A stretch of 63,098 bases of DNA, the filler included. It is 12 parts of 12 records of this genome, joined end to end, with 100 filler letters (N's around TTAATTAATTAA, not from the genome) between each part and the next. Parts side by side here need not be neighbours in the genome. Positions count along the whole stretch, not along the records: positions 49,284 to 53,151 come from SRR7504441_8799; positions 53,252 to 56,565 come from SRR7504441_8801; positions 56,666 to 59,938 come from SRR7504441_8805; 9 more parts are not named here. The stretch is one strand, 5' to 3'. The translations under genes were made by a program, and so were the position numbers. Positions 1-63,098 of the stretch are shown here, one piece after another. The notes beneath the pieces were generated by a model, which was not told the DNA's origin, made no database searches, and was given only the letters and a program-made list of their open reading frames with translations. Position 1 is the first letter of the stretch. Each line of letters begins with the position of its first letter.

Positions 1-218
1 GCCCCCCAGTTTTGGGTTGTGCGCCCTCCGCGTGCTTTAGAAGAGGCGCGGCGGGACCTTCACGTTAATAAACGCATTTAAGTGGCTGTATGCAATTCGC
101 AACCGATATATTCTATGTCGTAGACCTATATTGGACGTGTGTTGCGTATGTGTTGCGTCGATGAGCCATCGATAATAATTATGATACAATATCGATGATG
201 CGAATGTGCAGCAACAAA

Positions 219-1905
219 TCACTTTGACCGAGTAGGAAAGATCCGTCCATGTGCAGTGAACGGGATGAAAGTCGGAAGCCGAACACCTTCGACCTCCTCC
301 ATAGTGCTCGCGTTGAGCACGTGCATATAAGACACCTTTTCCTCACCATGCAGCGCAGCAAAAAAGACCCAACCATCCTCCTCGCGCTCACCAGCCCCCA
401 GAAAAGCAGGCTCGGAGGGGAACACATTGTTCCGATGCCATTTCCTCACCGTGCCTTCGCAAAGATCATATCTCACGATCGCCTGGCTGCCCATCTCCAG
501 GCCGTTGTGCCATTGTTCATTAGCATAGAAGATACAGTATTCAAGCCCATTTCTAGCGGGATTGATGACTGGAAATTCGGTGTACTGCGGGGCATGTGTG
601 ATATTGCGAATGAAATGCTGGCCTCGAAGAGGGCCTGCCATGTGCAAAACTACTCGGTAGACTTGTGCACGTGCGGTGCTTGAGTCACGGGCGGTCTTAT
701 TGCGACGATTGGCCAGGTCCTGGAGCGGGTCGGCGAACGGCAGATCTGGGTAGCTGCAGACGTCAAAGGTGATGGCGGTGGCGTTTTCGAATGTATTGAC
801 AATGTGGACGCTCCAGAGGGGTTTGTCAAGGTAGAAGAAGGTCGTACTTGAGCCATCGAGAGGCACCACCGCAATGCTTGATGCTAGAGGGTCCGAGGTG
901 AAAGGCTTGATGGCTTGGGACATGGTTCCCTTGTGCAGATCTCTCAGTCCTAGCGCCATGCTCACTGGCTGGAACACCAGCACCGCGTGCTTCTTGGTCA
1001 GTCCAAAGGCGTGAGTGTATGGCACATAGCCAGCAGGCAGTGCAATCGCCTGGAAGCTCGTGCGCTGGTGAGGGTTTGCCGCGCTGATCTTATAAAAGTG
1101 CAACTTGCCAGTACCAGCCACCGCAGGACTGGCTGTAGCAATCCCAATGAAAGTGTTCGGATCGTCGATCAATGGAACAGTGTGGGCTGCCCCCATCGCC
1201 AGCATCTGACCTGAGCATATTTACTTCAACCCGTGTATGGAAGCAGTTGGGCTCACCTAGGGGGACGTTGATGTCATCTTTATCCCAGACCCACTTTTGC
1301 ACCTGGTTGGAAGCAGATCCAGGCTGGTACTCAAGCACAACTGCGCTGTCTGTAGTGAGAAAGAATCGATCGCCGATGTTGACGGCCAGCACGTAGTCGT
1401 TATCGTTGGTTGCGCTCGGGTGGCAGAGTGGCTTCAAGAGCGGGCATTTGGGCCTTGGCGGCCTGGTGTCCTCGAACAGCAAGCCTGGCGCCACTACACC
1501 CGATGCCACTGACTGGTTGAACCAGCCGCTGCTCATCATCTCACCCGAGAGGCACACTTTCCTGTCCAGAAACGAGAACTTATACAACTGCACACACAGC
1601 GATCGGCGGTGAGCCCCGGGGCTGCGGACCTTCCCGAAGCCGTCTAGAAGCATGGAAAAATTGTAACCATTGAAGTCGAACATGCCCACCCCTTGGAGCA
1701 AATACTCGCCACGCATCGAGGCCGGGAGGTCCGGGCTATCGATGCACAGAGCGAAGGGGTCGGGGTTGCTGGTGAAGAGCAGCTCGTAGCCGATATCTGT
1801 CGGCACCGGGGTGTGCTGATGTGGTCCGTCAGCCGCTGGCCAGCCGCCGAGCACCGGCGCCGCGGTCAAGAGGGCAACAGCGGCAGCTAGCGCGGGGAGC
1901 TGCAT
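219..1905 (-). CDS. Carotenoid cleavage oxygenase / RPE65-family protein with signal peptide; introns 1588-1629 and 1211-1256
   Basis: LLDGFGK, FPVIN and FPSEPAF..EEDGWV motifs. Four Fe-ligand His candidates (AAH, YTH, SVH, TAHG). GT-AG introns join ORFs 1090..2121 and 219..1205. Hydrophobic N-terminus MQLPALAAAVALLTAAPVLGG. Confidence 0.88.
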
Positions 1906-1963
1906 CGCCGCAATCGCACCGAGAGATCGTTCAGTTCCGTTGGTGAAGAAGTTCCCCAGATCC

Positions 1964-4900
1964 ATGTCTATTACCCGAGTAGTCTGGGCTCTGGCCCAGC
2001 TAGCTGTGCTGTCGAGCAGGCTGGCGGCGGGCGAGCTGTCTGCCCGGACGGTCCCGATGCAGGCCCCGTCCACCTTCACCGGTGCCCCGCCGCCCCCGCC
2101 ACCCCCAGCCGGCTGCTGCAACCCCGCCCCTGCTCACCTGGGTTACAGGTCAGTTCAACGACCCTGAGACCTCGACCGAGCATCCGCTGCTGCGGGTGCA
2201 CGTCAACGGCACGCTGTACAACATGCCCGCGTACGAGCCCGCCGGGATCGAGCCCAACCTGGACCAGACCGGCCCAGTGTCCGGGCAGCTGGTTCACCAC
2301 GTTGACTTGGCCACCGGCGAGCCGAGCAAGGGGTGCGAGAGCGCGGCCGGGCGGTACAACTACACCGAGAAGGTGGTGCTGGTGATCCGGGGCGATTGCC
2401 ACTTTGTGGCCAAGATCCGGAACATTCAGGCCGGCGGGGCGGCGGCGGTGATTGTTTACGACAACAAGCCGGAGGGCTGGGTGCACATGGCCTGGGACAA
2501 CACGATCCAGCCGGAGGTGCCGGCGGTGTTCATCCAGTACAACGAGGCGATGCACCTGCTGCACTACATGGGCATGGACAAAAACACCACAAACGGGTTT
2601 GAAGCCACGCTGCTCCCAGACAATGAGAACAGCCTGAGGTTCAGAGTCGACACGGTGGCCGCCCTCCCGAGCAACCCGGCGGTGCAGACAGTGACCGGCA
2701 CCGTCGAGGGCCGCCGCACCGTCGAGGGGCACATGGGCACTGATTACATGAAATACTCAGTCAGTGGCACCTTTGACACTCACACTGGCCGGCTTGTGGT
2801 GCAGCCTTTCCAGTGGATCACCAAGCCAGAGGACGATGATATATCCTGGATGGGGCTGGAGGGCACCGTGCTGCCGGAGGGGCACGCCATCCAGGGCAAG
2901 ATGACCCCTTACGAGGCTTACTTCCATATGCGGCTGGCCAACCCGTCTGACTGCCCGCCCAGCGTGGCCCAAGTGGCGCAGTGCCAGACAACCGGCGAGA
3001 ACGGCTACTGTGGGCAGGGCTGCCTCGAGGTGACGGACGAGAACGGGTACCGGGTGTTCAACGACGACAACTGCGAGTTCTCCCAGCCGCTAATGCATTA
3101 CTGCTCGATCAATGCACGAATCACCGGCGCTGAGTCCGACGACAGCACCTTCTCGTGCGAGGGAGAGCGTCTGGTGCTCAAGCCGCCGCTGGTGTCGCAG
3201 GCCAACGTCTGTCCGGCTGGCCAGTCCCAGAATTATCCATTTTTCACCGAGTGGCCGGTGGCTCGCTTCTTCCAGCCCTACGATTGGGACAAGATGACGG
3301 CCGGTGCGCCGGAGCACGGGAGCTTCTCAACCTACCTGTGCCGGACGGCCGACTGCGCCAACGCCACCGACAAGGAGTACGGCAAGGGCTGGCGGATGCG
3401 CGGCGGTTATGCTGACTCTGGCCCAACCAGACTGCCCAACTCGCAGTCAGTACTCGAGTACCACGTGCCGCACGTGAAGGCAGGCGCTGAGGTGCTGTTC
3501 ACGTACATCTCCAACGGCGAGCTCGGGTACGATTACCTCGAGTTCGAGGTGTGCCTCGAGGGGCGGGGCTGCACCACAGTTGAGAACTACAAGTACGACG
3601 ACGAGGCAAGCTGGCGGCGGGTAAAGGTGCGGCTGCAACAGGACGGAGAGTACTACCTCAAGTGGAAGTACATCAAGGATCAGGCGGTGGACGGCCGGAT
3701 GGATGAGGCCCGGCTGCTCCAGGTCGCTATCACTGGGTTCGACGACGATGCAGGCTGCAGGGCGTGCCCTGCAGATCATTGCTCCACAGGCAGAATCGAT
3801 GGATGCCAGAAGTGTTCGACTGGGACTAACTCCGCAGCGGGCTCACCCACCTGCACGGCCTGCCCCGGCGACCGGCCGATGAACTCTCACTACCAGATGT
3901 CCAACGAGCTCTCAAACTCTCCAACCGGGCAGAACTGTGCTGTGTTCTGTGACCCAGGGTACCAGGAGCATGGGTTCAACCAGGCCACCCTCCAGTGCAT
4001 CCCCCGACCGGACACCTGCCTGCTGCCCAAGGAGTCCTCATACGGCGGCAAGTTCGACCCACCGAGCATGAGCATGCTCAGGCAATGCTTCCAATTGAGG
4101 CACCCGATGCGCGACTACTGCGAGGACGCGCTCGAAACGCTCGAGGTCATCAATAAGATGAAGCAGCTGGACTCGCAGGTGCCGCTGCCCCGGCTGATCT
4201 GACCATTGCTGCAGAGCGCTTCTCGTGTCAAATTCTACCAAGATATTCACGAGCTGTATGAGACGCTCGAGGCTGCCAACAAGGCGGGCGACTGCACCAC
4301 AGTGTTCAAGACCGACTACGACTTCCATCAACGGATCCTCTCCCTGCTCCGTGCGACTCCGGACTCGAGCTACATCTACACCCCGCCGCTGTTCTATCAG
4401 AACCTGTTCCTGTACCTGCCAGTCCGCTTCAGGTACACTGGCAACCGTCAATCCGGTATCACAATCTTCATTGATTCGCTCACCGAGATGAGCCGCAAGT
4501 ATGGCAACCGTGGCTGGACACCGCACGTGCCAGTGATGGATTATGAAGTAGTCAAAGTCGACGGCGTCCCTGCCGGCCAAGCGTTTACTGCATTTGCTGA
4601 CTCACAGGTCGGCTACTCGCCAAATGCAAATGCTCGACTGGAGTTGGCTGTTCGTGGCGACTACCCTCAGCTCTGGGCGTGCTCCTTTAGCACCCGCAAC
4701 CTGGGCAAGTGCGGAGGAGACATATCAGATACTATGAAGCTGACGATCCGGAAAGATGGGAGCAGCCCGGAAATGGATGTGGTGTTCAAGTGGACTGTGA
4801 TGTACTTTGGAGAGGACTGCGACACTGCTGCTCCGTTGCACGAGACTGAGATGGATTCTGGGTCGTGCTCATACCACGAGCCTCACGACTGGCTCAACTG

Positions 4901-6614
4901 TGAAGGCTACAGCCATGCTCGTGGACGCGAGAAGAGCCATCAGGCAATCGCGGACGACGACTGGTGGATGGAGGACGTGAAGGAGGAGCTGCACAAGAGC
5001 TATTTCGACCACAAAGATCTGATGGACACGTCGGAGCTTTCGACCACTGCACACACCACTCACGAGATGAATGGGATGAGTCTCACTGTGCTCGATTCAT
5101 ACGAACACCTGGCAGCCTATGCCCATGTTGCCGACGACGACGCTGGCACCAAGACTGCTGTGATGCGAGTGGCTAGCTTCCATGGAGAAGCGAAGGAGAT
5201 GCATGCTGTTGTGATGGAGATTGCAGCGTTGGATGCCAACCGGTTGGTGATTGACTTGCGCACCAACGGCGGTGGGCACGCATGCCACGCCCTCAATCTG
5301 GCCTATCTGATCTCGAACAAATACGCCTCCCCAACCAGCCCTTCTGTCTCATTCGACTTTAAAAAGTCCGAAATGATGCAGCTGTTGGCCCTGAACCAGT
5401 CCTTCTTTGCCTCAGCTCACCCTGAGTTTCAATTGGATCCCCAGAACTTCCTCGACCCGACCACCACTCCTGGCACCCCGTTTGAGGACTCCAGCTGGTA
5501 TGGAGACGGCGTGGACGGCTTCACTGACCCTGTCTCGATCAACTGTGAGCGGTATTCGTCGCTGCTGGAATATTACGAGGATGACAAGAAGATGCACACT
5601 CGCAAGCTGCTCAATTTCGACCCGAGCAGAATTCAAGTGATCGTGGACGCCCAGTGCTACGGCGCGTGTGCGGTCTTTGCGATGCTTACAAAGCTCGATG
5701 GGTTCGGTACTCTGGTCGGTGTAGGCATCGACGAAGTAGGAGAAGCCCCGACGGTCATCGGGTCCGACTTGGATGGCCTGTTTTGCCAAAAGGAGGCCAT
5801 GAAGATCGAGGAGGACAAGTACCCAGAGGACCTCTTGTTCGAGTTCATGCCCAGCAGAGGCCAGAACCTGGTGATCCCTCTAAGCAGATCAGTAAGTGGC
5901 ACTACTCGTCGCTCCGACCGCCGGGCTGCTCCCCGGGCGACTGTCGACTTCATGTTGGATAGCGGCATCGCACGGAATGACTACGCTGAGGGCAAATGGT
6001 ACTCTGGCATGCCCTTGTACTGCGAAGCCATCAGGCACTTCAGCAAATCCACCTCCAAATACAAGCCACAATGCCCCCACTGCACCGAAAAGGAGTGCAG
6101 CGATGCTGCCAAGAGAGGCTTTGGGGTTGGCTGGGCCTTCTTCTTTATCATCCTTGGGATGCTGATCATTCCGTGTTTTGGTGGGATTGCCTATTTCTTC
6201 TATCAGCACGGCTGCTCGAAGGATACCTTCCTCGGAATACTCGACGGCGCTGGCAGCTGCTTTGGCCATATCGCCAACCTTTGCTCACGGGGCTATTACT
6301 ACTGTAAGTCACTGTGTTTCCGGCCTGGAGGTCGGTACGGCACTCTGTCGTCAGACGAGTCCGCTGAGGGCGGATCGCAGCCATGCTGCCACGGGGGCTT
6401 CGACTGGCGGTCTTGGGTGCCTGGCATGCGCGGCTCGGCCCTGGAGGACCAGTACAGCGGACTCCAGGTCGACCCCGTGCAGAGCGAGCTCATGCCAGCA
6501 GGGACCGGCATTCCGCCGCCGATGAATGTGCAGCCTACTAGTGGGCCTGCCCAGCTCGAGATTGAGAGCAACCTGGACAGCTACGCTCAGGTGCGCTCTG
6601 ATCGCTGTGGCTAG
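1964..6614 (+). CDS. Large type I membrane protein: signal peptide, PA domain, Cys-rich region, S41-peptidase-like domain, TM, cytoplasmic tail; introns 2082-2148 and 4179-4214
   Basis: PA motif KVVLVIRGDCHFVAKIRNIQAGGAAAVIVYDN. S41-type LVIDLRTNGGG. TM GVGWAFFFIILGMLIIPCFGGIAYFF. A 36-nt GT-AG intron removes the TGA at 4200. Confidence 0.75.
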
Positions 6615-6983
6615 CGTCTTGATTGCGCGTGTGTAGGTGAATGAAGAAGATCCCATGAAACGAGACCCCTGAGTACGCATTGAATTATCCATATCAAGAT
6701 TTGATCTGGCTCGTTGCGTGTTCATGAATTTCATGGAGTTTTGCATAGTTACATAGAATTTCTGCTTTACATTAGCTTTAGATAAAGATCTATGATTGAG
6801 TGGACAGCCACAATTGTTACTAGTTATTACGATTTAATTGCGTACGAATAATTATGCACGTGCACTAATCAGTATACGAGTACGTCGGTACCATGAAATT
6901 GCGTCTGAGCACAACCAACTTCAGTGACAACTAATTGCAAGGGTCGCAATATCCCATCTATATTAATTGTTGTTGATGCAGGG

Positions 6984-7577
6984 TCACCGCAACGGCTGCT
7001 GCTCGCCTGCCTCACCCGCCTTCCGTGCCTTCAACTTATCACCTGCCTCCTTCCGGAGTCTCTTCCGCTCTTTTTGCTTCTCTCGTTCAATCGCTCGCTG
7101 CCGCTTGCTCTCTCGCTTCCTCTCAACTGGATCGTAGGGTAGCCTGTTAGCATCCGCGAGAGCCGCCAGATCTGGCCGGTGCTGCGCTAGTCTCTCATAC
7201 CATCGGCGCGAGAGCTTTGGTCGGCCCTTCTGGGTCTTTACCCAAGACTCGACAAAGTTCGCCGACGAGGTGAAGTTCTGTGTGACAGCTATTGTGAAGT
7301 CCAGATTGAGCACGGCGTGCCACCACTTGGGCGGGACGAAGATGGTCTCCCCAGACTGCTGCACCCCCTCCAGCAGCACTGGCTCGGCCGAATGCGGCCC
7401 GTACTTGGCTCGCAGCCTTGGCAGCACTCTGTCGAACCACTCTATAGCCTCCAGGTTGCGGCACCCGACCGGCTGCACCTCATCCTTCGGAATGTGCGGC
7501 GGGAGCACCGCCCAGCGCTTCCGTCCAGCGATCAGCGCGTTCCATGCACTGGTGGCCAGAGGGTCGGTGTGCACATT
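6984..7577 (-). CDS. JMJD6: JmjC-domain protein JMJD6/PSR, 3' part (5' lost at contig edge)
   Basis: HTDPLATSAWNALIAGRKRW and GETIFVPPKWWHAVLNLDFTIAVTQNF match the JMJD6 JmjC domain; basic C-terminal tail. Confidence 0.85.
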   Translation of the reverse strand, partial: NVHTDPLATSAWNALIAGRKRWAVLPPHIPKDEVQPVGCRNLEAIEWFDRVLPRLRAKYGPHSAEPVLLEGVQQSGETIFVPPKWWHAVLNLDFTIAVTQNFTSSANFVESWVKTQKGRPKLSRRWYERLAQHRPDLAALADANRLPYDPVERKRESKRQRAIEREKQKERKRLRKEAGDKLKARKAGEAGEQQPLR

Positions 7578-7677
7578 NNNNNNNNNNNNNNNNNNNNNNN
7601 NNNNNNNNNNNNNNNNNNNNNTTAATTAATTAANNNNNNNNNNNNNNNNNNNNNNNNNNNNNNNNNNNNNNNNNNNN
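7578..7677. other. Artificial contig linker N44-TTAATTAATTAA-N44 (also 17580-17679, 23997-24096, 28845-28944, 32801-32900, 39300-39399, 44531-44630, 49184-49283, 53152-53251, 56566-56665, 59939-60038)
   Basis: Identical 100-nt spacer with stops in all six frames, present 11 times; genes are truncated at it. Confidence 0.98.
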
Positions 7678-7758
7678 GCCATCCCAGACATTTTAACGAT
7701 TTTCCCCCCCCTAGATCATGGACGTACGTATTAATTCTTGAATTATCATAGTAGTCAA

Positions 7759-7797
7759 TTCATCCATTCATCCATTCATACATTCATACATTCATAA
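7759..7797. repeat. Simple tandem repeat (CATTCATC/CATTCATA)n in 3' region
   Basis: ttcatccattcatccattcatacattcatacattcata read directly. Confidence 0.8.
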
Positions 7798-7808
7798 TCC
7801 ATAGCGCG

Positions 7809-9262
7809 TCACCGCGTCGGCATCCCGAAGCCTTCCATCCGGTGAATCCAATGCATTACCTTCAAATACGCCGGCGCCCAGCTCCCGAACGTCTTTTCAA
7901 CCCCTATCCAGGGCGTGCTCGAGTTGTAATACTCTTGCACCGGCCGCTTATCACGCAGCACATTTCGAAACCGGTCGGCGTTCCACTCGCCCTTTTTCTG
8001 GTTTGGCTCCATCCGAGCCAGTAGCCGCTCCATGAGTGGCACCAGCCCAGAGACGAGCTCCGCCGGCTGGTCAGATTTGCTCAGAATGTACGTTGCCAGG
8101 TCGTCCGCATCCTTCACTGCCAAGTTGCCGCCCGATCCACTCGTGGGCGACATGGCGTGCAGCGCATCACCGATGCAGACCAGCGGCAGCGCTGCGTCGC
8201 TGTTCACTCGGGCGTTGAAAGGAAACTGCACCGCACCGATCGATCACGAGCCAGCCCCTGACACACCTGGTGCAAATCCCAGATCTGGATCGGTTCCAGG
8301 CAGCGGACGAGATCGTGATACATCAGGGGCCAGTCTTTTATCTGCTCGAGCAAAAAGTCCACCACCCGCCTGCGCGCCACATCAACCGGCCGGGCAAGCC
8401 GTCACCGATGCGCCTCTGGGTGCTCCGCGCTAGAAATGTTGGAATACGGAACATCGCCTAGCGACAGCTCTTTGGCAAGCTGCCCGCGTTCCTCTCTCAT
8501 GAAAAAGCTCTGCAACTTGGCTCTATTATCGCTCATCGACGAGCCGTACCGCTGTACAAGCAGATCAAAACCGCCTTGTCGGTCGGCTCTGTCTCCGACA
8601 ACCTCCAGAGTGCCCTCTCCGAGCATCCGAACAAGCTCCGGATCGAGCTCGCCCTCCGGGTCCGGCACAATCCCGTTGATCATAGTCAGGCCGTTGTAGT
8701 GCTGCCGGGTCCCCTCGGGCTCCACCATCCGGAGCCGCCGCAACGGACTGCTCACTCCAGACGCGTCCACCACCAGGTCGAAGCAACCCAGCGTCTCGCC
8801 GTCCGCCCCCATCAGCACGGCCCCGTCCGGTCCGGCTTCCATCCCGGCCACCTTGGCCCCGAAGTGGACCTGGGCCCTATCGCCCATCGCTTCCAGCAGC
8901 CCCTCGCGCATGGCGTGCCGGTTGCTCTCAGGCTGGGCGCTGTCCCCGAGTCGCTTCACAATCTCCGGCATGGTGACCATCGCGACTGGGTCTGTATCTC
9001 CCACCCGGAATATCCGCCAGGTGTCACTCCCTTGACGCACGATGCTCCGCCAGTCCAGCCCGGCCCGCCCAAAGGTCTGCTTGGCCTCGGGGCTGATATC
9101 CCAACCGGCGCCCTGATCCCGCGACCGCGGATCGCGCTCAAACACCTGCACGCCGAAGCGCTGGCTTCCGTCCGCTGCCGTCGCCCGCGAAAGGATGCCC
9201 GCCAGGCACAGCCCGGCCGGGCCAGCCCCATTGATGCCCACCCGCAGCACCCGAATGGCCGT
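7809..9262 (-). CDS. FAD-dependent monooxygenase (TetX/salicylate hydroxylase-like), two short introns; start apparently non-AUG
   Basis: VGINGAGPAGL Rossmann motif, DLVVDASG, IGDALHAMSPTSGSGGNLAVKDA. GT-AG introns near 8370-8405 and 8225-8265 restore the frame. Confidence 0.85.
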
Positions 9263-9293
9263 TTCCTGCCGTTTTATCCAACTGCCTGGAGCA

Positions 9294-11153
9294 ATGCGGA
9301 TCCCGGGCACGACAGCGGCCCTGCTGGGCGCCTTGGCAGCGGCAGCGCAGGCGGTGGAGACGCACACCTACCTGTACCAGGGCTCGGCTCAGATGCGGAG
9401 CAACCCGGAGCGCGGCTTCCGGCACGAGCTGCACCCCGACGAGAACGGGACTCTGTCCGAGCTCCAGCTGGGGCAGCTCCGGCAGTACAACCTCACCGTC
9501 GGCCAGACCTACTGGTACCTGCCGGCCGACCCAGTGCTCCCGAACCGGACCCTAGATGGAGTGGTTAAGACGCTCAGCACGCTGCGCCGAGCGGGGGTGA
9601 AGGCGCTCTTTCGGTTTGCGTACGACCGATGCCCCGACGGCTCGACAGGAGAGATGAACTACACCGCTGACACGATCCTCGGGCACATCAGTCAGCTGGC
9701 AGGCCGGTTCCAGGCCGAGATAGACGCGGTGTACGTGCTGCAAGCCGGTTTCGTTGGCTGTTGGGGCGAGTGGCACGGCAGCAAGAACCTGCCAGACCCG
9801 TTCGGCCCAGTGCGGCCGGCAGTGCAGCGGGTGCTGCACGCCGAGCTGTTCGAGCTGCTGCCCCCCGACCGCAAGGTCAACCTGCGGTATCCTGCGCTCA
9901 AGTTTGACGTGGTGCTTCGTCGAGACTGCCCGCAGATCGACCCGAGCACCGCCAACGGGCACCGATCCAACCTGCAGTGCGGTGGGTTCAACACCAGCGC
10001 ACCAGACGGAACCTTGCCGCCGCCAGACTCAGCGATGGCGTTCGGAGTGGCCAATGCGGCCAACTTCAAGCAGAACACTGCGGTAGCAAGGCTCGGGTTT
10101 GATAACGATGCGTTCATGTGTGACAACTTCGGGAGCGGCACCTGGGTGGGTGGAGCGCAGCACGATGGCGACGTACCCCGCACTTCGCGGATTGACCCAC
10201 GGACGCACCAATCCGACCCTCGAGACGGGCCCAATGGACAGGTGCCCGCCAGGGCATCTTATGGCGACCCACTGTTCAACTCAGCTCACGGGCCGATGCT
10301 CGACCCAGGCTTTCTCTATGAGAAGGCAGAGAGCCCCTATGTCCCGATGGACAACGAGATGGGCTGGAATGTCGGGCTGGTGCCGTATCCACAGAACGTC
10401 AACGGCAGCTGGCCGCTTAAGGTGCCGGCGGAGGTGGCTGCGTGGAGGCTGAGGGAGATGCACTACAGCACCATGAGCCTGATGCATGGCTACAGCCATC
10501 TGGATGGCAACGGGCGCGGCAAGCTGCCGCATCCGAACAATAATGAGACCATTGACTCTTGGATGCAGACGCCGCTGAACGTGACACAGGCGAGCCGAGA
10601 CTTCCGACTGCCGATTTCACCAGAGTATGCAGAGGCCAATAGATCCGGTTATGAGTACATCAGAGATCACCTTGGGTACCGTCTCGAGCTTCGGAAGGCT
10701 GTGCTCCCGCAGAAGATTGCCACGGTGCAACTTGCAGATGTCACCTTTGTATTTGAGGCTGCACTTGTCAACTGGGGGTTCGCTGCACCTATCAGCCCGC
10801 GGCCGGTGCAGCTCGTGCTGCTCGGAGCAAATGAATCCATCGTGTGGAAATCAGCAAGCCTGGCCGATCCTCGCGACTGGCAGCCGTACGTTCCCGGGGA
10901 TCCAACCTTCCTGCCCCTGCTGCACCGATTGAGCGAATCCATGTCGATCCCTGCCAGCGCACTGCGGTGTCCTGGCGGCGCCATGTCATGCACACTGCGT
11001 TTTGGGCTGTTCCTGCCAGACATGCGGATGGCGAAGGCAGCAGTCGAGGGACCAGATGGAGGCTCAGCTTATTGTATCCGACTGGCCAACGAAATACCAT
11101 GGGTCGGTGGCGTAAATGTCTTGAGCGAGGTTGCTATCGAAAGCATGTCATGA
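9294..11153 (+). CDS. Secreted DUF4874/DUF4832-like (putative glycoside hydrolase fold) protein, intronless
   Basis: Signal peptide MRIPGTTAALLGALAAAAQA; NPERGF, FRFAY, QAGFVGCWGEWH, YIRDHLGYRL and NWGFAAPI motifs. Confidence 0.72.
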   Translation: MRIPGTTAALLGALAAAAQAVETHTYLYQGSAQMRSNPERGFRHELHPDENGTLSELQLGQLRQYNLTVGQTYWYLPADPVLPNRTLDGVVKTLSTLRRAGVKALFRFAYDRCPDGSTGEMNYTADTILGHISQLAGRFQAEIDAVYVLQAGFVGCWGEWHGSKNLPDPFGPVRPAVQRVLHAELFELLPPDRKVNLRYPALKFDVVLRRDCPQIDPSTANGHRSNLQCGGFNTSAPDGTLPPPDSAMAFGVANAANFKQNTAVARLGFDNDAFMCDNFGSGTWVGGAQHDGDVPRTSRIDPRTHQSDPRDGPNGQVPARASYGDPLFNSAHGPMLDPGFLYEKAESPYVPMDNEMGWNVGLVPYPQNVNGSWPLKVPAEVAAWRLREMHYSTMSLMHGYSHLDGNGRGKLPHPNNNETIDSWMQTPLNVTQASRDFRLPISPEYAEANRSGYEYIRDHLGYRLELRKAVLPQKIATVQLADVTFVFEAALVNWGFAAPISPRPVQLVLLGANESIVWKSASLADPRDWQPYVPGDPTFLPLLHRLSESMSIPASALRCPGGAMSCTLRFGLFLPDMRMAKAAVEGPDGGSAYCIRLANEIPWVGGVNVLSEVAIESMS

Positions 11154-11390
11154 TCACGCGTACACAGAAGGCAGTGTTCTCCAGTTAACTAAAGTAGTCT
11201 TTTAATGACAGACTTAAGTGTGGTAAGAGTCTTACAAATTTGTATTTCATTACCGGTAATATTATTAATTTTAGTCTTATTAATAAACTGCATTGACCAC
11301 CCAACGGCAAAGCTCGCTTTGTTTTTGGTAAGTCCGAATTTCATGCGGGTTGCTGCCGGGGGGCTGCGTGCGTAGTTGGGCCTCGGCGCG

Positions 11391-12295
11391 ATGGGCAACT
11401 GGTGCTCGCGAATGTGCTCGTGCAACTGCTGCGGCGTCCAAGGGCACCACGACCTCACCGCCTGCAAGCGGGACGTCAGTAACCTCAAGGTCCAGCTCCG
11501 CGACGTGATCGACGCCGAGCTCAAGCACGTCAAGGCTCCCCGCCGGCCGGCCCCACCCGAGCGGCGGCCAGGAGAGCGAGGAGCTGACCAAGTTGGTCAA
11601 GGGATTCTCCGGGCTGGTGGACCCAGGCCACTCGTACAAGCCGGGCTCGCTGAGCTACGCTGTGACGAGCTACATGGACGACATCGATAAAGTCAGCGAG
11701 GACCGCAAGCGCCGGGTGCGCCAGCCGGAGGCCGGGGGGCTGAGTGGGCGGGGCAGTTGGATATGAGCAGGCGCGAGGTCGGGGCCGGGTGTCGGGGCGG
11801 GGGCGAGGGGGCCTCCAGGTGGATCGGCGGCTGAATCGTGTGCGGGACGCCTGCCAAGACGTAGAGGTGCGACGGGCTGAGCCAACGGGGGCGAGGGCCG
11901 GGCAGGCGGGCCAGATGAACATGAAGGAGTTTGACGAGCTGCGAATGCTCGTGATGAAGGCAACAGCCGGGTGTGCCGGGGGTAAGAGCGGGAATGCAGG
12001 ACCTGATGCTCTTCCTGGCGCATCGAGATATGGTGCTGCACGCCGACGGGCTCACCCGGCTCACAAGGACGTTCGATAAAGTGATGAATGTGCGCATATC
12101 CGAGGAGGTGCCGAGGGGCTGCACCGGCTGGCTGAGTGGGACTCGCAGGAGATCATAGCGCTTACGATTGAGGATCAGCGCAGGCAGGTGCGATCGACGT
12201 TGCCCGGCGACACGCTGGGGCTAACGGGCACCCATCCCGGCTACTCTACCCATCCGGCGATGCAGCCGCTGCCGCCAGTACCGCAGCACCCGTGA
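11391..12295 (+). CDS. Multi-exon hypothetical protein with predicted N-myristoylation/palmitoylation (MGNWCSRMCSCNCC)
   Basis: Short ORF pieces joinable by ~40-nt GT-AG and GC-AG introns (e.g. 11960-11999); Gly2 plus Cys cluster. Confidence 0.55.
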
Positions 12296-12578
12296 GGGAG
12301 ACCAACTAGTTAATCCCGGGCTCCAAGGCTCGGTCAACCGTTCATCTCGGCTTTCTTAGATATCTATATAGCAAGTGGTCCAGTGTCAGGGGCGGCGAAG
12401 CGCCTGGCCGGATGCAACAAATACATCGTACAGGTAAACGCATATGCGGTAGGTTTGTCACGCACTTGATTAGCAATTAGTACGTAGACTACTGACAGTC
12501 TTCAACATCAAAAATATCTGGTTGGGTTATGGAGCCGACGCCGCCGCGCTGCAACAGCCGCCGTTGAGCCCGGGGCTG

Positions 12579-14192
12579 ATGGAGCCGGCTCAGGCGCTCG
12601 ACGCTGCGCTGAAACAGCCGCCGCTGAGCCAAGCTCCCGGGCTCAGGGCGCTGTTCCAGTACCGCGAGTTCCCTCCCGGGGCCGAGCTCTGCCGGCAGCA
12701 CATGCGCCCGCACTTTCTGTACATCCTGGCCGGTGGCGGCACCGAGGACGCAGCGCACAGCCCGCCCACTGTCCTCGGGTCGGCCATGCTGCGTGACGAG
12801 CCGGCGGCCCACACCGTGCGGGCTGGGGCGGACGGCTGCGGCTGCTGGGTTGTCTCGCGGGTCCAGGCTCTCCGCGAGTTTGCGGCCTCGGCCAGCCGGC
12901 GGCGCCCCGCTCGGCCGTTCGAGGCCCAGCTTAGAGAAAAGTGGGCAGCGGCAACAGTCAGGCAAGTGGCGGCTGATCGGTCGGATGCCGAGGAGGCTGG
13001 TCAGCTGCAACGGTTGGTGGACCAGTTTGGCGCCACGGTGGCCTTGCGGATGCAGCGCAAGGCCGCAGGCCGCCGGCGCAAGGAGAAAGGTCAGCGGGCC
13101 ACAAGGATGTTCAGCCGGCGAAGGCGGCAGCGGTCACCAGTGCGCGGTGGAGTGGTCGTGACCACCCAGCTAGATCACTTCAACCCGCTGCCAGGCCCAA
13201 GGCCAGCAACGGCTGATCTGGCCGGCAGGGCGAGAGCTGCTGAGGCTCAGGCCGGGGCCGGGGCAGGCTTTCGTCCGTTGGGGTTCCCGTATTCGTTCGA
13301 GCTGCAGCGCGAGATCAAGAAGCGTGAATGGCGGGCGGATCCTGGGCAGCTCTTCCGAGGGCAGCAGCGGCGGCCTGGGAGTGCCAATGTGCCAAGGCAG
13401 CAGGAAGTGTGTCGGACACCTGGAGTTTCTAGCCTGCTTAACGGAATTGTGGCCGCGGCGGCGCTAGACAAACAGCACGAGTTGGACCTTCTGCAACGGG
13501 CTTGCTCGCAAGGTGAGGCAGAAGCGGTCGAGTGGATACTGAAAGATTCTAGCGAGCGTGCACTTGACACTGACAGCCGCGGCCAGACGGGGCTGCATCG
13601 AGCCTGCCAGGCGCACCAACCGGAGGAGGCCGTGAGGCTGCTGATCTCCCGGCTCGATCCAGGCAGAGTCTGCTCGTTATGTGACAACGAAGGGAGGACA
13701 GCGTTGGCAGCAGCGGTGATTGCGGGTTGTTCCGAGGAGCTTTTGATGTCTTTGATCGAGTTTGGTTTTGATCCAAGGACGCAAGACATCTACTACCGCA
13801 CCCCAGCGATGCACTGCGCAATCTTAGGCCACGAGGCGCTACTTCGCTGTCTGCTTGGTGGGCATGCGGGGCACGGGGTGGCAGGAGCTGCAGCCTCAGC
13901 TGACAGCGACATAGATGGTCGAACAGTGTTGCACTTTGCAGCGCTGAGTGGGCACACGAGCCTGATGCGATATTTAATCTTAGACAAGGAGATGAGCATG
14001 GTGCAGCGCGACGTGCGTGGTTGGACTGCACTACACTTTGGGTATGCAGGCAAGTCACCTCAAGCTAGTGCTGTGGTCGAGACACTCCTAGGCATGGGGG
14101 CGGATCAAAAGGCTTTAGACTATGATGGTGTGCTCCCCGATCAGGCCTGCGCAGTGGAAAATGATCCGGCTAGCACTTTGCATACCGACTAG
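12579..14192 (+). CDS. Ankyrin-repeat protein with possible degenerate cyclic-nucleotide-binding-like N-terminus
   Basis: Repeats GQTGLHRAC, GRTALAAA, RTPAMHCA, GRTVLHFAA, GWTALHFG. Confidence 0.8.
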   Translation: MEPAQALDAALKQPPLSQAPGLRALFQYREFPPGAELCRQHMRPHFLYILAGGGTEDAAHSPPTVLGSAMLRDEPAAHTVRAGADGCGCWVVSRVQALREFAASASRRRPARPFEAQLREKWAAATVRQVAADRSDAEEAGQLQRLVDQFGATVALRMQRKAAGRRRKEKGQRATRMFSRRRRQRSPVRGGVVVTTQLDHFNPLPGPRPATADLAGRARAAEAQAGAGAGFRPLGFPYSFELQREIKKREWRADPGQLFRGQQRRPGSANVPRQQEVCRTPGVSSLLNGIVAAAALDKQHELDLLQRACSQGEAEAVEWILKDSSERALDTDSRGQTGLHRACQAHQPEEAVRLLISRLDPGRVCSLCDNEGRTALAAAVIAGCSEELLMSLIEFGFDPRTQDIYYRTPAMHCAILGHEALLRCLLGGHAGHGVAGAAASADSDIDGRTVLHFAALSGHTSLMRYLILDKEMSMVQRDVRGWTALHFGYAGKSPQASAVVETLLGMGADQKALDYDGVLPDQACAVENDPASTLHTD

Positions 14193-14374
14193 CACTTTGC
14201 ATACCGGTTGCACTGATATAATTACGCCCCACCAAAGGAACTACTCTAAAACCCTAGTCATACCCGAATTAATTAAATCTATAGCTTGATCATTTATTGA
14301 TTGTGGGCTCGATTTGGCTAGATAGGCTCTACGTATGAACTTATTAAACTGTTGAGTGTACGGTGGCCTCCGAG

Positions 14375-15509
14375 TCACGAAGTCGCTTGAGCGCTCCAAA
14401 AGTATGTTACAGTAGCCACATGAGCTACTATCAACAACATGAGCATGCGCGTCACTAGACGCTGCCCACTCCGCCTTTCTGCATCCGACACTGCGATCTG
14501 TGCCTGCAGCTGTGCCATGTCCGTCTCCAACTGCGTGCACAGGTTTCGGATTGGAGCCAAGTCGGCTTTGCTAAGCGTGCGCTCTGGGGTCCGGGGAACA
14601 GCTGGAGAGCTCTTGTCTGGCCGTGGAGCCGATTTACTGGAGCTTGAAGTTCTTTTCTCCTTAGACGGCTTCCGCTGCCGTACAGTCTGGATCTCGAGGC
14701 CATCTGCCAGCGGCGGTCACATCTGCTGTGTCGGTGCTCCGTGCACCTTTAGGGCTCTTTGCTGACTTTGTGCTCTTTGTTGGACTACTTTTGCTCGGGA
14801 GGCTGGGCACGGCCTTTGGGCTCTTCGAGGGCTGCTCCACTGTCAGCCACGGGCACACCAGCCAACACCTTTACAGGGCTGGCAGCCGGTTTGCCTAGAC
14901 CCATCCGACGCAGCAGCACCTTCTCATCATCGGATAGCGGTTTGAACTCAGCCTCCGGGGTCTGCAGCACGCACCGGCCCAATCGGAACACTGATTATTA
15001 GCCTGCCACCTTGGCCTGCGCGGGTGACTCCTGTTGTGGCGACGGGGACGGTGATGGTGAAGGGGCCTCCCCAAGCAACACGGCAACAAACTGCGCCAAC
15101 CAGCTCGCGCAGGGACCGCCGTTCCCGCCTACCTGCTCGAAGCTGATTTGATTGCTGTCGCCGTTGTTGACTGAGGCGATTATCCCCGCAATCTCATCCG
15201 GGCTGGCCTGCACCACAGCGCGGTCCTGTTTAGCCTGGGGGGGCGCCACCGTCTCCCCTAGCCGCTGGATACACTCCCCGAGCTCTGTTCCCCAGCACAG
15301 CTCAGCCGGACAGCGGCCCGCCTCCCGGCACCTTTAGCCGAGATGAACCCGTTGTCATCCTGGTCGAACAGCCGGAAGGCCTCCCTGCCGGCCTGTCAGG
15401 CTCGCCTGGCCCGGGCCCCACCTGAGTTCTTCTACACCGAGCGCTGATTCGTCCAGCTCCCTGCCCCGCCGGTCGGCCGTTCAGCCGCACAGCCCGGGCA
15501 CTCGCTCAT
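14375..15509 (-). CDS. Calmodulin-like EF-hand pair protein with low-complexity linker, coiled coil and C-terminal TM (tail-anchored); many mini-introns
   Basis: Spliced translation [54 protein letters not shown]; C-terminal MLMLLIVAHVATVTYFW. Confidence 0.75.
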
Positions 15510-15643
15510 CGTCAACTCGTTGGAAGACCCGCGCTCGCACGCCGCGCCTGGGAGCCCCGGCGGCACGTCCCGGGTCAAAAACGAGGCGTGACTCTCCTCG
15601 TGACCTCACACAGCAAGTTGCCGTTACTGCAGCTGAGTCGACC

Positions 15644-16772
15644 ATGCTCGCCCGGATCATCGCGAAGCCGAGCCGTACGCGGACGACTGCGGCGGCGGTG
15701 GCCGGGGGGCGGCGGTGGCTGACCACTCGGATCAACATGTGGTGCGGCCCGCGCACCTGCAGCACCAGCTTGATGTATTCGTTCCACCACCGCGAGGTGG
15801 CTTACCCGCCGACCGGCCAGCCCGACCGCCGGTCGGGCAGGACTCTGCTGTATTTGACGAGCCGCTGTACGCGCACTACCTGCGGACGCACCCGGAGCAG
15901 CAGCGGCCGTACAAGGAGCAGCTCATGGCCGGGATGGACAACGACGGGGACCGTGTGGTGCGCGAGGTGGTTCTGGGCGACCACGGCAAGCCGGTCGTTT
16001 TTCTCAAGCACATGTTCGGCCTGCCTGGAGCGCTGGGCCAGCCCGGGGCAGGGCCAAGCAGCACCACCAGCTGGATCGTGGCTTCCTCAGCCACCCCGAG
16101 TACCCAGCCGGCCGGGGCGGCGGCCGATCGGCGGGGCAGGTGTACGCACGTGCTGTTGATCCGGCGGCCGCTCGGTCTAATCAACTCGTACACCAAGGCG
16201 CTCGGGGCGTGCTCCCTGGAAGACACTTGCCTGCCCGACCAGGTGTGTTTGAGCTCCGGTGCGCTGACTGTGGCCTAGGTGAGGCTGCTGGCCGAGCTTA
16301 AAGAGGCCGGGCAATCACCTCTGGTGCTAGTCTCTGAGGCGCCCCGCGGGCATGCCGGCGGCCGAACTGGCGGGCAGGAGCTGCTCGGGGCCCCAGAGCC
16401 GATGCTGAAGGCGCTGTGCAAGGCCGTTGGGCTTGAATTCTCACCAAAGATGCTCAGCTGGCCAGCAGGTGGCAGATGCGCTGTGCTTGTGCTGGATTGA
16501 GTGACGGCAGGCCCCAAGCCGGAGGTGGATGGGTGCTGGGCCGGGCATTGGTATAGCTCCACCCACAAGTCTACCGGGTACTGGCTAGCTAGCTGGGGCA
16601 AGACTGGGACTACAGGTTTGGATCTGGGACGGTGCAAGCTTCAGACGCGGTCGTGGCAGCAGGTGGGAGCCTCGGTGCCTGGGGCGAGACGTTGGCAGGG
16701 ATGGAGCCGGTGCTGGAGGAGGCGTTAGCGCTGTTCGAGCCGCTGGCGGAGCAGGCCTTGAAACCGAATTAA
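15644..16772 (+). CDS. Sulfotransferase-like P-loop protein (as in the N-terminal domain of plant BCAT-like proteins); 8 mini-introns
   Basis: WCGPRTCSTSLMYSF, DEPLYAHYL, KHMAKQ, LLIRRP, MLSWPAGPKPEVDGCWAGHWYSSTHKSTGF after splicing 36-44-nt introns. Confidence 0.85.
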
Positions 16773-17679
16773 CTTTAGGTGTGAATCGTATGCAAGAACC
16801 AATCACTCTACAAGATTTCACTCAGTCAGTGTAACCACACCTTTGCACTCGATTTAGGATCCTGATCAAAATTTCAATGGATGTGCCATCATCTATAGTG
16901 TGGCTAAACAGGCTCGCAATTGCAAGACTCGCTGCCGCGCTACTTATTTTAATTAAAACAGAAATACCAAGCTTATAAAATTATACTCGTACGAGGAGCT
17001 GATCGGATTACAATCGTTAAGACAATTGGTGACTATGCGTAGAAACTTTATGATGAGAGTGGAGTTGGGAGAAAAGAGTAACAAACTCTATTCCGGCTAC
17101 CGGTAGCTAGTAATAGTTACAATATCGATAATAACTATTGTATGTCATGAGATGGTTCCCAGATACGGGCGCCGAGGCCAGGTGAACGGCCAGGATGGTG
17201 TACTGCCGCGTTGCAGCTTCTAGCGCTCCCTTCGGTTCGCTGCGTGGACCATGATGAACGAGGTGCGCACCATAAAGATGTGATGAGCTCTGACTTCTGC
17301 GCAGGCCGTCCTGCAGCTGGTCGTCGCGCACGTCGGCCCTGGTACCGGTAGCAACGATGGAGCTCTCAGGGAGGAAGCTCGGATCGTTTACAAGGGACTG
17401 TGGTGCGTGTGCCGTGACTTCCGGCGCTGGATCAGCTCGGCCTGCACCTGGCTCGCATGGCCCGGAAGGCCCGGTGCCTATCCAACCGTGCTGCAAAAGT
17501 CCACCACTGATCAGCATGGGCACAGACAACCGTCTCGGGGAGAAAGGAGGGTTTGCGGCGCTGGAGCCTGCACTGAGGCNNNNNNNNNNNNNNNNNNNNN
17601 NNNNNNNNNNNNNNNNNNNNNNNTTAATTAATTAANNNNNNNNNNNNNNNNNNNNNNNNNNNNNNNNNNNNNNNNNNNN

Positions 17680-17830
17680 CACGTACCCCGACGGGCTGCA
17701 GTATGTGGGCCAGTGGCTGGACAATAACGTGGTGGGTATGGATGGGCTCCCGAATGGGATCGGCTCACGCGGATTGGCCAACTCAGACGACCGGCAGGAG
17801 AAGCCCCGAGAGTGCAGCTGTGGGACGTGA
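17680..17830 (+). CDS. 3' fragment of a MORN-repeat protein
   Basis: TYPDGLQYVGQWLDN matches the MORN consensus; stop at 17828-17830. Confidence 0.55.
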
Positions 17831-18181
17831 AGGCCTATCGACAAGCGTGGCTGCTCGGACGGCCGTAGGGATGGCACACAGTACTCCAAACACCTCGGCT
17901 CTGTAGTTGGATTGTGGCCCCGCCGTCGGGGCCTTTGTGGGCTGAGGAGGTTGCGCAGCGCGGTGAGAATTTGTCCGGCAAATCATTTTTACATATTAAT
18001 TGTTCTCGTAATTAATCGCTAGTGCAGCTGCTCCCAACTGCTCAGCCGAGACCAATCTCGGTCGTCGGCAATCAACCCAAGCGTTCGCACGACCAATCGC
18101 GCGCAGGTGTCGCCCTTTGCAGCTTTCATCTGGATCGCCTTTCCAAGGTCGTTGGGATTGCTTCAGGAAAGCGCCAGTGGG

Positions 18182-18264
18182 AGCTAGTTGGGAGCAGCAC
18201 TAGCGGGCGCTGAGCAGTTGGACGCGGGCGCTAGTTGGAAGCTAGTTGGGAAGCGGGCGCTGAG
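18182..18264 (+). repeat. Degenerate tandem repeat (GCTAGTTGG / GCGGGCGCT units) upstream of the polycystin-like ATG
   Basis: gctagttgg x3 and gcgggcgct x3 interleaved. Confidence 0.6.
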
Positions 18265-18265
18265 A

Positions 18266-21200
18266 ATGGACGCTGCCGACCCGGCAGGGCCGGTGGTGGT
18301 CAAGGCGGACGCCGGACCCGGATCTCAGACGCCGGACCCGCCCACGCTGGGGCTGGTCCAGACACCGGACCCGCCCAGCCTGGTGCCGGGCGAGGTTGGG
18401 TCTGCGATGTTCAACTTAGACGTGATCAGCTTCATGGGGGGCGAGGACGCGGCCCACCTGGCCCAGCTGCAGATCAAGTACGAAAAGTACCCGACCATCG
18501 GTGATCTCCGGACCGAGGTGGCGAACGAGCTCGAGTGCCTGCCGGAGGCGATGAACATGTTCTACGGCGGGCTGCGGCTGAGCGACGAGTGGCCGATCCT
18601 GCACACCCTGCCGTGCGCGCACGAGACGATCGTGGTGCTTCCCAATGACCACCGGGAGGCGGTGCTTGAGCACATGCAAAAGCACGGGGGCGAGTTCCGG
18701 CAGAGGTCTTCTGGCCAGCGCCGGCTGGTGCCGCCGGACCAACTGATGATCAGAGCGTTTGGCAAGTCCCAGCCGCTGGCGTGGACCGAGAGTTTTGAGG
18801 ACCAGACGCTCGACGTACGCCCGGGCTCAAACTTGATTGCTACCGACCCGAAGGCCCACCCATTGATCGAGGCTCAGACCAAGCTGTCCCGCACGATGAC
18901 TGCGTGGGAGCTAGAGAAGTACGACCTGTTCAACACGCGGTACCAGGAGCGGTACATGCTGCTCAGTCACATCAACCACACCGTCTCGCTGATGTACCGA
19001 GAGAACCAGTTCTTGCGTGATGTGGTCCAGACAGGCTTTGCTCTGCACAGCGACTCGGCGCCGCTCCCAGTCTCGAGGATCGACTCAGCACCGCAAGTTT
19101 CGGACGCTAACAGCCCGGAGAACGATGGGGAGCCGGTGGGTCAGAAGTGTGTCCGGGCGATGTATTCGTACGCCCAGATGTTGGGAAACGAACAGCTCAA
19201 TGAAGTTTGGAAGCTCAAGCTCGAGCAAAGACACAAGGTGCGATCGTTCATCCGAAACTTTTCGGTCTGGCTGCCTCTAGTGATCCTGCAGCTGATCGCG
19301 ACCTTCTTGCGCCGGATCGGAGCCGATCAGAAGATGGTCATGCGGGGCACCCTCACTCAGGCCTTTGTGGGTGACTCGGTTGTGATCGACCGGGCCGAGG
19401 AGGTGCATGCGAACGGGCCTCACCAGCTGTACAATATCCCCACGGTGGACGCCATGTGGGCCGAGTATTACAGCTTGGGCGGTGATGATTACATGTATCC
19501 GGGTGCGAGCCAGATCTGCCGTGTGGCCTGAAGCCAGCCAGGTGGGCCACTGTTTCCGAACTCTACTCTGAAGAAGTACAATTACTATGTCGGTGCCATT
19601 CGAGTTCGTGCAATGCGGGTGAAGGCGGACTCGTGCACCATACCAAGTGAGCCGCCCCGAGCTAGGATCAGAATGTTATGGGGTGCTTGGCAGCGGAGAT
19701 GCGGAAATTCTACCCAGACTGCTACTCCGAATACTCTGTCGGCAATCGGGCAACAGAGTCATATGGAGGGCCCGAGGTAATTAGTCGCCCGCGGGCTGTG
19801 CCATGTGAGATCGTGTCAGGGGAGCACGTTCACGTTCAGTTCAGAAGACCAGCTCAAGATGCCACACCTGGCTGGCTTGTTTGCGACTTATGGTGCTCGG
19901 CCTACTCAGACTGATGCAGCAACTTCATTGTGCAGATGGGAGTGGCTACGTCCTCGATGTCCCTTCTGAGGCTTTTGGAAGTTCTGTGTATGCGCAGGAG
20001 ATGGGGTTTGTTGATGCTGCCACTCGCGCTATCTTGGTGGATTTCACATTATACAATCCTGCGCTTAAATTGTTTGCATGCCTCAGGTTGTCGTATGGTA
20101 AGCACTGGCGGCTTGTAATTGAACAGATCTTGGCTCATCTTGGCTGACAGAAATACCGGCGCAAGGCGGGATGGTACGCAATCTGATAGTGACCTTTGCT
20201 GATCCGTTTCGATTCGACAGTGCAGCGAAGGTGTGCAGCGCTCTGGCGGTCCTCAGCAGAGCCTGTTCAGATTGCTTCTATGGTCATGTCATTCATGCTG
20301 ATTGCGTACTGCTATTGGTTTGTCGACAGAGAAGTCAAGCAGGTCCGGAAGGTTGGAGTGCCATACTTGAAAGAGACGTTCAGCGATCCGTGGGCTGTCC
20401 TTGAGTCCGCACGCCCTCACCACAAGCCTAAGCTGCATTCTTCAGGTGGGTCAACGTTGGCATGCTGCTGACGCAGATCGCTCTCCGAGTAAAGGTGCAT
20501 CTGCTCGATCAAGCAGCCAGATAGATGAGAACTGATTGCAGGCGATGATTCGAGCGCTAGAGGGTTACGACTTAGCTTCGGACGAATATGTTCCGCTACT
20601 CGCTTTAGCCGAGACAGATCATTTGGCTGTAAGCAGAGACTTTCGCCATTGGACTGAGTTGTGTTTCGTCCTCCAGTCGATTTTTGAAGCTATCAATATG
20701 TTTATTGTGACAATGAGGGCGCTGCAGTTTGTGGGAGCACATCCGCGCATTGCGTTCCAGACCTATGTATGCTCCCCACCGCTCCGTGCTGTGATTGATT
20801 GATGGGTTGCAGGTGTACTCGCACGCAAGGTGCTTGCCCTGCGCACGGTGCTTTTATATGGTGGTGCAGCGGAGGACTAGTTGCATTTTTCCTGCTTTAT
20901 TTCCTATCATTGATTCCCTTTGTGACCATGGGGAAGCTCATTTTTGCGACGGTTTTCGAAACGTATGGGGACAACTTCCAGATCTTCGTCACATTGGTCA
21001 CCTATTCGATTGGTGAGCCTGCTACGCACCTTGCCACAGTGTGAGCGCATCTCAGGCCACTTCTCCTATGCTGATATGGTCGACATCGATCCGGTGCTCG
21101 GGACGTTGTATTTCGTGATGTTTGTTACGGCTATTTCGTTCGCGATGCTGTCCACAGTAGTTGCTGTGATCATGTACAGCTTCAGGCAGTGTTACGGGCT

Positions 21201-21645
21201 GCTGCAGACAGAGGCTGGCAAGCAGGAAATCCAGGGCTTGTCCATCCAGCTCCAGGCAACCATCATAAAAAAGTGGCGCAAGTGGAAATATGGCGAGGAC
21301 ACCAAGTCAAAGATTTGCGTAGAACATGGGAACAAGATGTATGAAGCCCTGAAGCGAATGTCTGATGGCAAAGTCGGCACCAATGAGGTCTCAGCTTGGT
21401 TGGGCCAGTATCCGGAGGCGAAGGATATTTTCCAGGTGGAGAATGCAAGCGAGATTATTGCGAGGTATAAGGTGACGAATTACTTTCGCAAAACTGACCT
21501 CATGAATTTGAAGAGAGACATCAAACTGTTTATGCAAGATGTCGACTTCTACATAGGTGAAGAGGCGAGCATGATGCGTTTAAAGCAAGAAATCTCAGCT
21601 GAACTAGCGACTCGAACGAGATCAGTTGGTGCCAAAATTTTATGA
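18266..21645 (+). CDS. Polycystin-2 (TRPP)-like cation channel with N-terminal ubiquitin-like region; multi-exon
   Basis: VGAIRVRAMRVKADSC, DCYSEYS, GSGYVLD, FVDAATRAILVDFTLYNP, LGTLYFVMFVTAISFAMLSTVVAVI. Confidence 0.8.
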
Positions 21646-22125
21646 ATTTAAACACTGTTTTGGAGAGGACACGCCATTGAATGATAATGTCTCATCGTTA
21701 ATTAGTCTACTAGCTCCGTCTCCTGCGCAATGCCATGCTTGGAAGGACATGCATGCATAATCATTACAATTACATTACAATCACTATCACAATCATGTAC
21801 GCAGCCGCGTACAAGGTTGATCTATAAGTATGCATAATTATGTGAGACATACGTTATCATTAGTATGAAAGATAGTACCGAGTACTCGCACCCAATGACA
21901 AAAGATATCGATTGTTATGCAATCATACGATTGTTATACAATCATACTAAATAAATAGCTAAAGCGAAGTTAATGATCGTTACAATAGGATTACCATTGA
22001 CAACTTGTAATTGAAGAGCATGTCGACCTAAAACTATAATCGAAACTAGTGCTCGCTAAGCAGCTACTTAGTGGCACTAATTAACAGTCATGTACTCGTA
22101 TGATCTCAAAGAGTCACACTTGCAA

Positions 22126-23996
22126 TTATCGAGCAGTGTGTCGAGAAGGTGTCTTGCCAAACTCATTGTCAAAAGCCTTGTCTGCTCTTGCGTCTTCCTT
22201 TTTGGTGACCTCCCTTAGCATGGTTCTAGCCTTCCAGACCTTTTCCTTCCACATTGTCTTTTCCTTCGCTATCCGTTCCTCTTTCAATTTTAACTTATCC
22301 TCTGAACTTAGTTTGGTGAGCTCCGCCTTCGTGGTTTTCTTTGCATTGGCTGCAGCTTCGTCGGCCGCACGGCCTGCCTCCTCCGCTTTCTTCTCCATTT
22401 CAGCTTTGTTTCCCACATTCGAATCTCGTGCCACTTCCTTATTCGCATTTTCCGCAGCTTTACGTTTGACCAAGGCATCCTTTTCAGCGGTTTCTGCCTC
22501 GGCTTTCTCTACTTTTGCACCCTCGTCGGAGTCCTTGAGCTCTTCATTGAGTTTGGCCATGGCGGCTTCCCCGCATCTGTTTTTATATTCGTCTTGTGCG
22601 AGAACTGATTTTGCACCCATCACTTGTACCTGCTCTTGTTCCTGCTGGAGTTGGGTCTCCTTCTTCTTGCGATCATTAAAAAGGCGGAGGGACTTTTTGT
22701 TCGCTATGTCTGCCTTGGCACTCAACTCTCTTGATGATTTGGTTGCAGCCTCTTGCTTCGCAGAGGCTTCATCTAGAGCATCGTATATTGCCTTTACTTC
22801 CTCTTCATCTTGGTCCTTTGTGAGCTTCATAACCTTCTTGTGATTCAGCTCTTTTGTTGCCGAGCTGTCTAGCACCCGCGTCTTGGCGCGATATTGTTTC
22901 TGTTCAATTTTCTTAACCTTGTCCTGCACTTCTTTGCTCTTCTCCTTGAGCTTCTCGAGAATTGTCTTCTGTTTGTCTACGTTCTCAGAAAGTTGTGCCT
23001 GCATATCGTCATACATTTTCGAACTGCCGGTGTCGTACTTGCACTTCACCCTGAGCTCCATTGACTTCTTAGTCTCCCTCCTGATTGCTACGATGTTCTG
23101 TAGCTTCCACCCAGCAAAGATTTTCTTTTTGAAGCCGTGCTCCTTTGTCTGAAGCTGCGCCTCCTTTTCGTACGTGTCGGAATGCTCTTTTTCGTTGTAT
23201 GACCACGCTGGATCGTAGGCTGCACCCTCACCAATGTTTGCACAGCGTTCTGCCTTGTGGTTGTATATAAACGCTCTGCACTCCTTGCCGGCTGCAACAC
23301 AGACACAATTGGGGCCCTGCGAATATGCCTAGAGCTAGCAGCGGATGGCCCACCTTGGGTACACTTCCACTTGCATTCACTATAAGTTAGCCTTGCATCC
23401 TCTGGGTCAGCTGCCGGAGCCGCCTCGCCCACCATTCCAGGAATGGCCTGATAGCCGTGCTTGGGGTCGCCTTCTCCTGACACCGATACATGTTAGCACG
23501 GCTGCACTAGGTGGTGATTCCTGACCTAGCTCTTTCTTGAGGTACATGATGCTGTCTGAATCGTACTTGAGCTTCCCCGTTGATAACAGACATTCATGCG
23601 TTTGCTTATTGAAGCTGAACGAGGAGCAGGTCACACCTGAGTCCAACCAGTGAACACACGCTGGGCCCGACGCATGCACGCACGCATATTGCAGTAGATC
23701 TCGCAGCCTTCCATGGTGGTCTTTTTCGGCGTGGGTGCCGCCTGCGTCTTGAAGTAGAAGTTGGGTACTTTGTTGTACCTGATGGGGGCGCCAAACTTGA
23801 CCCCGATCCGCCCATCTTCCACATCCCGCGAGTACTTGTAGTTCCAGTGCATCAGCCGCTTGTTCTCGCGCATGTAGGCGTCCGCCAGCTTCTTGAAGTT
23901 GGCCCACATCTCCTTCTTTGTGTTGAGCGCGTTCTTCATGTCCTCGTCCACCGCACCCACCTCCGCGAGCTCCTTGGCCTCCTCGTTCGCCTCCAG
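22126..23996 (-). CDS. PAN/Apple-domain plus long coiled-coil protein, 5'-truncated, multi-exon
   Basis: Two PAN-like Cys patterns (CEIYC..CSSFSFNKQTHECLLS; CKWKC..CRAFIYNHKAERC) and a K/E/A-rich coiled coil. Confidence 0.6.
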
Positions 23997-24096
23997 NNNN
24001 NNNNNNNNNNNNNNNNNNNNNNNNNNNNNNNNNNNNNNNNTTAATTAATTAANNNNNNNNNNNNNNNNNNNNNNNNNNNNNNNNNNNNNNNNNNNN

Positions 24097-27000
24097 TTCC
24101 TGTCAGGATTTGAAGGTCATACGAACCAAGCTTTGGCTGGTGCAGCATTGAGCCAGCGAGCAGAGCATACTGGATTTGTGGCAAGCCTGGCAGGCAAGGA
24201 GGGCGAGGCGCTGCAGGCTGCAGTAGAAGCCCTGGTGCTTTCAGCAGTCAAGGACTCGGCTGGTGTGCGTGTTGATGCTCATACCCCGTTGATGGACAGT
24301 GGAGTCGACTCACTGGCTGCTACGGAGTTGCGGAATGAGCTTCAGCAGCAGTTTGGTGGAACGATCAAGCTGCCGAGTACACTGGTGTTCGACTACCCCA
24401 CAGCATCCGCAGTGGCCGAGTATGTCTGTGCACATCTTACTCGTCACCTTGGCGATCATAGAGATTATACCATATACATCAGTGTCGCTTCTGGAACGGG
24501 TTCATTGGGTGCTAGAGTGACCAGTATGTCGGCAATTGTGGCTGGATGCGACGCTATGCATGGAACTAGCATATGGGCCGCAATGATGTCTCAACACAGT
24601 ATGTTGACCACCTGCCCTCCAGGACGTAAGATGCAATCTTCCGGTAGGTTTCCTCTCGTTGGCTTCTTCATAGACAATTGCTGGAATGCTGCGGCCTCAC
24701 AGGAACCAGTTGATTTCGTCATGCCAAAGCACACACCTTTCGACAGCCATGTTCTGCATCTTCTATTGACCATTTCGACGGTCATTTCCGAGGCTTGCAC
24801 CACGGATGACTCCATGATGCACCTGGAAACAACGAGTTCTGAACAGACAGCAGTCTTCACAGCCGCTGATCCATCCGATTTTCTTGAGTACATCCCATCT
24901 TACCAACTGGCACACATTATACCTGCGACACTAAAGATTGCTAGACCGGCTGTCAATTTTGATGCGGCTTGCTCAGGGGGGTACTTGGCTCAATTTCATG
25001 GCTTTCAGTGTATTCAAACTGGCCAAAGCAATGTTGTGGTCGTTGCAGGTGTTTTTCTGCTATTAAAGTCCGACACCCTCGAAAAGCTGCATGATTTTGG
25101 AATCCTTTCCCCTAGCGGGTCCATGAGAGCTTTCTCTAGCGTTGCAGACGGACTTGTCTGCGGGGAAGCCTGTTGCGCTGTTATGCTTCAATCAAGTAGA
25201 GGGCTGGGAGGACTTGTTGACATGGCAGGCTGTGCAATTGCAACAAATAATCCATCCAGTCCATTTGGCTTTGCCGATGGATGTGCGATGGCTACTGCTA
25301 CCAGGCTGGCGCTTCAGCATGCAAACGTTCATCCAGATGAGGTACACGCTGTACATCTCCATGCAACTGGAAGCCAGGCTTCGGACGTTGCTGAAATGGC
25401 TGGTGTTCTGCCTGAGCTGGCCAGAGATTGCATCAATCGAACTACGATCTCGCTTATTGGTCATAAGGCAAACTTTGGTCACTCTGTAGCAGCATCTGGG
25501 ATCCTAGCCCTTGTCTCATTGGGGCTTGCTGCACAGCACCGCGTGATACCAACAGTTTTGCATGTGGCAAAAGCACCGCGTCCTCTTCGACAGGCTAAGA
25601 CGGTGTCATTACCTGTTGCATTAGCGCGAGAGCTTACCCTTAACCAGATAATCACTGATTTGAATGGCACCTCTATTAGTGGTGACAATGTAAATCTCGT
25701 TCTGTCACATCGCATGACCGTGGGTCCCAAGGAACTTGTGCATGACCACTGTCGCATCAACCTTGTCTTAAGGTCGGACAATCACGTGACTGGTCTTGTT
25801 GGTGCTGTACCAGATGGTACAGCAGCAGTTGGTGCTGTACCAGATGGTACAACAGCAGCAGCTGTGCCATCTTTATCAGCGGCAATCGACAGCAACGGAG
25901 CCTTATCAAGAGTGTCAGTCGCATGTGCCGTGTGCCAAGCAGCTGGTGGCGTGTGCAATCTGAATAAATTCTGGACGTTCCTGTGCTCAGCAAGAAGTGC
26001 TGTATCTACGAATCCACCAGTTCGGTGGGGCAAAGCAGTGGCAAGTACGGGCCCGTCCACGCTCGCTCTGGCTGGTGCATTCATTGACAACGTTTCTGTA
26101 AGCAAGGAGACGCCAACAACAGGTGCTTACGACATGAGGCCCCTCGATTTGCACCTTCTGTCTCTGATTGATGTCATGTCACAAGCTCTCGAAGTCAGCA
26201 AGATCTCTGCAGTCAGCTCAAGCAGTCAAAGTGACGATACAGGGATTTATACTGCAGCAGCAAGTTCTAAGTTCCTGCTGCCAACAGAAGCCTGTCACGT
26301 TTCCCATGTTGTTGCATCAGCACTCCATGTGCGTGGGCCACATTGCAACTTTGACTCGCTCTGTGCAAGCACGTATCTCGCCATGCATCGTGCAACTGAA
26401 ATGCTTAAAAGTCAAGCCTGCTCTGCGGCAGTAGTAGGTGGTGTTTTCTTGAAGCTCAAATGGGATCAAGCAGATGCACTGTATTTTTCTCAGACTGGAA
26501 CCATGAAACCATTTTCCTCAGATGCAAGTGGCATCGTTCAAGGTGAAGCGTGTGCTGCACTTGTCCTCCAGACTGGCAAGGATCGCAATCAACTTCTTTC
26601 CATCGCAGGGTCTGCGATTACCAGCAGCTCCACTGCTAACATGGTCGGAACACCAGATCCTCGAGCCATGCAGCTTGCCACACAGGCTGCTTTCGGTCGT
26701 GCTGGTGTATCTGGAGGAGATGTCTGTGCAGCTCATCTGCACGCTTGTGGGAGCCTTGTCTCTGACATGGCTGAGCTGCAAGCTGTGCTCCCAAGTCTGG
26801 AGGCTTGCCGACCTACCAACACCCCAGTCATCTTACCCAGCCACAAAGCAAACCTAGGTCATTCTGTCTATGCGGCTGGGATATTGGGAGTGCTCACAAT
26901 CATGCTGGTGTCATTGCACCGTACAGCTCCCCTTGTGATTAGAATTCAGAAACAGGTGAAACCACTTCGCGCAAATTCGCAGACGCTACTCCCTACAGCT

Positions 27001-28844
27001 GCATCAACAGCTCTACATTGTAGAGACAACATCGTGAGCAGCATAAATGGAACCTCGTCTAGTGGCTGCAATGTACATTTGGTAGTCCACGCTTCCATTG
27101 GGTCCTCCAAGAGTCAAGTCGTCCTCAATTCAGATCAGTTGTTTTGCACCCTGCAGATGTCTGAACCCTCTGTGGAACCCCTTGTGGAACAAAATAAAGG
27201 GAGACAAGATGGTCTTTGTAAGCTCGGCGATCATGCTCAGGCTGGAGCTACCGCTTCCAGAGGCAACACATCAGATCATGTCAAGCTCGAGGCACTTATC
27301 ATTCGAGCCATTCAACATGAGTTGGAGGGGCTGACACTAGCAGTTGACCAGCCATTCATGACAGGTGGAGTGACTTCAGCCCAGATCGTCCGACTTTCTC
27401 GAATACTCAGTAGCAAGACTCGGCAAGTAAGCCCCGTGGACATATTCAACTACCCCACGGCATCAGTCCTTGCCACTCACTTAGGGAGCACGACACATCC
27501 TATGCAAGCTGTTCCAAGTAAAAACACAAATGAGGAAATCCACGATCCTTCAAAATACCAACTGGACAAATCTCCGGATGTCCTGGGCCTTCGGCTTATT
27601 GCACCAGGCGAGCCAACTGAGCACGTGTGGCTGTCTATGTGTAGAGCACAAAACACGGTGGGAGTTGCACCACCGGATCGGTGTGATGTTCACATGCCGG
27701 CACACATACAGATGTTACAGACCTCTCAAGGGCATTTTGTTCGTTATGCTGAGTTGTTTGATGCCCAATATTTTGGCATGGGTAATGCAGAATTGACGCA
27801 GACATCAAGCGCTCACTTGAGTGCTGTACAAACCGCTCATGCAGTGTGTGCGGCATCGAGACACCTGAAGAGCGGTCCTTTAAGCTCCACAGGAGTGTTC
27901 TATTCAGATGTGGGCGCGTGTGGTTTTACTCTATTTCAGGACGAGTCCAGCTTCAAGGCTAGTACCTATGCATTCTATGGGGCCGATGTCGCCATGGGTA
28001 TGGTAGTAGCAGGAAGAGTTTCTTATGTTTTAGGTTTGAAAGGTCCATCTTTGACAGTGAATACTGCATGCTCTGCCTCGTTTGTTGCACTGGACATAGC
28101 ATGTATGAATATGCACAGACAGCAGTGCAGTCTGGCAATTGTATTGGGAATCCACATTAATCTTCATCTGTCGACTTTCTTGTTGCCGTCTAGCATCAGG
28201 GCTCTAGCATCTGATGGTCAGAGCAAGACGTTTGATGCCGCTGCTAATGGTTATGGACGTGCCGAGGGTGCCGCTGCTATTATGCTAGGGCAAGCCCAGG
28301 GAGAAGATGCACATGCATCTGTGGCTGGCAGGGCTGTCAACCAAGATGGCCGGACCGCAAGCATGGCCGCTCCTAGTGGCCAAGCACAGGAGGCTGTTAT
28401 CAAATCGGCCCTCTTTGATGCTCATATGAGTACTGTGCCACTGCTTGAGGCCCACGGAACAGGCACAGCACTTGGAGACCCAGTTGAGATGGATGCGTGC
28501 AGACGCACATTGTTAGTGAACGGCACCTGGCCATTGGCTATTTCAGCATTGAAGTCTCGATGTGGGCATTTGGAGCCTATTTCTGGTTTAATCGCCTTGA
28601 TCAAAGGCGTCTGGACAGTTCGTAAACAGCTCAATCCCGCGAATCTACACCTGCAAATGACCAATCCACTCCTTGATGACACCACTGCTTGGACCATGAT
28701 GTCAGAAACTGCTCCGTTCACAAAGTCAGCTCAGTCATTCGGGGCAACGAACATGGGAATCACCGGCACCAATGTTCATGCAGTGTTGACTTCTTGCAGA
28801 GTGCAAGAGTTTTTGGCTGAAGAGATTGTGGTGGCGTACAGACA
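24097..28844 (+). CDS. Fragment of a modular type I polyketide synthase: ACP-KS-KS-ACP-KS (both ends truncated)
   Basis: ACP motifs MDSGVDSL and GGVTSAQ. KS triads DAACS/HATGS/GHS, DSLCA/HACGS/GHS and NTACS/EAHGTGT/GHLE. Confidence 0.88.
25798..25858 (+). repeat. In-frame 30-bp tandem duplication (VGAVPDGT x2) in the KS-KS linker
   Basis: gttggtgctgtaccagatggtac occurs twice, 30 bp apart. Confidence 0.9.
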
Positions 28845-28944
28845 NNNNNNNNNNNNNNNNNNNNNNNNNNNNNNNNNNNNNNNNNNNNTTAATTAATTAA
28901 NNNNNNNNNNNNNNNNNNNNNNNNNNNNNNNNNNNNNNNNNNNN

Positions 28945-30887
28945 GCCAGAGGTTTCCTCCTCGTCGCCGCACTGGTGGTGGCGGCACGCGCGGACGTGCT
29001 GGCACTGGACGTGAGCACCCTCGGGGGCAGCAAGGACGTGGTCGACGCCGGGGTGGTAGCCCAAAGCTGGCAGCGCGCCTCGCTGACCAACCAGTCCTGC
29101 AACCAGTACAACCAGGAACTGCGTGCCAGCGGCCCGGGTTACGTGTACAACCGGAACAGCACCAGCCTGGTGGTCAGCCCGAGAGATGTGGCCGGCGGTA
29201 ATCCGCCCGGCGCCGCTTGGTCCACCCCGGGGGGCAGGCCAGCTGCTCCGATGGGCCAACGAGCCCGACCGGATCCTGGCCCAGCTCTACTGCCACAAGG
29301 TGCCGCGCCGTGCAGCAGCGGGGGGCGACCCGGGGCAGAGCGGGTACGTGGTGGTGAACATGACATTCAGTACCAACGCCACCGAGCCGGTCTCGATATT
29401 CTGGGGCAAGCACTGCACCGTCTACTCTTCCTGGTACGGCGCCGGCCAGGGCCCGGTGATGGCCGGCCCAGGCAAGAGCTTTTCGACCCGGGCAACATCG
29501 GGATGATCTTGATCGCGGTGTCGGTGGTCACCTGGGCCGGGCTCCGGTGCAGCAGCTCGTTTGTGAGGCAAGTGCAGCAAGGTGGCCCGCCCCCAGCTCG
29601 GCTCGAGCGCAGGCGGCAGCGGCTGGCAACGACACCGAGATCAGTGTCTCCAAGGCGGTGTTCTTCGTGTTCTTTGCGAGTGCGTCGCTGCTCATGATCT
29701 TCTACTTCCTTTCGATTATATCTGTGCCAAAACAGCGTGTCTACTCGGGTGAGCTCTGCGGGGCAGGTCCTGCTCACCATCGTGTTCTCCTTCGTGTCAC
29801 TGATCGCCGTGGCCATGCTGTACTACTCCATAGCCCGACCGACTACCTGTGGTCGCTGGCTTGGCCAATTTGGGCGCTCGGTGCCCGGGTTCGGTCATGT
29901 AACTGGACTGGAGTTCTGCTCCGGGTTGGTCGGACTGCTGTTCGTGCTGCTGTGGTTCTTCACTGGGCACTGGGTGTTCAACAATGTGCTCGGGGTCTCG
30001 ATCTGCATGTACATGATGACTGTGCTCCGGCTCTCCAGTATCAAGGTCATTTGATCCTGACGGAAGCTCGTGAGTTCTGCCTGCAGGTGGCAGCGGTGCT
30101 GCTCACCCTGCTCTTCTTCTACGATATCTTCTGGTGGGACGGGCCAGGCAGACCCTGGGCTGAGCGCGGCTGCAGGGTGTTCTTCTCCGAGCCGGTGTTT
30201 GGATCCAACGTGATGGTCGCTGCAGCCAAGGGGCTAGACCTGCCCATCACTCTCAGGCTGCCGCGTGGAATCACCACACCATGTTACACCCCCAGCCAGA
30301 CTATGCTCGGTCTGGGCGACATTGCCCTCCCGGGGCTGCTCGTCGTGTTCACCCGACGCTTTGACCTGGCCCGCCCGAGCCGCACGGTTGGTCAGCTAGC
30401 TCGTACTGGCCTGATTGACTGCAGGTGGGCTACTTTTGGATCTGTGTGGCTGGGTATGCGGTTGGAATGTGCACCTGCTTTGTTGTCCTGTTTGTGTTCC
30501 GACACGCGCAGCCGGCCCTTCTGTATCTGGTCCCGTGCACACTCGGCACTGTGTGCGTGGCAGGTCTGCCCAACTCGGGAAACTAGCTGAGCTGTTCGCT
30601 GCGCAGGGGCGGTTAGGGGCGAGCTCTCCGCACTCTGGCATGGCATACAGCCTCAGCGAGCCGCGTCGCACAGCGCTGTGCCTGGCGCTGTGGTGGAGCC
30701 GGTGGATGGCGAGGAAGATGTGGAGACTGGGCACGAGGTGGTCAGTCAAGATGACGAGCTCAAAGATACAGACTCGAAAGAGATCGAATCCGTGGCCGAG
30801 ACCGAAGGTTCAACGCTCCTCGCCGACAACAGCAAGTCCGAAGAGACAGCGAGTCCTGTCCGGAATGACCCCAAAGATGATCTGTAG
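28945..30887 (+). CDS. Signal peptide peptidase-like (A22B) intramembrane aspartyl protease with luminal N-terminal domain; about 9 mini-introns, start just off contig
   Basis: HWVFNNVLG, FFYDIFWVF, SNVMV, MLGLGDIALPG and QPALLYLVP recovered after splicing. Confidence 0.9.
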
Positions 30888-31255
30888 ATTCCGTGCGCAA
30901 AAGAAATCGTGGTTACACGAAATCTTGCAAGCAAGTGATCTTGCAAGTGAAATACGCATACATACGTACTGTACAATGTCATGTCAATACTGTGTCAATA
31001 CAATCATGTATTATTCGTTTAAGTCTTGTATATCAATACGATCATGCACTTACATAATTGTACTACTGTGTATACTACTTGTATGCATGTAATCGATGAA
31101 GTGTGTCTAGCTACCCAGCCAGATTTTGGGGTCTTCTTGCAGGCGGTATGCGTCCAACCGGATATTCAGTTGTCCTTAATTGTGACCCTGTGTTGTATGT
31201 GTCTCTAATGAGTCTTGAGATCGGATGCTCGGAGTGGCGGCTACACCCACACATT

Positions 31256-32800
31256 CTAGATCCGATTAATGACGAGGCAGCTGCGCCTCGGAGGCTCTTT
31301 CCAACGCAGTATGTGACGCAGTAGCTTAAAATGATCCGCATCAATGTCGAAATCTTCAGTATAGCCTGACCCAGGCCCTGTATATTTCAGTCGGAGCCTC
31401 CCGTAAGGGCCGTTTGTCCCTTTGAGCTTTTTGGCAACAACAACTGGCCACCAGCAACCTTTGTTCGACCTTTGGCCATCATTCCAGATTTCGAGCCTGG
31501 TGCCATACGGACACTTGAACAGCTCCTCCTGGGTCGGTATCTTCCAGCTTCCTCCATCAGTGTCCTCAGCAGAATCAGTGTGCGCAAGCTCCAGGGCTCC
31601 AGGCTCCGGGTCACAAATATTGTCCAACGCACAAGTCTGCTGCCGCTCTGATAGTCCTTCCGTAGATACCAAATCCACCTGCACACACTTGTTCGGCACC
31701 ACAGCTGGCTTGGACTTCTTGGAAAGTCTGGCATCCGGTTTGGGGCTGTCCTTCCTCTTCAGCAGGCTCGCCTTCTTCTTACAAATTGATTTGTGCGAGC
31801 AAAAGGAATTGGAAGATCCGAACTCGGTCCTCGACCTATTACAATATGGGCAATGGTCCTTGGCTGACTTGCTGGCCGCCTTCTTGGACGGCGTAGCCTT
31901 CTTTGGCGGCTGCTTCTCAGGGGCGGCGGCTTTGGCAGTGCGCGCTCTCTTGCTCGGTTGTTGAGCTGCAGTGTCGACCTTCTTCCAGTGGGCCAGCACT
32001 CCCGCAACCAATTGGCCCGTTTGCAGCTTTCTGCTCTTTGCGCCCGTACCAGGAGTAGCTCCCACGACCTTGCCGTCCATCCCGTTTATGTCAGTAGGAC
32101 CCACCAGCCCAACCACCCGAACATGCTCGCCTTCAGCCAAATGAGGAACAGCGGTGAGCTCGCATCCCAGTGGCGAGGCTCTTGTTTCCACAACTGGCGT
32201 TGCTGTATCTACTGCCATGGGTGTGCTCTCAACCCCACAAGTCAGTCCATCCATCAGCTTGGCATCATCATCAACACCGACAGGAACTCGTATTGCAAAA
32301 GGCGTGGCTTTGCAACTTGAATGGTTCACACCGCTCTCAACAGCTTTTGGTGGCATCTTTTGATATAATGACTGTACACGCTGCTTCAAGCATGCAGCAA
32401 GCTCCAGCCGTGCAGCCCCACGGCCAGCCCCACATGGTGGGCGCTGGAGAGATTCGGCTTTGCATACTGTCACGCCACTTGGTGTCAAGATTAGTTGCTG
32501 CTGCTTCCCGGATGAATTCAAGCTTCGTAGTTCTACAAGCTCACGGGAAATTAAGCGGTTCAGACTCATCTCTAGTTCTGATATGTTGTGCTTTCCATCT
32601 GGTGTGTTGGCCACTACATCAGCACTTTGGCAGCGGGGAACATCAGCTCGCAACTGGGATCCATGATCGCAACTCGCAACAGCCTGATCATGGGTCAAAG
32701 GGTTGTCCAGCGCCTCTAGCCAGGCTGTCAGTGCCTGCATTACATCCCTGACTTTCACTGGATTTTTCACTTGATCCAAATCATCGGCGTGAGAATGGCA
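31256..32800 (-). CDS. Hypothetical nuclear protein: KOW/SH3-like segment, C2HC zinc finger, C-terminal Tudor/Agenet-like domain; 5' truncated
   Basis: VRVVGLVGPTDINGMDGKVV; CPYC..HKSIC; GTRLEIW..CWWPVVV..LRLKY; K-rich NLS-like stretches. Confidence 0.45.
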   Translation of the reverse strand, partial: CHSHADDLDQVKNPVKVRDVMQALTAWLEALDNPLTHDQAVASCDHGSQLRADVPRCQSADVVANTPDGKHNISELEMSLNRLISRELVELRSLNSSGKQQQLILTPSGVTVCKAESLQRPPCGAGRGAARLELAACLKQRVQSLYQKMPPKAVESGVNHSSCKATPFAIRVPVGVDDDAKLMDGLTCGVESTPMAVDTATPVVETRASPLGCELTAVPHLAEGEHVRVVGLVGPTDINGMDGKVVGATPGTGAKSRKLQTGQLVAGVLAHWKKVDTAAQQPSKRARTAKAAAPEKQPPKKATPSKKAASKSAKDHCPYCNRSRTEFGSSNSFCSHKSICKKKASLLKRKDSPKPDARLSKKSKPAVVPNKCVQVDLVSTEGLSERQQTCALDNICDPEPGALELAHTDSAEDTDGGSWKIPTQEELFKCPYGTRLEIWNDGQRSNKGCWWPVVVAKKLKGTNGPYGRLRLKYTGPGSGYTEDFDIDADHFKLLRHILRWKEPPRRSCLVINRI

Positions 32801-32920
32801 NNNNNNNNNNNNNNNNNNNNNNNNNNNNNNNNNNNNNNNNNNNNTTAATTAATTAANNNNNNNNNNNNNNNNNNNNNNNNNNNNNNNNNNNNNNNNNNNN
32901 GTGCTCAGCCTGCCCTCAGC

Positions 32921-34092
32921 TCAATTCACCGCTTCTTTAGCATAATTATCTAATAAACAGCCACCTGTTGTTCGCAGCTCTGTCAGCCCCGACGCCACCA
33001 CCATCTGCACTGTGTGGTAGATCACGACCGGCAGCATGTAGAGCCCTGCCTCGCCCCCTGGGAATATGGCCGCGATGATCGGCACCGCCATCCCCTCCGA
33101 TTTCTGCGGCGCCACAAATAAGATGGCTGCGCGCTGTGGCAGCTTTAGCCTCACTGAGAGCAGCCACGCCCCCGTGAGTGCACAGAGGTGCACAGCCGTC
33201 ACAAAGCCGATCAACGCTGCGAGCTTGGCGAGGGTGAGCCCGTGGGCGCCACCGTCGAGCACCTTACAGAAAAGGAGGTAGAAGATGACCACCATCATCA
33301 GTTTCATGCTCAGCCGAGCTGCCCGCTGCAAGGGCGCGAGCACGAGCGTGCGGGCAGCTAGCCCCCACTGCAGCAGCATACCTCCCACAAACGGGGTCAC
33401 CACTGTGAGCCCGACCCTGCCCAGTGACTTGGCCGCCTGCTGGCCGCCGGCCTGGCCCAACAGCAGTTGGGCAGTGAGTGGAGCCACAACTGTCCCGACC
33501 AAGTTGCCGACCGCCGCGTTGACAGCTGCCAGCATCTCGTCCCCGCCGGCCTGTTGGGTGAAGAGCACGCACGTGTTGCATGTGGTTGGCATGCACATGC
33601 AGGCCATCACCCCGGGCGCAAGCCCCGCCGGGATCAGCCCCCGCTCCCACCGCCAGCGGTACACACCGAGGTAGTACAGTCCCGGCAGCGCCAGCAGCGA
33701 GTAGCTCTGACACAGCAGCGTCAGCAGCAGCCCGCTCCGGACCAACTGGCGCAGGCCACCCAGTTCTAGCGTAAGGCCGACCGCCACGAACAGGCTGGGC
33801 ACTAGCACGGCGTTAATCCGGCCATACCACGCCGCCCCTGGCCCGGGTGCCGGCAGCGCAGCCGCCAGACAGAGCACCAGCGTCAGCCCGGGCCACGCCC
33901 GGTCCAGCCAACCGCAAAGCCGCGCCCTGCCCGACGGCCGTGCCCCGGGCGGGGGGTCGCAGGACGGCTCAGGCTCCACCGCTCGGCTCACTCAGCCTGT
34001 CCCGGCAAAGGCGGCAGATAGCAAGGAGCCCGGTCCGGGACACCGCGGCGGGGGGCTGCAGCTGTGCCGCCTGTGGCCTGGCCCGCGTCCGT
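32921..34092 (-). CDS. Bile acid:Na+ symporter-like (SBF-like/SLC10A7) transporter; start apparently non-AUG
   Basis: CMPTT..VLFTQQAGGD..AAVNAAVGNLVG, APQKS..MAVPI, LPVVIYHTVQMVV; about 10 TM segments. Confidence 0.82.
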
Positions 34093-34146
34093 TATCTTTT
34101 TCGCTGTGGCCCTCTGCTGGCCGGTGATATCACCACAGTGCTCATC

Positions 34147-36651
34147 ATGGCGGACGGTGAGGAGAGCGAGCCTCCTCGCGAGACGAGCCTGGTGGCGACT
34201 GGGCTGGGCGTGACCAAGGACCTCACGCGCGCCGCCTCAGTCGGCGCGTCTTTCGGCTTTGGGGCGCGCACCGCTCGCCGGCAGCTCTGATTGCCGCTGA
34301 AGGTGGCTGCCAAGTGCACCGCCGCCGGATTCTGGATCGCCCGGCGCTGCGTCGGCGCCCCAGCCGCAGTATTCGGCCCGGTGCGGCTGGGCCGAGCTGG
34401 CGCGGGGCAGGTGCTCCCTGAGCGCTCGTCAGCTGCGTCAGTGCTGAAAGCGGTCGGCTCGATGGTGGAGTGTGCCGAGGTCGGCTGGCTTCCACAGTGG
34501 GCGGCCCGGTTAGCCTGCGGGGGCAGAAGTGCTCATCGATCGGGATCTCGACCGCCAAGACAGTGACCACCACTTCACTTGACACGACCCAGTGCGACGC
34601 TGGCCGGCCCTCCCCCAGCGGGGGCAGCGAGCTGTTGCACCACTCGGGCGTGGAAGGCGGGCAGCTGTGGGCGGCTGCCGGCCCGGCCATGCTCGGACCG
34701 GATGCGGCTTCGGCGGTGGCGGCGGTGGCGTTGCTGCTCAGGCAGTACACGGAGGGCTTACCGGAGCCTATTGGGCTGAGCGATCTCACGACTGTGCGCT
34801 GACAGCAGGCCTGACTGACCCGCCGCAGGCGCTTGGGGTGCTCTATAGGCTCCAACGGTGCCAGCGGGCCCGCATACATTCAACCTGTCCCGTCAGATCT
34901 CTCCCCGCCTCCGGCGCACGGTGAGCCTAGCCCAGGCGGGAGTCACCAGCAGCGTAGGTATATGCGCTTCTCTGCGGCTACGTACGGCGCTGCCGCGCTG
35001 CAGGCGCTCGGTTGCTCCCCATGCATACTGGGTGCGACCATTCCGCAGGCGAGTTGCCGCTGTTCAGCTGCGGTGACGACGTGAGCGCGGCGGCCGCCAT
35101 GTCAGGGATTCCACGGTGTGACTGCAGCCCTGGCCGGTGCATGCAATGCGGGCAGTGAGGACGTCCTAGCACTCGAGACTAAGAGCTCGATCTACAGTAA
35201 GGTCAACCGGCCGCTCCCCCGAGCGTGGGGCAGGTCCAGGCTGGCTGCTGGCCCTCGATCGGACGGAGCAGGCAGTCGTGCTCGCTGTACGGGGGACACT
35301 TCGACCACAGGCGCCTCCCCGGGCATACCAGGCTGAGGCTTGACTGCAGGACGTCTTGACCGACTTGGCCTGTGCGGCACTGGTACGATTGGGTGCGAAT
35401 ACGGCCAGGTGAGAGTGTGCCACTTGTGGACCAGAGCACGCCAGAGCTCAAGGCTGCTGCGGACCGGGCACACAGGGCGGTGGGGGGTGCCTACGGCCTT
35501 GTGAGCATGGCCAGCTCGGGGAATTGTGGGAGGCCCAGTCGGCCGCGCGGCGGGTGGCGGCAGGAGAGGGGGCGGGGTTGGAGACAGTGAGCCAGCTGCA
35601 GCGTGCCAAGATCGAGGCAGGCAGCGACGAGGCTGGCTGAAGGGCAATGCAGGTGGCGGAATCGGGGCTGCTGGCTCGGGCACTACCTGGAGACCAGGCT
35701 TTTGCCTCAGACTTGGCGGGCCTGATATGGGGTCTAGGTGCATCGCGGGTTTAAAGAGTCGTCGCAGAGGCTATTTGAGAGAACTGTGGCTGAAGTGCTC
35801 ATGCCTAGCAGATCAATATGAAACGGCTGTTCAGGTGCACGCGGCCCTGGCTGACACCGGCTGGCACAAACTGGTGCTGTGCGGGCACTCGCTTGGGGCT
35901 GCGGTGCCTGTGCGCCTCACTCGGCTCTCAGTGGGGCTGCAGGTTGCGAGCCTGCTTGCGATCCGGTGGAGGGCACTGCTGCCAGCTCACTGCCAGGCGC
36001 GACCTGCATATCCTAGCGGCTAGATGGCGCTGTCAGGTAGAGGCCTGGGCGTATGGCGCGCCTTGTGTTGGGTCCGTCGGGCTGGCCCGACGGTGCAACG
36101 GGCTGGTCACCTCGGTGCTGCTCGGTGCCTGGTCAGCCTGGGCTGTCAGCAAGGGCGTGGGCAGGAGATGACATGGTGCCCCGGTTCAACCTTGGGGCGA
36201 TGCTCGACCTGCGCCAGGCCGTTGTCGCGATCGCACGGCGCGGCGATGCAGCCCAGCAGCTCACAGCCGAGGTGTTGGACCAGGCCCGGTCGGGCCGGAG
36301 CGGTTGGCGCCAGGTGGAAACGGGGCAACCAAGCGAGGCTGCTCGCGCTATGTTCCGTGAGGCCACCGCCCGAACCAGCGAGAGGTGAGGGGCTTCCTGC
36401 AGCTGGGACGGAGCGCGTGGGCGCAGGCTATATCCTGCAGGAGAGCTGTTGCACCTCCCGGAAGGTGGCAGGGAGGCACTAGTACGAGACCAACTCGATC
36501 CGGAGGTGCGAGCGCTAAAGGGCTGAGGACGCCAAGATCATGACAGGTGAGCGAAATGTGGCTGTCTCGGCGCATGTTTGCTGCACATATGCCCGGAGCT
36601 TACCTTGCGGGCACGTCAGTAGCGGTGCCATCACCTAGCGCCGGGTTATGA
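34147..36651 (+). CDS. Class 3 lipase (DAG-lipase-like), many mini-introns
   Basis: YMRFSAATYG, LVLCGHSLGAA, AYGAPCV, DMVPRFN, C-terminal MFAAHMPGAY. Confidence 0.78.
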
Positions 36652-36954
36652 GTTTGCTGGAGACTGCAAAGAAAATTGATTACGCACACGTTGCACATAC
36701 GTTGGCAGTGTACATTACAAGTAGCCTCCGGGGAAGGCGTATCGATCCGTACATTTCAAGTGCAGTCGAGCTTGCACGCGCTACGAGTAGATACGCGCTA
36801 GATCGTTGCTAGCACATCGATACATTTACGATACATGGTCTTGTATTGTTTTGGACACGGGTTATTAATTTCAGTTAAATTTCAGGTACGTACAAGCGAA
36901 AACGTGACCAAATCCCGAGCATCCTCGCAATGGAGACGAGTACCCAATCGAACC

Positions 36955-39110
36955 TCAGACGCTTGCCGTCATTCCGTCGCCCTCACGATCGAGCGTAGGA
37001 GTGAGCTCAGAATCGCTCAGATCGCTAAGATCATCAAGCTTATCAGGATCAGCTAGCATCGAGTTGCGTTGTGAGTGCGCTGCTTCCAGCTGCCGCTCGG
37101 CCTCCAGCCGCTTGTATTGCAGCCTGCGCCCCAGGCTGAGCCTTGTCAATCTGGCAGCCACACCGAAGCATCATCATCAACCCCGTCCCGAGCAGCCCAG
37201 CTACGAGAAGCATGATCGCCACCGGTGTAAACTGTGACCGCGCCGTGTACCAGTTGGGGGCCAATCGGATCAGTGGCGGCATCCCCAGCTGTCCGCCAGT
37301 CATGGCTGCCACGACACGGAACAGACCATGAATCCAATCCCTAGCAGCTGTCCGACTGTCATCAGGATACCAGACGAGTACCTGCACACCCGTGAGCTCG
37401 GCCAGCCCGGGCGGCTCACTCCTCAGGGATAGGATACGTACACTCGACGCCGGCCTCCAGTGCTGCACAGACTCCTCAGTAAGCCCTCTGCCAGAGTGCT
37501 GAGCGGCACCGGTTGGAAGGATCGGCATCATGAATGCACCCAGTGCCCCAAACGCCACCCCTGTGTAGATATGCCAGGTGTTCCCAGGTCTGAGCAAGAA
37601 CACGAGCGCTAGCAGCATCACGATGATGCCCACCTGCCCCAGGCTGAGCACAGCCGGTCCGCCCACGCACCAGGAGTCCCTTTAGCACGCTCTGATAGCA
37701 GTGGAACCTATCCAATAGCGGCCCAACCAGCCCCGCCGCCGCCAGCCCACTGGCGATCAGGACCGCCCCGTACACCCCCGAGTAGCTCTGGGCAGCGTCC
37801 TCATCCAACACATAGACCGGTCCACTAGCCGTCTGATGTTCTTCGTAAAACACTGCACCAGCCCAATCAGCCCGACCCCACCCGGCGACCACCCGGCCTG
37901 ATCAGCTCCTCGTCTAGCGAGAGCACTCCCGAGAACGTCCCGAATCCAATCCCGAAACTAGCCTGTGCGCTGGGCTTGCTCAAGCCCCGATCAGCACCCA
38001 CCGTGAGGAGCACAAACTGCTTGTCACTGCAGCACGCCGTCACCAGCCGGATCACCTGCTACCGCTCGGCCAATCCACAGCGAGTCGCCGCTACCTCCCT
38101 CACCGAGGCCGTCGGCTGGCTTGCTGCTAGCAAAGCGGCCTCATGCGCCGCCTCACTGGGCGGTCTGGCAGGACGGCTTTTGAAACTGGCACGATCATCA
38201 GACCCAGGGCGCGGCAGCAGGCACCTGAGCCAGATCCATAGCAGACAGGCCGCCGACATGAGCAAGTGGAGCAGCAGCAGCCACACAATCCCAGCGACAC
38301 CCGAGTGGACACACGGATGTGAGCATTTGACTAGAACCGATGGGATCACCTGCCGGCTGTCACGCGCCATGCCCGGCCGAGGGGATGCCTGGCCTATGGC
38401 GGTGCCCAGCGGGTTGGTCAGGGCGGCTATGGTGGTCACGAGGTTCTGCTCCGACGCAGCAAACCAGGTACCGGCCATCTTAGTGCCTGCAGCCTACTCA
38501 TCGGCCGGCATGCAGGCGAGGCACAAGTGTTGGTGAAAAAGGGCTGAGTGAACGCCGCCAGGCTCTGTCCCAGTAGCAGCACCGCGTACCCCGTGCTGGC
38601 CGGTGCCAGCGCCGTGCTCGCTGTCCAGCTGTTCGCCGGCCCAAGGGGCGCGGCCGCACCCAGCCGGAGCCCAGTCCCGGCGGTACAAAGCGAACCACCG
38701 ACCAGCAGGCAGCGCCGGAGCCCGTCGGGGTGCTGCAGGGTCCAGGCCGCGGCCACTGAGCCTGCCGGGCGGTCTCCCCTCCGCGCGGCGGGGGAAGCAC
38801 ACCAGGGAGATATAGCACCATGTAACTCATTGCCAGTAGGTTGACCCCCGTGTCGTCAACCCCATAGTACACCTGCCGCAGTCAGCCCTGGCCCCAACCA
38901 GCGGCGCGCCTTGGTGTCATCCGAGATTGGGCTGAAGCAGGTCCAGAGGAAGGCATTGGCGAAGTTGATCGCCGAAAAGATAGCCAGCCTGCCCGCGGCT
39001 CGCCGGCGGCCAACCGGAGCTCACATGTGCCACCGCCCGGGCACCGGCCCGACGTCAGGCGGCACCAGCCCCTCCGCCAGCCCGTCGCAGCTCAGGCGCT
39101 CCTCCGTCAT
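36955..39110 (-). CDS. MFS transporter of the FLVCR/SLC49 family, many mini-introns
   Basis: RWHML..NFANAFLWTCFSPI, VNLLAMSYMVLYL, GQSLAAFTQPFFTN, WFAASEQNLVTTIAALTNPLGTAIG. Confidence 0.85.
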
Positions 39111-39496
39111 CGCCCGAGCACGCGGGGCACTCTCTCGACGAGCACGGGAGCGCACGTGGCGCTCGTTTAAGTCTTTCCGTTACTAGGTGGTGGTGAGAGA
39201 TATGAGAGACGGGGACCCAGGCATCACGATGAGCGAGCCCCACAGTCAGCATGCTCTCCTCCTGCGTCCGCTTCCTGGTCCTGGTGCCGCTCCGACCCGN
39301 NNNNNNNNNNNNNNNNNNNNNNNNNNNNNNNNNNNNNNNNNNNTTAATTAATTAANNNNNNNNNNNNNNNNNNNNNNNNNNNNNNNNNNNNNNNNNNNNT
39401 ACTTTATTCATAGCTAATATAGATTGACTTTTTAATTACCCACACTATCGATTCTTTTCCTTCATCACTCCTTCATCATGACAGTGCAATCATGTG

Positions 39497-42400
39497 TTAG
39501 AGCTCCTCATAGTCGAGGATTACGCCGCTAGCTAACATAGTTGTGGCGCTCGAAGAGTGCGATCTCGTGGCGCTAAGGTTGGTTTGAACTGCAGTACACG
39601 TCAGCGCATACTCGTAGCAGCGGGCGTGAGTTGACCTTCTAGAATATTGGATTTGACCGGGTCTTCGGCTGACTTCATGAGGGATTCAATCAATTCCTGC
39701 AAGCAGGCCGTGTGCTCGCAGACATATTAGGGCAGCGTACCATCATTTCACTCGAGCGCAGACACTCAACCAGCCTGGAGTTGGACAGCACCTTGAGGAA
39801 AGTCGACAGCAGCAGCCAATGATCCTGGTCTTCACACGCTACGACGACTCGAACGAAGGTGACCAGCTCTTGGGCACTGTCTACTAGGCAGTCTAGCCCG
39901 GCATTTTCCACACTCTCCGGAGTCACCAAATGCATCAAGGCACAAGCCAGCCACACTTGACACTTGGCCGAACCAGCCTGGGCACATCGGTCAGCCGCGG
40001 CGTGGGTGCCTTTGGGTTGCCTGCGCGAGCGGGAGTTGCAGTAAGAGCTTGACCAGCTGCAGCTCGAGCAGCCGGCTGTGCAGCTCAGCGTGCCGACTGA
40101 CTTCAGCAAAGAACTGAGCAGCGTACATTTTGAGCTGCAGCAAGCATCGTCATTACAGGCTGGCTATGAGATCATTAGCTCACCTCGGCGGATGCCTCGG
40201 CTACACCGAGAAGTGCCCTGAGCTGGTTGAGCACCCCTTCAAATGAAACCAGCTCCTTAGCCCCCTCGAACGAGCTAGCGAGTCTTGCAAGAAGCTTGGT
40301 GGCGCTCAACTGAAGAGGACTGGAGCCTCCCGCGCTCACAGGTTCTGAGACGATTTCAATGCACACAGCAGAGATCGGTGTGCTGATCAGAGCAGAGTGA
40401 GAGCCAGCAAATGAGGCCAATGCAGAAAGCGCCTCCAGTGCGAGCTGTCTCTCCAGCGCCTCCCCCTGCACACCGTGATAAGGTACTTCAGGGGACAATG
40501 GCACAGCTCTACCTTGATCGTGTCGTCTGCGAGGCTAGCTATGGCAGGCACAAGCTCTGGGTGATTTGTGATCTGGTCACCAAATCCAGCAGCCACAAGC
40601 CACGAGAACACCTGCCAGGACTGTGATGCATCGCTATCACGGCCAGCTTATGGACCTGACAGCACCAGCTCTGGAGCTCACTATCCTCGCTGTCCAGCCG
40701 GGTGCTGAGGACATCAAGTACTCCGACCTACCCCACCCAATCAGTCCAAGAAGCCAAACGCTTCGAGGCAGACCTCGATTAGGATGGCTGCATGGTCCTT
40801 TGAATGCTCGCACAAAATGCTGATTGCCTGCATGATGTAAGCGTGTGCTTCCTCGGCTGCAGTGCTCTTGTTGGTTTGCAGTATTTTGACTAATGCAGAA
40901 GAATGCGAGCTTAACTGCTGCTGACCAGACTCGCACACAACAATGTTTCGTAGTCCTCTGGCGGCCTCACAGCTGACTGCAAGGAACGGGCTTTGAGCAA
41001 GATGCACTAGCACTCCAATGGCACCCTGCCCCACTAGGTCGGCATTGCTCTTGCTAGTCCACCTGTTGAACTAGCATTGTCCTGCAGCTCGCCGTAATCC
41101 CAAGGTCAGCTAGCGCCCGCGCCACGCCCTGCACCCAGCCATTTGCAGCACCCTTCTGGGCTATCATTACCTCAGCCTGATCTGATACACTCTCGCTGTT
41201 GCTAAGGCCGGAACCGCAGTCTACAATCAGAGCCACCACAGCAGGGTTGGCATTCAGGAGATGATGGTGCTCTTCATTACCACACACCTGTCCACAGATC
41301 GCGCCACAGAATAGCCTCGACATGCACCTCGGAGAGCGCCGCAAGTACGACTCTTTGGTGCCCAATATCCTGCCTAGCAAGCTCGGTGAGCGAGCCGACG
41401 CAATCTGATCACCGCACCCAGTCAAGCACACCAGTACCTGGGTCGGACCTGGATGGTGCAACAGAGCCACTAACGCCGTGAGGGCATAGTGACACAACTC
41501 GTCGTCCTCATCGTCAGCATCAGAAATGGCCAATGGCACCACAGCTCTCAAAGCTTTGGACCGGATCAGCGCACCTGTACCACTCTGATCATTATCTGAT
41601 CATTGAAGCATTCTGACCAGCGTGCTCGGGCTCAGTGGCCACTGCAGCGAGAGCGACCAAAGCGGCTAGTGGCACTCCCTCGCTCTCGCTCAGCGCAAGA
41701 TTCACCAGCACCCGAAGGGCACCTGCCATCCGATGCGCCGGCAAAGCAGTGAGGAGCACACCTGGCGTGCTGACCAGTCGTGCTGCACAGCCGCCTTCTT
41801 CACAAAGGATCGCAAGCACTGTGGTCACGTCCTCAGTCAGCTCAGCAGGTCGACTCTCATGGCTGCGCAGCGCTTGAACCAGAGTCTCGATCCTGCGCCA
41901 GGCCCTCAGACCAGCCTGGAGCCCGGCGAGTACCCGCCGGCCTCGGTCAGCCGCTGGTTGATCTGTGGCATGCTCCCATCCGCAATGAGCGCGGTGAGCA
42001 AGCCACAGACCTGCTGCCGCACTGGGCTGCTTGCTTGCCCAAACACCCCGACCAGCCTCTCGACCAGCCCCAGCTCGACCAACCCCGGCACCGCCTCCTG
42101 CTCCTCCGCCCGCGCGGTCAGCGCCCCGCAGATTGCCTCGGTCAGCTCGGGCAGTAGCCAGCTTTGGCCTGGCCCGGCAGTCAGCAGAGGCCGACCCGCT
42201 CGTCACCTAGCAGCGCGACCAGCCCTCCCGGCTCGGCCGTCCCCAGCTGAGAGCCAGCCAGCTGGACCAGCGCCTGTTGCAGCTGCAGTCGACTCCAGCC
42301 GTTGGCCATGTCCTGCTCAGCCGCCAGCTGCAGCAGCCCGGCCACACAGCCCTCGACCGCCCCGCTAGCCAGCATCGCCTGCTGGCTGGCGGGATGGCCG

Positions 42401-43389
42401 GCCGCCTGTTTGATCGCCCACGCCGCCATCTGGACGGTGCTATGGCCTGCGATCATCTCGACTACTCGCCTGAACAAATTGTGCACGAGTGCCACGCAGC
42501 CCGGGTGCGCACAGACCGCCACCAGCCCGCGGGCCCCGAGCTCGGGCGAGCCCCAGCACTGCTCGGCCATGTGGGCGGCCTGCTGGTGGTCAATCTTGCC
42601 GGCCTCCAGCCCGAGTTCTAGCAGCAGTGGGCCGGGCGGGCAGTCAGCCAGGCTGCGGCTCGGGTCTAGAGGCAGCCGCTTGACTAGCTGCCGCTGCTCC
42701 TCCAGCTGCCCCCGCTGCTGCCCGACCAGCTCCGCGCTGAGCCGGCTCTCGTGGTTTAGTCTGGAGAGCACACGGCCGCGTCGCTCCAGCCGGGCAGCTG
42801 CACTCGCGTGCGCAGTCCTCACCTCGGCGCAGTGCTCCTCGGCCAACGCAAGCAGCTCGATTGGCACCTGCCCCGACAAAGGCTCCGTGTCCAGCTGCCA
42901 CGCCGCCCCGACCAGCCGCGCCGCGCTCACCGCCGCCTCGGCCCGGCCCACCCACCGGCCCAGCTGGAGCACCGACCGGCGCAGCCCGGTGCTGGCCGCG
43001 TTGGTCTGGTGGTACTTGCGGCTGAGCTCCCGCACGGCCAGCGAGCACTCGCCGTTGGTGGGCGCCTGCTCCCCGGCCCCGAACAGCAGCCGGTCGGCGA
43101 AGGCCGGCCCGAGCGCCCGGGCCAGCCCGTCGCGCAGCACGGCCCCGTCCTTGCTCCGGTGGGCCAGCACCAGCTCCTCGAGCTCGCGCTGCCGGGCCTG
43201 GGCCGCCGGCTCGTCCCAGCCGATCAGCCCGAGCAGCGCCTCGCCCGCGGCCGCACGGGCCTCGGCTTTCTGAAGTCGGGCGTGCAGCCGGCGGATCTCG
43301 GCGTTCTTGCACTGGAGCAGCTCGCGGCAGTACTCGTGCAGCGCCAGCGAACGGCGCATGCTGTGGACCGGAGACAGCGTGTCCGCCAT
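39497..43389 (-). CDS. Armadillo/HEAT-repeat protein with N-terminal coiled coil, multi-exon
   Basis: Recurrent ARM-like helices (GAIGVLVHLA..EAARGLRNI; LVNLAL..ALVALAAVA); fragments joinable by mini-introns. Confidence 0.7.
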
Positions 43390-43464
43390 CGGTGCCCAGG
43401 AAGTCAGTAGAGCCCGCGGTCACCAGCTGCAGCCATCTCTCACCAACGGACGTGGCCGGTGAGA

Positions 43465-44406
43465 ATGGCCTGCGAGGAGGCAGCAGTGCACCTCGATGCA
43501 GGTGCCCAGCACGAGGAGGTGCCCGGAGTAGCCGAGGCGCTGGGCCGGCTCGGCGGGGAGGAGCAGCTGGAGGCGCTCGAGCTGCTGGACGAGCTGTGCG
43601 AGACCGACCAGGCCCGGGGCTGGCTGGCCGAGCTGGGGGGGCTTCCGGTGCTCTTCGGGCTGCTCGAGGCCGACTGCCCGGACACCCGGCGCGAGGCGGC
43701 CGGCCTGCTGTTCCGGTTCGGGTTCCGGAAGGGGATGGACCTCGACAGCCTGCTCGCGCGGCACCGGGCGGCCGGCTGGGACCCGGCGGTGCTCCGTGCG
43801 GCCCGGGAGGGGTTCGCGGCCTGCTTCAGCCAGGCCGACTACGAGCACGGCAAGCGGGTGAGCATGGGCGAGATCGACCGGTGCGGGCTGGCGGTGGGCT
43901 GCCTGGCGTACGGCGAGGCCGAGTTCGCCAGCTTCCAGCAGGTGCTCGCGGCGGCCCGGCCGGCCGCTGGGGACGTGTTCTACGACCTCGGCTCCGGGCT
44001 GGGCAAGGCGGTGGTGGCCGCGTTCCTGCTGGGCCAGTTCTCTAAGCTAGTCGGGTACGAGCTGCTGCACGATCTGGCCCAGAGCGCCGACCAGCTGCTC
44101 GACCGGTTCAGGCAGCAGGCGATCGAGCTCGGGCGCGAGCCTGGCACGATCCGGCTGGAGCAAGCCGACTTCCTGCAGGCCGACTGGTCGGACGGCGACA
44201 TCGTATACGCCAATGCCACTCGGTACGACCCGCCGCTTATGCAGGCGATCGCGGCCAAAGCCGAGCAGCTCAAGCCTGGGGCGAGGCTGGTGCTGACCAC
44301 CAACCCAATAGAATCCGAGTGCTTCTCCCTGCAACGGCGGGGGAGCAGCCGGGTGTCGTGGATGGGTGACATCCCACAGACCTTCTTTGTCTTTGTGCGC
44401 GACTAA
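43465..44406 (+). CDS. DOT1-like class I SAM-dependent methyltransferase with N-terminal ARM-like helix
   Basis: LAYGE, FYDLGSGLGK, ADFL..DWSDGDIVYAN. Confidence 0.8.
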   Translation: MACEEAAVHLDAGAQHEEVPGVAEALGRLGGEEQLEALELLDELCETDQARGWLAELGGLPVLFGLLEADCPDTRREAAGLLFRFGFRKGMDLDSLLARHRAAGWDPAVLRAAREGFAACFSQADYEHGKRVSMGEIDRCGLAVGCLAYGEAEFASFQQVLAAARPAAGDVFYDLGSGLGKAVVAAFLLGQFSKLVGYELLHDLAQSADQLLDRFRQQAIELGREPGTIRLEQADFLQADWSDGDIVYANATRYDPPLMQAIAAKAEQLKPGARLVLTTNPIESECFSLQRRGSSRVSWMGDIPQTFFVFVRD

Positions 44407-44780
44407 GCCTTAACAGCCCATATGTACTGCTCGTACTCGTACTTATACTCTATGCCATTTGCATACGTTGTATTTAGGATGAAATCCTAATACCCTCGCA
44501 CTTTAGGCTTGAGGGGCGCTAACGGTGTTANNNNNNNNNNNNNNNNNNNNNNNNNNNNNNNNNNNNNNNNNNNNTTAATTAATTAANNNNNNNNNNNNNN
44601 NNNNNNNNNNNNNNNNNNNNNNNNNNNNNNACTTGAACTAGGATCGTGCGATGCTGCCTTCAATTTGGTACTTCTTGGCATGTGTGTATCGCATGTGCTG
44701 AAGATAGCGTTATCTGAAAGTTACACATTCTGATTGCTCATCCATGCCAGTATTGTGAACCCTGTTTCTGTGTCTTAATC

Positions 44781-47700
44781 TTGGTTTGTGTCTGCAGCCA
44801 AATTGCCACCCAGTCTGTGAGATTAAAACAACAAGAGAGCGAAGAGTTGGAAAAGCGAGAGGAACTTCGTGGCCTGCAACAGACTTCTGAGGAGCTTCGT
44901 GATGGAATTTATCAGGCAGAGTTGATGCATACTGCAATTTTGCAAGATTCGCAGCTTGTCCGTAATCAGAGTGATAGATCCGCGCACCAGGTATCTTCTG
45001 ACTAGACGTTCTGCTTGTGAATTCCACCTTGTCCTTGCCCTTCTGGCTACCTGGCTGCTTTGCTCCCCTCACTGAGTGTTGCTGTTGCAGTATGCTAATC
45101 AGCTCATGCAACAGCTAACAAGGCACAAACAAGCAGGGGAGGCAGCAGGTCAACGCATGCCACACTTTACAGCTCGCATAGATCAGCACGAGAGCGAGCT
45201 AATTTCCCTTCAAGCTGAAATACAACAACTCTGCAAATCTGTCTCTGACCACGATACAGAAATGACCAGAGTAAAGAGACATGCTGTGTGCATCAACGAA
45301 TCTTTGCAGCATGGCGAGAATGCGATGGCCCAGATGATTGAAAAATCTACGGAGGTCGAGCAATTGTATGCCAGCTGTTTAGCGGACACAGACGCCGCAC
45401 TAGTTGATGCTTGCCAGATTGACGGTCATAGGAATGCAATGGCAGAGGATGTGCTTGTGCTACAAAGCGAGCTCGAATTTTTGAAGGCAGAACTGAAAAA
45501 TGAACAACACCACAAAAATGTTCGCGTTCAGACGCATGAAAGCGAACTGGACGAAGTGCAAGATCTCAAGCTTGAAAGGGATACATTAATTGCAGAGAAG
45601 TGTGAATTGAAGGAGCAGGTTGCTCAAAGGAGTGAAGACTTGGCCAATGTGCAACACCATTTGACTGCAGCACATCAAGAGCGTTTTAGCGTCGCAGAGG
45701 ACTTGGCACTCTTTCTTGCAGAACTGGACACAATTAAAGACAGAGTTGACCAAGTATCTTCCGAACTTGGTGCAGGCCTTTCGCATAAGAGGCTACTTGC
45801 CGAACAGATGGCTGACGCAATCAAGCAAGTGGAGACTCAGAAAAGAGAGGATGACCATATCAAGCACCAGCTAGAGACACACACTTCTCAGCTGAATTTG
45901 CTTAGGTCTCAGATCCAGCATTGTCAAACAAAACACTCAGCAATGTGCCAAGATATAGACCTCATTGCCAGTGAAACTAGGGCTTCTCGGGAGGCTGCTA
46001 TGGACAGCAAGTCTGACGCAATGCACGAGAAGGACCGCCTGCGTCATGACATCCAAGAACTGAAAGAGACACTACAAGCTCTAGATCTTGACAAGTGTAC
46101 TGCTGAGACGCTGCTATCAGAGCTTACATTGCACATTTCCGAGGTGCAAAGTGAAGAGAGTCTGCTGATGGAACGGATTGAAGAGGATAAAGCCAGGCTG
46201 GTATCTGCTTCCATACAATTGGAAACCAAAAAGTCTGACGTCACTGTGCTAACAGCAGAGGCCCAAGTCCTCAAGGGCGAGCTCTCTGAGTTACAGTCAC
46301 AGATGATTGCATCAGCAAATGAGAATGCACAGCTGGTCCGAGAGAAACATGTGACACAAGAGCAAACCACTAGGTTGAAAGCTCGAATGTCAGATCTTCA
46401 AAAAATTGCCACAAAAGACTCGACACAACTAGAGAACCAACAGTTAGAGCTATCTCAAATTTTGAGCCAGAAGGCATTGTTGATGGCTGAAGTCCAGGGT
46501 TTCAATGCCGAGAGAAAGACCCTGCAGCAGGCGGTCGACGTTGCGAGACAAGAAGAAAAGCAGGCAGGTGACCAACTCGTCCATAATCGTGCAATAGCTG
46601 CTGAACTTGATCTCAACGTTAAGCAACTGCGTCAAGATCATGCCGATGCCAAGCTAGTTGCTGTCACAATTGAACAGATCAAGGCAGAGCATGAAGACTG
46701 TCTTGTCATGCAAGCAACTGCCAAGACTGACCTCAAGGCACTGTATGCTGAGAAAGAGGCTCTGCGTATAGAGCTTGCTGATCTGAAGGATCGAGTGAAG
46801 GACGAAAGCGAGAGCATAAGCACCAGTCGAGTCTCTCATGCGACATTGAAATCGAAGCTCCAGGAGCTGGAAGAACAGGCGTCTCGTCAGGAATCTCGCT
46901 GTGGCCACTTGATGCAGGAAGTCGAAAGTTTTAGCAAGCAGGAGCAGAGCAAGGCGACCGAAGTCGACACTTTAGCGAAACAAATTTCATCGTCGAGGCA
47001 GGAGATGCAAGACCTAGCCAATATCATGAAAGTTGAGGCTCAGCAATTGGCAACTGTGCGAGAGGAAAAGGAGGCCCTGCGCCAGCAAATCGGCGCGCTT
47101 AAGATGCAAGTGAGAGAAGGCGAGGAGAAGACTCGAATTGTGCAGGAAGAAGCGCAGGTCCGATACCAAGAGCACAGGTCCATGTTACTATTGGAGATTG
47201 CATTGCTGGAAAACGAGAAGGAAGAACAATTCAAAGCCATGAAAAGCGCCGCTGCGAAAGCAGATCTCCAATTGCAGCGCCAGCTCAAGATGTTACAGCA
47301 GACACAACTTGCTCTTACAGAGCGGCAAGCAGAGGGCGAGTCACGTGCAATTGCAATGAAACCGTCTACAGCAGAGACGCTCACCCTGGAACGTGTTTGC
47401 AGACAAATTGTAGATCTTGAGTGTCGATACCTGAGGATGCCCAAATGGTGTAGTGATACTAGCCAGCTGGAGCACGACTTACAGAAAGCCCTTCCGGCGT
47501 CAGAGATACAGCATAGACAAGCTCTAGTGCTCCTTGAGCACCTACTTGGTATCATGCTGCGACGTCATCTTGACTCTGTTGAAATACCTGCACATGATTC
47601 CCTCACTTTCTCGCCAATTACTGAGCTCCAATTTCACGATGAAATTCAGGAGCAATCAGCTGGATTAGACCATCTAGACGAGCAGACTGCGAAGCTGCTC

Positions 47701-49183
47701 CAGAGCCAGATATCGCTTACAGACAGCATTGCTGTATCTGACCTATCCCAATCGCAAGTAGGGGAGCTTGATGGCTCGGTTGCAGCATGGACAGCAGCCT
47801 TGGGCTTGATCAAAGATGCAGAAGGCCAGAGGATTACAATGCACCAGAAGCTCCGGACGCACCATGAAAAACTGCAGGCGGAGGTGTTGCGGTTGAGGAC
47901 TCAGCTTGGACACTACCAAACGCAAGTGGCTGCGGCACAGGCTGAATTGTTTGCCTTGAAGTCTAAGCAGACAAGCTTGGAGCTGGAATCGAACCCAGTC
48001 GTTGGGTCCATAGTTAGCCCTGCAAGGAGCGTATTGCTGGCTCGTAAAGAAGAGCTTGCAGCACTAGAAGCATCTGCAGAGAACTTCAGAGAGCAGGCTG
48101 AGGGAGAAAGAACCATGCTTTTGGGCCAGGTCAAGGAGCTGAAGATGACAAAAGCCAATTTAGAGAGTAGTGTTCAACAAACAGCCTCTACGTTGAGCGG
48201 AGTAAAGGCCGGCTTAGAATTAATGTGCACAAAAAAACAGCAGCTCGAAGAGAGCATTGCACACTTGCAGTTACAAAGTGTTGACACTCAAACACCAGGT
48301 ATAAATGAGACCGAATCGCAATTGCCATTACGGGAAGAAACAGAATCGAGAGCTTGTGATTTAGGCCAGATGCGACAGGCCAGGAAAGAAGCTGGAAAAC
48401 ATAAACAAGGGGAAGAACAAGAGTGTTATGGACTACAAATCCAGATCGAAAATGCATCCCGGCGCTTACAAGAAATCCAGACTGCAATCAGAGAGCAGGA
48501 GACACAGTTCGAAGCATGCGCTTCGGATTTGCGCGCCAAACGGGTCGAATACGCTCAGAGCCTGTTAGATTTGGAGCTGTTGGATTCTGAGAGGCGTAGC
48601 TTGCAACAGAAAGTTGAACTAGCCACAAGGCAAGTTAGACAGGCTGAAATGCAGCACTTTGAGACAGGCAGCTATATGGAGAGTGAGATGGCTTCAACAA
48701 GAAAGAGACTGCTTCAAACTGCATCTGAATTAGATTGCAAAACACTGGCCCTCAAGCAAGTCGACCACGAGACATCCGTTCGCAAACAAGAGCTCGAGGG
48801 CATTGAGAATCTAATCAGAGTGGGGAGAATCACCTTGGAACAGAATGCAGTAGATGCCTCCCAGGTGCAACGCAATAAAGCAACTGTGGCTGCTGTGGAG
48901 CATGAACTTGACATAAGACAGCAAGCTGTGACAGAGTTGAAGCAGATGGAATCCGTTGGCAGAACTCGGCTGCAGGAGTACTCTCAGGAGCGCGCCATGG
49001 TCCAAGCAAAATATATAAAAGCAGAGGGCGAGCTTCAGGCATCAATCAATAAGTTACACACGCATGAAGCTGAAGCCAAGCAGAAATGTGCTTTGCAGCA
49101 AGGGAAGCTGGTCGAAATGCAGAATCGTGTCAACGAAGAGCAACGAAACATGGCTACTATCATGGCAGAAATCGATCATATAA
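44781..49183 (+). CDS. Very long coiled-coil protein (fragment, both ends truncated)
   Basis: More than 1350 aa of E/Q/L/K heptad-rich sequence with no catalytic motif. Confidence 0.75.
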
Positions 49184-49283
49184 NNNNNNNNNNNNNNNNN
49201 NNNNNNNNNNNNNNNNNNNNNNNNNNNTTAATTAATTAANNNNNNNNNNNNNNNNNNNNNNNNNNNNNNNNNNNNNNNNNNNN

Positions 49284-49965
49284 GGGGGGGGGGGCTGGCG
49301 GGGGAGCATGCTTCAACGGATGGCCAAGGGAAGCCTCCAGCTCTGCCGAGGCGGGTGCGACCCCGCCACCCGGAAGCAACTGTGCAAGACACCAACCGTC
49401 CTCCCGCTCCCCGCGGGGCCCCGGGCGCTCGTTGGGGTCAAGTCGCGGCTCATGTCGGTGGGCTGTCCGTTAATGTCCGTTGGATCACCTGCTGACGGCA
49501 GGCCACTGGGAGCAGCCCCTACCAAGAGCAGCTGGAGGTGCGGGTGGGCAACGGCGGCCGCTGGTGCGACCGCGAGCAACAGCCGGGTGGGTCCGTTGGT
49601 GTCCGTTGGCTGACTCCCGTCCAGGCTGGGTGGGTCACGGCTTCTTGCCCCGCCGCGACTGGATCGGGCGAGTCACGCCGGCGTCTAGCATGTGCGCTCC
49701 GGTGCACGAGCACACAAGGCCTATAGTCTACCATAAGGCGTGTGGGGCGCCCCCGCAAGTGGCTTTCACCTCCACCCCACCTCGCCGGCCGGGCTCGGCC
49801 CCGGTGAGTCGGGCGGTGCTGCGGGAGCGCCAGCTGCTGGCCGAGTCGGGGCCTGTCGAGATCGAGCCTGATCCGCAGTCGCAGTCGTCCCAGTTTAGCT
49901 GGGCGCGGCTCGATTACTTCAGAGGCTGGGCTGACGTGGATAGCGTGGATAAATACTTGCACTGA
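49284..49965 (+). CDS. 3' part of a hypothetical protein; two introns with CCGTT repeats (49442-49501, 49587-49624)
   Basis: Splicing gives one frame ending WARLDYFRGWADVDSVDKYLH*. Confidence 0.4.
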
Positions 49966-50108
49966 CGCGTATATGTACCCCCGCCGCTACATGCATACTA
50001 GACATAATCAATTCGTCAGTACTCCTGACCACAGTACTAGTACTCGGCGTCAGTGCTGACTCTATTTTGGTCCGCGGTGAGCCATAACGGCAAAGGAGGC
50101 GCAGCGGA

Positions 50109-52897
50109 ATGCCTGCGGGCTGGCACACGTACAGCTGGGGCTCGGTGTCCAACGGCACCCTAGGGTACGACGACCTGCCGTTATCGACCCCGGAGCCTGA
50201 CCGGCGCCAGCCTCACCCGCGCGAGGTGCCCGGGCTGCGCGGCACCGCCATCACGCTCATTACTTCCTCTGAGCACTTTTCGCTGGCCGCCTCCAGCGAC
50301 GGCGCCCTGTACTCATGGGGCTATGCCGACTTTGGGCGGCTGGGGCACGGGAATATGCCGTTACCGGTCGAGGGCGAGTCGCCTGCCGGGCCGTACTTGC
50401 TCGCCCCGGACGGAATCTCGCCCTGGATCCCATCCCCGAAGAGGGTGATGGCGCTGGCCGGCCAGGCTGTGATATCCATCTCCTGCGGGCTCGAGCACGC
50501 CCTGGCGGCCACCCGGGAGGGCCGGCTCTACTCGTGGGGCGGAGCTATTTACGGGCGGCTCGGGCACCAGGATGGCGTGATAGATCAGCTGCCGATTGAC
50601 GAGGAGGGCGGCTCGTGCGTAACGGACGGCCCAACGGAGAGCGAGCGGAGGGCAGGTACTTGCCGACCCCGCGGGTGGTGGACGCGCTGCTGGGTAAGGC
50701 GGTGGTTGCGGTTGCCTGTGGCGAGGTTCATTCGCTGGCAATCGCTGAAGGTGCCGCCGGAATATTATTATTACTGATTACTGTTTATCAATGAGGGCTC
50801 ACCGGGTGGGGGCAGGGAAAGTATACTGCTGGGGCTGCGCGTCGTACGGCCGGCTCGGACTGCCGACCGACCGACTGATCACGCTGCCACGTGACGAGGA
50901 CGACGAGCAGGTGGTTGCCTAATTAGGCAGGTGTGACGTCCCGCAGTTTGCGCCTACGCCGATGGAGATTCCGTCGCTAACGGATATAATGCACATAGGG
51001 TCAGGGATTCTGCACTCTCTGGCGGTGTGCAAAGCCGGCAAGGTATCTGCGCGCGGCTGTCGGCGGTGTGCAAACCCGGCCAGGTATTTGCGTGGGGCTG
51101 TGCTTCGTTTGGGTGTCTGGGACTCGGAGGTGAGCCCATAGCACACATGGAGAAATATGAGGACGACGAGGTCCCAACGGCATTTAACGGCATTCTAACG
51201 GACGTGTGGGGGGCAGAGTGGGCCGTACCAGCCGACGCCGATGCAGGTGACGGCGCTCGAAGGCGAGTTTGTGGTCGCGGTCGAGTGTGACGAGGTGTTG
51301 CCTAATAAGGAAGCTGTGACGTCCCGCAGGTCCACTCATTGGCACTCACTAAGCAAGGAGCGGTATTCGCATGGGGATGGTGCACCCCCCGGCCAGCCCC
51401 CTCTGAGCCAGCCGCAGCGCTAGCTACGGGAGACTTGGTCTTTCCCAAACAGCTGACTGTAGCGGCCTCGCGAGCTCGGAACTAGGAAGCTTCGAACCGG
51501 CGCCGCGACGGGTGCCGGGCCTAACGGACATCCAGGCGGCTTCACTGGCCGGTTGGTGGGTGACGGCTGGTCTAGGCAATTGTGTGTGGGCGGGCGCACT
51601 CGCTGGCGCTGACTAGAAGCGGGTCTGTGTACGCTTGGGGGTCTGCGGATCACGGGAGGCTTGGCATCGAGTCCCAACTGTATTCTAACGGCATTTTAAC
51701 GGTAATGTGGCAGGTCGAGCCCACCGGACGAGCCGGAGGCATCGCTCCAGCCTAGCCCGGCCCTGGTCTCCTGCCTGGACGGTGAGGGCTTGTTTTATAA
51801 ATATATTCCGTTATAGAGTTGGTTGGTAGGTGGTGTGGTGACGGTGATCGGGTGTGGGTACCGGCAGTCATTTGCAGTGCAGAGAGTCGGGTGGGTCGGG
51901 TGGCTGCGGCCGCTGAGCAGGTGGCAGCTCGGAACTGGAGACGCATCTCGGCGGGTTGATTAATGCACCAGAGTTTGCGGATGTGGCGTTTGTTTTCGAG
52001 GGCGGGTCCAAGGTGCTCGCACATAGGTGCATCTTGGCCGCTCGGGCACAATACTTTGCCAAGGTGAGCACATGCTGTAATTGTTATGTATAGTACTCGT
52101 TATATGCTGCTAGTATCCGAGCTTGGCGGTTGGTGTAGTGTTTCAGCTCGTAGCACTGTGCTGCTGCCAGTAGTATATGGTACTAGCATTTGGGGGCGCA
52201 GTGTTTCAGCTCGGCGATGCTCGAAGGGAGCAGCACAGGCCCGGTGATCGAGCTTCAGATTGCCGTTAAATGCCGTTAGGTGCTCGAGCTTCAGATCGCG
52301 GAGGCGGCTGAGACGGATATGCGAAGGCTGCTTCACTGGCTGTACACGGGGGAGGTGGCACCAGGACAGGGTCGGAGCGATGATGAGAGTGACAGGTGAG
52401 CCTAAGTGAGGAGCCGGAGGCGGCGACGGAGCAAGCGCTGAGCCTACTCCGTCTGGCGGACAGGTCACACCTTCTCGATTAGGAGATGGCATAGCTTAAC
52501 ACCTTCCTGATTAGGGAATGAGCTGTGACCGGTCGCAGGTTTGTGATTGTGCAGCTCAAGCACCAGCTCACGCCGCTGCTCACCGGCCAGCTGAGCGTAA
52601 CCAACGTCCTCACCGTCCTGCAGGTGCCCCAGCCGCATCCCAACCGCCATCCAACGCGTGTGTACACAGGCCGCCGACCATTTCAACGCTGCCCAGTGCC
52701 GCCGGGCTGCCATCGACTTCATTCTGGTCCATTTTCAACAAGTCAAGAAAGCCACCCAGTGCTTCGTCCAGCTGGCCCGATCCCCCGAATGCGCGCACTT
52801 GCTCTCGGAAATATTCCGGCCGTTAGAGTCGCCGCTCCAGAGCCGGGCGGCCGCGCACGACCAGGCGGCGCTCAGTGTGCCGCCTGGGCACGTATAG
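50109..52897 (+). CDS. RCC1-repeat + BTB/POZ(-BACK) protein, about 15 introns
   Basis: Repeats LYSWGYADFGRLG, ISCGLEHALA, ACGEVHSLA, VFAWGCASFGCLG; BTB LAHRCILAARAQYF..FSSAMLE..LLHWLYTG..LLRLADRF. Confidence 0.88.
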
Positions 52898-53484
52898 CCC
52901 GGCTGGTTGCTGTCCGAGAGGTTTCACAGATAAATGCGCAGCTAAATTATAGTAAGCGACTCGTAAGCGACTCGTGCGATCCAAACAAAGCATGAATGGG
53001 GCTCGGGTTGCGCTTCCATTCTAGCTACACTCGTCTGTACGGTACCTGATTTATTAGTCGAATTTCATATTAATTAAGCACTTACACACGGATGTATACC
53101 ATCGCTAGCAAGTGAGTAGGCATGTTTATTGAGTCTTCATGTCTACCCGACNNNNNNNNNNNNNNNNNNNNNNNNNNNNNNNNNNNNNNNNNNNNTTAAT
53201 TAATTAANNNNNNNNNNNNNNNNNNNNNNNNNNNNNNNNNNNNNNNNNNNNCCATTTTCCGGACCAGACCGTATGCTGACGACCAGACCGGGACCAGACC
53301 GAGCCCACCCGCGGCCGACGGAGGGCTCGGCAGGGCCGGGGCGCGGCTGGGCTGGTGCCGGATGGGCCGCCGCACCACCCCTAGCCAGCTCCACCTCCCC
53401 GGAACCCACGTTCCGCCGCCTTCTCCATCTCCGCTTGAGAGCACCGCCATCGTCGCTTTCTCAACCCCGCTTATTTTTACTTTG

Positions 53485-54519
53485 ATGGCGCAGGCGAACA
53501 CCACCAACACAGACGACAGGGCGCCGCTCACGCCGCAGATGACGCCGGGCTCGCGCGCCCCTGCCGAGTACGCGACCACCCCGGAGGTGCTCAACCAGAC
53601 CCGCGCTACGGTGGCTCCGCCATTGGCGCCGGACGATTTTGGCGGCGTGGTGACGCGGTTGGACGCTCTGCTGAACGTGGAGAGCTTGCTCGGCAAGCGC
53701 AAGTTCGAGGCCGAATCGTTCGCATCCAGGGCGATGGCCAGCTTGGGTAAGCACCAGCTCATCCCGCCAGGCGGGGTCGAGAGCCCAGGTGCGGGTGCGA
53801 ACACCGTGGTGGTGTACAACCGGCCCACGGTGGGCGACGAGCGGTTCTTCCTGGATCCGAGGAGCTGGAGCGCCTCCGGGATGCGCGGGTTCAGCGTGCC
53901 CAGGTGCAGATTCGACGAGATGGTCAGGCGTGGCTACATCCCGCTCAGCATCTCGCACATCGGCCCACACCAGGGGAGCCTGCCGGACCCGGTGCCACAG
54001 CCGGACATTGATCGGTGCGAGGAGCAAGCTGCGGCCCAAGCGGCCAGCCCAGTGGCTGCTGGACAGCTTCCGGGCCGAGTGACCGTCCCCCGGAAGCTGC
54101 CCAGCTGCCAGGAGGGCATTGCTGGGACCGCTGCCGAGAAAGTCGTGGACTGGTTCGAGAATCAAGTGACGCGAGATGGGCGCGTCTACAGCCCGATGAG
54201 GCTATGGAGCGAACGCGCGCGGAAAGCTGGGCGCGGCACGACCGATGCGCCGATTGAGCCCTTTGACGCGGCAGCCGATGGGGACCAATTCACGAAGCGC
54301 TGCAAGATGTACATCTGGATCTGCACGAAGATCAATGCCGGCGAGTATGCCAACCCTGCCGAGATCAAGTACACCTACGCTGAGTTGAGACGGGACCAGA
54401 TTAAAAGTGTAACTCCAGCAACCAAGCCGGAGGAGATACTGGCGTTGAGCGATAAGTCAATTTGGGCGTGGGCGTCGCACCTTGCCAAAGCCAAATTGGG
54501 CCACCCTAATCCACCATAA
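53485..54519 (+). CDS. Accessory ORF of the YR element, possible GCR1_C-like DNA-binding C-terminus
   Basis: Intronless 344-aa ORF, NLS-like GKRK, Trp-rich VVDWFEN..PMRLWS..QFTKRCKMY pattern (pattern recognition only). Confidence 0.5.
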   Translation: MAQANTTNTDDRAPLTPQMTPGSRAPAEYATTPEVLNQTRATVAPPLAPDDFGGVVTRLDALLNVESLLGKRKFEAESFASRAMASLGKHQLIPPGGVESPGAGANTVVVYNRPTVGDERFFLDPRSWSASGMRGFSVPRCRFDEMVRRGYIPLSISHIGPHQGSLPDPVPQPDIDRCEEQAAAQAASPVAAGQLPGRVTVPRKLPSCQEGIAGTAAEKVVDWFENQVTRDGRVYSPMRLWSERARKAGRGTTDAPIEPFDAAADGDQFTKRCKMYIWICTKINAGEYANPAEIKYTYAELRRDQIKSVTPATKPEEILALSDKSIWAWASHLAKAKLGHPNPP

Positions 54520-54680
54520 TCACATTCTCAATTCCAACACATGAACTGCAATATGAAATCTAAAGAGATCAAATTGATTTAATTAACTCGAGGCATCCAA
54601 CCAACTCAAATTAACTCATCGATCTAACAGCCCACTATAAAGGCATCTTCGCACTGAAAGATCGGTCATGAAATGAGCGA

Positions 54681-56410
54681 TCACATGAGTGATCGCCCGT
54701 CAAAGCTCGGGGTTGTCGAGGGCTTCCAGGGCCAAAGTCCCCAGATTGGATCTGCAATCGTCCGGCCGTTCGGTCCTTCCGTCAGCCTTCCTCGGTCGGC
54801 GCAACCTGAGACCGTGCGAGACAGGTCAGCACGATGAAAATTAGCAATGTTCACCTTCAGCATGGTAATTAGCGCACTCGTCTGTCTTCTTCCAACGGCC
54901 AATGTTCTTGACATCTAGGATCGAGGCCCCGCACCGTGCAGCCCACTGGCACCCAGTACGGCGCAATGTGTGCGGTGTGCAGCCATCACCGTGTACAAGC
55001 TGATCATTTTCAGGCCGTGTTTTATCAATGTGTGCAGGAGTATAAAGCTTGGTCACTTGAAAGAGCCTGGTCAGATTACCTTCCCATCGCTCCTTGGAAC
55101 GAGCCTTCCCTTTGCCATTCTCCAATAAAATTGCTTCACTTGATGAAGTAATACGAATGAAAATTGGGCCTCGTTTGATCCCAGAAATTCTCAACCAAAG
55201 AAAGAACCACGTGACTGGACAATAGCGAGCGTTTACATAATTCCTGTGCACTCGTAAGCGATATACCTTGTCCGGTTTGTTCCGGAGTGTCTTTGATCTG
55301 GTTTTCCAGTTCCGTAAGCCAATCTCAAAGAACTTGGGCAGGCCATCGGGGTCCCAGAATTGCCTATCCGGCAGCTTGCAATCTTCCAATAGCGGGCAAA
55401 AGGATGTGAGTAGGCAAGGCCGAGCCATGAGAACGAGGCTGAGAAGAAACATAGCCCAAACCTGAACTGAATACTGTTCACACCACATGCTCATATGAAA
55501 TGTCGCATCGAACAACTTCGGGAGGTCTTGGCACATATCAAGGGCCTTGGTGGATTTGTTGCCATCGTCCGCCTCCCACTTTTTAGCGAGTTGCATCAGG
55601 CCAGGGTTGTCATCACAGGGGGTTTTGACATGAAACTCTCTACACGTGGCACTCATCCGACTCAAATATGAACGAATTGCACCACCTTTGTGTGTAATAG
55701 GAAGATTTGTGGTTGGGTGCAAAGGGCCATGATAGTCACAACGCATCGCCTTAAGCCAGCCCTGGAATAGAATGGCAGGGGGGGCCCTGCATGATACATT
55801 CAAGGCCCTAGCTTGGGTAATTTGTTCTTGTGATATCGGCTCGTGAGTTATAACTAGGCGCAGGTCTGTTACTAGCCATTGTGTCCAGGCAGCTCCTTGC
55901 GACCCAGAGCGGTGCCTAGCACCCCAAGCATCAGCCTAATCCGCCTAGCGCGCACCTCTCGTAGCAGTAGCGCTCGAAGAGGCTCCACCCGCGGATGCGT
56001 TGATCGTGAGAGTCGATCGGCGCCTGTTCCTGCGCGTCCTGTACGGCTTCTTCGAGGTGCTGGTCGCCTTGAGCATCGGCCCGAGCCTGATCCGCGAAGC
56101 CAATGACCCGGCCCCAGCGATGCAACACGCTGTCCGGCTCGTGCGGCTTGTACTGGGGCGAACAGATGTGCCAAACCACCTTATCCGGGAGGCCGCCGGG
56201 CTGCGGCACCACCTCCTTGCGGCGGAACAGCATCAGGGCCTTGCCCCAGCTCACGCCAATCTGGGCGGGGGCCCGCCTCCGGTCCTCGTCGTCCTCGAAC
56301 GGGTCGAACCCGGTCAGCTTGCGGCGCCTGCAAGCGCGGGGCGAGTCGTCGTCCTCGCCTGGGGCCGGGTCGCACTCCATGGACGGCTGGTCCACCCGCT
56401 CGGCCGACAT
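54681..56410 (-). CDS. Tyrosine recombinase (Crypton-type); exons 56410-55956, 55915-54855, 54805-54681
   Basis: Catalytic set R (LMARP), K (NWKT), HxxR (HTLRR), W (GRW), Y (ANYH). GT-AG introns of 40 and 49 nt fuse three ORFs in frame. Confidence 0.85.
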
Positions 56411-56859
56411 CGCCTGCCGCCCGGCAATCACCCGGGCGAGATGCAGCCAGCCAGCCGCCGTTGCCTGCAGACTGGTCCGGTCCGGCAGGCCGGACCGTCC
56501 GGTCCACCCCCCCTGGATCACTGTCGTGATCCACTGTACTGTGTACTATATAGAGGCCTTTTCCGNNNNNNNNNNNNNNNNNNNNNNNNNNNNNNNNNNN
56601 NNNNNNNNNTTAATTAATTAANNNNNNNNNNNNNNNNNNNNNNNNNNNNNNNNNNNNNNNNNNNNAGTTCTCGTGATCGCCGTACAGCGGGGGCCGACTC
56701 AGAAACTGCTCGGCCGGCGCTTGCGGCCCCAGACCGGCCCAGAGCATCGCCCCCGTCAGATTGCTTGATCTACATGTATCGCCCGCCGCCCCTCACCCCT
56801 CAAGTGTTGCCATGATCAGCCTCGGGAGCAGGCACGCGTACGTTAGAGCAAAGGCGGCG

Positions 56860-58283
56860 ATGGCAATGCGCTGCTCAGGGTTGTACTTGACCTTCGCGCT
56901 CTGCTGGGCAGGATGCGCGGCTCAGCTGGTGGTTGTGGCCCTGGGACCGTACGGTGGGGTGCTGGGCGGCAGCACGACTGGCTTTCTGCTCGCCACCCAG
57001 AGGGTGCCTAGCTTCGTTGCGCTGGATGCTGGCACCTTGGTGACCGGGGTGATGGCCATGCTTGGCCGTTACCAGGAATGCCCACAGAGCTGGTTTCCTG
57101 CCGGGCCCGCCGCAGCGGCTGATAGGGCGCTGGCACTGGTCACCAGCAGGCTGGAGGGCGCCGTGCTTACCCACGCCCACTTGGACCACACAGCGGGGCT
57201 GGTCATGGCGTCACCCGAGCTGCGTGGCAAGCGGGTGGTCGGGAGCAACGCCACACTCAGCGCAGTCCAGAAGAACCTGTTCAACAACGAGGTGTGGCCA
57301 GATCTGGCTTTCCCCTCTCCGACGGCCATCCTGCCCGCCTCACTGGCCGCAGTGCTGTACGAGCAATTCACGCTGGGTGGCGGCAACAGCTCCAGGTTCG
57401 GCCAGGCCGGGCTATCTGTGCTGTTCGGATGGCCGGTCTCGCATACCGAAGCCACTGCCGCGTATCTGGTCGGGACGGGGCTAGACGGCCAGACTATTCT
57501 GTTCTTTGGTGAGTGCCCTGCCGAGCCTGCGTGAGGCGGGCAACAGGTGACAACGGGCCGGGCGGGACGCTGGGCGGGGGCTCGGAGGAGGCCTGGCTGG
57601 CTCAGATGGGCACCGTGTTTGAGGAGACGTGCAGTGCACTCGCGGCTGCAGGGGGGACGCTTGTTGCTGTGTTTCTTGAGGTCTCTTACCCCCTTGGTCG
57701 AAGCCCACACTCGCTGTTCGGGCACCTCACGCCGGATCTTGCCACTGCCGGGCTCCGGAGGGCATGCTCAGCCTGCGGTTCAACGCTGGAGAACACGCAC
57801 ATGGTGCTGATCCATCGCAAGCCTGTGTTTGGAAGCACCAGCTCCTTTGATGAGGCTGGGAAGGCTGCAATTGAGCAGGCGATGTCCAAGGGCCAGTCAG
57901 CCGCCGAGTTGATTCTAGAGCAGTTCAAGGCCACGGTGTCAGGGCCCGGCAGACCGACGTGTTTAAATTCGAATTTTGCGGCGGATTATCTCCATGCCCC
58001 TGAACAAGGGCAAATCATGGAACTGTCAGCGGCTCCGGGAGGCGATCTGGCGCCGTGCCCATCGCAGAGCGGCTCATCGCCAGGAGGAGGTTCCGATACT
58101 GAGTACAAAATGGCGGTCGTGCTGCTGAGCTGCTTTTTATTTCTCACGACAATTGTGGCGGTTGTGCTCGGTGTGCAGAACTGGAGGCAACAAAAGAAGA
58201 TGTATCAGCTCATTTCAGATGCAAAGGGCAATGGGATGGACCTTGGGGCTCCCTTACTTGAAGAGAGCTTGATGAGTTCTTGA
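56860..58283 (+). CDS. Class II (metallo-beta-lactamase fold) cyclic-nucleotide phosphodiesterase with signal peptide and C-terminal TM; intron 57509-57546
   Basis: LDAGT, THAHLDH..GLV, LFNNEVWP, FFGD, LFGHLTP, IHRKP; TM MAVVLLSCFLFLTTIVAVVLGV. Confidence 0.85.
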
Positions 58284-58465
58284 CATGAGATTAGACGCTC
58301 AATAAACTCGTGTGAGTACATGACCTATATTGTAAGCTTCTACATGTAGCTTATTGAGTACCGGCACGAGTTTACGTAGCTAGTTAATTTAGACAACTGT
58401 CATGATCGTTCGGTTGAATCCAGAGCAGCTGTTGGCAAAGCAGGCGCTTAGGGCCGACCGCTATG

Positions 58466-59713
58466 TTACACTGGCAGGTCCTCTACTCGAATCATGGTTA
58501 CCCCTTCAGTCAAAATCGGCCGAATTCGTGTCTCGGGAACGCTTGCAGTGACCACCGCCCCTTCGTGCTCCTGCTCCACACCTATCCCAGCCCGCGCCAA
58601 TCCCACCGCCACGCCCTCTCCTCTCAGATAGTACCGGCCCACCCGATCGTCGATGCTGCCAAACTGCGGCACAGCATCAAGTGTAGTTGCAGGAACCCCA
58701 AACACCGGTACAGCTTTCCCCCTTGCCACGTCCATTATATCAGCCACACAGGCGCTTGCTGTCGGATGGGAGCCGGCCCCCGGCCCCTGCGCGAATACTG
58801 GCCCGACAAAGTCGCCCACCACCATCAACCCGTTCAGCACACCGTGCGTTCCGCCGAGTGCAGAGCTTTGGTCGATGAGAGCTGGGTACACTCCTGTGAA
58901 CAGCCTGCCATCCTCCAGCCGCGAGACTAGCCCCAGCAGCTTCAGGCTCCAGCCCATCTGCTCGGCCCGTCGCACGTCCTCGCTCTGCACTGCCCGAATC
59001 CCCTCGACGTACACCTTATCCAGGCAGGGCACGGAGCCGGTCGCCACTGCCGCCACCAGTGCGGTCTTGTGTGCTGTATCTACCCCGTCGATGTCTAGAT
59101 CTGGGGGATTCTCTGCGTACCCTAGCCGTTGGGCCTCTTGCAGCACCTCCGCGAAGCTGTGTGGGCCGGCGGCCATCGTGCTGAGAATGTAGTTGCAGGT
59201 ACCATTCAAAATCCCGGCGGCAAAGCTGACCTGATTGGCGGCACATCCCTCGCGCAGCCCCCGAATGCAAGGGATCCCGCCGCCCACTGCCGCCTCCCAC
59301 CCGATCGAGGCTCCCGACCGCTCGGCCGTCAGGGCCAGCTGAGCCCCATGGCTGGCCAACAGTGCCTTGTTCGCGGTGACCAGATGTATCCCGCGCGACA
59401 GAGTTGCCTCGGCCACCGCCAGGCTGGCGTCCGTCCCGCCTAGCGCCTCAACAAGCACATCGAGCCCGGCCTCACCAACCATGGCCACTGGGTCGTCGAA
59501 GTAGACCTGTTGCGTCGCAGGCAGCTCAGCCGGCAGTCGGGGCCGCAGCGAGCTCAGCAGCTCGGCCGGGGCGGGGTTTCGATCGGCCACGGCCACCAGC
59601 TCGATCGGACGGCCGCATCGCTGCTCGAGCAGCTCTCGCTGGCTCGCGAGGATCCGAGCCACTCCGCTCCCGACAGTGCCCAGACCGGCTAGGCCCACCC
59701 GAAGCACCGACAT
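58466..59713 (-). CDS. hom: Homoserine dehydrogenase, bacterial type, intronless
   Basis: GLAGLGTVG, VTANKALLA, EAAVGGGIP, GILNGTCNYIL, AQRLGYAE..DIDGVDTAHK, GPGAGSHPTAS. Confidence 0.93.
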   Translation of the reverse strand: MSVLRVGLAGLGTVGSGVARILASQRELLEQRCGRPIELVAVADRNPAPAELLSSLRPRLPAELPATQQVYFDDPVAMVGEAGLDVLVEALGGTDASLAVAEATLSRGIHLVTANKALLASHGAQLALTAERSGASIGWEAAVGGGIPCIRGLREGCAANQVSFAAGILNGTCNYILSTMAAGPHSFAEVLQEAQRLGYAENPPDLDIDGVDTAHKTALVAAVATGSVPCLDKVYVEGIRAVQSEDVRRAEQMGWSLKLLGLVSRLEDGRLFTGVYPALIDQSSALGGTHGVLNGLMVVGDFVGPVFAQGPGAGSHPTASACVADIMDVARGKAVPVFGVPATTLDAVPQFGSIDDRVGRYYLRGEGVAVGLARAGIGVEQEHEGAVVTASVPETRIRPILTEGVTMIRVEDLPV

Positions 59714-60045
59714 GGCTCAGTTTAACGGCATCCAACAGTCGCATCTGCAGAATGTGGGTCGTGGGTATACCATCCCTCAATCGACTCTTATACTGATGGA
59801 CCGTTATATCAACTGCACATCTGACTCACCAACTGTATCTGTCGATACCACCATGTCCTGAGTCTAGCACACGAATATTACACGAATGTAGTCTAAAATA
59901 GCAAGTTATGATACACTCATGATAACATGACAAGTGTANNNNNNNNNNNNNNNNNNNNNNNNNNNNNNNNNNNNNNNNNNNNTTAATTAATTAANNNNNN
60001 NNNNNNNNNNNNNNNNNNNNNNNNNNNNNNNNNNNNNNCTCACCC

Positions 60046-62941
60046 ATGCGGCGCGCGGCACGATTAGTCTGGCTGGTGGCCCGAGTGTGGGCCGAGCTGC
60101 TGCTGGACGGCCCGGACTGGCGGCTCTCCAACGGTTCAGTCAGCCTGCCCGGCCGCGTGCCCGGCTCGGTGCCGGAGGCGCTGTTCGCTGCCGGAATGGC
60201 CGAGGACCCGGAGTTTGGGTACGCCCAGCAGGCGGTGCTGGCCCGGAGCACCAGCCAGACCTGGCGGTACGGCCGGCGGTTCAACGACCCGTGTGGGCCG
60301 GCTGGCCGGTGCGAGCTGGTGCTTGACGGGGTGGACACGGCCGCCACGGTGAGGCTGAACAACGTGACGGTCGGCCGGGCGAATAACATGCACGTCCGGT
60401 GGGTATGGGACGTCACTGCTGCGATGCGGCCGACCAACTGGCTCGAGATCGAGATCGAACCTGCCACGGCGTACGCGGCCCGACAGGCGGCCAGTCACGG
60501 CGATCCAAACTGTACCAAGCATTCTCGCAACTACTGGCCCGCCAAGTGGGGGCACGGCACTGGCTGCCTGAGCTACGTGCGCAAGAACACGGGCTCATTC
60601 GGCTGGGACTGCGCTGCGGCGTATGTGGGGCAGGCTGTGTGGAAGTCTGTGCGTGTGCGGCTGGTGGCGCCGGCCTTGATAGATGAGCTGGTGCCGCTGA
60701 TCAGCGGAGCGGTGGACCCGGCCCGACCGGAGATGAATAGCTTCGTTGTGCGGGCCCGAGTCTTGATCAGCGTGGCAGCGTTGAGCAACGCGACGCTGAC
60801 TGTGGCCGGCGACTGGGGCGGGAGCAAGAGCGTGGCTGTGCAGCTGCAGCCACGACCCACTGGGCAGAAGCCGCAGGAGGTAGAGCTATCCCTGACAGTC
60901 CAAAATGTGTCGCTGTGGTGGCCCCGAGGCCAAGGGGCACAGCGCCTGTACAACCTCACGGCGACGCTCGAGTCGGGCACAGGGCGCATATCACGCAGCT
61001 CAAAGACAATCGGCTTCCGTACATTCGAGTTTGTCGGTTCGGTGGGCAACCACACAGGCACGGCGGGCGAAGGTCGGCTGTTCTTCCGCGTTAATGGGAG
61101 GCCCATCTATGCGATTGGGCACAACTGGATGCCGAGTTCGGTGCTCTTAGCAGAGACGCCAGAGTTGGAGTCTCGGGTGGTGGCCAGGCTGCAGGATGCG
61201 GTGGCCGTGGGGGCAAACACTATCAGAGTGTGGGGCGGTGGCATCTATGAAATCGATACGTTCTACGCGACAGCCGACAGGCTAGGGCTGATGGTGATGC
61301 AAGATGGAAGCTTCTTTGGCAACTACCCCTCGTACAATGGCTTCATGCAGCTGGTCAAGCTAGAGATCGAGCAAAATGCTCGTCGATTGGCCGGACACCC
61401 GTCGCTGGTAGTCTTCTCGGGTAACAACGAAGGGTCGGTCTTTGGCAACATACCGCTATTTGTCGGCGCTGAGCTTGGGACTATGCAGCGAGAGAACAGT
61501 GCGCTGCGTTCAGCTGACAGACTGATTAGTGGGCAGGCAATGTGGCTCTATACCCTTCGTGCCCGTCTGTGGGCTGGCGCACTACAACACCGCTGGTGCC
61601 ACGGCCAGGATACCAGACCGACATCCCGGCGTGTAGCGAGGCTGATGGCTTGGAGCCTTGCCCGCACGACACGCACTACTACGGTCCATGTGGTACAATA
61701 CCCAAAGGGACGCATTTCGGGTGCCTTGCTCTCACTGATTTGCTGTTACTGCAGCTGACAGGTCTGAATTTGGTTGGCCGTCAGCGGACATCATGCACGT
61801 GTCTGACAGCATCACCCCAAAGGGCCTAGACCGGCTCAGATTTCCAGGCTTGCCAGCTTAGTCAACTGGATCCGATCCCAGGGCTGTGCAGGATCGTCAA
61901 CCTTTCTGGATTACCGGAGCCAGATTAGAAACCCACTGGTGCGCCGTTCGGCCTGTGTGAGCCGACTGGTTGTGCTGGCAGTGGACGGTCGAGTCAATGC
62001 TTTATTCTAATTCGACCCTTGTTCGCGAGCTGCCCACGCTCCTGAGTTCAGCTGACAACAACACGCGGGCCGGTCTGGACCGCTGGCTGTACCTTACTCA
62101 GGTTCTGCAAGCCAAGTGCGTCGGCACCTCTGTGAGTGCATACCGGCAGCACGCTCGCATCATGGGCAACCTGAACTGGGCGATTAACTCTATCTGGCTT
62201 GGGCCCGCCTGGGGGAGTGTCAGTGCGGATGGCAGCTGGAAGATGCTCCACTACAGGTTTAAGCAACTGTTTGCGCCAGTGCTGTTGTCTTTCGTCGCCC
62301 CGGTGCTGCCAAGTGACTATCGCACCGCCCCGGAGCCGAGCTCCTGCCTAGCCAATCAGACCTGCTTGCACCTCTCGAACCACAGGCGCCAACCCGTCAG
62401 CGGTCACTGTCAGCTAGTGGTGCAAGACTACGCTCGAGGCCATGCAAGGCACATTGAGCGGGTCACGGCGACGGTTGCTGCTGGAGCCGGGGCTAGCTTA
62501 GCGACGTATCTGACCAGCGAGCTGCTGAACAGGGCGCAGTGCGGTGCTCATCAGTGCTATTTTACAGCCAGCTGCAGCCTGGGTCAGCAGCTGGTGGAAG
62601 CGCTCCCAGACTTCCCAGGCAAGCTCGCGCATGCTGAATTAAAGCCGTCGCACCTTCGGATGCAAGTCCGAACGCTGGATCAAAATGGGCGAGGATTTCT
62701 CATCAGCCTCGGATCCAACACGACTGTCCCAGACGTCTTCATTACGAGCGCTGGCATCGCTGGTAGGCTCAGCGAAAATGCATTTCTCTTGGCTCCAGGC
62801 AAGCTGCGAAACGTGACATTTGTGGCGGGTCAAGCTGTCTCATTAGCTGATTTCTTGCGCAGCCTTTGCGTGTACACTCTCAACGATAAAGTTCCCACCA
62901 GGTACCATGCAACGACCGTCACAAATGATCGCCAGCTGTAG
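60046..62941 (+). CDS. GH2 beta-mannosidase, several mini-introns in 61500-61980
   Basis: LDGVDTAATVRLN, RKNTGSFGWD, LWWPRGQGAQRLY, GHNWMP, NTIRVWGGGIYE, HPSLVVFSGNNE, WKMLHY. Confidence 0.9.
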
Positions 62942-63098
62942 CTTAATGCAGGTATACTCGTACTACGAGTACATGTACATGTAAAAGCAAACGAAATAGG
63001 ACGTACTTCTGCGCCTATCAACATCTGGGATCAGCGATGCGTTTTGTTGCTCGAGCGCTACTCGATTTAATGTTATGTGGTGGGGGTTGACTCACTCG

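Follow-up and report, generated by a model that had tools for sequence, protein, structure and literature searches.

At positions 50109-52897 of the stretch of DNA that we analysed (63,098 nt; hereafter the window) lies a gene for a protein with RCC1 repeats and a BTB domain, which we modelled with 17 exons, 16 introns and a coding sequence (CDS) of 1983 nt (660 aa). The window is composed of 12 joined contigs of 3.1-9.9 kb each, with spacers of 44 N, TTAATTAATTAA and another 44 N between them. The contigs possibly come from more than one organism, and the true context of the duplication described below is only the contig SRR7504441_8799 at positions 49284-53151 (3868 nt, GC content 0.616). 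This contig comes from a eukaryote, a protist, whose introns are very short and whose DNA is rich in GC. Elsewhere in the window, ten other ORFs fall into ordinary Pfam families, and no Rfam family was found in the whole 63 kb. The homoserine dehydrogenase ORF of the window matched nothing but bacterial clusters in the protein atlas, and another contig contains a 4.6-kb reading frame whose sole interruption is an in-frame TGA inside a 36-nt GT...AG piece.

The start codon of the RCC1-BTB gene model is located at 50109 and its stop codon at 52895-52897, and the gene, together with every exon, intron and repeat copy given by coordinates below, is on the plus strand. Searched one exon at a time, the gene matches RCC1 (PF00415, E=3.1e-24) and BTB (PF00651, E=1.6e-05) in Pfam, with the RCC1 repeats preceding the BTB domain as in an RCBTB-like architecture, and its orthologues bear the same precomputed domains. 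A search of the protein collection with the exon 1 protein returned 67 matches, two of them close, P0001 (74% identical; 626 aa on a 2181-nt contig) and P0002 (46% identical; 618 aa on a 1870-nt contig); the best match being 74% identical, no same-species protein was found with this query, which is weak evidence. Because the contigs of P0001 and P0002 are only 2181 and 1870 nt long, their coding sequences must be essentially uninterrupted and transcript-like. The gene model was guided by tblastn with P0001 and rests on these two orthologous proteins and on our own choices of splice sites, which at I8 (taken as GC-AG), I11 and I13 were choices among near-equivalent boundaries. The spliced model has no internal stops, and its alignments with P0001 (428/615 identical) and P0002 (292/594 identical) run from end to end. 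The modelled introns are 35, 36, 36, 37, 38, 40, 41, 41, 41, 43, 46, 46, 48, 65, 75 and 138 nt long, so that 13 of the 16 measure 35-48 nt, and their density is about 8 per kb of CDS. Their donors are GTG (eleven introns), GTC (three), GTA (one, I4) and GC (one), and their acceptors are CAG in thirteen introns, I4 included, TAG in three and AAG in none.

A 41-bp tandem duplication straddles the boundary between exon 4 (50947-51042; 32 codons, ending in AAG, located by tblastn with P0001 and by the model) and exon 5 (51084-51170; 29 codons, with the conserved Trp-Gly ... Gly-x-Leu-Gly core of RCC1 blade 5). In copy 1 (51021-51061), the first 22 nt form the end of exon 4 and the last 19 nt the 5' part of the candidate intron I4; in copy 2 (51062-51102), the first 22 nt form the 3' part of I4 and the last 19 nt the start of exon 5. 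The first-pass annotation had described a 41-bp tandem duplicate, identical at 35 of 41 positions and spanning an AG/GT. Tandem Repeats Finder (51021-51101, period 41, 2.0 copies, 87% matches, no indels, score 127) and a direct count of 51021-51061 against 51062-51102 (35/41) both agree with that description. None of the other Tandem Repeats Finder rows, 24 in all for the window, scores as high; the two copies abut without an insert, and the similarity stops in the flanks on either side. A direct-repeat scan of the window, with offsets of 20-150 and at least 17/20 matches, gave 10 rows (9 sites), and 20 block shuffles gave 0-2 each, 7 in total. The 41-bp duplicate is real and far beyond chance. 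We considered the periodicity of the RCC1 repeats as its source and ruled it out, because a period of 41 nt does not match an RCC1 blade in length. The window holds five more short-range duplicates, with offsets of 144, 60, 33, 144 and 30, all multiples of 3; judged by coordinates alone, they lie inside long ORFs.

In alignments with the orthologues and with the paralogous RCC1 repeats, both copies of the 41-bp unit fall on the same codons, and the exonic 19 nt of copy 2 retain the Phe and Trp codons found in those repeats and orthologues. Copy 1 reads AAG/GT, with the donor GT at 51043, and copy 2 reads CAG/GT, with the acceptor AG at 51082-51083. Since 41 is not a multiple of 3, splicing of I4 is obligatory if the frame is to be kept; translation through the additional 41 nt changes the frame and reaches a stop. 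We enumerated the removals of 15-150 nt, GT or GC to AG, between 50947 and 51170 that leave an open in-frame exon. Among the 71 stop-free removals obtained, that of 51043-51083 (41 nt, GTA...CAG, phase 0, exactly one repeat period) scores best against P0001 (score 221, 61 aa against 61 aa in P0001), and the runner-up, with a score of 209, depends on a GC donor and makes the product two residues longer. This bears out the earlier proposals that the RCC1 repeat is restored by removing 51043-51083, and that this intron is a single duplicated unit whose acceptor is CAG where copy 1 reads AAG. The I4 junction produces no gap in the alignment with P0001 or P0002, exon 5 is colinear and gap-free with both proteins, and the 1188 nt of CDS downstream of the junction contain no stops, with 258 of 390 residues identical to P0001. 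Had the intron arisen by intronization without duplication, residues should be missing from the spliced product; nothing is missing relative to P0001 and P0002.

The length of I4, 41 nt, lies within the range of most introns of the gene and is shared by two more of them; its GTA donor is unique among the 16. I4 contains A residues 10-12 nt before its 3' end and has no polypyrimidine tract, and no unusual RNA structure was found in it (z = 0.02). The other introns carry YAAC or TGAC motifs 11-20 nt upstream, which appear branch-like. There is one further way to rescue the frame, in which the 41 nt are retained and a donor at 51130 (GTGAGC) is joined to the I5 acceptor at 51216, giving an 87-nt intron. 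Position 51130 looks like a good donor, and the product is in frame and stop-free, but such a splice would exchange 29 conserved residues of exon 5, including the Trp-Gly and Gly-x-Leu-Gly core, for unrelated sequence and would leave the conserved frame of 51084-51170 unexplained; we consider it extremely unlikely.

The differences between the two copies carry information about which of their parts are translated. They lie at six unit positions: 14 and 20, where the 3' half of I4 is compared with the end of exon 4, and 27, 32, 34 and 41, where the 5' half of I4 is compared with the start of exon 5. Using the orthologues and five paralogous repeats, we could polarise five of the six (20, 27, 32, 34 and 41; position 14 is not polarisable), and the derived state is in the intronic half at all five and in the exonic half at none. 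The exonic copy retains the ancestral-type Lys, the aromatic residue, the Trp and the first base (G) of the Ala codon, and the last three of these states agree with all five paralogous repeats and both orthologues. At the aromatic, Trp and Ala sites the intronic copy has Ser- and Arg-like triplets, the invariant Trp codon being lost. At position 20 the exon encodes Lys, as do P0001 and the neighbouring repeat, and the intron has a C, which makes CAG. If both copies were equally free to change, the probability of a 5:0 split would be about 0.03 by our own arithmetic. The placement of all five derived changes in the intronic halves, with none in the exonic halves, is therefore internal evidence that the 41 nt are untranslated.

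The same changes bear on the possibility that the duplication is an unspliced, disabling frameshift, in which case the locus would be a young pseudogene, a deleterious allele, or an amplification or assembly artefact. The read-through frame does meet a stop, and the contig is short and opens with a poly-G run, which is typical of short-read assemblies. However, besides the location of all five polarisable changes in the would-be intronic halves, all 15 other modelled introns retain usable GT/GC-AG boundaries, and the 1188-nt downstream CDS is free of stops. In simulations with substitutions only, which assume that the six copy differences are point mutations that followed the duplication, a neutral copy remained stop-free over this CDS with P=0.055 at 7.3% divergence and P=0.004 at 14.6%. 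The copies also differ at 6 of 41 positions, and artefactual duplications normally have no mismatches between their copies; the case against an artefact consists of these six mismatches and of the short span of the duplication. Given this evidence, we regard an unspliced frameshift as unlikely.

The reading that we prefer, with a probability of roughly two in three, is that the candidate I4 is an intron born from the 41-bp tandem duplication of an AGGT-containing coding segment. A 41-bp segment of the blade 5 exon (or 40 bp plus one filler base) would have been duplicated head to tail. The ancestral segment would have held an exonic AAG/GT, so that copy 1 would provide the donor at 51043 and copy 2 the acceptor at 51083, one period apart. 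The spliceosome would then remove a 41-nt piece in which the 19 nt that close copy 1 are followed by the 22 nt that open copy 2, and the mRNA and the protein would be the same as before the duplication. Afterwards, the intronic halves might have drifted or been tuned, with the exonic halves held by constraint at the protein level. Because the duplication junction lacks microhomology, the duplication itself might have come from fill-in of staggered nicks or from end joining. From the sequence we infer that I4 is spliced in vivo and also that it is lineage-specific, the latter solely because the duplicate is young (85% identity between copies) compared with an orthologue protein that is 30% diverged.

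I4 fits an intron gain of the Rogers type, by "AGGT duplication": ancestrally exonic sequence is duplicated head to tail, the GT of copy 1 and the AG of copy 2 delimit an intron as long as the unit (41 nt), and its removal in silico restores the ancestral frame and an unaltered protein. The idea of a duplication-made intron, already put forward in the first-pass annotation, has come through every in-silico test that we ran (colinearity, a single best frame-restoring splice, length and dinucleotides, the location of the derived changes and the open downstream frame). The accompanying suggestion that such duplicates could be spliceable immediately is not supported as it was stated, and appears doubtful because the original acceptor of an exact duplicate would be AAG, which is used by 0 of the 16 modelled introns. 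Two substitutions distinguish the 3' half of I4, AAG to CAG at the acceptor and CAAAG to CAAAC at a place where other introns have CCAAC, CTAAC or TTAAC, and both move toward the signals of the other introns. In so small a sample, this pattern would fit chance as well as an intron that was poorly spliced at birth and has improved since.

An alternative is that only the sequence of I4 is young, an older intron at or near the site having had its content overwritten by templated repair or conversion from the flanking exons. An older intron near this site is not unthinkable, because the preceding RCC1 repeat has I2 only 5 nt from the homologous position, in a different phase, and other introns of the gene hold patches copied from neighbouring exons or introns. 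Nevertheless, this history needs two events where one suffices, I4 is exactly one period long and contains just the two half-copies, and I2 and I4 have no sequence in common. We therefore hold it to be very unlikely and retain the birth of I4 from the tandem duplication as the better account.

The copied patches in the other introns deserve a description of their own. A junction-spanning repeat at an offset equal to the intron length occurs in only two of the 16 introns, I4 (35/40) and I13 (17/18); the other 14 have at most 7 score points at that offset, a value that 14% of random placements reach. The second of these direct repeats, at I13 (52243-52299), pairs 52243-52263 with 52279-52299 (19/21) at an offset of 36. 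An in-frame TAG at 52277-52279 makes I13 obligatory, and its boundary options 52244-52279, 52265-52303, 52262-52294 and 52265-52294 score alike. Between the two I13 copies lie 16 nt that repeat the core of I5 in inverted orientation, the inverted pair measuring 30 nt at 87% complementarity. In I12, which is 138 nt long, there is an internal copy (52132-52213): the acceptor together with the opening 12 nt of exon 13 (52195-52213) recurs 63 nt further upstream (52132-52150), with 17/19 matches.

Two short sequence families are common to introns at non-homologous sites, in both orientations. I3 (50911-50946, 36 nt) and I6 (51295-51329, 35 nt) are near-identical (91% over 33 nt), although I6 occupies a non-homologous position of the RCC1 repeat and the exons flanking the two introns are unrelated; their pattern has 2 matches in the window against 0 expected. 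I5 (51171-51216, 46 nt) contains tandem AACGG-containing units of 10-11 nt and is related to I9 (51671-51713, 43 nt), a member of the same family. We counted 8 occurrences of the pattern AACGG-N(4-7)-AACGG in the window, where 0.22 would be expected, and 7 of the 8 are on contig 49284-53151, all of them in modelled or candidate introns, 4 on the plus and 3 on the minus strand. I15 has a weak hairpin (z = -1.79), whose 20-nt inverted match (16/20) we estimate to be close to the chance level.

The events in this gene comprise a pure exon duplicate in I4, an exon copy of about 20 nt with an inverted 16-nt intron core in I13, and a copied acceptor in I12. One could imagine from this a lineage with introns of about 40 nt in which introns are repeatedly born from local duplications or templated patches and then tuned, a single 2.8-kb gene recording several such events and the substitutions in the 3' half of I4 being adaptive improvement. 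We offer this broader picture tentatively and consider it doubtful.

Relatives of the locus were sought in several collections. With P0001 as the query, the metagenome contigs gave 15 loci, all at most 34% identical, so no orthologue was found among them. An exact 28-nt pattern across the junction of exon 4 and I4 had no matches in the genome contigs or the viral contigs, and the consensus pattern of I3 and I6 had none in the genome contigs. Against the protein collection, the read-through ORF at 50937-51287 found no near match and the segment 51045-51170 yielded no candidate, each of which is weak evidence.

How spliceosomal introns originate has been asked for a long time, and for most gains on record no source sequence can be identified. 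Among 62 intron gains in fission yeast, for instance, a source sequence was reported for 2 (PMC3629103). The geometry of I4 is that of the model of Rogers (1989) as it is described in PMC4974935, where the natural cases named are the vertebrate ATP2A1 gene, two fission-yeast genes and a variant of a potato RdRp gene. I4 represents a known but sparsely documented kind of intron gain, and it is unusually legible, with both half-copies surviving.

The closest parallels each differ from I4 in some respect. In ATP2A1, as in I4, a duplicated exonic AGGT gives both splice sites and leaves the protein unchanged (PMC3265369). That gain is more than 420 million years old, was deduced from protein-coding constraints and was re-enacted experimentally (PMC3265369), whereas I4 is known from its sequence alone, its copies are still 85% identical, and it is 41 nt long with no polypyrimidine tract. 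The fission-yeast introns resemble I4 in being tandem repeats of a nearby exon in a short-intron organism, with non-identical units, a feature that the authors of that study too used as an argument against an artefact (PMC3629103). Their units are 24 nt, the intron spans two or four of them, and there is partial EST support (PMC3629103); I4 is, by contrast, a single 41-nt unit read from DNA. For the potato RdRp intron (Ma, Lan & Niu 2016, PMC4974935), it is I12, with its copied acceptor and exon start, that resembles the reported variant. The potato duplicate held the 3' part of an existing intron together with exon sequence, so that most signals were inherited (PMC4974935), whereas I4 is purely exon-derived.

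Introners (Gozashti et al. 2022, PMC9860276; for Amoebophrya, PMC7789003) offer a comparison with other introns of the gene, in that I3 and I6, and likewise I1, I5, I9 and I13, have sequence in common although their sites are non-homologous, and both orientations occur, which is also the case for introners. I4 itself is unlike introners: it has no other copy in the 63-kb window, no terminal inverted repeats and no separate insert. We also considered I4 as an introner or transposon-derived intron and rejected this, the repeat search of the contig finding only its own tandem partner.

Because both half-copies of I4 are readable, the mutational event, the starting splice signals and the later changes are all legible from the sequence. 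The starting splice state that can be read from it is an AAG acceptor and no pyrimidine tract. Given a culture of the identified organism, or RNA data that contain it, the case could show directly whether an unaltered exon duplicate can be spliced where introns are minimal, and which substitutions help. Beside I4, the gene shows other signs of local intron turnover, and such clustering of locally copied introns may hint at a lineage suited to watching intron birth.

Besides the tandem duplicate 51021-51061/51062-51102, one period of which, made up of half of each copy, forms the candidate 41-nt intron I4 (51043-51083), a second direct repeat lies across an intron junction of the RCC1-BTB gene, at 52243-52299 (19 of 21 positions identical at an offset of 36). 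The repeat surrounds an obligatory intron, with more than one candidate pair of boundaries, that removes an in-frame TAG (52277-52279), and the 16 nt that separate the repeat copies correspond to the core of I5 (51171-51216) in inverted orientation. At the 138-nt intron I12 (52064-52201), the acceptor together with the first 12 bases of the following exon (52195-52213) recurs 63 nt upstream, at 52132-52150, with 17 of 19 matches. This internal copy resembles the intron/exon border duplication of the potato RdRp intron (PMC4974935). The five remaining short-range direct repeats in the window (at 3593, 12539, 18324, 23738, and 25795) have offsets of 144, 60, 33, 144, and 30, respectively, all of which are divisible by 3, unlike the 41-nt unit of I4; judged by their coordinates, these repeats lie inside long open frames.

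Sequence similarity is also found between introns of the gene. The introns at 50911-50946 and 51295-51329 share 91% identity across 33 nt even though they occupy non-homologous RCC1-repeat positions and their flanking exons are unrelated, and the pair is in this respect introner-like. The 3' end (52519-52538) of the 75-nt intron 52464-52538 matches them at 16 of 20 positions; beyond the RCC1-BTB gene, no further copies of the pair were found in the 63 kb. A shorter element, AACGG-N(4-7)-AACGG, occurs eight times in the window against an expectation of 0.22. Seven of the eight are on the RCC1-BTB contig, with sites including 49467-49481, 49593-49607, 50621-50637, 51176-51201, 51687-51702, and 52263-52277, and all seven fall within modelled or candidate introns, four on the plus strand and three on the minus strand. 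Two minus-strand cases are upstream of the gene, 5' of the start codon, one inside a 37-nt and the other inside a 34-nt GT...AG piece. Because the AACGG pair is found on both strands of introns, the motif is not simply a branch site.

Some splice-site choices in this gene have competing options. A GTGAGC donor at 51130 (intron 51130-51216), combined with retention of the 41 nt of I4, also gives an open frame, which is possible because 51130-51170 is likewise 41 nt long. This open frame is probably a coincidence, although the 51130 donor could represent a cryptic isoform. The 40-nt GC-AG intron predicted at 51536-51575 appears to be the only option that keeps the frame with the length of the orthologues P0001 and P0002; GT donors considered in its place either break the frame or leave an intron of just 16 nt. 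Duplication or target-site models predict AG/GT at both intron ends. In raw counts over the 16 modelled introns of the gene, the following exon opens with GT in 8 and the preceding exon closes with AG in 10.

The 12 contigs of the window are joined by 11 spacers (7578-7677, 17580-17679, and nine more), each consisting of 44 N, TTAATTAATTAA, and 44 N. The lowest GC content among the contigs is 0.48 and the highest 0.65, so these contigs are not necessarily neighbours, nor from one organism. The contig bearing the RCC1-BTB gene opens with a run of 11 G (49284-49294); such runs are frequent at the ends of short-read assemblies. On the first contig, the gene at 2004-6614 is one open frame apart from a single in-frame TGA, which lies within a 36-nt GT...AG piece (4170-4230 region). 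This piece is likely a lone mini-intron, which would mean that intron density differs greatly from gene to gene.

Follow-up and report, generated by a model that had tools for sequence, protein, structure and literature searches.

A 36-nt intron of an RCC1-BTB gene that joins a copy of the adjoining exon to an inverted sister-intron core, a probable trace of intron birth

The origin of new spliceosomal introns is still argued, and most young introns are without marks of their origin. In Daphnia, gained introns show a direct repeat of the target flanking a filler of identifiable origin, and one insert was matched to mitochondrial rRNA. Another route, tandem genomic duplication across an AGGT (the Rogers model), is outlined in the review PMC3443670. 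Introners and introner-like elements are described from Micromonas, Aureococcus, Symbiodinium and Polarella (PMC9860276; bioRxiv 10.1101/2020.10.14.339549). The part of PMC8469720 that deals with microhomology joining concerns deletion and not intron birth with templated filler. Here, we describe intron 13 of an RCC1-BTB gene, in which both ingredients can be recognised, the copied target and the inserted sequence, with the likely source of the latter 1 kb off in the same gene. What is notable at this locus is that the probable source of the filler can be identified within the gene, and that a textbook tandem-duplication intron lies 1.2 kb away.

All our conclusions were drawn from 63 kb of DNA and from proteins in public collections. 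The window, by which we mean the whole 63-kb stretch of DNA that was analysed, is composed of 12 contigs of 3-10 kb each, joined end to end by artificial linkers (N runs around a 12-nt spacer with stops in all frames). Intron 13 is located on the contig at 49284-53151 (3868 nt, 61.6% GC), in which an Rfam scan gave zero family matches. Most other contigs of the window carry long uninterrupted ORFs. One contig other than that of intron 13 encodes a homoserine dehydrogenase, whose best hit had ~50% identity, with alphaproteobacterial proteins ranking next. Putative tiny introns were observed at ORF junctions on other contigs, at 57509-57546 (+) and 1211-1256 (-), and short introns thus appear to be a genome-wide property. 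The BOC1 introns of Mamiellophyceae, characterized in the relevant section of PMC3879977 as short and AT-rich (<43% GC), were considered as a counterpart and dropped, since many introns of our contig have a GC content of 59-79%.

In this contig, Pfam matches to RCC1 repeats and to both halves of a BTB domain were found in reading-frame pieces of the plus strand. When the first exon was used as the query of a word-indexed protein search, two full-length RCC1-BTB proteins were retrieved, P0001 (626 aa, 74% identity over the first exon, on a 2181-nt contig) and P0002 (618 aa, 46% identity over the first exon, on an 1870-nt contig). As these two contigs barely exceed the length of their coding sequences, they were taken as transcripts; P0001 is a metatranscriptome ortholog, and both proteins come from species other than that of the window DNA. 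Scanning metagenomes with P0001 yielded 15 loci with a top identity of 34% and no genomic ortholog among them. We built the gene model from a tblastn alignment of P0001 to the contig; where necessary, the possible splice options were then enumerated. The resulting product is identical to P0001 at 427/619 positions, with which it is colinear save for a few short gaps, and to P0002 at 289/618. Introns 1 to 16 measure 41, 65, 36, 41, 46, 35, 38, 40, 43, 48, 37, 138, 36, 41, 75 and 46 nt; thus, 13 of the 16 are about 35-48 nt long, the exceptions being those of 65, 75 and 138 nt. Intron 8 is GC-AG and the remaining introns of the gene are GT-AG. An 11-nt "intron" or frameshift at 52396-52406 was discarded during modelling, since a 41-nt intron 14 at 52355-52395 fits the length of P0001. 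The upstream gene at 49284-49965 (+) is backed by three homologs (P0148-P0150, E values of 8e-13 to 1e-10), which run continuously across its two junctions, so that U1 and U2 can be read as introns on the sense strand. The features of the locus are collected in Table 1.

Table 1. Position, strand and character of the features at the intron 13 locus (coordinates of the window)
Feature	Position	Strand	Remarks
Intron U1, upstream gene	49458-49501	+	CCGTT units oriented as in the insert
Intron U2, upstream gene	49587-49624	+	U1 look-alike; CCGTT units oriented as in the insert
RCC1-BTB coding region	50109-52897	+	17 exons, 16 introns, 660 aa
41-bp tandem duplication	51021-51101	+	35/40 identical; TRF score 127; delimits intron 4
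Intron 5	51171-51216	+	46 nt, with three AACGG decamers; the insert is matched best by its core, 51176-51196
Intron 9	51671-51713	+	43 nt; full-length look-alike of intron 5; second-best match of the insert
Intron 12 partial duplication	52132-52213	+	19-nt repeat, 17/19, spacing 63
Exon 13	52202-52243	+	42 nt
Upstream copy of the duplicated exon stretch, now in the putative intron	52243-52263	+	Supplies the GT donor
Intron 13, RCC1-BTB gene	52244-52279	+	36 nt, GT-AG, phase 0; within the BTB-coding part
Insert	52257-52279	+	Two 10-nt CCGTT units; matches the core of introns 5 and 9 in inverted orientation
Downstream copy of the duplicated stretch	52279-52299	+	Start of exon 14, still coding
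Exon 14	52280-52354	+	75 nt; BTB profile positions 54-80

Over its first 17 nt (52244-52260), intron 13 matches the start of exon 14 (52280-52296) at 16/17 positions. This copy had been reported in a preliminary description of the sequence, and on recomputation the direct repeat extended to 19/21 (52243-52263 versus 52279-52299), with a start-to-start spacing of 36 nt that equals the length of the intron. Direct repeats of at least 19/21 with a spacing of 20-150 nt occurred at two places in the contig, compared to any such repeat in only 1 of 300 first-order Markov resamples, and a chance origin of the intron 13 repeat is unlikely. In a tandem-duplication test, just 21 of the 36 nt aligned to the flanking exon at intron-length spacing; beyond these 21 shared positions, approximately 1/15 positions matched by eye (52264-52278 versus 52300-52314). 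One mismatch between the two copies falls on donor position +4, which is A in intron 13 and C in the exon copy. An A at +4 was also observed in the GTGAG introns I10, I12 and X1 of the splice-site listing, and the majority base of the consensus at this position is G. It is possible that the A at +4 reflects later selection for splicing.

Intron 13 behaves as an intron, although its splicing itself is something that we infer from the DNA. Its GT-AG ends and its length are both within the norm of the host gene, its donor reads G/GTG, and its acceptor TAG/G is like those of introns 8 and 10. Removal of all 16 introns gave an open frame of 660 aa with no insertion relative to P0001 at the site of intron 13, and the 151 codons downstream of the intron are open and conserved. 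When the pairs that keep the frame open were compared, 52244/52279 was the sole GT/GC-AG pair of typical length that restored the orthologous reading; the alternative pairs defined introns of 33 nt or less, or added or deleted residues. The last codon of the intron (codon 12, 52277-52279) is an in-frame TAG, which combines the acceptor AG with a stop for the unspliced reading. In-frame stops were present in 5/5 introns with a length divisible by three, intron 13 among them. In genomes with tiny introns, such stops let surveillance clear unspliced RNA. The in-frame TAG of the unspliced reading and the claim that splicing yields a normal BTB sequence were already part of the preliminary description; both held, the reading after removal of intron 13 being colinear with P0001 and P0002. 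The splice-site scores of intron 13 (3.8 and 3.6 bits) are near the minimum of the gene, the other introns reaching 2.7-10.1 and 3.5-11.2 bits with a matrix that includes them. By eye, no yUnAy branch motif was evident in intron 13.

The non-duplicated rest of intron 13 amounts to 15-19 nt, or approximately 1.9 copies of a 10-nt unit. This insert (52257-52277) matched the reverse complement of the intron 5 core (51196-51176) at 20/21 positions with an E value of 3.5e-4, the third-best hit in a self-comparison of the contig, and it matched the reverse complement of intron 9 (52259-52279 versus 51706-51685) at 20/22. The earlier proposal that the filler is the reverse complement of a unit in neighbouring introns is thus borne out by both introns. 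The best score of intron 13 against the rest of the contig was reached by 0 of 200 shuffles of the intron. A 19-mer of the insert, with up to 3 mismatches allowed, was found at 2 places in the window and none outside the contig, and 0 of 100 shuffles gave 2. Intron 5 is situated approximately 1.07 kb upstream of intron 13. At its two ends, the insert agrees more closely with intron 9, and in the middle with intron 5; hence, the role of donor cannot be assigned to either one, and the sequence that was copied may have been intron 5, intron 9, an ancestor of both or an unseen copy elsewhere. Inverted, the CTAAC box of the source reads GTTAG, which is the acceptor of intron 13; a branch-site-like box of the source would in this way have turned into a new acceptor. 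By eye, we observed imperfect short matches on both flanks of the insert in the inverted alignment with intron 5, and no terminal inverted repeats in the insert.

Carried on one pre-mRNA, the sequences of introns 5 and 13 complement each other, and their predicted duplex has an energy of -35.6 kcal/mol, compared to -17.1 ± 3.7 kcal/mol in 500 shuffles (minimum, -29.7 kcal/mol). Pairing of the two introns in the pre-mRNA could possibly affect the splicing of exons 6-13.

Intron 13 is not the only intron of this gene with a duplication scar. Intron 4 (51043-51083) takes its GT from copy 1 and its AG from copy 2 of a tandem duplication, with 40 nt aligning at a spacing of 41, and judged by its sequence it is an exact fit to the AGGT tandem-duplication model. 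At intron 12, it is the acceptor together with the opening bases of exon 13 that is repeated, and no source could be found in the contig for the 44 nt of filler that separate the copies (score of 10-11, compared to a null of 10.5 ± 1.2). Neither of these two scars carries the AACGG unit that is found in the source of the intron 13 insert. We further searched for the best ungapped repeat across the 5' and 3' boundaries of 17 introns (all but intron 14), with a spacing within 8 nt of intron length. Intron 4 scored 25, intron 13 scored 15, U2 scored 9 and the others 7 or less, relative to a null that is inflated because its placements can hit the two real repeats. No significant boundary repeat was found in the other introns with AACGG or CCGTT (I1, I5, I9, U1 and U2). 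The 9-nt repeat of U2 was rejected as a target duplication, since it is of low complexity and the frame that it implies clashes with the reading of P0148-P0150.

Look-alike introns were also frequent. Three pairs resemble each other end to end, namely, introns 3/6 (30/33), introns 5/9 (28/32) and U1/U2 (17/19). A match within the contig beyond all 200 shuffles was obtained for 8/18 introns; intron 16 (p ~0.015) and intron 12 (p ~0.04) were marginal, and the other 8 were not significant. Since intron 13 shares just the inverted core with introns 5 and 9, it is not a whole-intron copy. No convincing intron copies of the 3/6 type were observed in the other contigs, and no second intron that combines the filler of intron 13 with a duplication was found within the 63-kb window. 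Among the 20 listed of 21 families of short-range direct repeats in the whole window, none outside the contig was placed at an intron. The direct repeat at 37286/37345 was rejected as an intron scar, as it was judged to be coding; the other off-contig families were judged from the listing.

With moderate confidence, we regard intron 13, carried by a GC-rich microbial eukaryote, as a real and young spliceosomal intron that arose in one DNA-level event, the repair of a break or fork by template switching; the direction and mechanism of copying, as well as the age of the intron, are what we infer from its present structure. Approximately 17-21 bp at the present start of exon 14 would have been duplicated, and the 15-21 bp between the copies would have been synthesised from an ectopic template, a member of the intron-5/9 family in reverse complement. 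A 3' end would have left the exon, copied ~20 nt of an intron-5-like sequence from the other strand and returned 17-21 nt behind its point of departure, giving rise to the duplication and the templated filler at once. The upstream copy would then have provided the donor and the inverted CTAAC box the acceptor. Had the 36 bp been a mere duplicate, there would have been no AG at the end, and exact excision would therefore have required the insert. Such an event would be the repair of a break or a stalled fork, with neither a transposase nor reverse splicing involved. Templated insertions are a signature of Pol theta, and Pol theta or a related pathway may have been the agent.

Several observations bear on this repair. 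A direct target repeat flanks inserted DNA of ectopic origin, as is seen in break repair, and the imperfect short matches next to the insert fit the expectation of microhomology-guided switching. Duplication scars without the AACGG unit in the same gene (introns 4 and 12) argue for it, and so does the restriction of strong boundary-spanning repeats to just I4 and I13 of 17 introns. Against it counts that a template 1 kb away is beyond the typical distance for templated insertions, as does the presence of the AACGG unit in 6/18 introns and in both orientations, which would also be expected of a small mobile sequence. The mismatches between the copies may stem from error-prone synthesis at the event and thus do not date it.

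A small mobile sequence is, indeed, the best of the other explanations. A tiny non-autonomous introner-like element made of AACGG decamers could have been inserted antisense with a 15-21 bp target-site duplication, a reading that we consider unlikely without setting it aside. Units in tandem, with a period of 10-11 nt, were found as AACGG on the sense strand of introns 1, 5 and 9 and as CCGTT on that of U1, U2 and 13, i.e., with three introns in each orientation. Introns make up 888 of the 3868 nt of the contig and hold 14 of its 23 AACGG/CCGTT pentamers, and some of the exonic ones are due to recurring codons of the RCC1 repeats. YAACGG presumably resembles Myb-type sites and plant M-phase-specific activator sites. 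The density of the pentamers is 5.95 per kb in the contig, compared to 0.63-2.83 per kb in the other 11 contigs, and the splice-site layout of intron 13, with the donor on the 5' side of the duplicated stretch and the acceptor where the insert ends, is the same as in the dinoflagellate introner-like elements of classes 4/5 and 6/8/10, as far as these are set out in bioRxiv 10.1101/2020.10.14.339549. However, the other AACGG-bearing introns are without significant boundary duplications, the insert has no inverted termini, and the paired unit is nearly confined to one contig (7/8 hits in 63 kb), with no duplication-flanked copy in the remaining 59 kb of the window. Moreover, intron 4 was born from a duplication without any element, if its fit to the tandem-duplication model is taken at face value, and the duplication of 17-21 bp lies outside the range of 3-9 bp given for introners in the pertinent part of PMC9860276. 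We thus consider a DNA-level duplication with templated filler to be more likely than the insertion of a dedicated mobile element. The preliminary description had offered staggered-break repair or a 19-nt element as alternatives; its duplication and insert stood up to analysis, and its element is here the less likely of the two.

It is distinctly improbable that intron 13 is no intron at all, being either a truncating 36-bp insertion (in a null allele or a young pseudogene) or a chimera of assembly or amplification. The weak splice-site scores and the fragmentary assembly, with 12 short contigs in the window, are compatible with this. Chimeras of whole-genome amplification often are inverted junctions, a habit that fits the inverted insert. 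A random lesion, however, would be unlikely to combine exact GT/AG bounds, a length typical of the host, phase 0 and excision to the orthologous reading, and the intact and conserved codons downstream speak against truncation. In addition, 2/21 positions differ between the copies, and the best source of the insert departs from it at 1/21, whereas an in-vitro chimera should be identical. Finally, it is very improbable that intron 13 was a plain 36-bp tandem duplication whose second half later converged on an intron-5-type sequence or was overwritten by one through gene conversion. The gene does hold a plain tandem duplication in its intron 4, and the repeat spacing equals the length of intron 13, but hardly any match is left past the 21 shared positions, a duplicate of the exon stretch would have no terminal AG and hence no exact excision, and conversion would need the inverted orientation over ~20 nt.

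Taken together, introns 4 and 13 suggest that genomes with very short introns can absorb common small duplication errors as introns. A bolder reading, which we put forward tentatively and consider somewhat doubtful, is that the introns of this lineage are routinely born from scars of 35-65 bp left by duplication or templated insertion, with neither a transposase nor reverse splicing. Routine birth would presume a spliceosome that may remove introns of ~40 nt with minimal signals. If this were true, the 3.9-kb stretch would hold several stages of the process from scar to intron: a tandem duplicate (intron 4), a duplicate joined to an inverted, templated filler (intron 13), an acceptor present twice (intron 12) and whole-intron copies (introns 3/6, introns 5/9 and U1/U2). 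If it held genome-wide, it would constitute a transposon-independent route to high intron density that is open to tests by population sequencing.

Template-switch repair, as we propose it for intron 13, can be placed among the known systems of intron gain. As in the Daphnia gains, a new intron is made up of a target direct repeat that flanks a filler of identifiable origin; here, the filler repeats, in inverted form, a sister intron from within the gene. Unlike in Daphnia, the repeat is long (17-21 bp), the filler itself supplies the acceptor, and the whole intron measures 36 nt. Compared to the Rogers model as outlined in its review, the length of intron 13 likewise equals the period of the duplication and the donor likewise comes from the duplicated exon stretch, but no more than 21 of its 36 nt derive from the duplication, and it is the insert, instead of a duplicated AGGT, that brings the acceptor; intron 4, in contrast, agrees with the outlined model in full. 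With introners, as presented in the portions of PMC9860276 and bioRxiv 10.1101/2020.10.14.339549 that treat splice-site use, intron 13 shares a donor from the 5' end of the duplication and an acceptor carried by the insert; in the accounts given there, either orientation of insertion can make an intron, and look-alike introns are present in our gene as well. The known introners covered in these accounts are much longer, many of them with inverted termini, and exist in hundreds to thousands of dispersed copies, whereas the insert of intron 13 is 15-21 nt long, lacks inverted termini and, within the 63 kb analysed, had its copies in a single contig of 3.9 kb, and its duplication is two to five times longer than those of introners. 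Intron 13 thus fits known routes of intron gain and is best classed with gains by break repair or duplication, its splice sites being recruited in the manner of introners, a clear trace of intron birth that is not unprecedented.

Intron 4 of the RCC1-BTB gene (51043-51083) is a textbook AGGT tandem-duplication intron. It was found within a 41-bp tandem duplication (51021-51101) whose copies are identical at 35/40 positions, and its 41 nt are bounded by a GT from copy 1 and an AG from copy 2. Intron 12 (52064-52201) also contains a repeat, of 19 nt (17/19; 52132-52150 versus 52195-52213, spacing 63), with one copy internal and the other at the intron end, thereby doubling the acceptor and the start of exon 13. 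Use of the upstream acceptor copy would lead to an early stop. A search within the contig for a template of the 44-nt filler of intron 12 found none.

We further observed three intron pairs that resemble each other from end to end, each lying within the RCC1-BTB gene or within the neighbouring gene and each having dissimilar flanking exons. Each pair consists of same-gene intron copies that lack flanking duplications. Intron 9 has two GT donors, both in-frame and 9 nt apart, at 51671 and 51680; choosing the 51671 donor makes it homologous to intron 5 along its whole length.

Look-alike introns, the upstream gene and putative introns in other contigs
Feature	Position	Strand	Remarks
Look-alike pair, introns 3 and 6	50911-50946 / 51295-51329		similar end to end
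Look-alike pair, introns 5 and 9	51171-51216 / 51671-51713		similar end to end
Look-alike pair, introns of upstream gene	49458-49501 / 49587-49624		similar end to end
Upstream gene	49284-49965	+	three homologs, 48-54% identity (representative library)
Putative 38-nt GT-AG intron	57509-57546	+	ORF junction in a class-II phosphodiesterase-like gene, another contig
Putative 46-nt GT-AG intron	1211-1256	-	ORF junction in an RPE65-like gene, another contig

The contig starts inside the upstream gene, which gave no match in a Pfam search. Each junction between the 12 contigs of the window (7578-7677 and ten more places) consists of a 12-nt spacer with 44 N on either side. The contigs may be of mixed origin, because their GC content spans 48% to 65%.

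Intron 8 (51536-51575, 40 nt) appears to be GC-AG, and none of its GT donors yields the orthologous reading. In intron 14 (52355-52395, 41 nt), the reading remains open throughout in the frame of the exon, with a stop 1 nt past the intron end; at first sight this region resembled coding sequence with an intron of 11 nt, an impossible length, directly after it. An exact 9-nt tandem repeat (51886-51903) overlaps the intron 11 donor, and an exact 11-nt one (52952-52975, 2.2 copies) lies in the 3' flank of the gene.

Intron 16 opens with 13 nt (52624-52636) that exactly repeat, in inverted orientation, an RCC1-repeat exon motif at 50336-50348 (p ~0.015 by shuffling); this may represent another templated piece or chance. 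Introns 5 (at 51176-51196) and 13 (at 52257-52277) are complementary inside one pre-mRNA, with a predicted duplex energy of -35.6 kcal/mol versus -17.1 +/- 3.7 in shuffles. The contig at 49284-53151 carries 5.95 AACGG/CCGTT pentamers per kb, compared to 0.63-2.83 per kb for the remaining contigs. Its pentamers stand in both orientations, with frequent pairs one helical turn apart, and may resemble Myb-type sites.

Follow-up and report, generated by a model that had tools for sequence, protein, structure and literature searches.

AACGG-repeat mini-introns in an RCC1-BTB gene point to a dispersed, introner-like family built from short tandem arrays

The origin of new spliceosomal introns is a long-standing question, to which introners are the best-supported answer. 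The question is raised here by a single gene in which two very short introns, both built from YAACGG repeats, resemble each other at unrelated positions. The window, the whole stretch of DNA analyzed (63,098 nt), consists of 12 parts joined by linkers, and the gene lies in the part at positions 49,284-53,151, a 3.9-kb contig (SRR7504441_8799); the other 11 segments may come from other organisms. This part represents an intron-dense eukaryotic fragment within a multi-contig, linker-joined record, and prokaryote-style gene calling on it will err for that reason. Intron status on the contig was assigned by colinearity with homologous proteins, using homologue-guided spliced alignment. The features concerned are as follows.

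50109-52899, + strand: RCC1-repeat and BTB gene, 660 codons, 16 mini-introns, host of both focal introns
51171-51216, + strand: focal intron A1, 46 nt, phase 0 (spliced alignment to P0001)
51671-51713, + strand: putative focal intron A2, 43 nt, phase 2 (homologue scores and composition)
50615-50655, + strand: weaker member with two sense units of a GC-richer AACGGA variant, TAACGGAC and CAACGGAG (spliced alignment)
52244-52279, + strand: 36-nt intron in which 21 nt repeat the beginning of the downstream exon and the other 15 nt are antisense array, CGTTAAATGCCGTTA (spliced alignment)
49458-49501, + strand: first intron of the conserved upstream gene, antisense units TCCGTTAATG and TCCGTTGG (spliced alignment to P0043 and P0044)
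49587-49624, + strand: second intron of that gene, in phase 1, two antisense units, CTGAC before CAG (three of three homologues)
51021-51101, + strand: AGGT-bearing exon segment of 41 nt present in tandem, 2.0 copies at 87% (repeat search)

Related mini-introns on the contig

The exons of the host gene match the Pfam RCC1 (E 2.4e-24) and BTB (E 1.1e-05) families, and a protein-atlas look-up of the product returned generic RCBTB-like clusters. Spliced alignment to P0001, an uninterrupted protein of 626 aa to which exon 1 is 74% identical, yields 16 GT/GC-AG introns of 35-138 nt. P0001 is encoded by a 2181-nt contig; should that contig be genomic, the homologue would be missing nearly all of these introns, and their gain would have been massive and recent. 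With 51671-51713 removed, the spliced coding sequence comprises 660 codons with a single, terminal stop; its GC content is 0.64 (GC3 0.76), and the introns total 806 nt with a GC content of 0.56. Across the contig, GC-AG borders are found in 1 of 18 introns, and unit pairs are present in 6 of the 18 verified introns, three in sense and three in antisense.

Both focal introns carry three YAACGG units of 10-11 nt. A1 consists of the head GTCCCAAC, the sense units CAACGGCATT, TAACGGCATTC, and TAACGGACG, and a G-rich tail ending in CAG; A2 has an identical GTCCCAAC head, three 11-nt sense units, and the tail TGTGGCAG. They agree at 36 of 46 positions (78%), which ranks second among 153 intron pairs with a median of 52% and exceeds the maximum of 71% among 3060 shuffled pairs. 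A1 and A2 are clearly homologous, as the first-pass annotation had proposed, whereas its description of them as near-identical is too strong at 78%. Its further statement that the two differ in phase and in position within the RCC1 repeat was borne out: A1 is in phase 0 and lies 16 residues past the G-LG motif of its blade, and A2 is in phase 2 and lies 2 residues past it. At the A1 site P0001 reads on without interruption (KYEDDE-SGPYQPTP). Near A2, the first choice of the aligner is an in-frame alternative intron, 51702-51750; the scores of 51671-51713 against this alternative are 175 versus 158 with P0002, 122 versus 104 with P0004, and 174 versus 178 with P0001. The 51671-51713 model leaves a coding segment with a GC content of 0.72 (GC3 0.83) and an AT-rich intron segment with a GC content of 0.40. 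We prefer this model, which two of the three homologues and composition favor.

The pattern AACGGN{3,12}AACGG occurs eight times in the window, seven of them within 49467-52277, compared with a mean of 0.57 and a maximum of 3 in 100 dinucleotide-preserving shuffles. Neither the single unit with mismatches (30 matches versus 33 expected) nor the GTCCCAAC head (42 versus 47 expected) is enriched in the window, and the signal therefore resides in the paired, exact form. Further introns had been suggested to hold YAACGG pairs, and this was recovered, in sense for 50615-50655 (67% identical to A1) and in antisense for the two upstream introns and 52244-52279. The boundaries 49442-49501 given earlier for upstream intron 1 were not recovered, as the alignments place it at 49458-49501 with two of three homologues (P0043 and P0044) or at 49475-49512 with P0042. 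Intron 49458-49501 has its own CTGAC close to the 3' end, and intron 49587-49624 is 70% identical to it. A minus-strand reading of the upstream region, which would render these units sense, was dropped because the plus-strand product has homologues and its spliced alignment is on that strand.

Two of the 16 introns of the host gene, and only these, have a boundary duplication. In 52244-52279, a direct repeat (52243-52263 and 52279-52299, 19 of 21 positions identical) is offset by exactly the intron length and gives a boundary-repeat score of 16 against a control maximum of 5. The final codon of this intron is an in-frame TAG, its 12 codons are missing from P0001, and the region contains a 30-nt inverted match (87%) to 51167-51196. 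The second is 51043-51083, an intron that the P0001 alignment requires and that is formed by the duplication at 51021-51101 with no inserted filler, scoring 27.5 against a control maximum of 5. Intron 52244-52279 is therefore a duplication-plus-array build, of which 51043-51083 is the filler-less version. For A1 and A2 no flanking target duplication was found: the exact-offset score is 2 for A1, where the controls reach 5, and 3 for A2, where they reach 5.5. An apparent direct repeat at the ends of 51671-51713 (TCGAGTCCCA and TCGAGCCCA) was rejected, its offset of 47-48 nt differing from the 43-nt intron and its exact-offset score being 3.

Arrays of the unit in metagenomic contigs

A metagenome sample seeded by the unit pattern, in which array density is consequently biased upward, gave 108 loci, of which 37 belong to three record series made up of short eukaryote-like contigs. 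Runs of at least three units are present at 34 of the 37 loci of these series and at 5 of the 71 other loci. The three-unit pattern had no match in the prokaryote genome_contigs or in viral_contigs, and a stringent 24-base pattern had none in genome_contigs; a looser scan of viral_contigs returned 44 loci with one match each, judged to be about chance, and none with the three matches seen in the window. In 27 contigs with a total of 40.9 kb, TRF identified 99 arrays with a period of 9-12, and the CTAACGGCATT variant of the unit also occurs among arrays on 34 contigs. When the window contig was compared by BLAST with all metagenome loci, the arrays were the sole match and no gene was shared; the contig itself was absent from the collections scanned. 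The idea of a dispersed, intron-associated repeat is thereby upheld, with unit arrays on 34 unrelated contigs of the 37 in the three record series. From the shared unit and the similar intron style, it could be hypothesized that the window contig and these metagenome contigs derive from the same or a related lineage.

The arrays contain from 2 to more than 10 units, in introns of 36-141 nt with variable heads; those of the metagenome occupy predicted GT-AG introns of 46-141 nt, nearly always in sense. The unit has a consensus of roughly CATT(T/C)TAACGG and a length of 10-11 nt, and its letters are homogeneous within arrays and differ among them (CATTTTAACGG, GCCATTTTAAC, TTAACGCTGA, TGTTTAATACG, and others). 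In sense, it combines a branch-site-like TTAAC or CTAAC with a T-run; toward the ends of arrays the sequence degenerates to TTTCAG|G. Among the array heads listed, GT stands a few bases ahead of the first unit, and tails end, for example, in AACGGCATTTCAG|G. AGGT is found within 30 nt upstream of 27 of 59 arrays in sense and 5 of 59 in antisense (8.5% by random placement), YAGG downstream of 25 of 59 in sense and 9 of 59 in antisense (15% at random), and both together at 10 of 59 in sense and at none of 59 in antisense.

These observations revise two features of the initial proposal. Where a discrete element of about 45 nt had been envisaged, we find instead a tandem array of a 10-11-nt unit with variable copy number and variable heads. 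The suggestion that the repeat works in both orientations fits the short window copies, with three in sense and three in antisense, but has to be limited to them because the sense orientation is so strongly dominant in the metagenome.

Flank duplications and a candidate origin

Direct duplication of the flanks was compared with mismatched flank pairs for 86 testable arrays, of which 24 lie above the 99th percentile and 62 show no significant duplication. Target duplication, another expectation for inserted introns, is thus present at 24 of 86 arrays and at intron 52244-52279, and absent from A1 and A2. The duplicated flanks are unique sequence of 9-47 nt, with only the array between the copies. 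A GT-AG intron of a length equal to the repeat offset is available in 11 of 22 duplication pairs; among the 13 that score at least 15, 10 have one. We estimate the chance rate at about 20%. Five further pairs have only GC-AG, and 6 of the 22 have no splice-compatible GT/GC-AG. All six GT-AG cases with at least three units have a splice solution on the AACG-reading strand. Many array introns draw their AG|GT from the duplicated flank, and the splice sites usually appear to be positioned so as to excise the array and one copy.

The ends of the insert are less regular. Among array-bearing contigs we found no terminal inverted repeats, no fixed duplication length, and no element-encoded enzyme, and arrays differ from one another in head, tail, number of units, and length of the duplication. 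A Pfam scan of 50 ORFs from array contigs detected no reverse-transcriptase family and no marker gene, and the arrays were seen to adjoin neither a reverse transcriptase nor an element body. On one contig (L130) a hAT transposase gene adjoins arrays; the repeats on its two sides differ, and the gene showed no pattern of 8-bp duplication. Elements of the hAT type leave an 8-bp target duplication and have short terminal inverted repeats. A hAT-derived miniature element was rejected as the source of the arrays, as the duplications are variable at 9-47 nt and the flank listings have no inverted termini.

When these results are taken together, A1 and A2 probably belong, as short and fairly old members, to a family of spliceosomal mini-introns that is dispersed and was made by array insertion with target duplication. 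Our verdict from sequence is that the family would be insertion-generated and introner-like, with a variable, satellite-like array in place of a fixed 45-nt transposon. The sense unit would provide a branch-site-like TTAAC or CTAAC and a short pyrimidine run; a single base change at the array end could create a TTTCAG or TTTTAG acceptor, and the variant unit AACGGTATTT includes a potential GT donor. The use of the array as a source of branch sites, and a common origin of A1 and A2 with the rest of the family despite no surviving duplication, are inferred here. At the DNA level, an array piece may enter an exon at a staggered break and leave a target duplication of 9-47 nt. Such an insertion could persist if AG|GT lies within the duplication or at the array junction, in which case splicing would take out the insert and exactly one copy and restore the reading frame. 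As to the agent, our leading guess is that array RNA or DNA is copied at paired nicks, through target-primed reverse transcription or through templated insertion in repair or replication; we favor these candidate routes because both would yield long, variable duplications.

A more far-reaching version is conceivable, to which we would sooner assign doubt than belief. The mobile unit of such "satellite introners", a kind of intron-generating insertion not described so far, would be a tandem array of helical period (10-11 nt) in place of a transposon with ends, each unit bringing a branch site and a pyrimidine run, copied into exons at paired nicks with 9-47-nt duplications supplying AG|GT. The filler-less version would give rise to tandem-duplication introns, and together the two may have packed the genes of a marine eukaryote lineage with introns of 35-140 nt, 16 of them in one 2.8-kb gene. 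If this holds true, few known introns made by insertion would be as small.

Alternative explanations and known routes of intron gain

Chance likeness of short AT-rich introns, or introns wrongly modeled, could be considered with 43-46 nt to compare and an in-frame alternative for one of the two, yet the shuffle controls, the colinearity with homologues, and the one open 660-codon frame obtained once spliced leave this hardly credible. A rather unlikely but more substantial possibility is that the arrays are immobile, slippage having amplified the branch site and pyrimidine tract inside existing introns, so that the likeness of A1 and A2 is convergent or reflects very distant homology. Homogeneity inside arrays with differences between loci fits such local slippage, the sense bias and branch-site-like core suit a splicing constraint, internal duplication also enlarges introns on the window contig, and most arrays have no detectable flank duplication (62 of 86). 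What such expansion leaves unexplained is the conservation of the non-signal letters CGG.CA over dozens of contigs, the antisense orientation of three copies in verified introns of the window, and the presence of duplicated unique exon sequence on both sides of 24 arrays; moreover, A1 and A2 have the GTCCCAAC head in common and are alike in their tails, neither of which corresponds to a signal consensus, and the head is not enriched window-wide.

It could also be speculated that one intron spread within the gene and its neighbor, whether through reverse splicing or through gene conversion or repair templated by nearby sequence, with the metagenome likeness incidental. Seven of the eight motif pairs of the 63-kb window are on the one 3.9-kb contig, although this concentration says little because the other 11 segments may come from other organisms. 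There are additional look-alike pairs, namely, 50911-50946 and 51295-51329 in the host gene (89%) and the pair in the upstream gene (70%). A search of the metagenome loci for introns of family B gave no match outside the window contig. Part of PMC3443670 lists reverse-splicing intron transposition for Oikopleura and Mycosphaerella, where homologous introns within a gene are read as transposition, and look-alike introns at non-homologous sites of one gene are what we see here. Reverse splicing, however, predicts copies that are only in sense and free of duplication, and we rejected it in view of the three antisense copies and the 21-nt duplication at 52244-52279. As the unit, including the CTAACGGCATT variant, is arrayed on 34 unrelated contigs, local copying as a whole is very unlikely.

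Array insertion, the reading that we prefer, has its nearest parallel in introners. In the passages available to us, Gozashti et al. describe similar introns placed at unrelated sites by insertion in Micromonas, Aureococcus, dinoflagellates, fungi, and others (2022, PMC9860276; 2025, PMC12130899), with one or both splice sites recruited from the target duplication, target duplications of 3-9 bp, and terminal inverted repeats in many of them (PMC9860276); lengths are exemplified by 64 bp, 134 bp, and about 210 bp (including PMC12130899), and it is granted that some families have "unknown molecular mechanisms" (PMC12130899). The AACGG family would share the unrelated positions, the insertion, and the duplication-derived splice sites. 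The unit is present in 6 of the 18 contig introns and as arrays on 34 of the 37 metagenome contigs, which may stem from several genomes, and the hallmarks of insertion are seen in the arrays and in 52244-52279 and are lacking in A1 and A2. In contrast, described families are discrete elements, and the arrays have no such element with transposon-class ends: the family is a variable array of a 10-11-nt unit, with introns down to 36-46 nt, no inverted termini, and duplications of 9-47 nt. Pelagophyte introners were rejected as an identity for the family, as part of PMC9481584 gives them a characteristic length of about 210 bp. Our search found no literature description of the unit or of array-type introners, the published family catalogues being in supplements outside its scope. 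Described introners are transposons with defined ends, whereas the AACGG insert would be a minimal splicing cassette in tandem, and the members that keep duplicated insertion flanks show one way in which introns can arise.

Non-LTR insertions truncated at the 5' end and Penelope-like insertions vary in length, have variable and sometimes long target duplications, and commonly end in short tandem repeats. The arrays resemble them in variable insert length and long, variable duplications, and differ in having no reverse transcriptase or element body beside them. With regard to the organism, an Emiliania-type genome was rejected as the source, as about 60% of its donors are GC-AG according to part of PMC4028052, compared with 1 of 18 introns on the contig; Parmales were a lead, and the text of the genome paper is without any mention of introns.

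In Daphnia, intron gain is attributed to the repair of staggered double-strand breaks with "short" repeats (PMC3443670, in part). The array family differs in its duplications of up to 47 nt and in a filler that is one recurring repeat family and not miscellaneous DNA. The same source, again in part, describes a route in which an exon segment with AGGT is duplicated in tandem in the genome and an intron is thereby gained. Most array introns depart from this route in carrying a foreign, recurrent array between the copies, and A1 and A2, with scores of 2 and 3, do not have the duplication it entails. If the insertion origin is confirmed, two proposed routes of gain, insertion in the manner of a transposon on the one hand and tandem duplication or break repair on the other, could be traced to one underlying lesion, in a system with very short introns and visible duplications where gains would be datable and empty sites searchable. 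Intron 51043-51083 is an exact case of the tandem-duplication route, its two AGGT copies serving as donor and acceptor, and insertion-made and pure tandem-duplication introns would thus stand side by side in one gene.

Gene models and AACGG introns of the host contig

The AACGG introns lie on a 3.9-kb segment (49284-53151) of the window, which consists of 12 separate contigs joined by 11 identical linkers, each made of N44, a 12-base all-frame-stop spacer and N44 (7578-7677, 17580-17679, 23997-24096, 28845-28944, 32801-32900, 39300-39399, 44531-44630, 49184-49283, 53152-53251, 56566-56665 and 59939-60038). As segment GC ranges from 0.47 to 0.73, the 12 segments need not share one organism. In Pfam, the exon translations of the main gene (50109-52899, +) hit RCC1 (E 2.4e-24) and BTB (E 1.1e-05). 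A database search with exon 1 recovered P0001, a homologue of 626 aa and 74% identity over exon 1 whose coding sequence, lying on a 2181-nt contig, is essentially free of introns there, together with more distant RCC1-BTB proteins.

Alignment to P0001 with a purpose-written protein-to-genome spliced aligner gives 16 introns of 35-138 nt, 15 of them GT-AG and one GC-AG. The latter (51536-51575) is the sole intron that needs a GC donor, since its GT options either put the sequence out of frame or shorten the intron to 16 nt. With 51671-51713 as the model of one of them (see below), the introns total 806 nt (GC 0.56), and the CDS has a GC of 0.64 and a GC3 of 0.76. At the second AACGG-repeat intron studied here, the aligner's own choice was an in-frame intron at 51702-51750, which makes the AACGG units coding. 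Placing it at 51671-51713 yields a spliced CDS of 660 codons with a single terminal stop, restores the acidic loop of the other blades, separates a GC-rich exon segment (GC 0.72) from an AT-rich intron segment (GC 0.40), and scores better for two of three homologues (P0002, 175 versus 158; P0004, 122 versus 104; P0001, 174 versus 178). On these homologue scores and composition, 51671-51713 is accepted as the predicted intron in preference to 51702-51750.

The upstream gene (49308-49965, +) encodes a conserved protein of unknown function with three homologues (best E 1.9e-17) and no Pfam match; about 145 nt separate its end from the start codon of the RCC1-BTB gene, a very compact spacing. Spliced alignment recovered its intron 49587-49624 with all three homologues, and its first intron as 49458-49501 with two and as 49475-49512 with the third. 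What the first-pass annotation had placed at 49442-49501 is thus, judging from these alignments, a real intron that probably starts at 49458 rather than 49442.

The focal introns, 51171-51216 and 51671-51713, share one layout when aligned: a GTCCCAAC head is followed by three units of 10-11 nt and then by a TGTGG...CAG tail. Their identity of 36/46 positions (78%) ranks second among the 153 intron pairs on the contig (median, 52%) and exceeds the best of 3060 shuffled pairs (71%), which bears out their proposed homology; the top pair belongs to another family (50911-50946 and 51295-51329, 89%) and the third is the upstream pair (70%). The first is in phase 0, 16 residues past the G-LG motif in blade 5, and the second in phase 2, 2 residues past that in blade 7. 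As both phase and blade position differ, they were not inherited through RCC1 blade duplication, as had been argued before.

The window contains eight matches to the pattern AACGGN{3,12}AACGG, seven of them on the host contig, whereas 100 shuffles gave 0.57 on average and never more than 3; loosened single-unit and head patterns showed no excess over chance in the window. Unit pairs are found in 6 of the 18 homologue-supported introns of the contig.

Introns with AACGG-unit pairs (sense, AACGG on the gene strand)
50615-50655, RCC1-BTB gene (+), sense
51171-51216, RCC1-BTB gene (+), sense, first focal intron
51671-51713, RCC1-BTB gene (+), sense, second focal intron
49458-49501, upstream gene (+), antisense
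49587-49624, upstream gene (+), antisense
52244-52279, RCC1-BTB gene (+), antisense

The antisense upstream introns have their own CTGAC immediately before the acceptor; the antisense units there would be passengers that do not supply the splicing signals.

Dispersal of the arrays and their splice signals

Public collections were scanned with a two-unit pattern that fits three window introns. Among metagenome contigs it matched 108 loci. Three record series (prefixes Ga0114995, Ga0115001 and Ga0114998) account for 37 of them, each a complete short contig of 1.0-3.0 kb, with GC averaging 0.53. Runs of at least three units occur on 34 of these 37 contigs, compared with 5 of the 71 other loci; the remaining other loci are single matches on assorted low-GC or long contigs and look like chance. 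In viral contigs the two-unit pattern matched 44 loci, always once and never with the three matches of the window; a three-unit pattern present in 12 of the 108 metagenome loci was found in no prokaryote genome contig or viral contig. From this distribution the unit belongs to a dispersed repeat carried by one eukaryote or several. The window contig itself is absent from the 108 loci, where only the arrays match; we infer that it and the array-bearing contigs are of the same lineage.

On the metagenome contigs, TRF gives a period peak at 10-11 nt. In the 27 richest contigs, 40.9 kb in all, it detects 99 arrays with periods of 9-12, often several per contig and on both DNA strands. Consensus units include CATTTTAACGG, GCCATTTTAAC and ATTCTAACGGC, the last being the window variant, and more distant ones. 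Arrays read as AACG sit within small predicted GT-AG introns of 46-141 nt. AGGT lies within 30 nt upstream of 27/59 arrays in sense against 5/59 in the opposite orientation (8.5% at random placement), YAGG within 30 nt downstream of 25/59 against 9/59 (15%), and both together at 10/59 against 0/59 (0.9%). At the boundaries listed, GT stands 3-10 bases ahead of the first unit, sometimes within a GGTATTT unit variant, and 3' ends such as AACGGCATTTCAG/G or TTTTAG/G are one change from the unit.

Every sense unit contains TTAAC or CTAAC preceded by a T-run, in agreement with the generic branch-site consensus, pyrimidine-U-any-A-pyrimidine. Read in this way, the array looks like a stack of candidate branch-site and pyrimidine-tract cassettes. 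The suggestion that the repeat works in both orientations is only partly upheld: the window has three introns of each kind, whereas the splice signals of the metagenome arrays favour sense.

Insertion signatures and a candidate route of intron gain

When the two 40-nt flanks of each array were compared, with the 99th percentile of mismatched flank pairs as threshold, 24 of 86 testable arrays had flank duplications. The duplicated stretches, 9-47 nt long, are unique sequence and not array, and their copies differ at 0-20% of positions (25 nt at locus L138, 19 nt at L061, 23 nt at L072, 26 nt at L110 and 37 nt at L125). If the array plus one copy is the intron, a GT...AG of the copy-to-copy offset length must lie in the repeat. 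Such a GT-AG was present in 11 of the 22 pairs listed, and in 10 of the 13 with a score of at least 15, compared with a chance rate that we put at about 20%, from some 25 positions on two strands at 1/256 each; five of the remaining pairs had GC-AG only and six had neither. L050 and L124, reverse-complement duplicates, are one locus counted twice. Six of the GT-AG cases have three units or more, and for each of them a solution lies on the AACG-reading strand, where stop-free frames cross the restored junction with 15-74 codons on each side. At L096 704-867 and L110 351-564, three flank copies alternate with two arrays (flank-array-flank-array-flank), a higher-order repeat that shows later tandem amplification of newly made introns.

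An exact-offset test on the 16 RCC1-BTB introns gave two clear positives. Intron 52244-52279 has a 21-nt duplication (19/21 identical; score 16, with controls reaching at most 5) with 15 nt of antisense array inside, and 51043-51083 is a pure tandem duplication of 40-41 nt, an AGGT-containing exon segment without filler (27.5 against 5). Target duplications accompany some of the metagenome arrays and one AACGG intron of the window, but not the focal introns (scores 2 and 3), whose duplications have either decayed or never existed, the origin then being another.

As the main explanation, we lean towards staggered breaks in exons at which array sequence is inserted, filler being present or absent; an insertion would be kept where AG/GT in the duplicated target, or at the target-array junction, permits exact removal. 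In-place slippage under splicing constraint could likewise produce the sense bias and the homogeneity within arrays, yet it leaves the duplicated flanks, the antisense copies and the conserved non-signal letters unexplained. Several look-alike introns in one gene are also what purely local copying would give, but 34 unrelated contigs, antisense copies and the duplication do not follow from it, and chance resemblance is ruled out by the controls.

Known introner families have target duplications of 3-9 bp, according to the available part of PMC9860276. The variable, long duplications found here argue against cut-and-paste transposases. They fit two-nick processes, and the two independently placed nicks could be those of target-primed reverse transcription, or of fill-in or templated insertion during repair or replication. 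Break-repair and tandem-duplication models of intron gain are summarised in PMC3443670, as far as its available part goes. A Pfam scan of 50 ORFs from array contigs revealed no reverse-transcriptase family, and no inserting enzyme was found among them. Locus L130 carries a hAT-type transposase gene (789-3153, minus strand) with a BED finger and a dimerisation domain, flanked on one side by CCGTTAAA / CCGATAAAT-type arrays (1-265, about 260 nt) and on the other by a different 14-nt repeat. That the repeats at its two ends differ counts against it as the inserting enzyme. We take the unit core to resemble the hexamers to which some hAT transposases and Myb-type domains bind, which is a lead only.

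The AACGG array family works like introners but is not a discrete transposon with defined ends, and the earlier picture of a discrete element of about 45 nt does not hold, given array introns of 46-141 nt. It unites features of three intron-gain routes, namely insertion, tandem duplication and break repair. The literature searched, introner catalogues in supplements aside, contained no array-type introns of this kind; such a family may already be described somewhere.

Other repeats and unusual introns

The 89% identical 'family B' introns (50911-50946 and 51295-51329) lie at non-homologous sites, both in phase 0. They contain a perfect palindrome of 14 nt, which in the first copy reads TGCCTAATTAGGCA, and share the end GTGACGTCCCGCAG; no copies were present in the metagenome loci. 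The 75-nt intron 52464-52538, which starts with GTCACAC and ends in ...CTGTGACCGGTCGCAG, holds two B-like segments, one inverted and one direct, as well as a tandem duplication of 32 nt in its interior. The longest intron, 52064-52201 (138 nt), contains a 19-nt copy of its acceptor and exon start 63 nt upstream of the acceptor (GGTGTAGTGTTTCAGCTCG versus GGCGCAGTGTTTCAGCTCG), suggesting that the 3' splice site was where a nested insertion or a duplication took place.

Array-bearing metagenome contigs also carry a second dispersed element of about 45 nt, which starts with GATTATTACCATATATGGAC and occurs in both orientations. Judged by eye, direct repeats of roughly 9-19 nt flank this element too, so insertion with long duplications would not be specific to AACGG arrays. 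The sequence GGGGTTGGGGTT occurs within a tandem repeat of about 32 nt that is also dispersed.

Further dispersed repeats, by metagenome locus
GATTATTACCATATATGGAC element: L054 21-64; L102 567-611 and 1023-1068; L104 1106-1146; L148 652-695; L049 354-397; L070 91-131; L143 939-1046; L149 1321-1355
GGGGTTGGGGTT repeat: L061 343-412; L102 15-93; L116 2-53 and 996-1028; L053 1137-1189

Follow-up and report, generated by a model that had tools for sequence, protein, structure and literature searches.

The locus described here raises the question of whether a short contig, which carries a split tyrosine-recombinase gene and a second, convergent gene, represents a Crypton-like DNA transposon, as the original prediction suggested, or something else. 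The window (the whole stretch of DNA that was analysed, 63,098 nucleotides including filler) consists of 12 short contigs joined by N spacers, and the region of interest, 53252-56565, is exactly one of these contigs, 3314 bp in length with a GC content of 0.588. It is bounded on either side by N44-TTAATTAATTAA-N44 spacers. No DNA similar to this contig is present elsewhere in the window, which contains a single copy of it. Only pieces of 151-358 nt of the contig were recovered from public sequencing runs, and none of the public RNA runs contains it; this blank counts neither for nor against any reading. The two genes, whose coordinates are collected in Table 1, together occupy 2765 of the 3314 bp, which leaves no space in the contig for a reverse transcriptase (RT) or RNase H. 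The contig ends reach only 155-233 nt past the start codons of the two genes.

Table 1. Features of the contig in window coordinates.
Feature	Position	Strand	Description
Candidate element (whole contig)	53252..56565	.	N/TTAATTAATTAA spacers on both sides
Left subterminal cluster	53261..53299	+	three GGACCAGAC-like words, at 53261, 53280 and 53291; upstream of ORF2
Partner gene ORF2	53485..54519	+	344 aa, intronless, GC3 ~0.85
AT-rich spacer	54520..54680	.	161 nt, separating the convergent stop codons of the two genes
Recombinase exon 3	54805-54681	-	conserved C-terminal tail DPIWGLWPWKP..., TGA stop
Intron 2	54854-54806	-	49 nt, GT..AG, CTGAC 19 nt before AG
Recombinase exon 2	55915-54855	-	core-binding and catalytic domains, R317 K356 H467 R470 W493 Y502; GC3 ~0.5
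Intron 1	55955-55916	-	40 nt, GT..AG, CTGAT upstream of AG
Recombinase exon 1	56410-55956	-	N-terminal region conserved in the family; GC3 ~0.9
Right cluster	56385..56505	-	four GGACC[A/G]G[A/T/C]C words, at 56385, 56470, 56475 and 56497
TATATAG word	56546..56552	-	~135 nt upstream of the recombinase ATG; candidate TATA box (putative role)

Gene structure and fold of the recombinase

The recombinase gene is located on the minus strand and, starting from the ATG at 56410, its three exons encode a product of 546 aa. Splicing is required because the exons do not share a reading frame and because intron 1, besides shifting the frame, contains an in-frame stop. The three-exon model is supported by homology. 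A family profile built from 47 members aligns with all three ORFs, that of exon 1 at profile positions 15-114 (E 6e-12), that of exon 2 at positions 129-427 (E 9e-107) and that of exon 3 at positions 431-458 (E 0.012), so that the three pieces are colinear and position 114 at the end of exon 1 is followed by 129 in exon 2. These colinear matches, along with the GT..AG ends of both gaps, confirm the earlier proposal that three ORF pieces are spliced into a tyrosine recombinase. The N-terminal block and the DPIxxxWxWKP tail are also present in relatives, and the tail motif pointed out in the original prediction is therefore a conserved one. By tblastn, exon 1 has matches in 16 of 34 related loci (E<=1e-3) and the exon-3 tail is found in, for example, L027 (1e-8) and L007 (6e-8). 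After splicing, the catalytic Tyr lies 21 residues from the DPI, a distance comparable to that in relatives (18 in P0001, for instance).

Splice positions can be followed in the family as well. L004 shows a break at the same profile position as intron 1 (115|114), and at least five related loci have GT..AG introns of 65-83 nt at a common position. The description of the two introns as host-style is plausible from sequence, and the one example behind it is the PDEase_II gene of the neighbouring contig, which is best joined by a 38-nt GTGAGT..CAG intron (57510-57547). The high GC3 of exon 1 and ORF2, in combination with introns of host size, also fits a long-resident or domesticated gene. Upstream of the gene, L003 has ATATATAGG at a place similar to that of the TATATAG word.

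The catalytic set is complete, as had been claimed: R317, K356, H467-x-x-R470, W493 and Y502 in the full-length protein, corresponding to R172, K211, H322, R325, W348 and Y357 in the exon-2 ORF. The H, R, W and Y residues align with those of Cre in the profile-PDB alignment, and R-I and K were placed from invariant columns of the family alignment. The family profile matches 17 Cre/Tre sequences in the PDB (best E 8.7e-9). An AlphaFold2 model of the recombinase, obtained with a 47-sequence alignment, has a pLDDT of 87.2 and a pTM of 0.83, and its best Foldseek match is Cre (3crx_A, E 7.3e-9), with XerH, Tn1549 Int and lambda Int ranking next. Comparison with Tre/Cre in VIA-align gives a Z of 19.4 and an rmsd of 3.6 A over 271 residues, with both domains covered. 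Matches in BFVD are generic phage integrases only and weaker than Cre (best E 1.5e-6). The predicted structure thus has the two-domain, core-binding plus catalytic, fold of the Cre/Int/Xer type, which is how the proposed check by structure prediction turned out for this protein.

Pfam gives no PF00589 match for the window protein at E<=1 and finds nothing in the four ORF pieces of the contig. Among 78 relatives, PF00589 matches 15 below threshold and a single one (P0063, 30.2 bits) above the curated cut-off. This missing match is offset by the profile-to-PDB search and by the fold. In the Atlas, one lead for the recombinase is an Oomycota core-binding-domain cluster (0.97), and its feature matches include DUF3504 clusters (0.97). 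The evidence as a whole supports a genuine tyrosine recombinase with a complete catalytic set and spliceosomal-type introns.

The convergent partner gene and the contig ends

The intronless ORF that had been noted convergent to the recombinase proves to be conserved. Relatives of ORF2 lie convergent with and downstream of the recombinase in 6 of the 18 informative loci, that is, those with at least 650 nt downstream of the recombinase. These are L003, L008, L012, L019 and L029/L030, of which the last two are one locus in two records, leaving five independent cases. Loci with ORF2 occur in three recombinase clades with support values of 96/97, 100/99 and 100/100. Judged from these comparisons, ORF2 is a real gene, paired with the recombinase across deep clades. 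In L001/L002, the closest relative whose flank is long enough, a SAM-domain ORF takes its place, so the ORF2 partner is not universal.

The conserved core of ORF2 (residues ~196-301) is not basic, with a pI of 5.5-10, and ORF2 has no match in Pfam, PHROG or the PDB. Likewise, PF12550 (GCR1_C) was not detected by hmmscan (E<=10) in five members of the ORF2 family. The Atlas places ORF2 near GCR1_C clusters (feature lead 0.84, recognition 1411), below trust levels, and its likeness to GCR1_C is a weak lead. The idea that a separate convergent gene encodes the DNA-binding partner of the recombinase thus holds for the conserved convergent gene, but the character of its product lends no such backing to DNA binding.

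Alignment of the contig ends with each other, in either orientation, reveals no similarity, and neither TIRs, LTRs nor split or inverted terminal repeats were found. The ends share the direct word TTTTCCG (7 nt), and they need not be the ends of the element. A word like this arises by chance in 2.5% of random 25-mer pairs, and one equal or longer is seen in 4 of 34 related loci. TATGG/CCATA is only internal (contig positions 952 and 1263), and the true element termini may differ; in L003, TATGG is located 17 nt from one end only.

Both ends carry short related words (Table 1), with the right cluster inverted relative to the left (inverted pair I5). Three words of the right cluster are upstream of the recombinase ATG and the one at 56385 is inside exon 1. 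With at most one mismatch, GGACCAGAC-like words have 26 matches in the window (16.0 +/- 3.6 expected), 8 of them in the contig, an enrichment that is partly circular because the motif was chosen from the contig itself. These words could be a shared promoter element.

The recombinase family and its known counterparts

The recombinase family comprises 349 cluster representatives (E<=1e-3; clusters at 50% identity), nearly all of which come from marine metagenomes. The named members belong to Pedinella, which we take to be a stramenopile, and Prymnesium, which places the family in a haptophyte. Pedinella transcripts exist as MMETSP entries. The R-K-H-R-[W/H]-Y residues are kept in 75 of the 91 representatives covering all six catalytic columns, and the catalytic Tyr is kept in 104 of the 105 covering that column; this retention supports an enzyme of the active type throughout the family. 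One relative (L029/L030) is a degraded copy, and in L022-L025 the recombinase is internally deleted, with profile positions 20-98 joined to 377-459. Such decayed and deleted relatives may be read as marks of a family whose copies decay and give rise to derivatives. Searches of IMG/VR and of prokaryote genomes each found 0 relatives. Relatives are flanked by genes with usual cellular functions (Pyr_redox, SAM, DEAD helicase, P-type ATPase, HSF). The flanking ORFs covered, 150 of the 184 with 130 aa or more, come from 26 of the 34 related loci and contain no RT, RNase H, MT, capsid, polymerase, DDE or C48 domain. The stated absence of RT and RNase H thus holds for the contig (by Pfam) and for these flanking ORFs, and the linkage to RT/RNase H or virus-like genes that would have spoken against a Crypton was not encountered in the latter.

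DIRS, Ngaro, PAT and VIPER elements have a tyrosine recombinase too and are believed to move via a circular intermediate. The window element differs from these in having no RT, RNase H or methyltransferase and no split or inverted terminal repeats, and in keeping its introns, so that it does not belong with DIRS/Ngaro. The two-domain fold and the R-K-HxxR-W-Y set are shared with Cre of phage P1, Xer and lambda-Int. However, identity to these proteins is ~15%, the window protein has ~150 extra N-terminal residues plus the conserved tail, its gene is eukaryotic with introns, and no lox-like site was identified.

Of the Cryptons, taken sensu Goodwin 2003 and Kojima and Jurka 2011, the contig has the tyrosine recombinase and the lack of RT/RNase H. 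In this usage, Crypton termini are direct repeats of only 4-6 bp, and TIRs and LTRs are lacking. Passages of Kojima and Jurka 2011 (PMC3212892) report CryptonS from oomycetes and one diatom. Compared by description only, CryptonS of stramenopiles is the obvious candidate for the home of the window element. As outlined in those passages, CryptonS is a eukaryotic DNA element with a tyrosine recombinase as its sole enzyme, which lacks GCR1_C and is conserved in its C-terminal region; a second gene is present in some members, and the hosts are stramenopiles, as is the Pedinella relative here. However, the second gene of CryptonS encodes a C48 peptidase (PMC3212892, in part), whereas ours encodes a conserved protein of no known family. 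The same passages give terminal direct repeats of 5-6 bp, mostly TATGG, which are not at the contig ends here, and relatives of the window element also occur in a haptophyte.

CryptonF of fungi, oomycetes and Chlamydomonas is similarly a recombinase-driven DNA element that may carry introns, and the Atlas lead of ORF2 recalls it. CryptonF recombinases carry the GCR1_C DNA-binding domain as a C-terminal fusion, whereas PF12550 is absent from the window recombinase, its 78 relatives and ORF2; if GCR1_C-like at all, ORF2 is a separate convergent gene. Assignment to CryptonF by a fused GCR1_C thus fails. CryptonA/DUF3504, which includes animal Cryptons, Glomhoppers and domesticated genes of the ZMYM/KCTD1 type, likewise consists of Cre-like eukaryotic recombinases, but PF12012 has no match in the window protein or the 78 relatives, and the assignment was rejected. 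Glomhoppers, in the part of the description drawn on here, are single-ORF elements (PMC13465315).

Competing readings and a working model

On balance, we consider it probable that the contig represents a complete or nearly complete copy of a compact two-gene Crypton-type DNA element from the nuclear genome of a GC-rich marine protist. The Crypton-like part of the original prediction is carried by the complete recombinase with introns, the conserved second gene, the lack of RT and the position of the family among ordinary cellular genes; against it stands the single copy in the window. A related and more tentative possibility, which we regard as doubtful, is that the contig is the first described member of an old, unnamed two-gene recombinase lineage of marine chromist algae (haptophytes, dictyochophytes and probably diatoms), in which ORF2 would be the trans counterpart of the DNA-binding domain fused in fungal Cryptons and the ~3.3-kb unit would have a free circle as a transient or lasting form.

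It is also possible, though unlikely, that the two genes are a domesticated or long-resident single-copy host gene pair derived from an old Crypton-like element, with a host role such as programmed rearrangement or chromosome resolution. The pair has introns of host size at positions common to relatives, is single-copy in the window, shows a GC3 of 0.85-0.9 in exon 1 and ORF2 like other host genes of the window, and has relatives transcribed in Pedinella. However, domesticated Crypton recombinases (DUF3504) have lost the catalytic tetrad, according to passages of Kojima and Jurka 2011 (PMC3212892), whereas all six catalytic residues are kept here and in most relatives. The patchy distribution of the family, its decayed and internally deleted copies and the different flanking genes at the loci with identifiable neighbours (L001, L008, L026 and L029) also speak against domestication. 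The same cellular surroundings bear on the reading that the contig is an extrachromosomal, plasmid-like circular replicon of 3.3 kb, or the element in its excised circular form, and was assembled separately. The contig has two genes and nothing else, as has L003 (3196 bp, with only the recombinase and an ORF2 relative), its two ends have TTTTCCG in common, and in the Prymnesium-like cluster the longest contigs of the seven full-length (562-aa) members span 3278-5819 bp, six of them at 3278-3557 bp. Yet the 7-nt word is far from the long terminal overlap typical of assembled circles, no replication gene is present, short contigs are usual in these metagenomes and relatives adjoin cellular genes, on contigs that reach 336 kb, which makes a circle quite improbable.

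Given how close to the start codons the short contig ends, it could instead be a fragment of a larger element with further genes past its ends; candidates would be polinton-like viruses or virophages, giant-virus inserts and retroelements of the DIRS/Ngaro type. Algal polinton-like viruses do include tyrosine recombinases, as part of one report indicates (PMC12220804). We give this reading a small probability only, since relatives are missing from IMG/VR, BFVD offers just the generic integrases, the 150 ORFs around relatives contain no RT, RNase H, MT, capsid or polymerase, and at L008 a cellular oxidoreductase gene is located 1.15 kb upstream of the recombinase. The introns also argue against an RNA intermediate. 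Finally, the fall in GC3 from ~0.9 to ~0.5 at the exon 1/exon 2 boundary might mark the join of an assembly chimera, or the introns might be frameshifting indels of a decaying pseudogene. This is very improbable, because both gaps begin with GT, end with AG and include a branch-like CTRAY word, their removal restores colinearity with the family profile with all conserved residues kept, and the exons are free of stops with the catalytic residues intact. Moreover, the L008 recombinase has a similar, milder GC3 dip, and genes of the window range from 0.45 to 0.83.

Under the two-gene Crypton-type reading, the first gene encodes a Cre-like tyrosine recombinase with a family-specific N-terminal extension and the conserved C-terminal tail. 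By analogy with Cre and the Crypton model, this enzyme would cut and rejoin DNA via a 3'-phosphotyrosyl intermediate at Y502, and the element would be excised as a circle. Integration would then proceed through recombination between a short element-end sequence and a near-identical genomic target. As a working model we adopt here the target matching of CryptonF-1_cRei, for which insertion and clean excision at a short target matching the element terminus are described in part of PMC9977147. Spliceosomal introns would be retained because the proposed cycle has no RNA intermediate. ORF2 may be a co-inherited accessory protein that helps the recombinase to choose sites, form the synapse or set the direction, possibly by binding the GGACCAGAC-like words that are inverted at the two ends.

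To our knowledge, no class of eukaryotic DNA transposons is less well understood than Cryptons, and the roles of their accessory proteins are not established. Their activity has been seen directly only in Chlamydomonas, as far as part of one report states (PMC9977147). Judged by sequence, the present family is large, catalytically intact, common in marine algae and absent from domain databases. Because Pfam does not recognize it (one of 78 relatives passes the PF00589 cut-off), annotation of marine protist genomes and MAGs misses the family. If the element is a plain CryptonS, the gain is smaller and consists of haptophyte-like algae as additional hosts plus a second gene not noticed before. 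A compact algal Cre-like enzyme with its own cofactor may be of interest to tool builders, and a partner gene conserved across deep clades would offer a handle on site choice or direction control in a eukaryotic tyrosine-recombinase element.

Gene structure of the element contig and its host

The limits assigned to the candidate Crypton-like element by the original prediction correspond exactly to one contig of 3314 bp with a GC content of 0.588. The window is composed of 12 contigs, each 3.0-9.9 kb long with a GC content of 0.48-0.65, that are linked through spacers of the form N44-TTAATTAATTAA-N44, and therefore adjacency in the window does not amount to physical linkage. Two convergent genes are present on this contig, a minus-strand recombinase consisting of three ORF pieces linked across two GT..AG gaps and its partner gene ORF2, and their coordinates are listed in the table. 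Against a profile of the recombinase family built from 47 members, the ORF of exon 1 aligns to positions 15-114 (E 6e-12), that of exon 2 to 129-427 (E 9e-107) and that of exon 3 to 431-458 (E 0.012), the three matches being colinear. The predicted exon joins are in this way supported by homology, beyond frame arithmetic, and the proposed splicing of three ORF pieces into one tyrosine recombinase stands, as the pieces match the profile in order. The DPIxxxWxWKP tail described earlier is found in full-length relatives, as is the N-terminal block. Within the recombinase gene, GC3 is ~0.9 in exon 1 and ~0.5 in exon 2, as against ~0.85 in ORF2; a milder dip is also seen in the recombinase of L008, a related metagenome locus.

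The remaining contigs of the window carry ordinary genes of eukaryotic appearance (RCC1-BTB, ankyrin, a polyketide synthase KS-ACP frame, homoserine dehydrogenase and GH2), with GC3 ranging from 0.45 to 0.83. One of these contigs is a single open frame with an ACP and three ketoacyl-synthase stretches and thus represents part of a modular polyketide synthase of very large size, while a low-GC contig (0.48) carries a long open frame without any Pfam match at E<=1e-5. On the contig neighbouring the element, a class-II cAMP phosphodiesterase gene is split into two ORFs (PDEase_II match, E 1.3e-16 upstream and 0.017 downstream) that are best joined across a 38-nt gap. This one example (n=1) suggests that introns of ~40 nt occur in the host, and makes those of the recombinase plausible.

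Coordinates of the element contig, its genes and other features of the window
Feature	Position	Strand	Description
Element contig	53252-56565		candidate Crypton-like element
ORF2	53485-54519	+	344 aa, convergent with recombinase over a 161-nt AT-rich spacer
Recombinase coding span	ATG 56410 to TGA 54683-54681	-	546 aa once spliced
Recombinase exon 1	55956-56410	-	
Recombinase intron 1 (predicted)	55955-55916	-	40 nt, GT..AG, CTGAT before AG
Recombinase exon 2	54855-55915	-	
Recombinase intron 2 (predicted)	54854-54806	-	49 nt, GT..AG, CTGAC
Polyketide synthase frame	24097-28842	+	1582 aa, whole contig, GC3 only 0.45
Long open frame	45076-49182	+	1369 aa
Gap in PDEase_II gene	57510-57547	+	GTGAGT..CAG

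Fold, catalytic residues and relatives of the recombinase

A Pfam scan of the recombinase, a word-indexed homologue search and a single-sequence phmmer search against the PDB gave no match. An exhaustive HMMER search recovers 349 protein cluster representatives at E<=1e-3, of which 188 are kept at <=1e-10 and 22 at <=1e-30; the top match has 47% identity. When the profile of 47 representatives is compared with the PDB, 17 Cre/Tre sequences are matched (best E 8.7e-9), and the HxxR, GRW and Y of the family align to H289/R292, W315 and Y324 of Cre. Structure prediction, proposed earlier as a check, agrees with this assignment. The AlphaFold2 model built with the 47-sequence alignment has a pLDDT of 87.2 and a pTM of 0.83 (the single-sequence model, at pLDDT 32.8, is unusable), Foldseek ranks Cre at the top (E 7.3e-9) followed by XerH, Tn1549 Int and lambda Int, and VIA-align superposes the model on Tre/Cre with a Z of 19.4 and an rmsd of 3.6 A for 271 residues over both domains. 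All six residues of the claimed catalytic set are present (R317, K356, H467, R470, W493 and Y502). Among 150 representatives examined, 91 span all six columns and 75 of these keep R-K-H-R-[W/H]-Y; in 9 of the 16 which depart from it, the first His is replaced by Y.

The relatives are nearly all unnamed proteins from marine metagenome contigs of 1-6 kb, although some of the contigs reach 112 and 336 kb; the named ones are Pedinella sp. CCMP2098 transcripts and one Prymnesium polylepis protein. None was found in IMG/VR or in prokaryote genomes. Among 78 scanned relatives, PF00589 is matched weakly in 15 and above the cut-off in one, while none matches DUF3504, GCR1_C or another family linked to Cryptons. 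Metagenome scans, queried with a 10-sequence recombinase alignment, yielded 34 related loci, numbered here with the prefix L. In a maximum-likelihood tree of 30 rows, the window recombinase falls in an 11-row clade with the Pedinella and Prymnesium representatives (support 96/97), the internal order of which is unresolved.

The recombinase ORFs of the relatives are repeatedly split at profile positions ~115-142, 296/297 and ~378-380. The split at 296/297 is absent from the window recombinase and occurs in L006, L007, L011, L014, L015, L017, L018, L027, L031 and L032, with a gap of 65-83 nt in eight loci and ~205 nt in L031/L032. Since the gaps of L006, L007, L011, L015 and L027 are GT..AG, this is a conserved intron position among the relatives. 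Retention of introns in these genes points to spread at the DNA level and not through an RNA intermediate.

The convergent partner gene ORF2

The convergent 344-aa ORF reported earlier is a conserved gene, with relatives detected by tblastn and profile searches in L003 (350 aa), L008 (407 aa) and L019 (partial), as a decayed copy in L029/L030 and, more distantly, in L012 (E 0.0026 before joining the profile). Every one of them is located downstream of the recombinase on the opposite strand. Of the 18 loci for which 650 nt or more of downstream sequence is available, 6 hold a relative of ORF2, L029 and L030 being counted separately although they are one locus in two records (5 independent cases); none was found in the other 12. 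The ORF2-bearing loci are spread over three separately supported recombinase clades, and therefore the pairing is old and not a one-off. In L001/L002, which carry one of the closest recombinases, the place of ORF2 is taken by a convergent SAM-domain ORF (L001:1977-2471 and L002:926-1456, both minus strand), possibly a host gene or an accessory gene acquired by exchange.

A word-indexed search with the ORF2 sequence found no homologues, and the same search with the ORF2 alignment found one cluster only, P0194, of the L008 type; searches against Pfam, PHROGs and the PDB gave no match of note. The conserved core, (I/V)VxxFExxV...YSPxRLW...FxxRCxxY, is rich in aromatics and not basic. In the protein Atlas, the closest neighbours of ORF2 are fungal clusters with GCR1_C and unnamed clusters of oomycetes, at scores of 0.81-0.84, a level that serves as a lead only. 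A relationship of ORF2 to the recombinase itself was also considered and rejected (hhalign probability 2%).

Nature of the candidate element and comparison with known Cryptons

By function and make-up the element contig fits the Crypton kind, and a compact two-gene Crypton-type element is, in our judgement, its probable and best explanation; the original prediction is partly supported. The contig might instead be a piece of something larger, which we consider improbable. The two genes occupy 2765 of the 3314 bp, so that no room is left for a reverse transcriptase (RT), and the claim that neither RT nor RNase H is present in the element holds. Likewise, RT, RNase H, capsid, polymerase, DDE and C48 domains were absent from the ORFs of at least 130 aa scanned near the relatives (150 of 184; 26 of the 34 loci, near-duplicates being left out). 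Ordinary cellular genes were found among these neighbours. One internally deleted recombinase recurs in the four loci L022-L025, where profile positions 20-98 run directly into 377-459 (e.g. L023:679-1361); it is possibly a non-autonomous derivative. At L029:5441-6405, which is the same locus as L030:3510-4474 in another record, both the recombinase and ORF2 are decayed, and the neighbours are HSF, P-type ATPase and hydroxylase/sulfotransferase genes; this copy is old and dead, and its genome is of lower GC and diatom-like. Deleted and decayed recombinases of this sort are what a transposon family commonly leaves behind. Among the alternatives, a resident or domesticated gene pair is the strongest, while still unlikely; a free circle is as improbable as a piece of something larger, and a pseudogene or a chimera is the least probable reading.

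Neither inverted nor direct repeats are seen when the contig ends are aligned with each other, the local alignment score is at shuffle level for both the element contig and L003, and one 7-nt direct word common to the very ends is weak evidence. The 9-nt word GGACCAGAC occurs 26 times in the window with at most one mismatch (16.0 +/- 3.6 expected), a generous statistic because the word was picked from the element contig. Eight of the 26 are in that contig, three on the plus strand (53261-53299), four on the minus strand (56385-56505) and one internal, and these copies may be sites where a protein binds near the ends of the element, or else a shared promoter motif. Among sequencing runs, none of RNA is listed as containing the element contig, a blank that weighs neither way. 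Its sampled words are present at 5-6% in three metagenome runs (marine, seawater or estuary), in contigs of 151-358 nt without joints among them; five differ by 0-2 letters and the others are short or poorer matches. A 172-nt marine metagenome piece agrees with 53254-53366 at ~94% (6 differing letters, one gap) before diverging on the inward side; the element end in a different context, or a relative, may account for it, but it is too little to interpret.

According to PMC3212892, Cryptons have only terminal direct repeats of 4-6 bp, without TIRs or long repeats, and in CryptonF a GCR1_C domain is fused to the recombinase. In the same paper, the CryptonS elements of oomycetes and a diatom are without GCR1_C and share a conserved C-terminal region; most end in TATGG, and some carry an additional C48 peptidase gene. 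TATGG was not found at the termini of the element contig. The facultative second gene of Cryptons is given as a DDE transposase, a C48 peptidase or an HTH protein in a 2026 paper (PMC13465315), and insertion and clean excision of CryptonF-1_cRei, with a short target matching the element terminus, are recorded in PMC9977147. A description of the recombinase-ORF2 gene pair was not found in the literature on Cryptons in haptophytes or stramenopiles. Going by published descriptions, the most likely home of the element is CryptonS. The differences found are that its recombinase belongs to no Pfam family, that its partner gene is conserved and comes from a family not yet described, and that its own family reaches a haptophyte.
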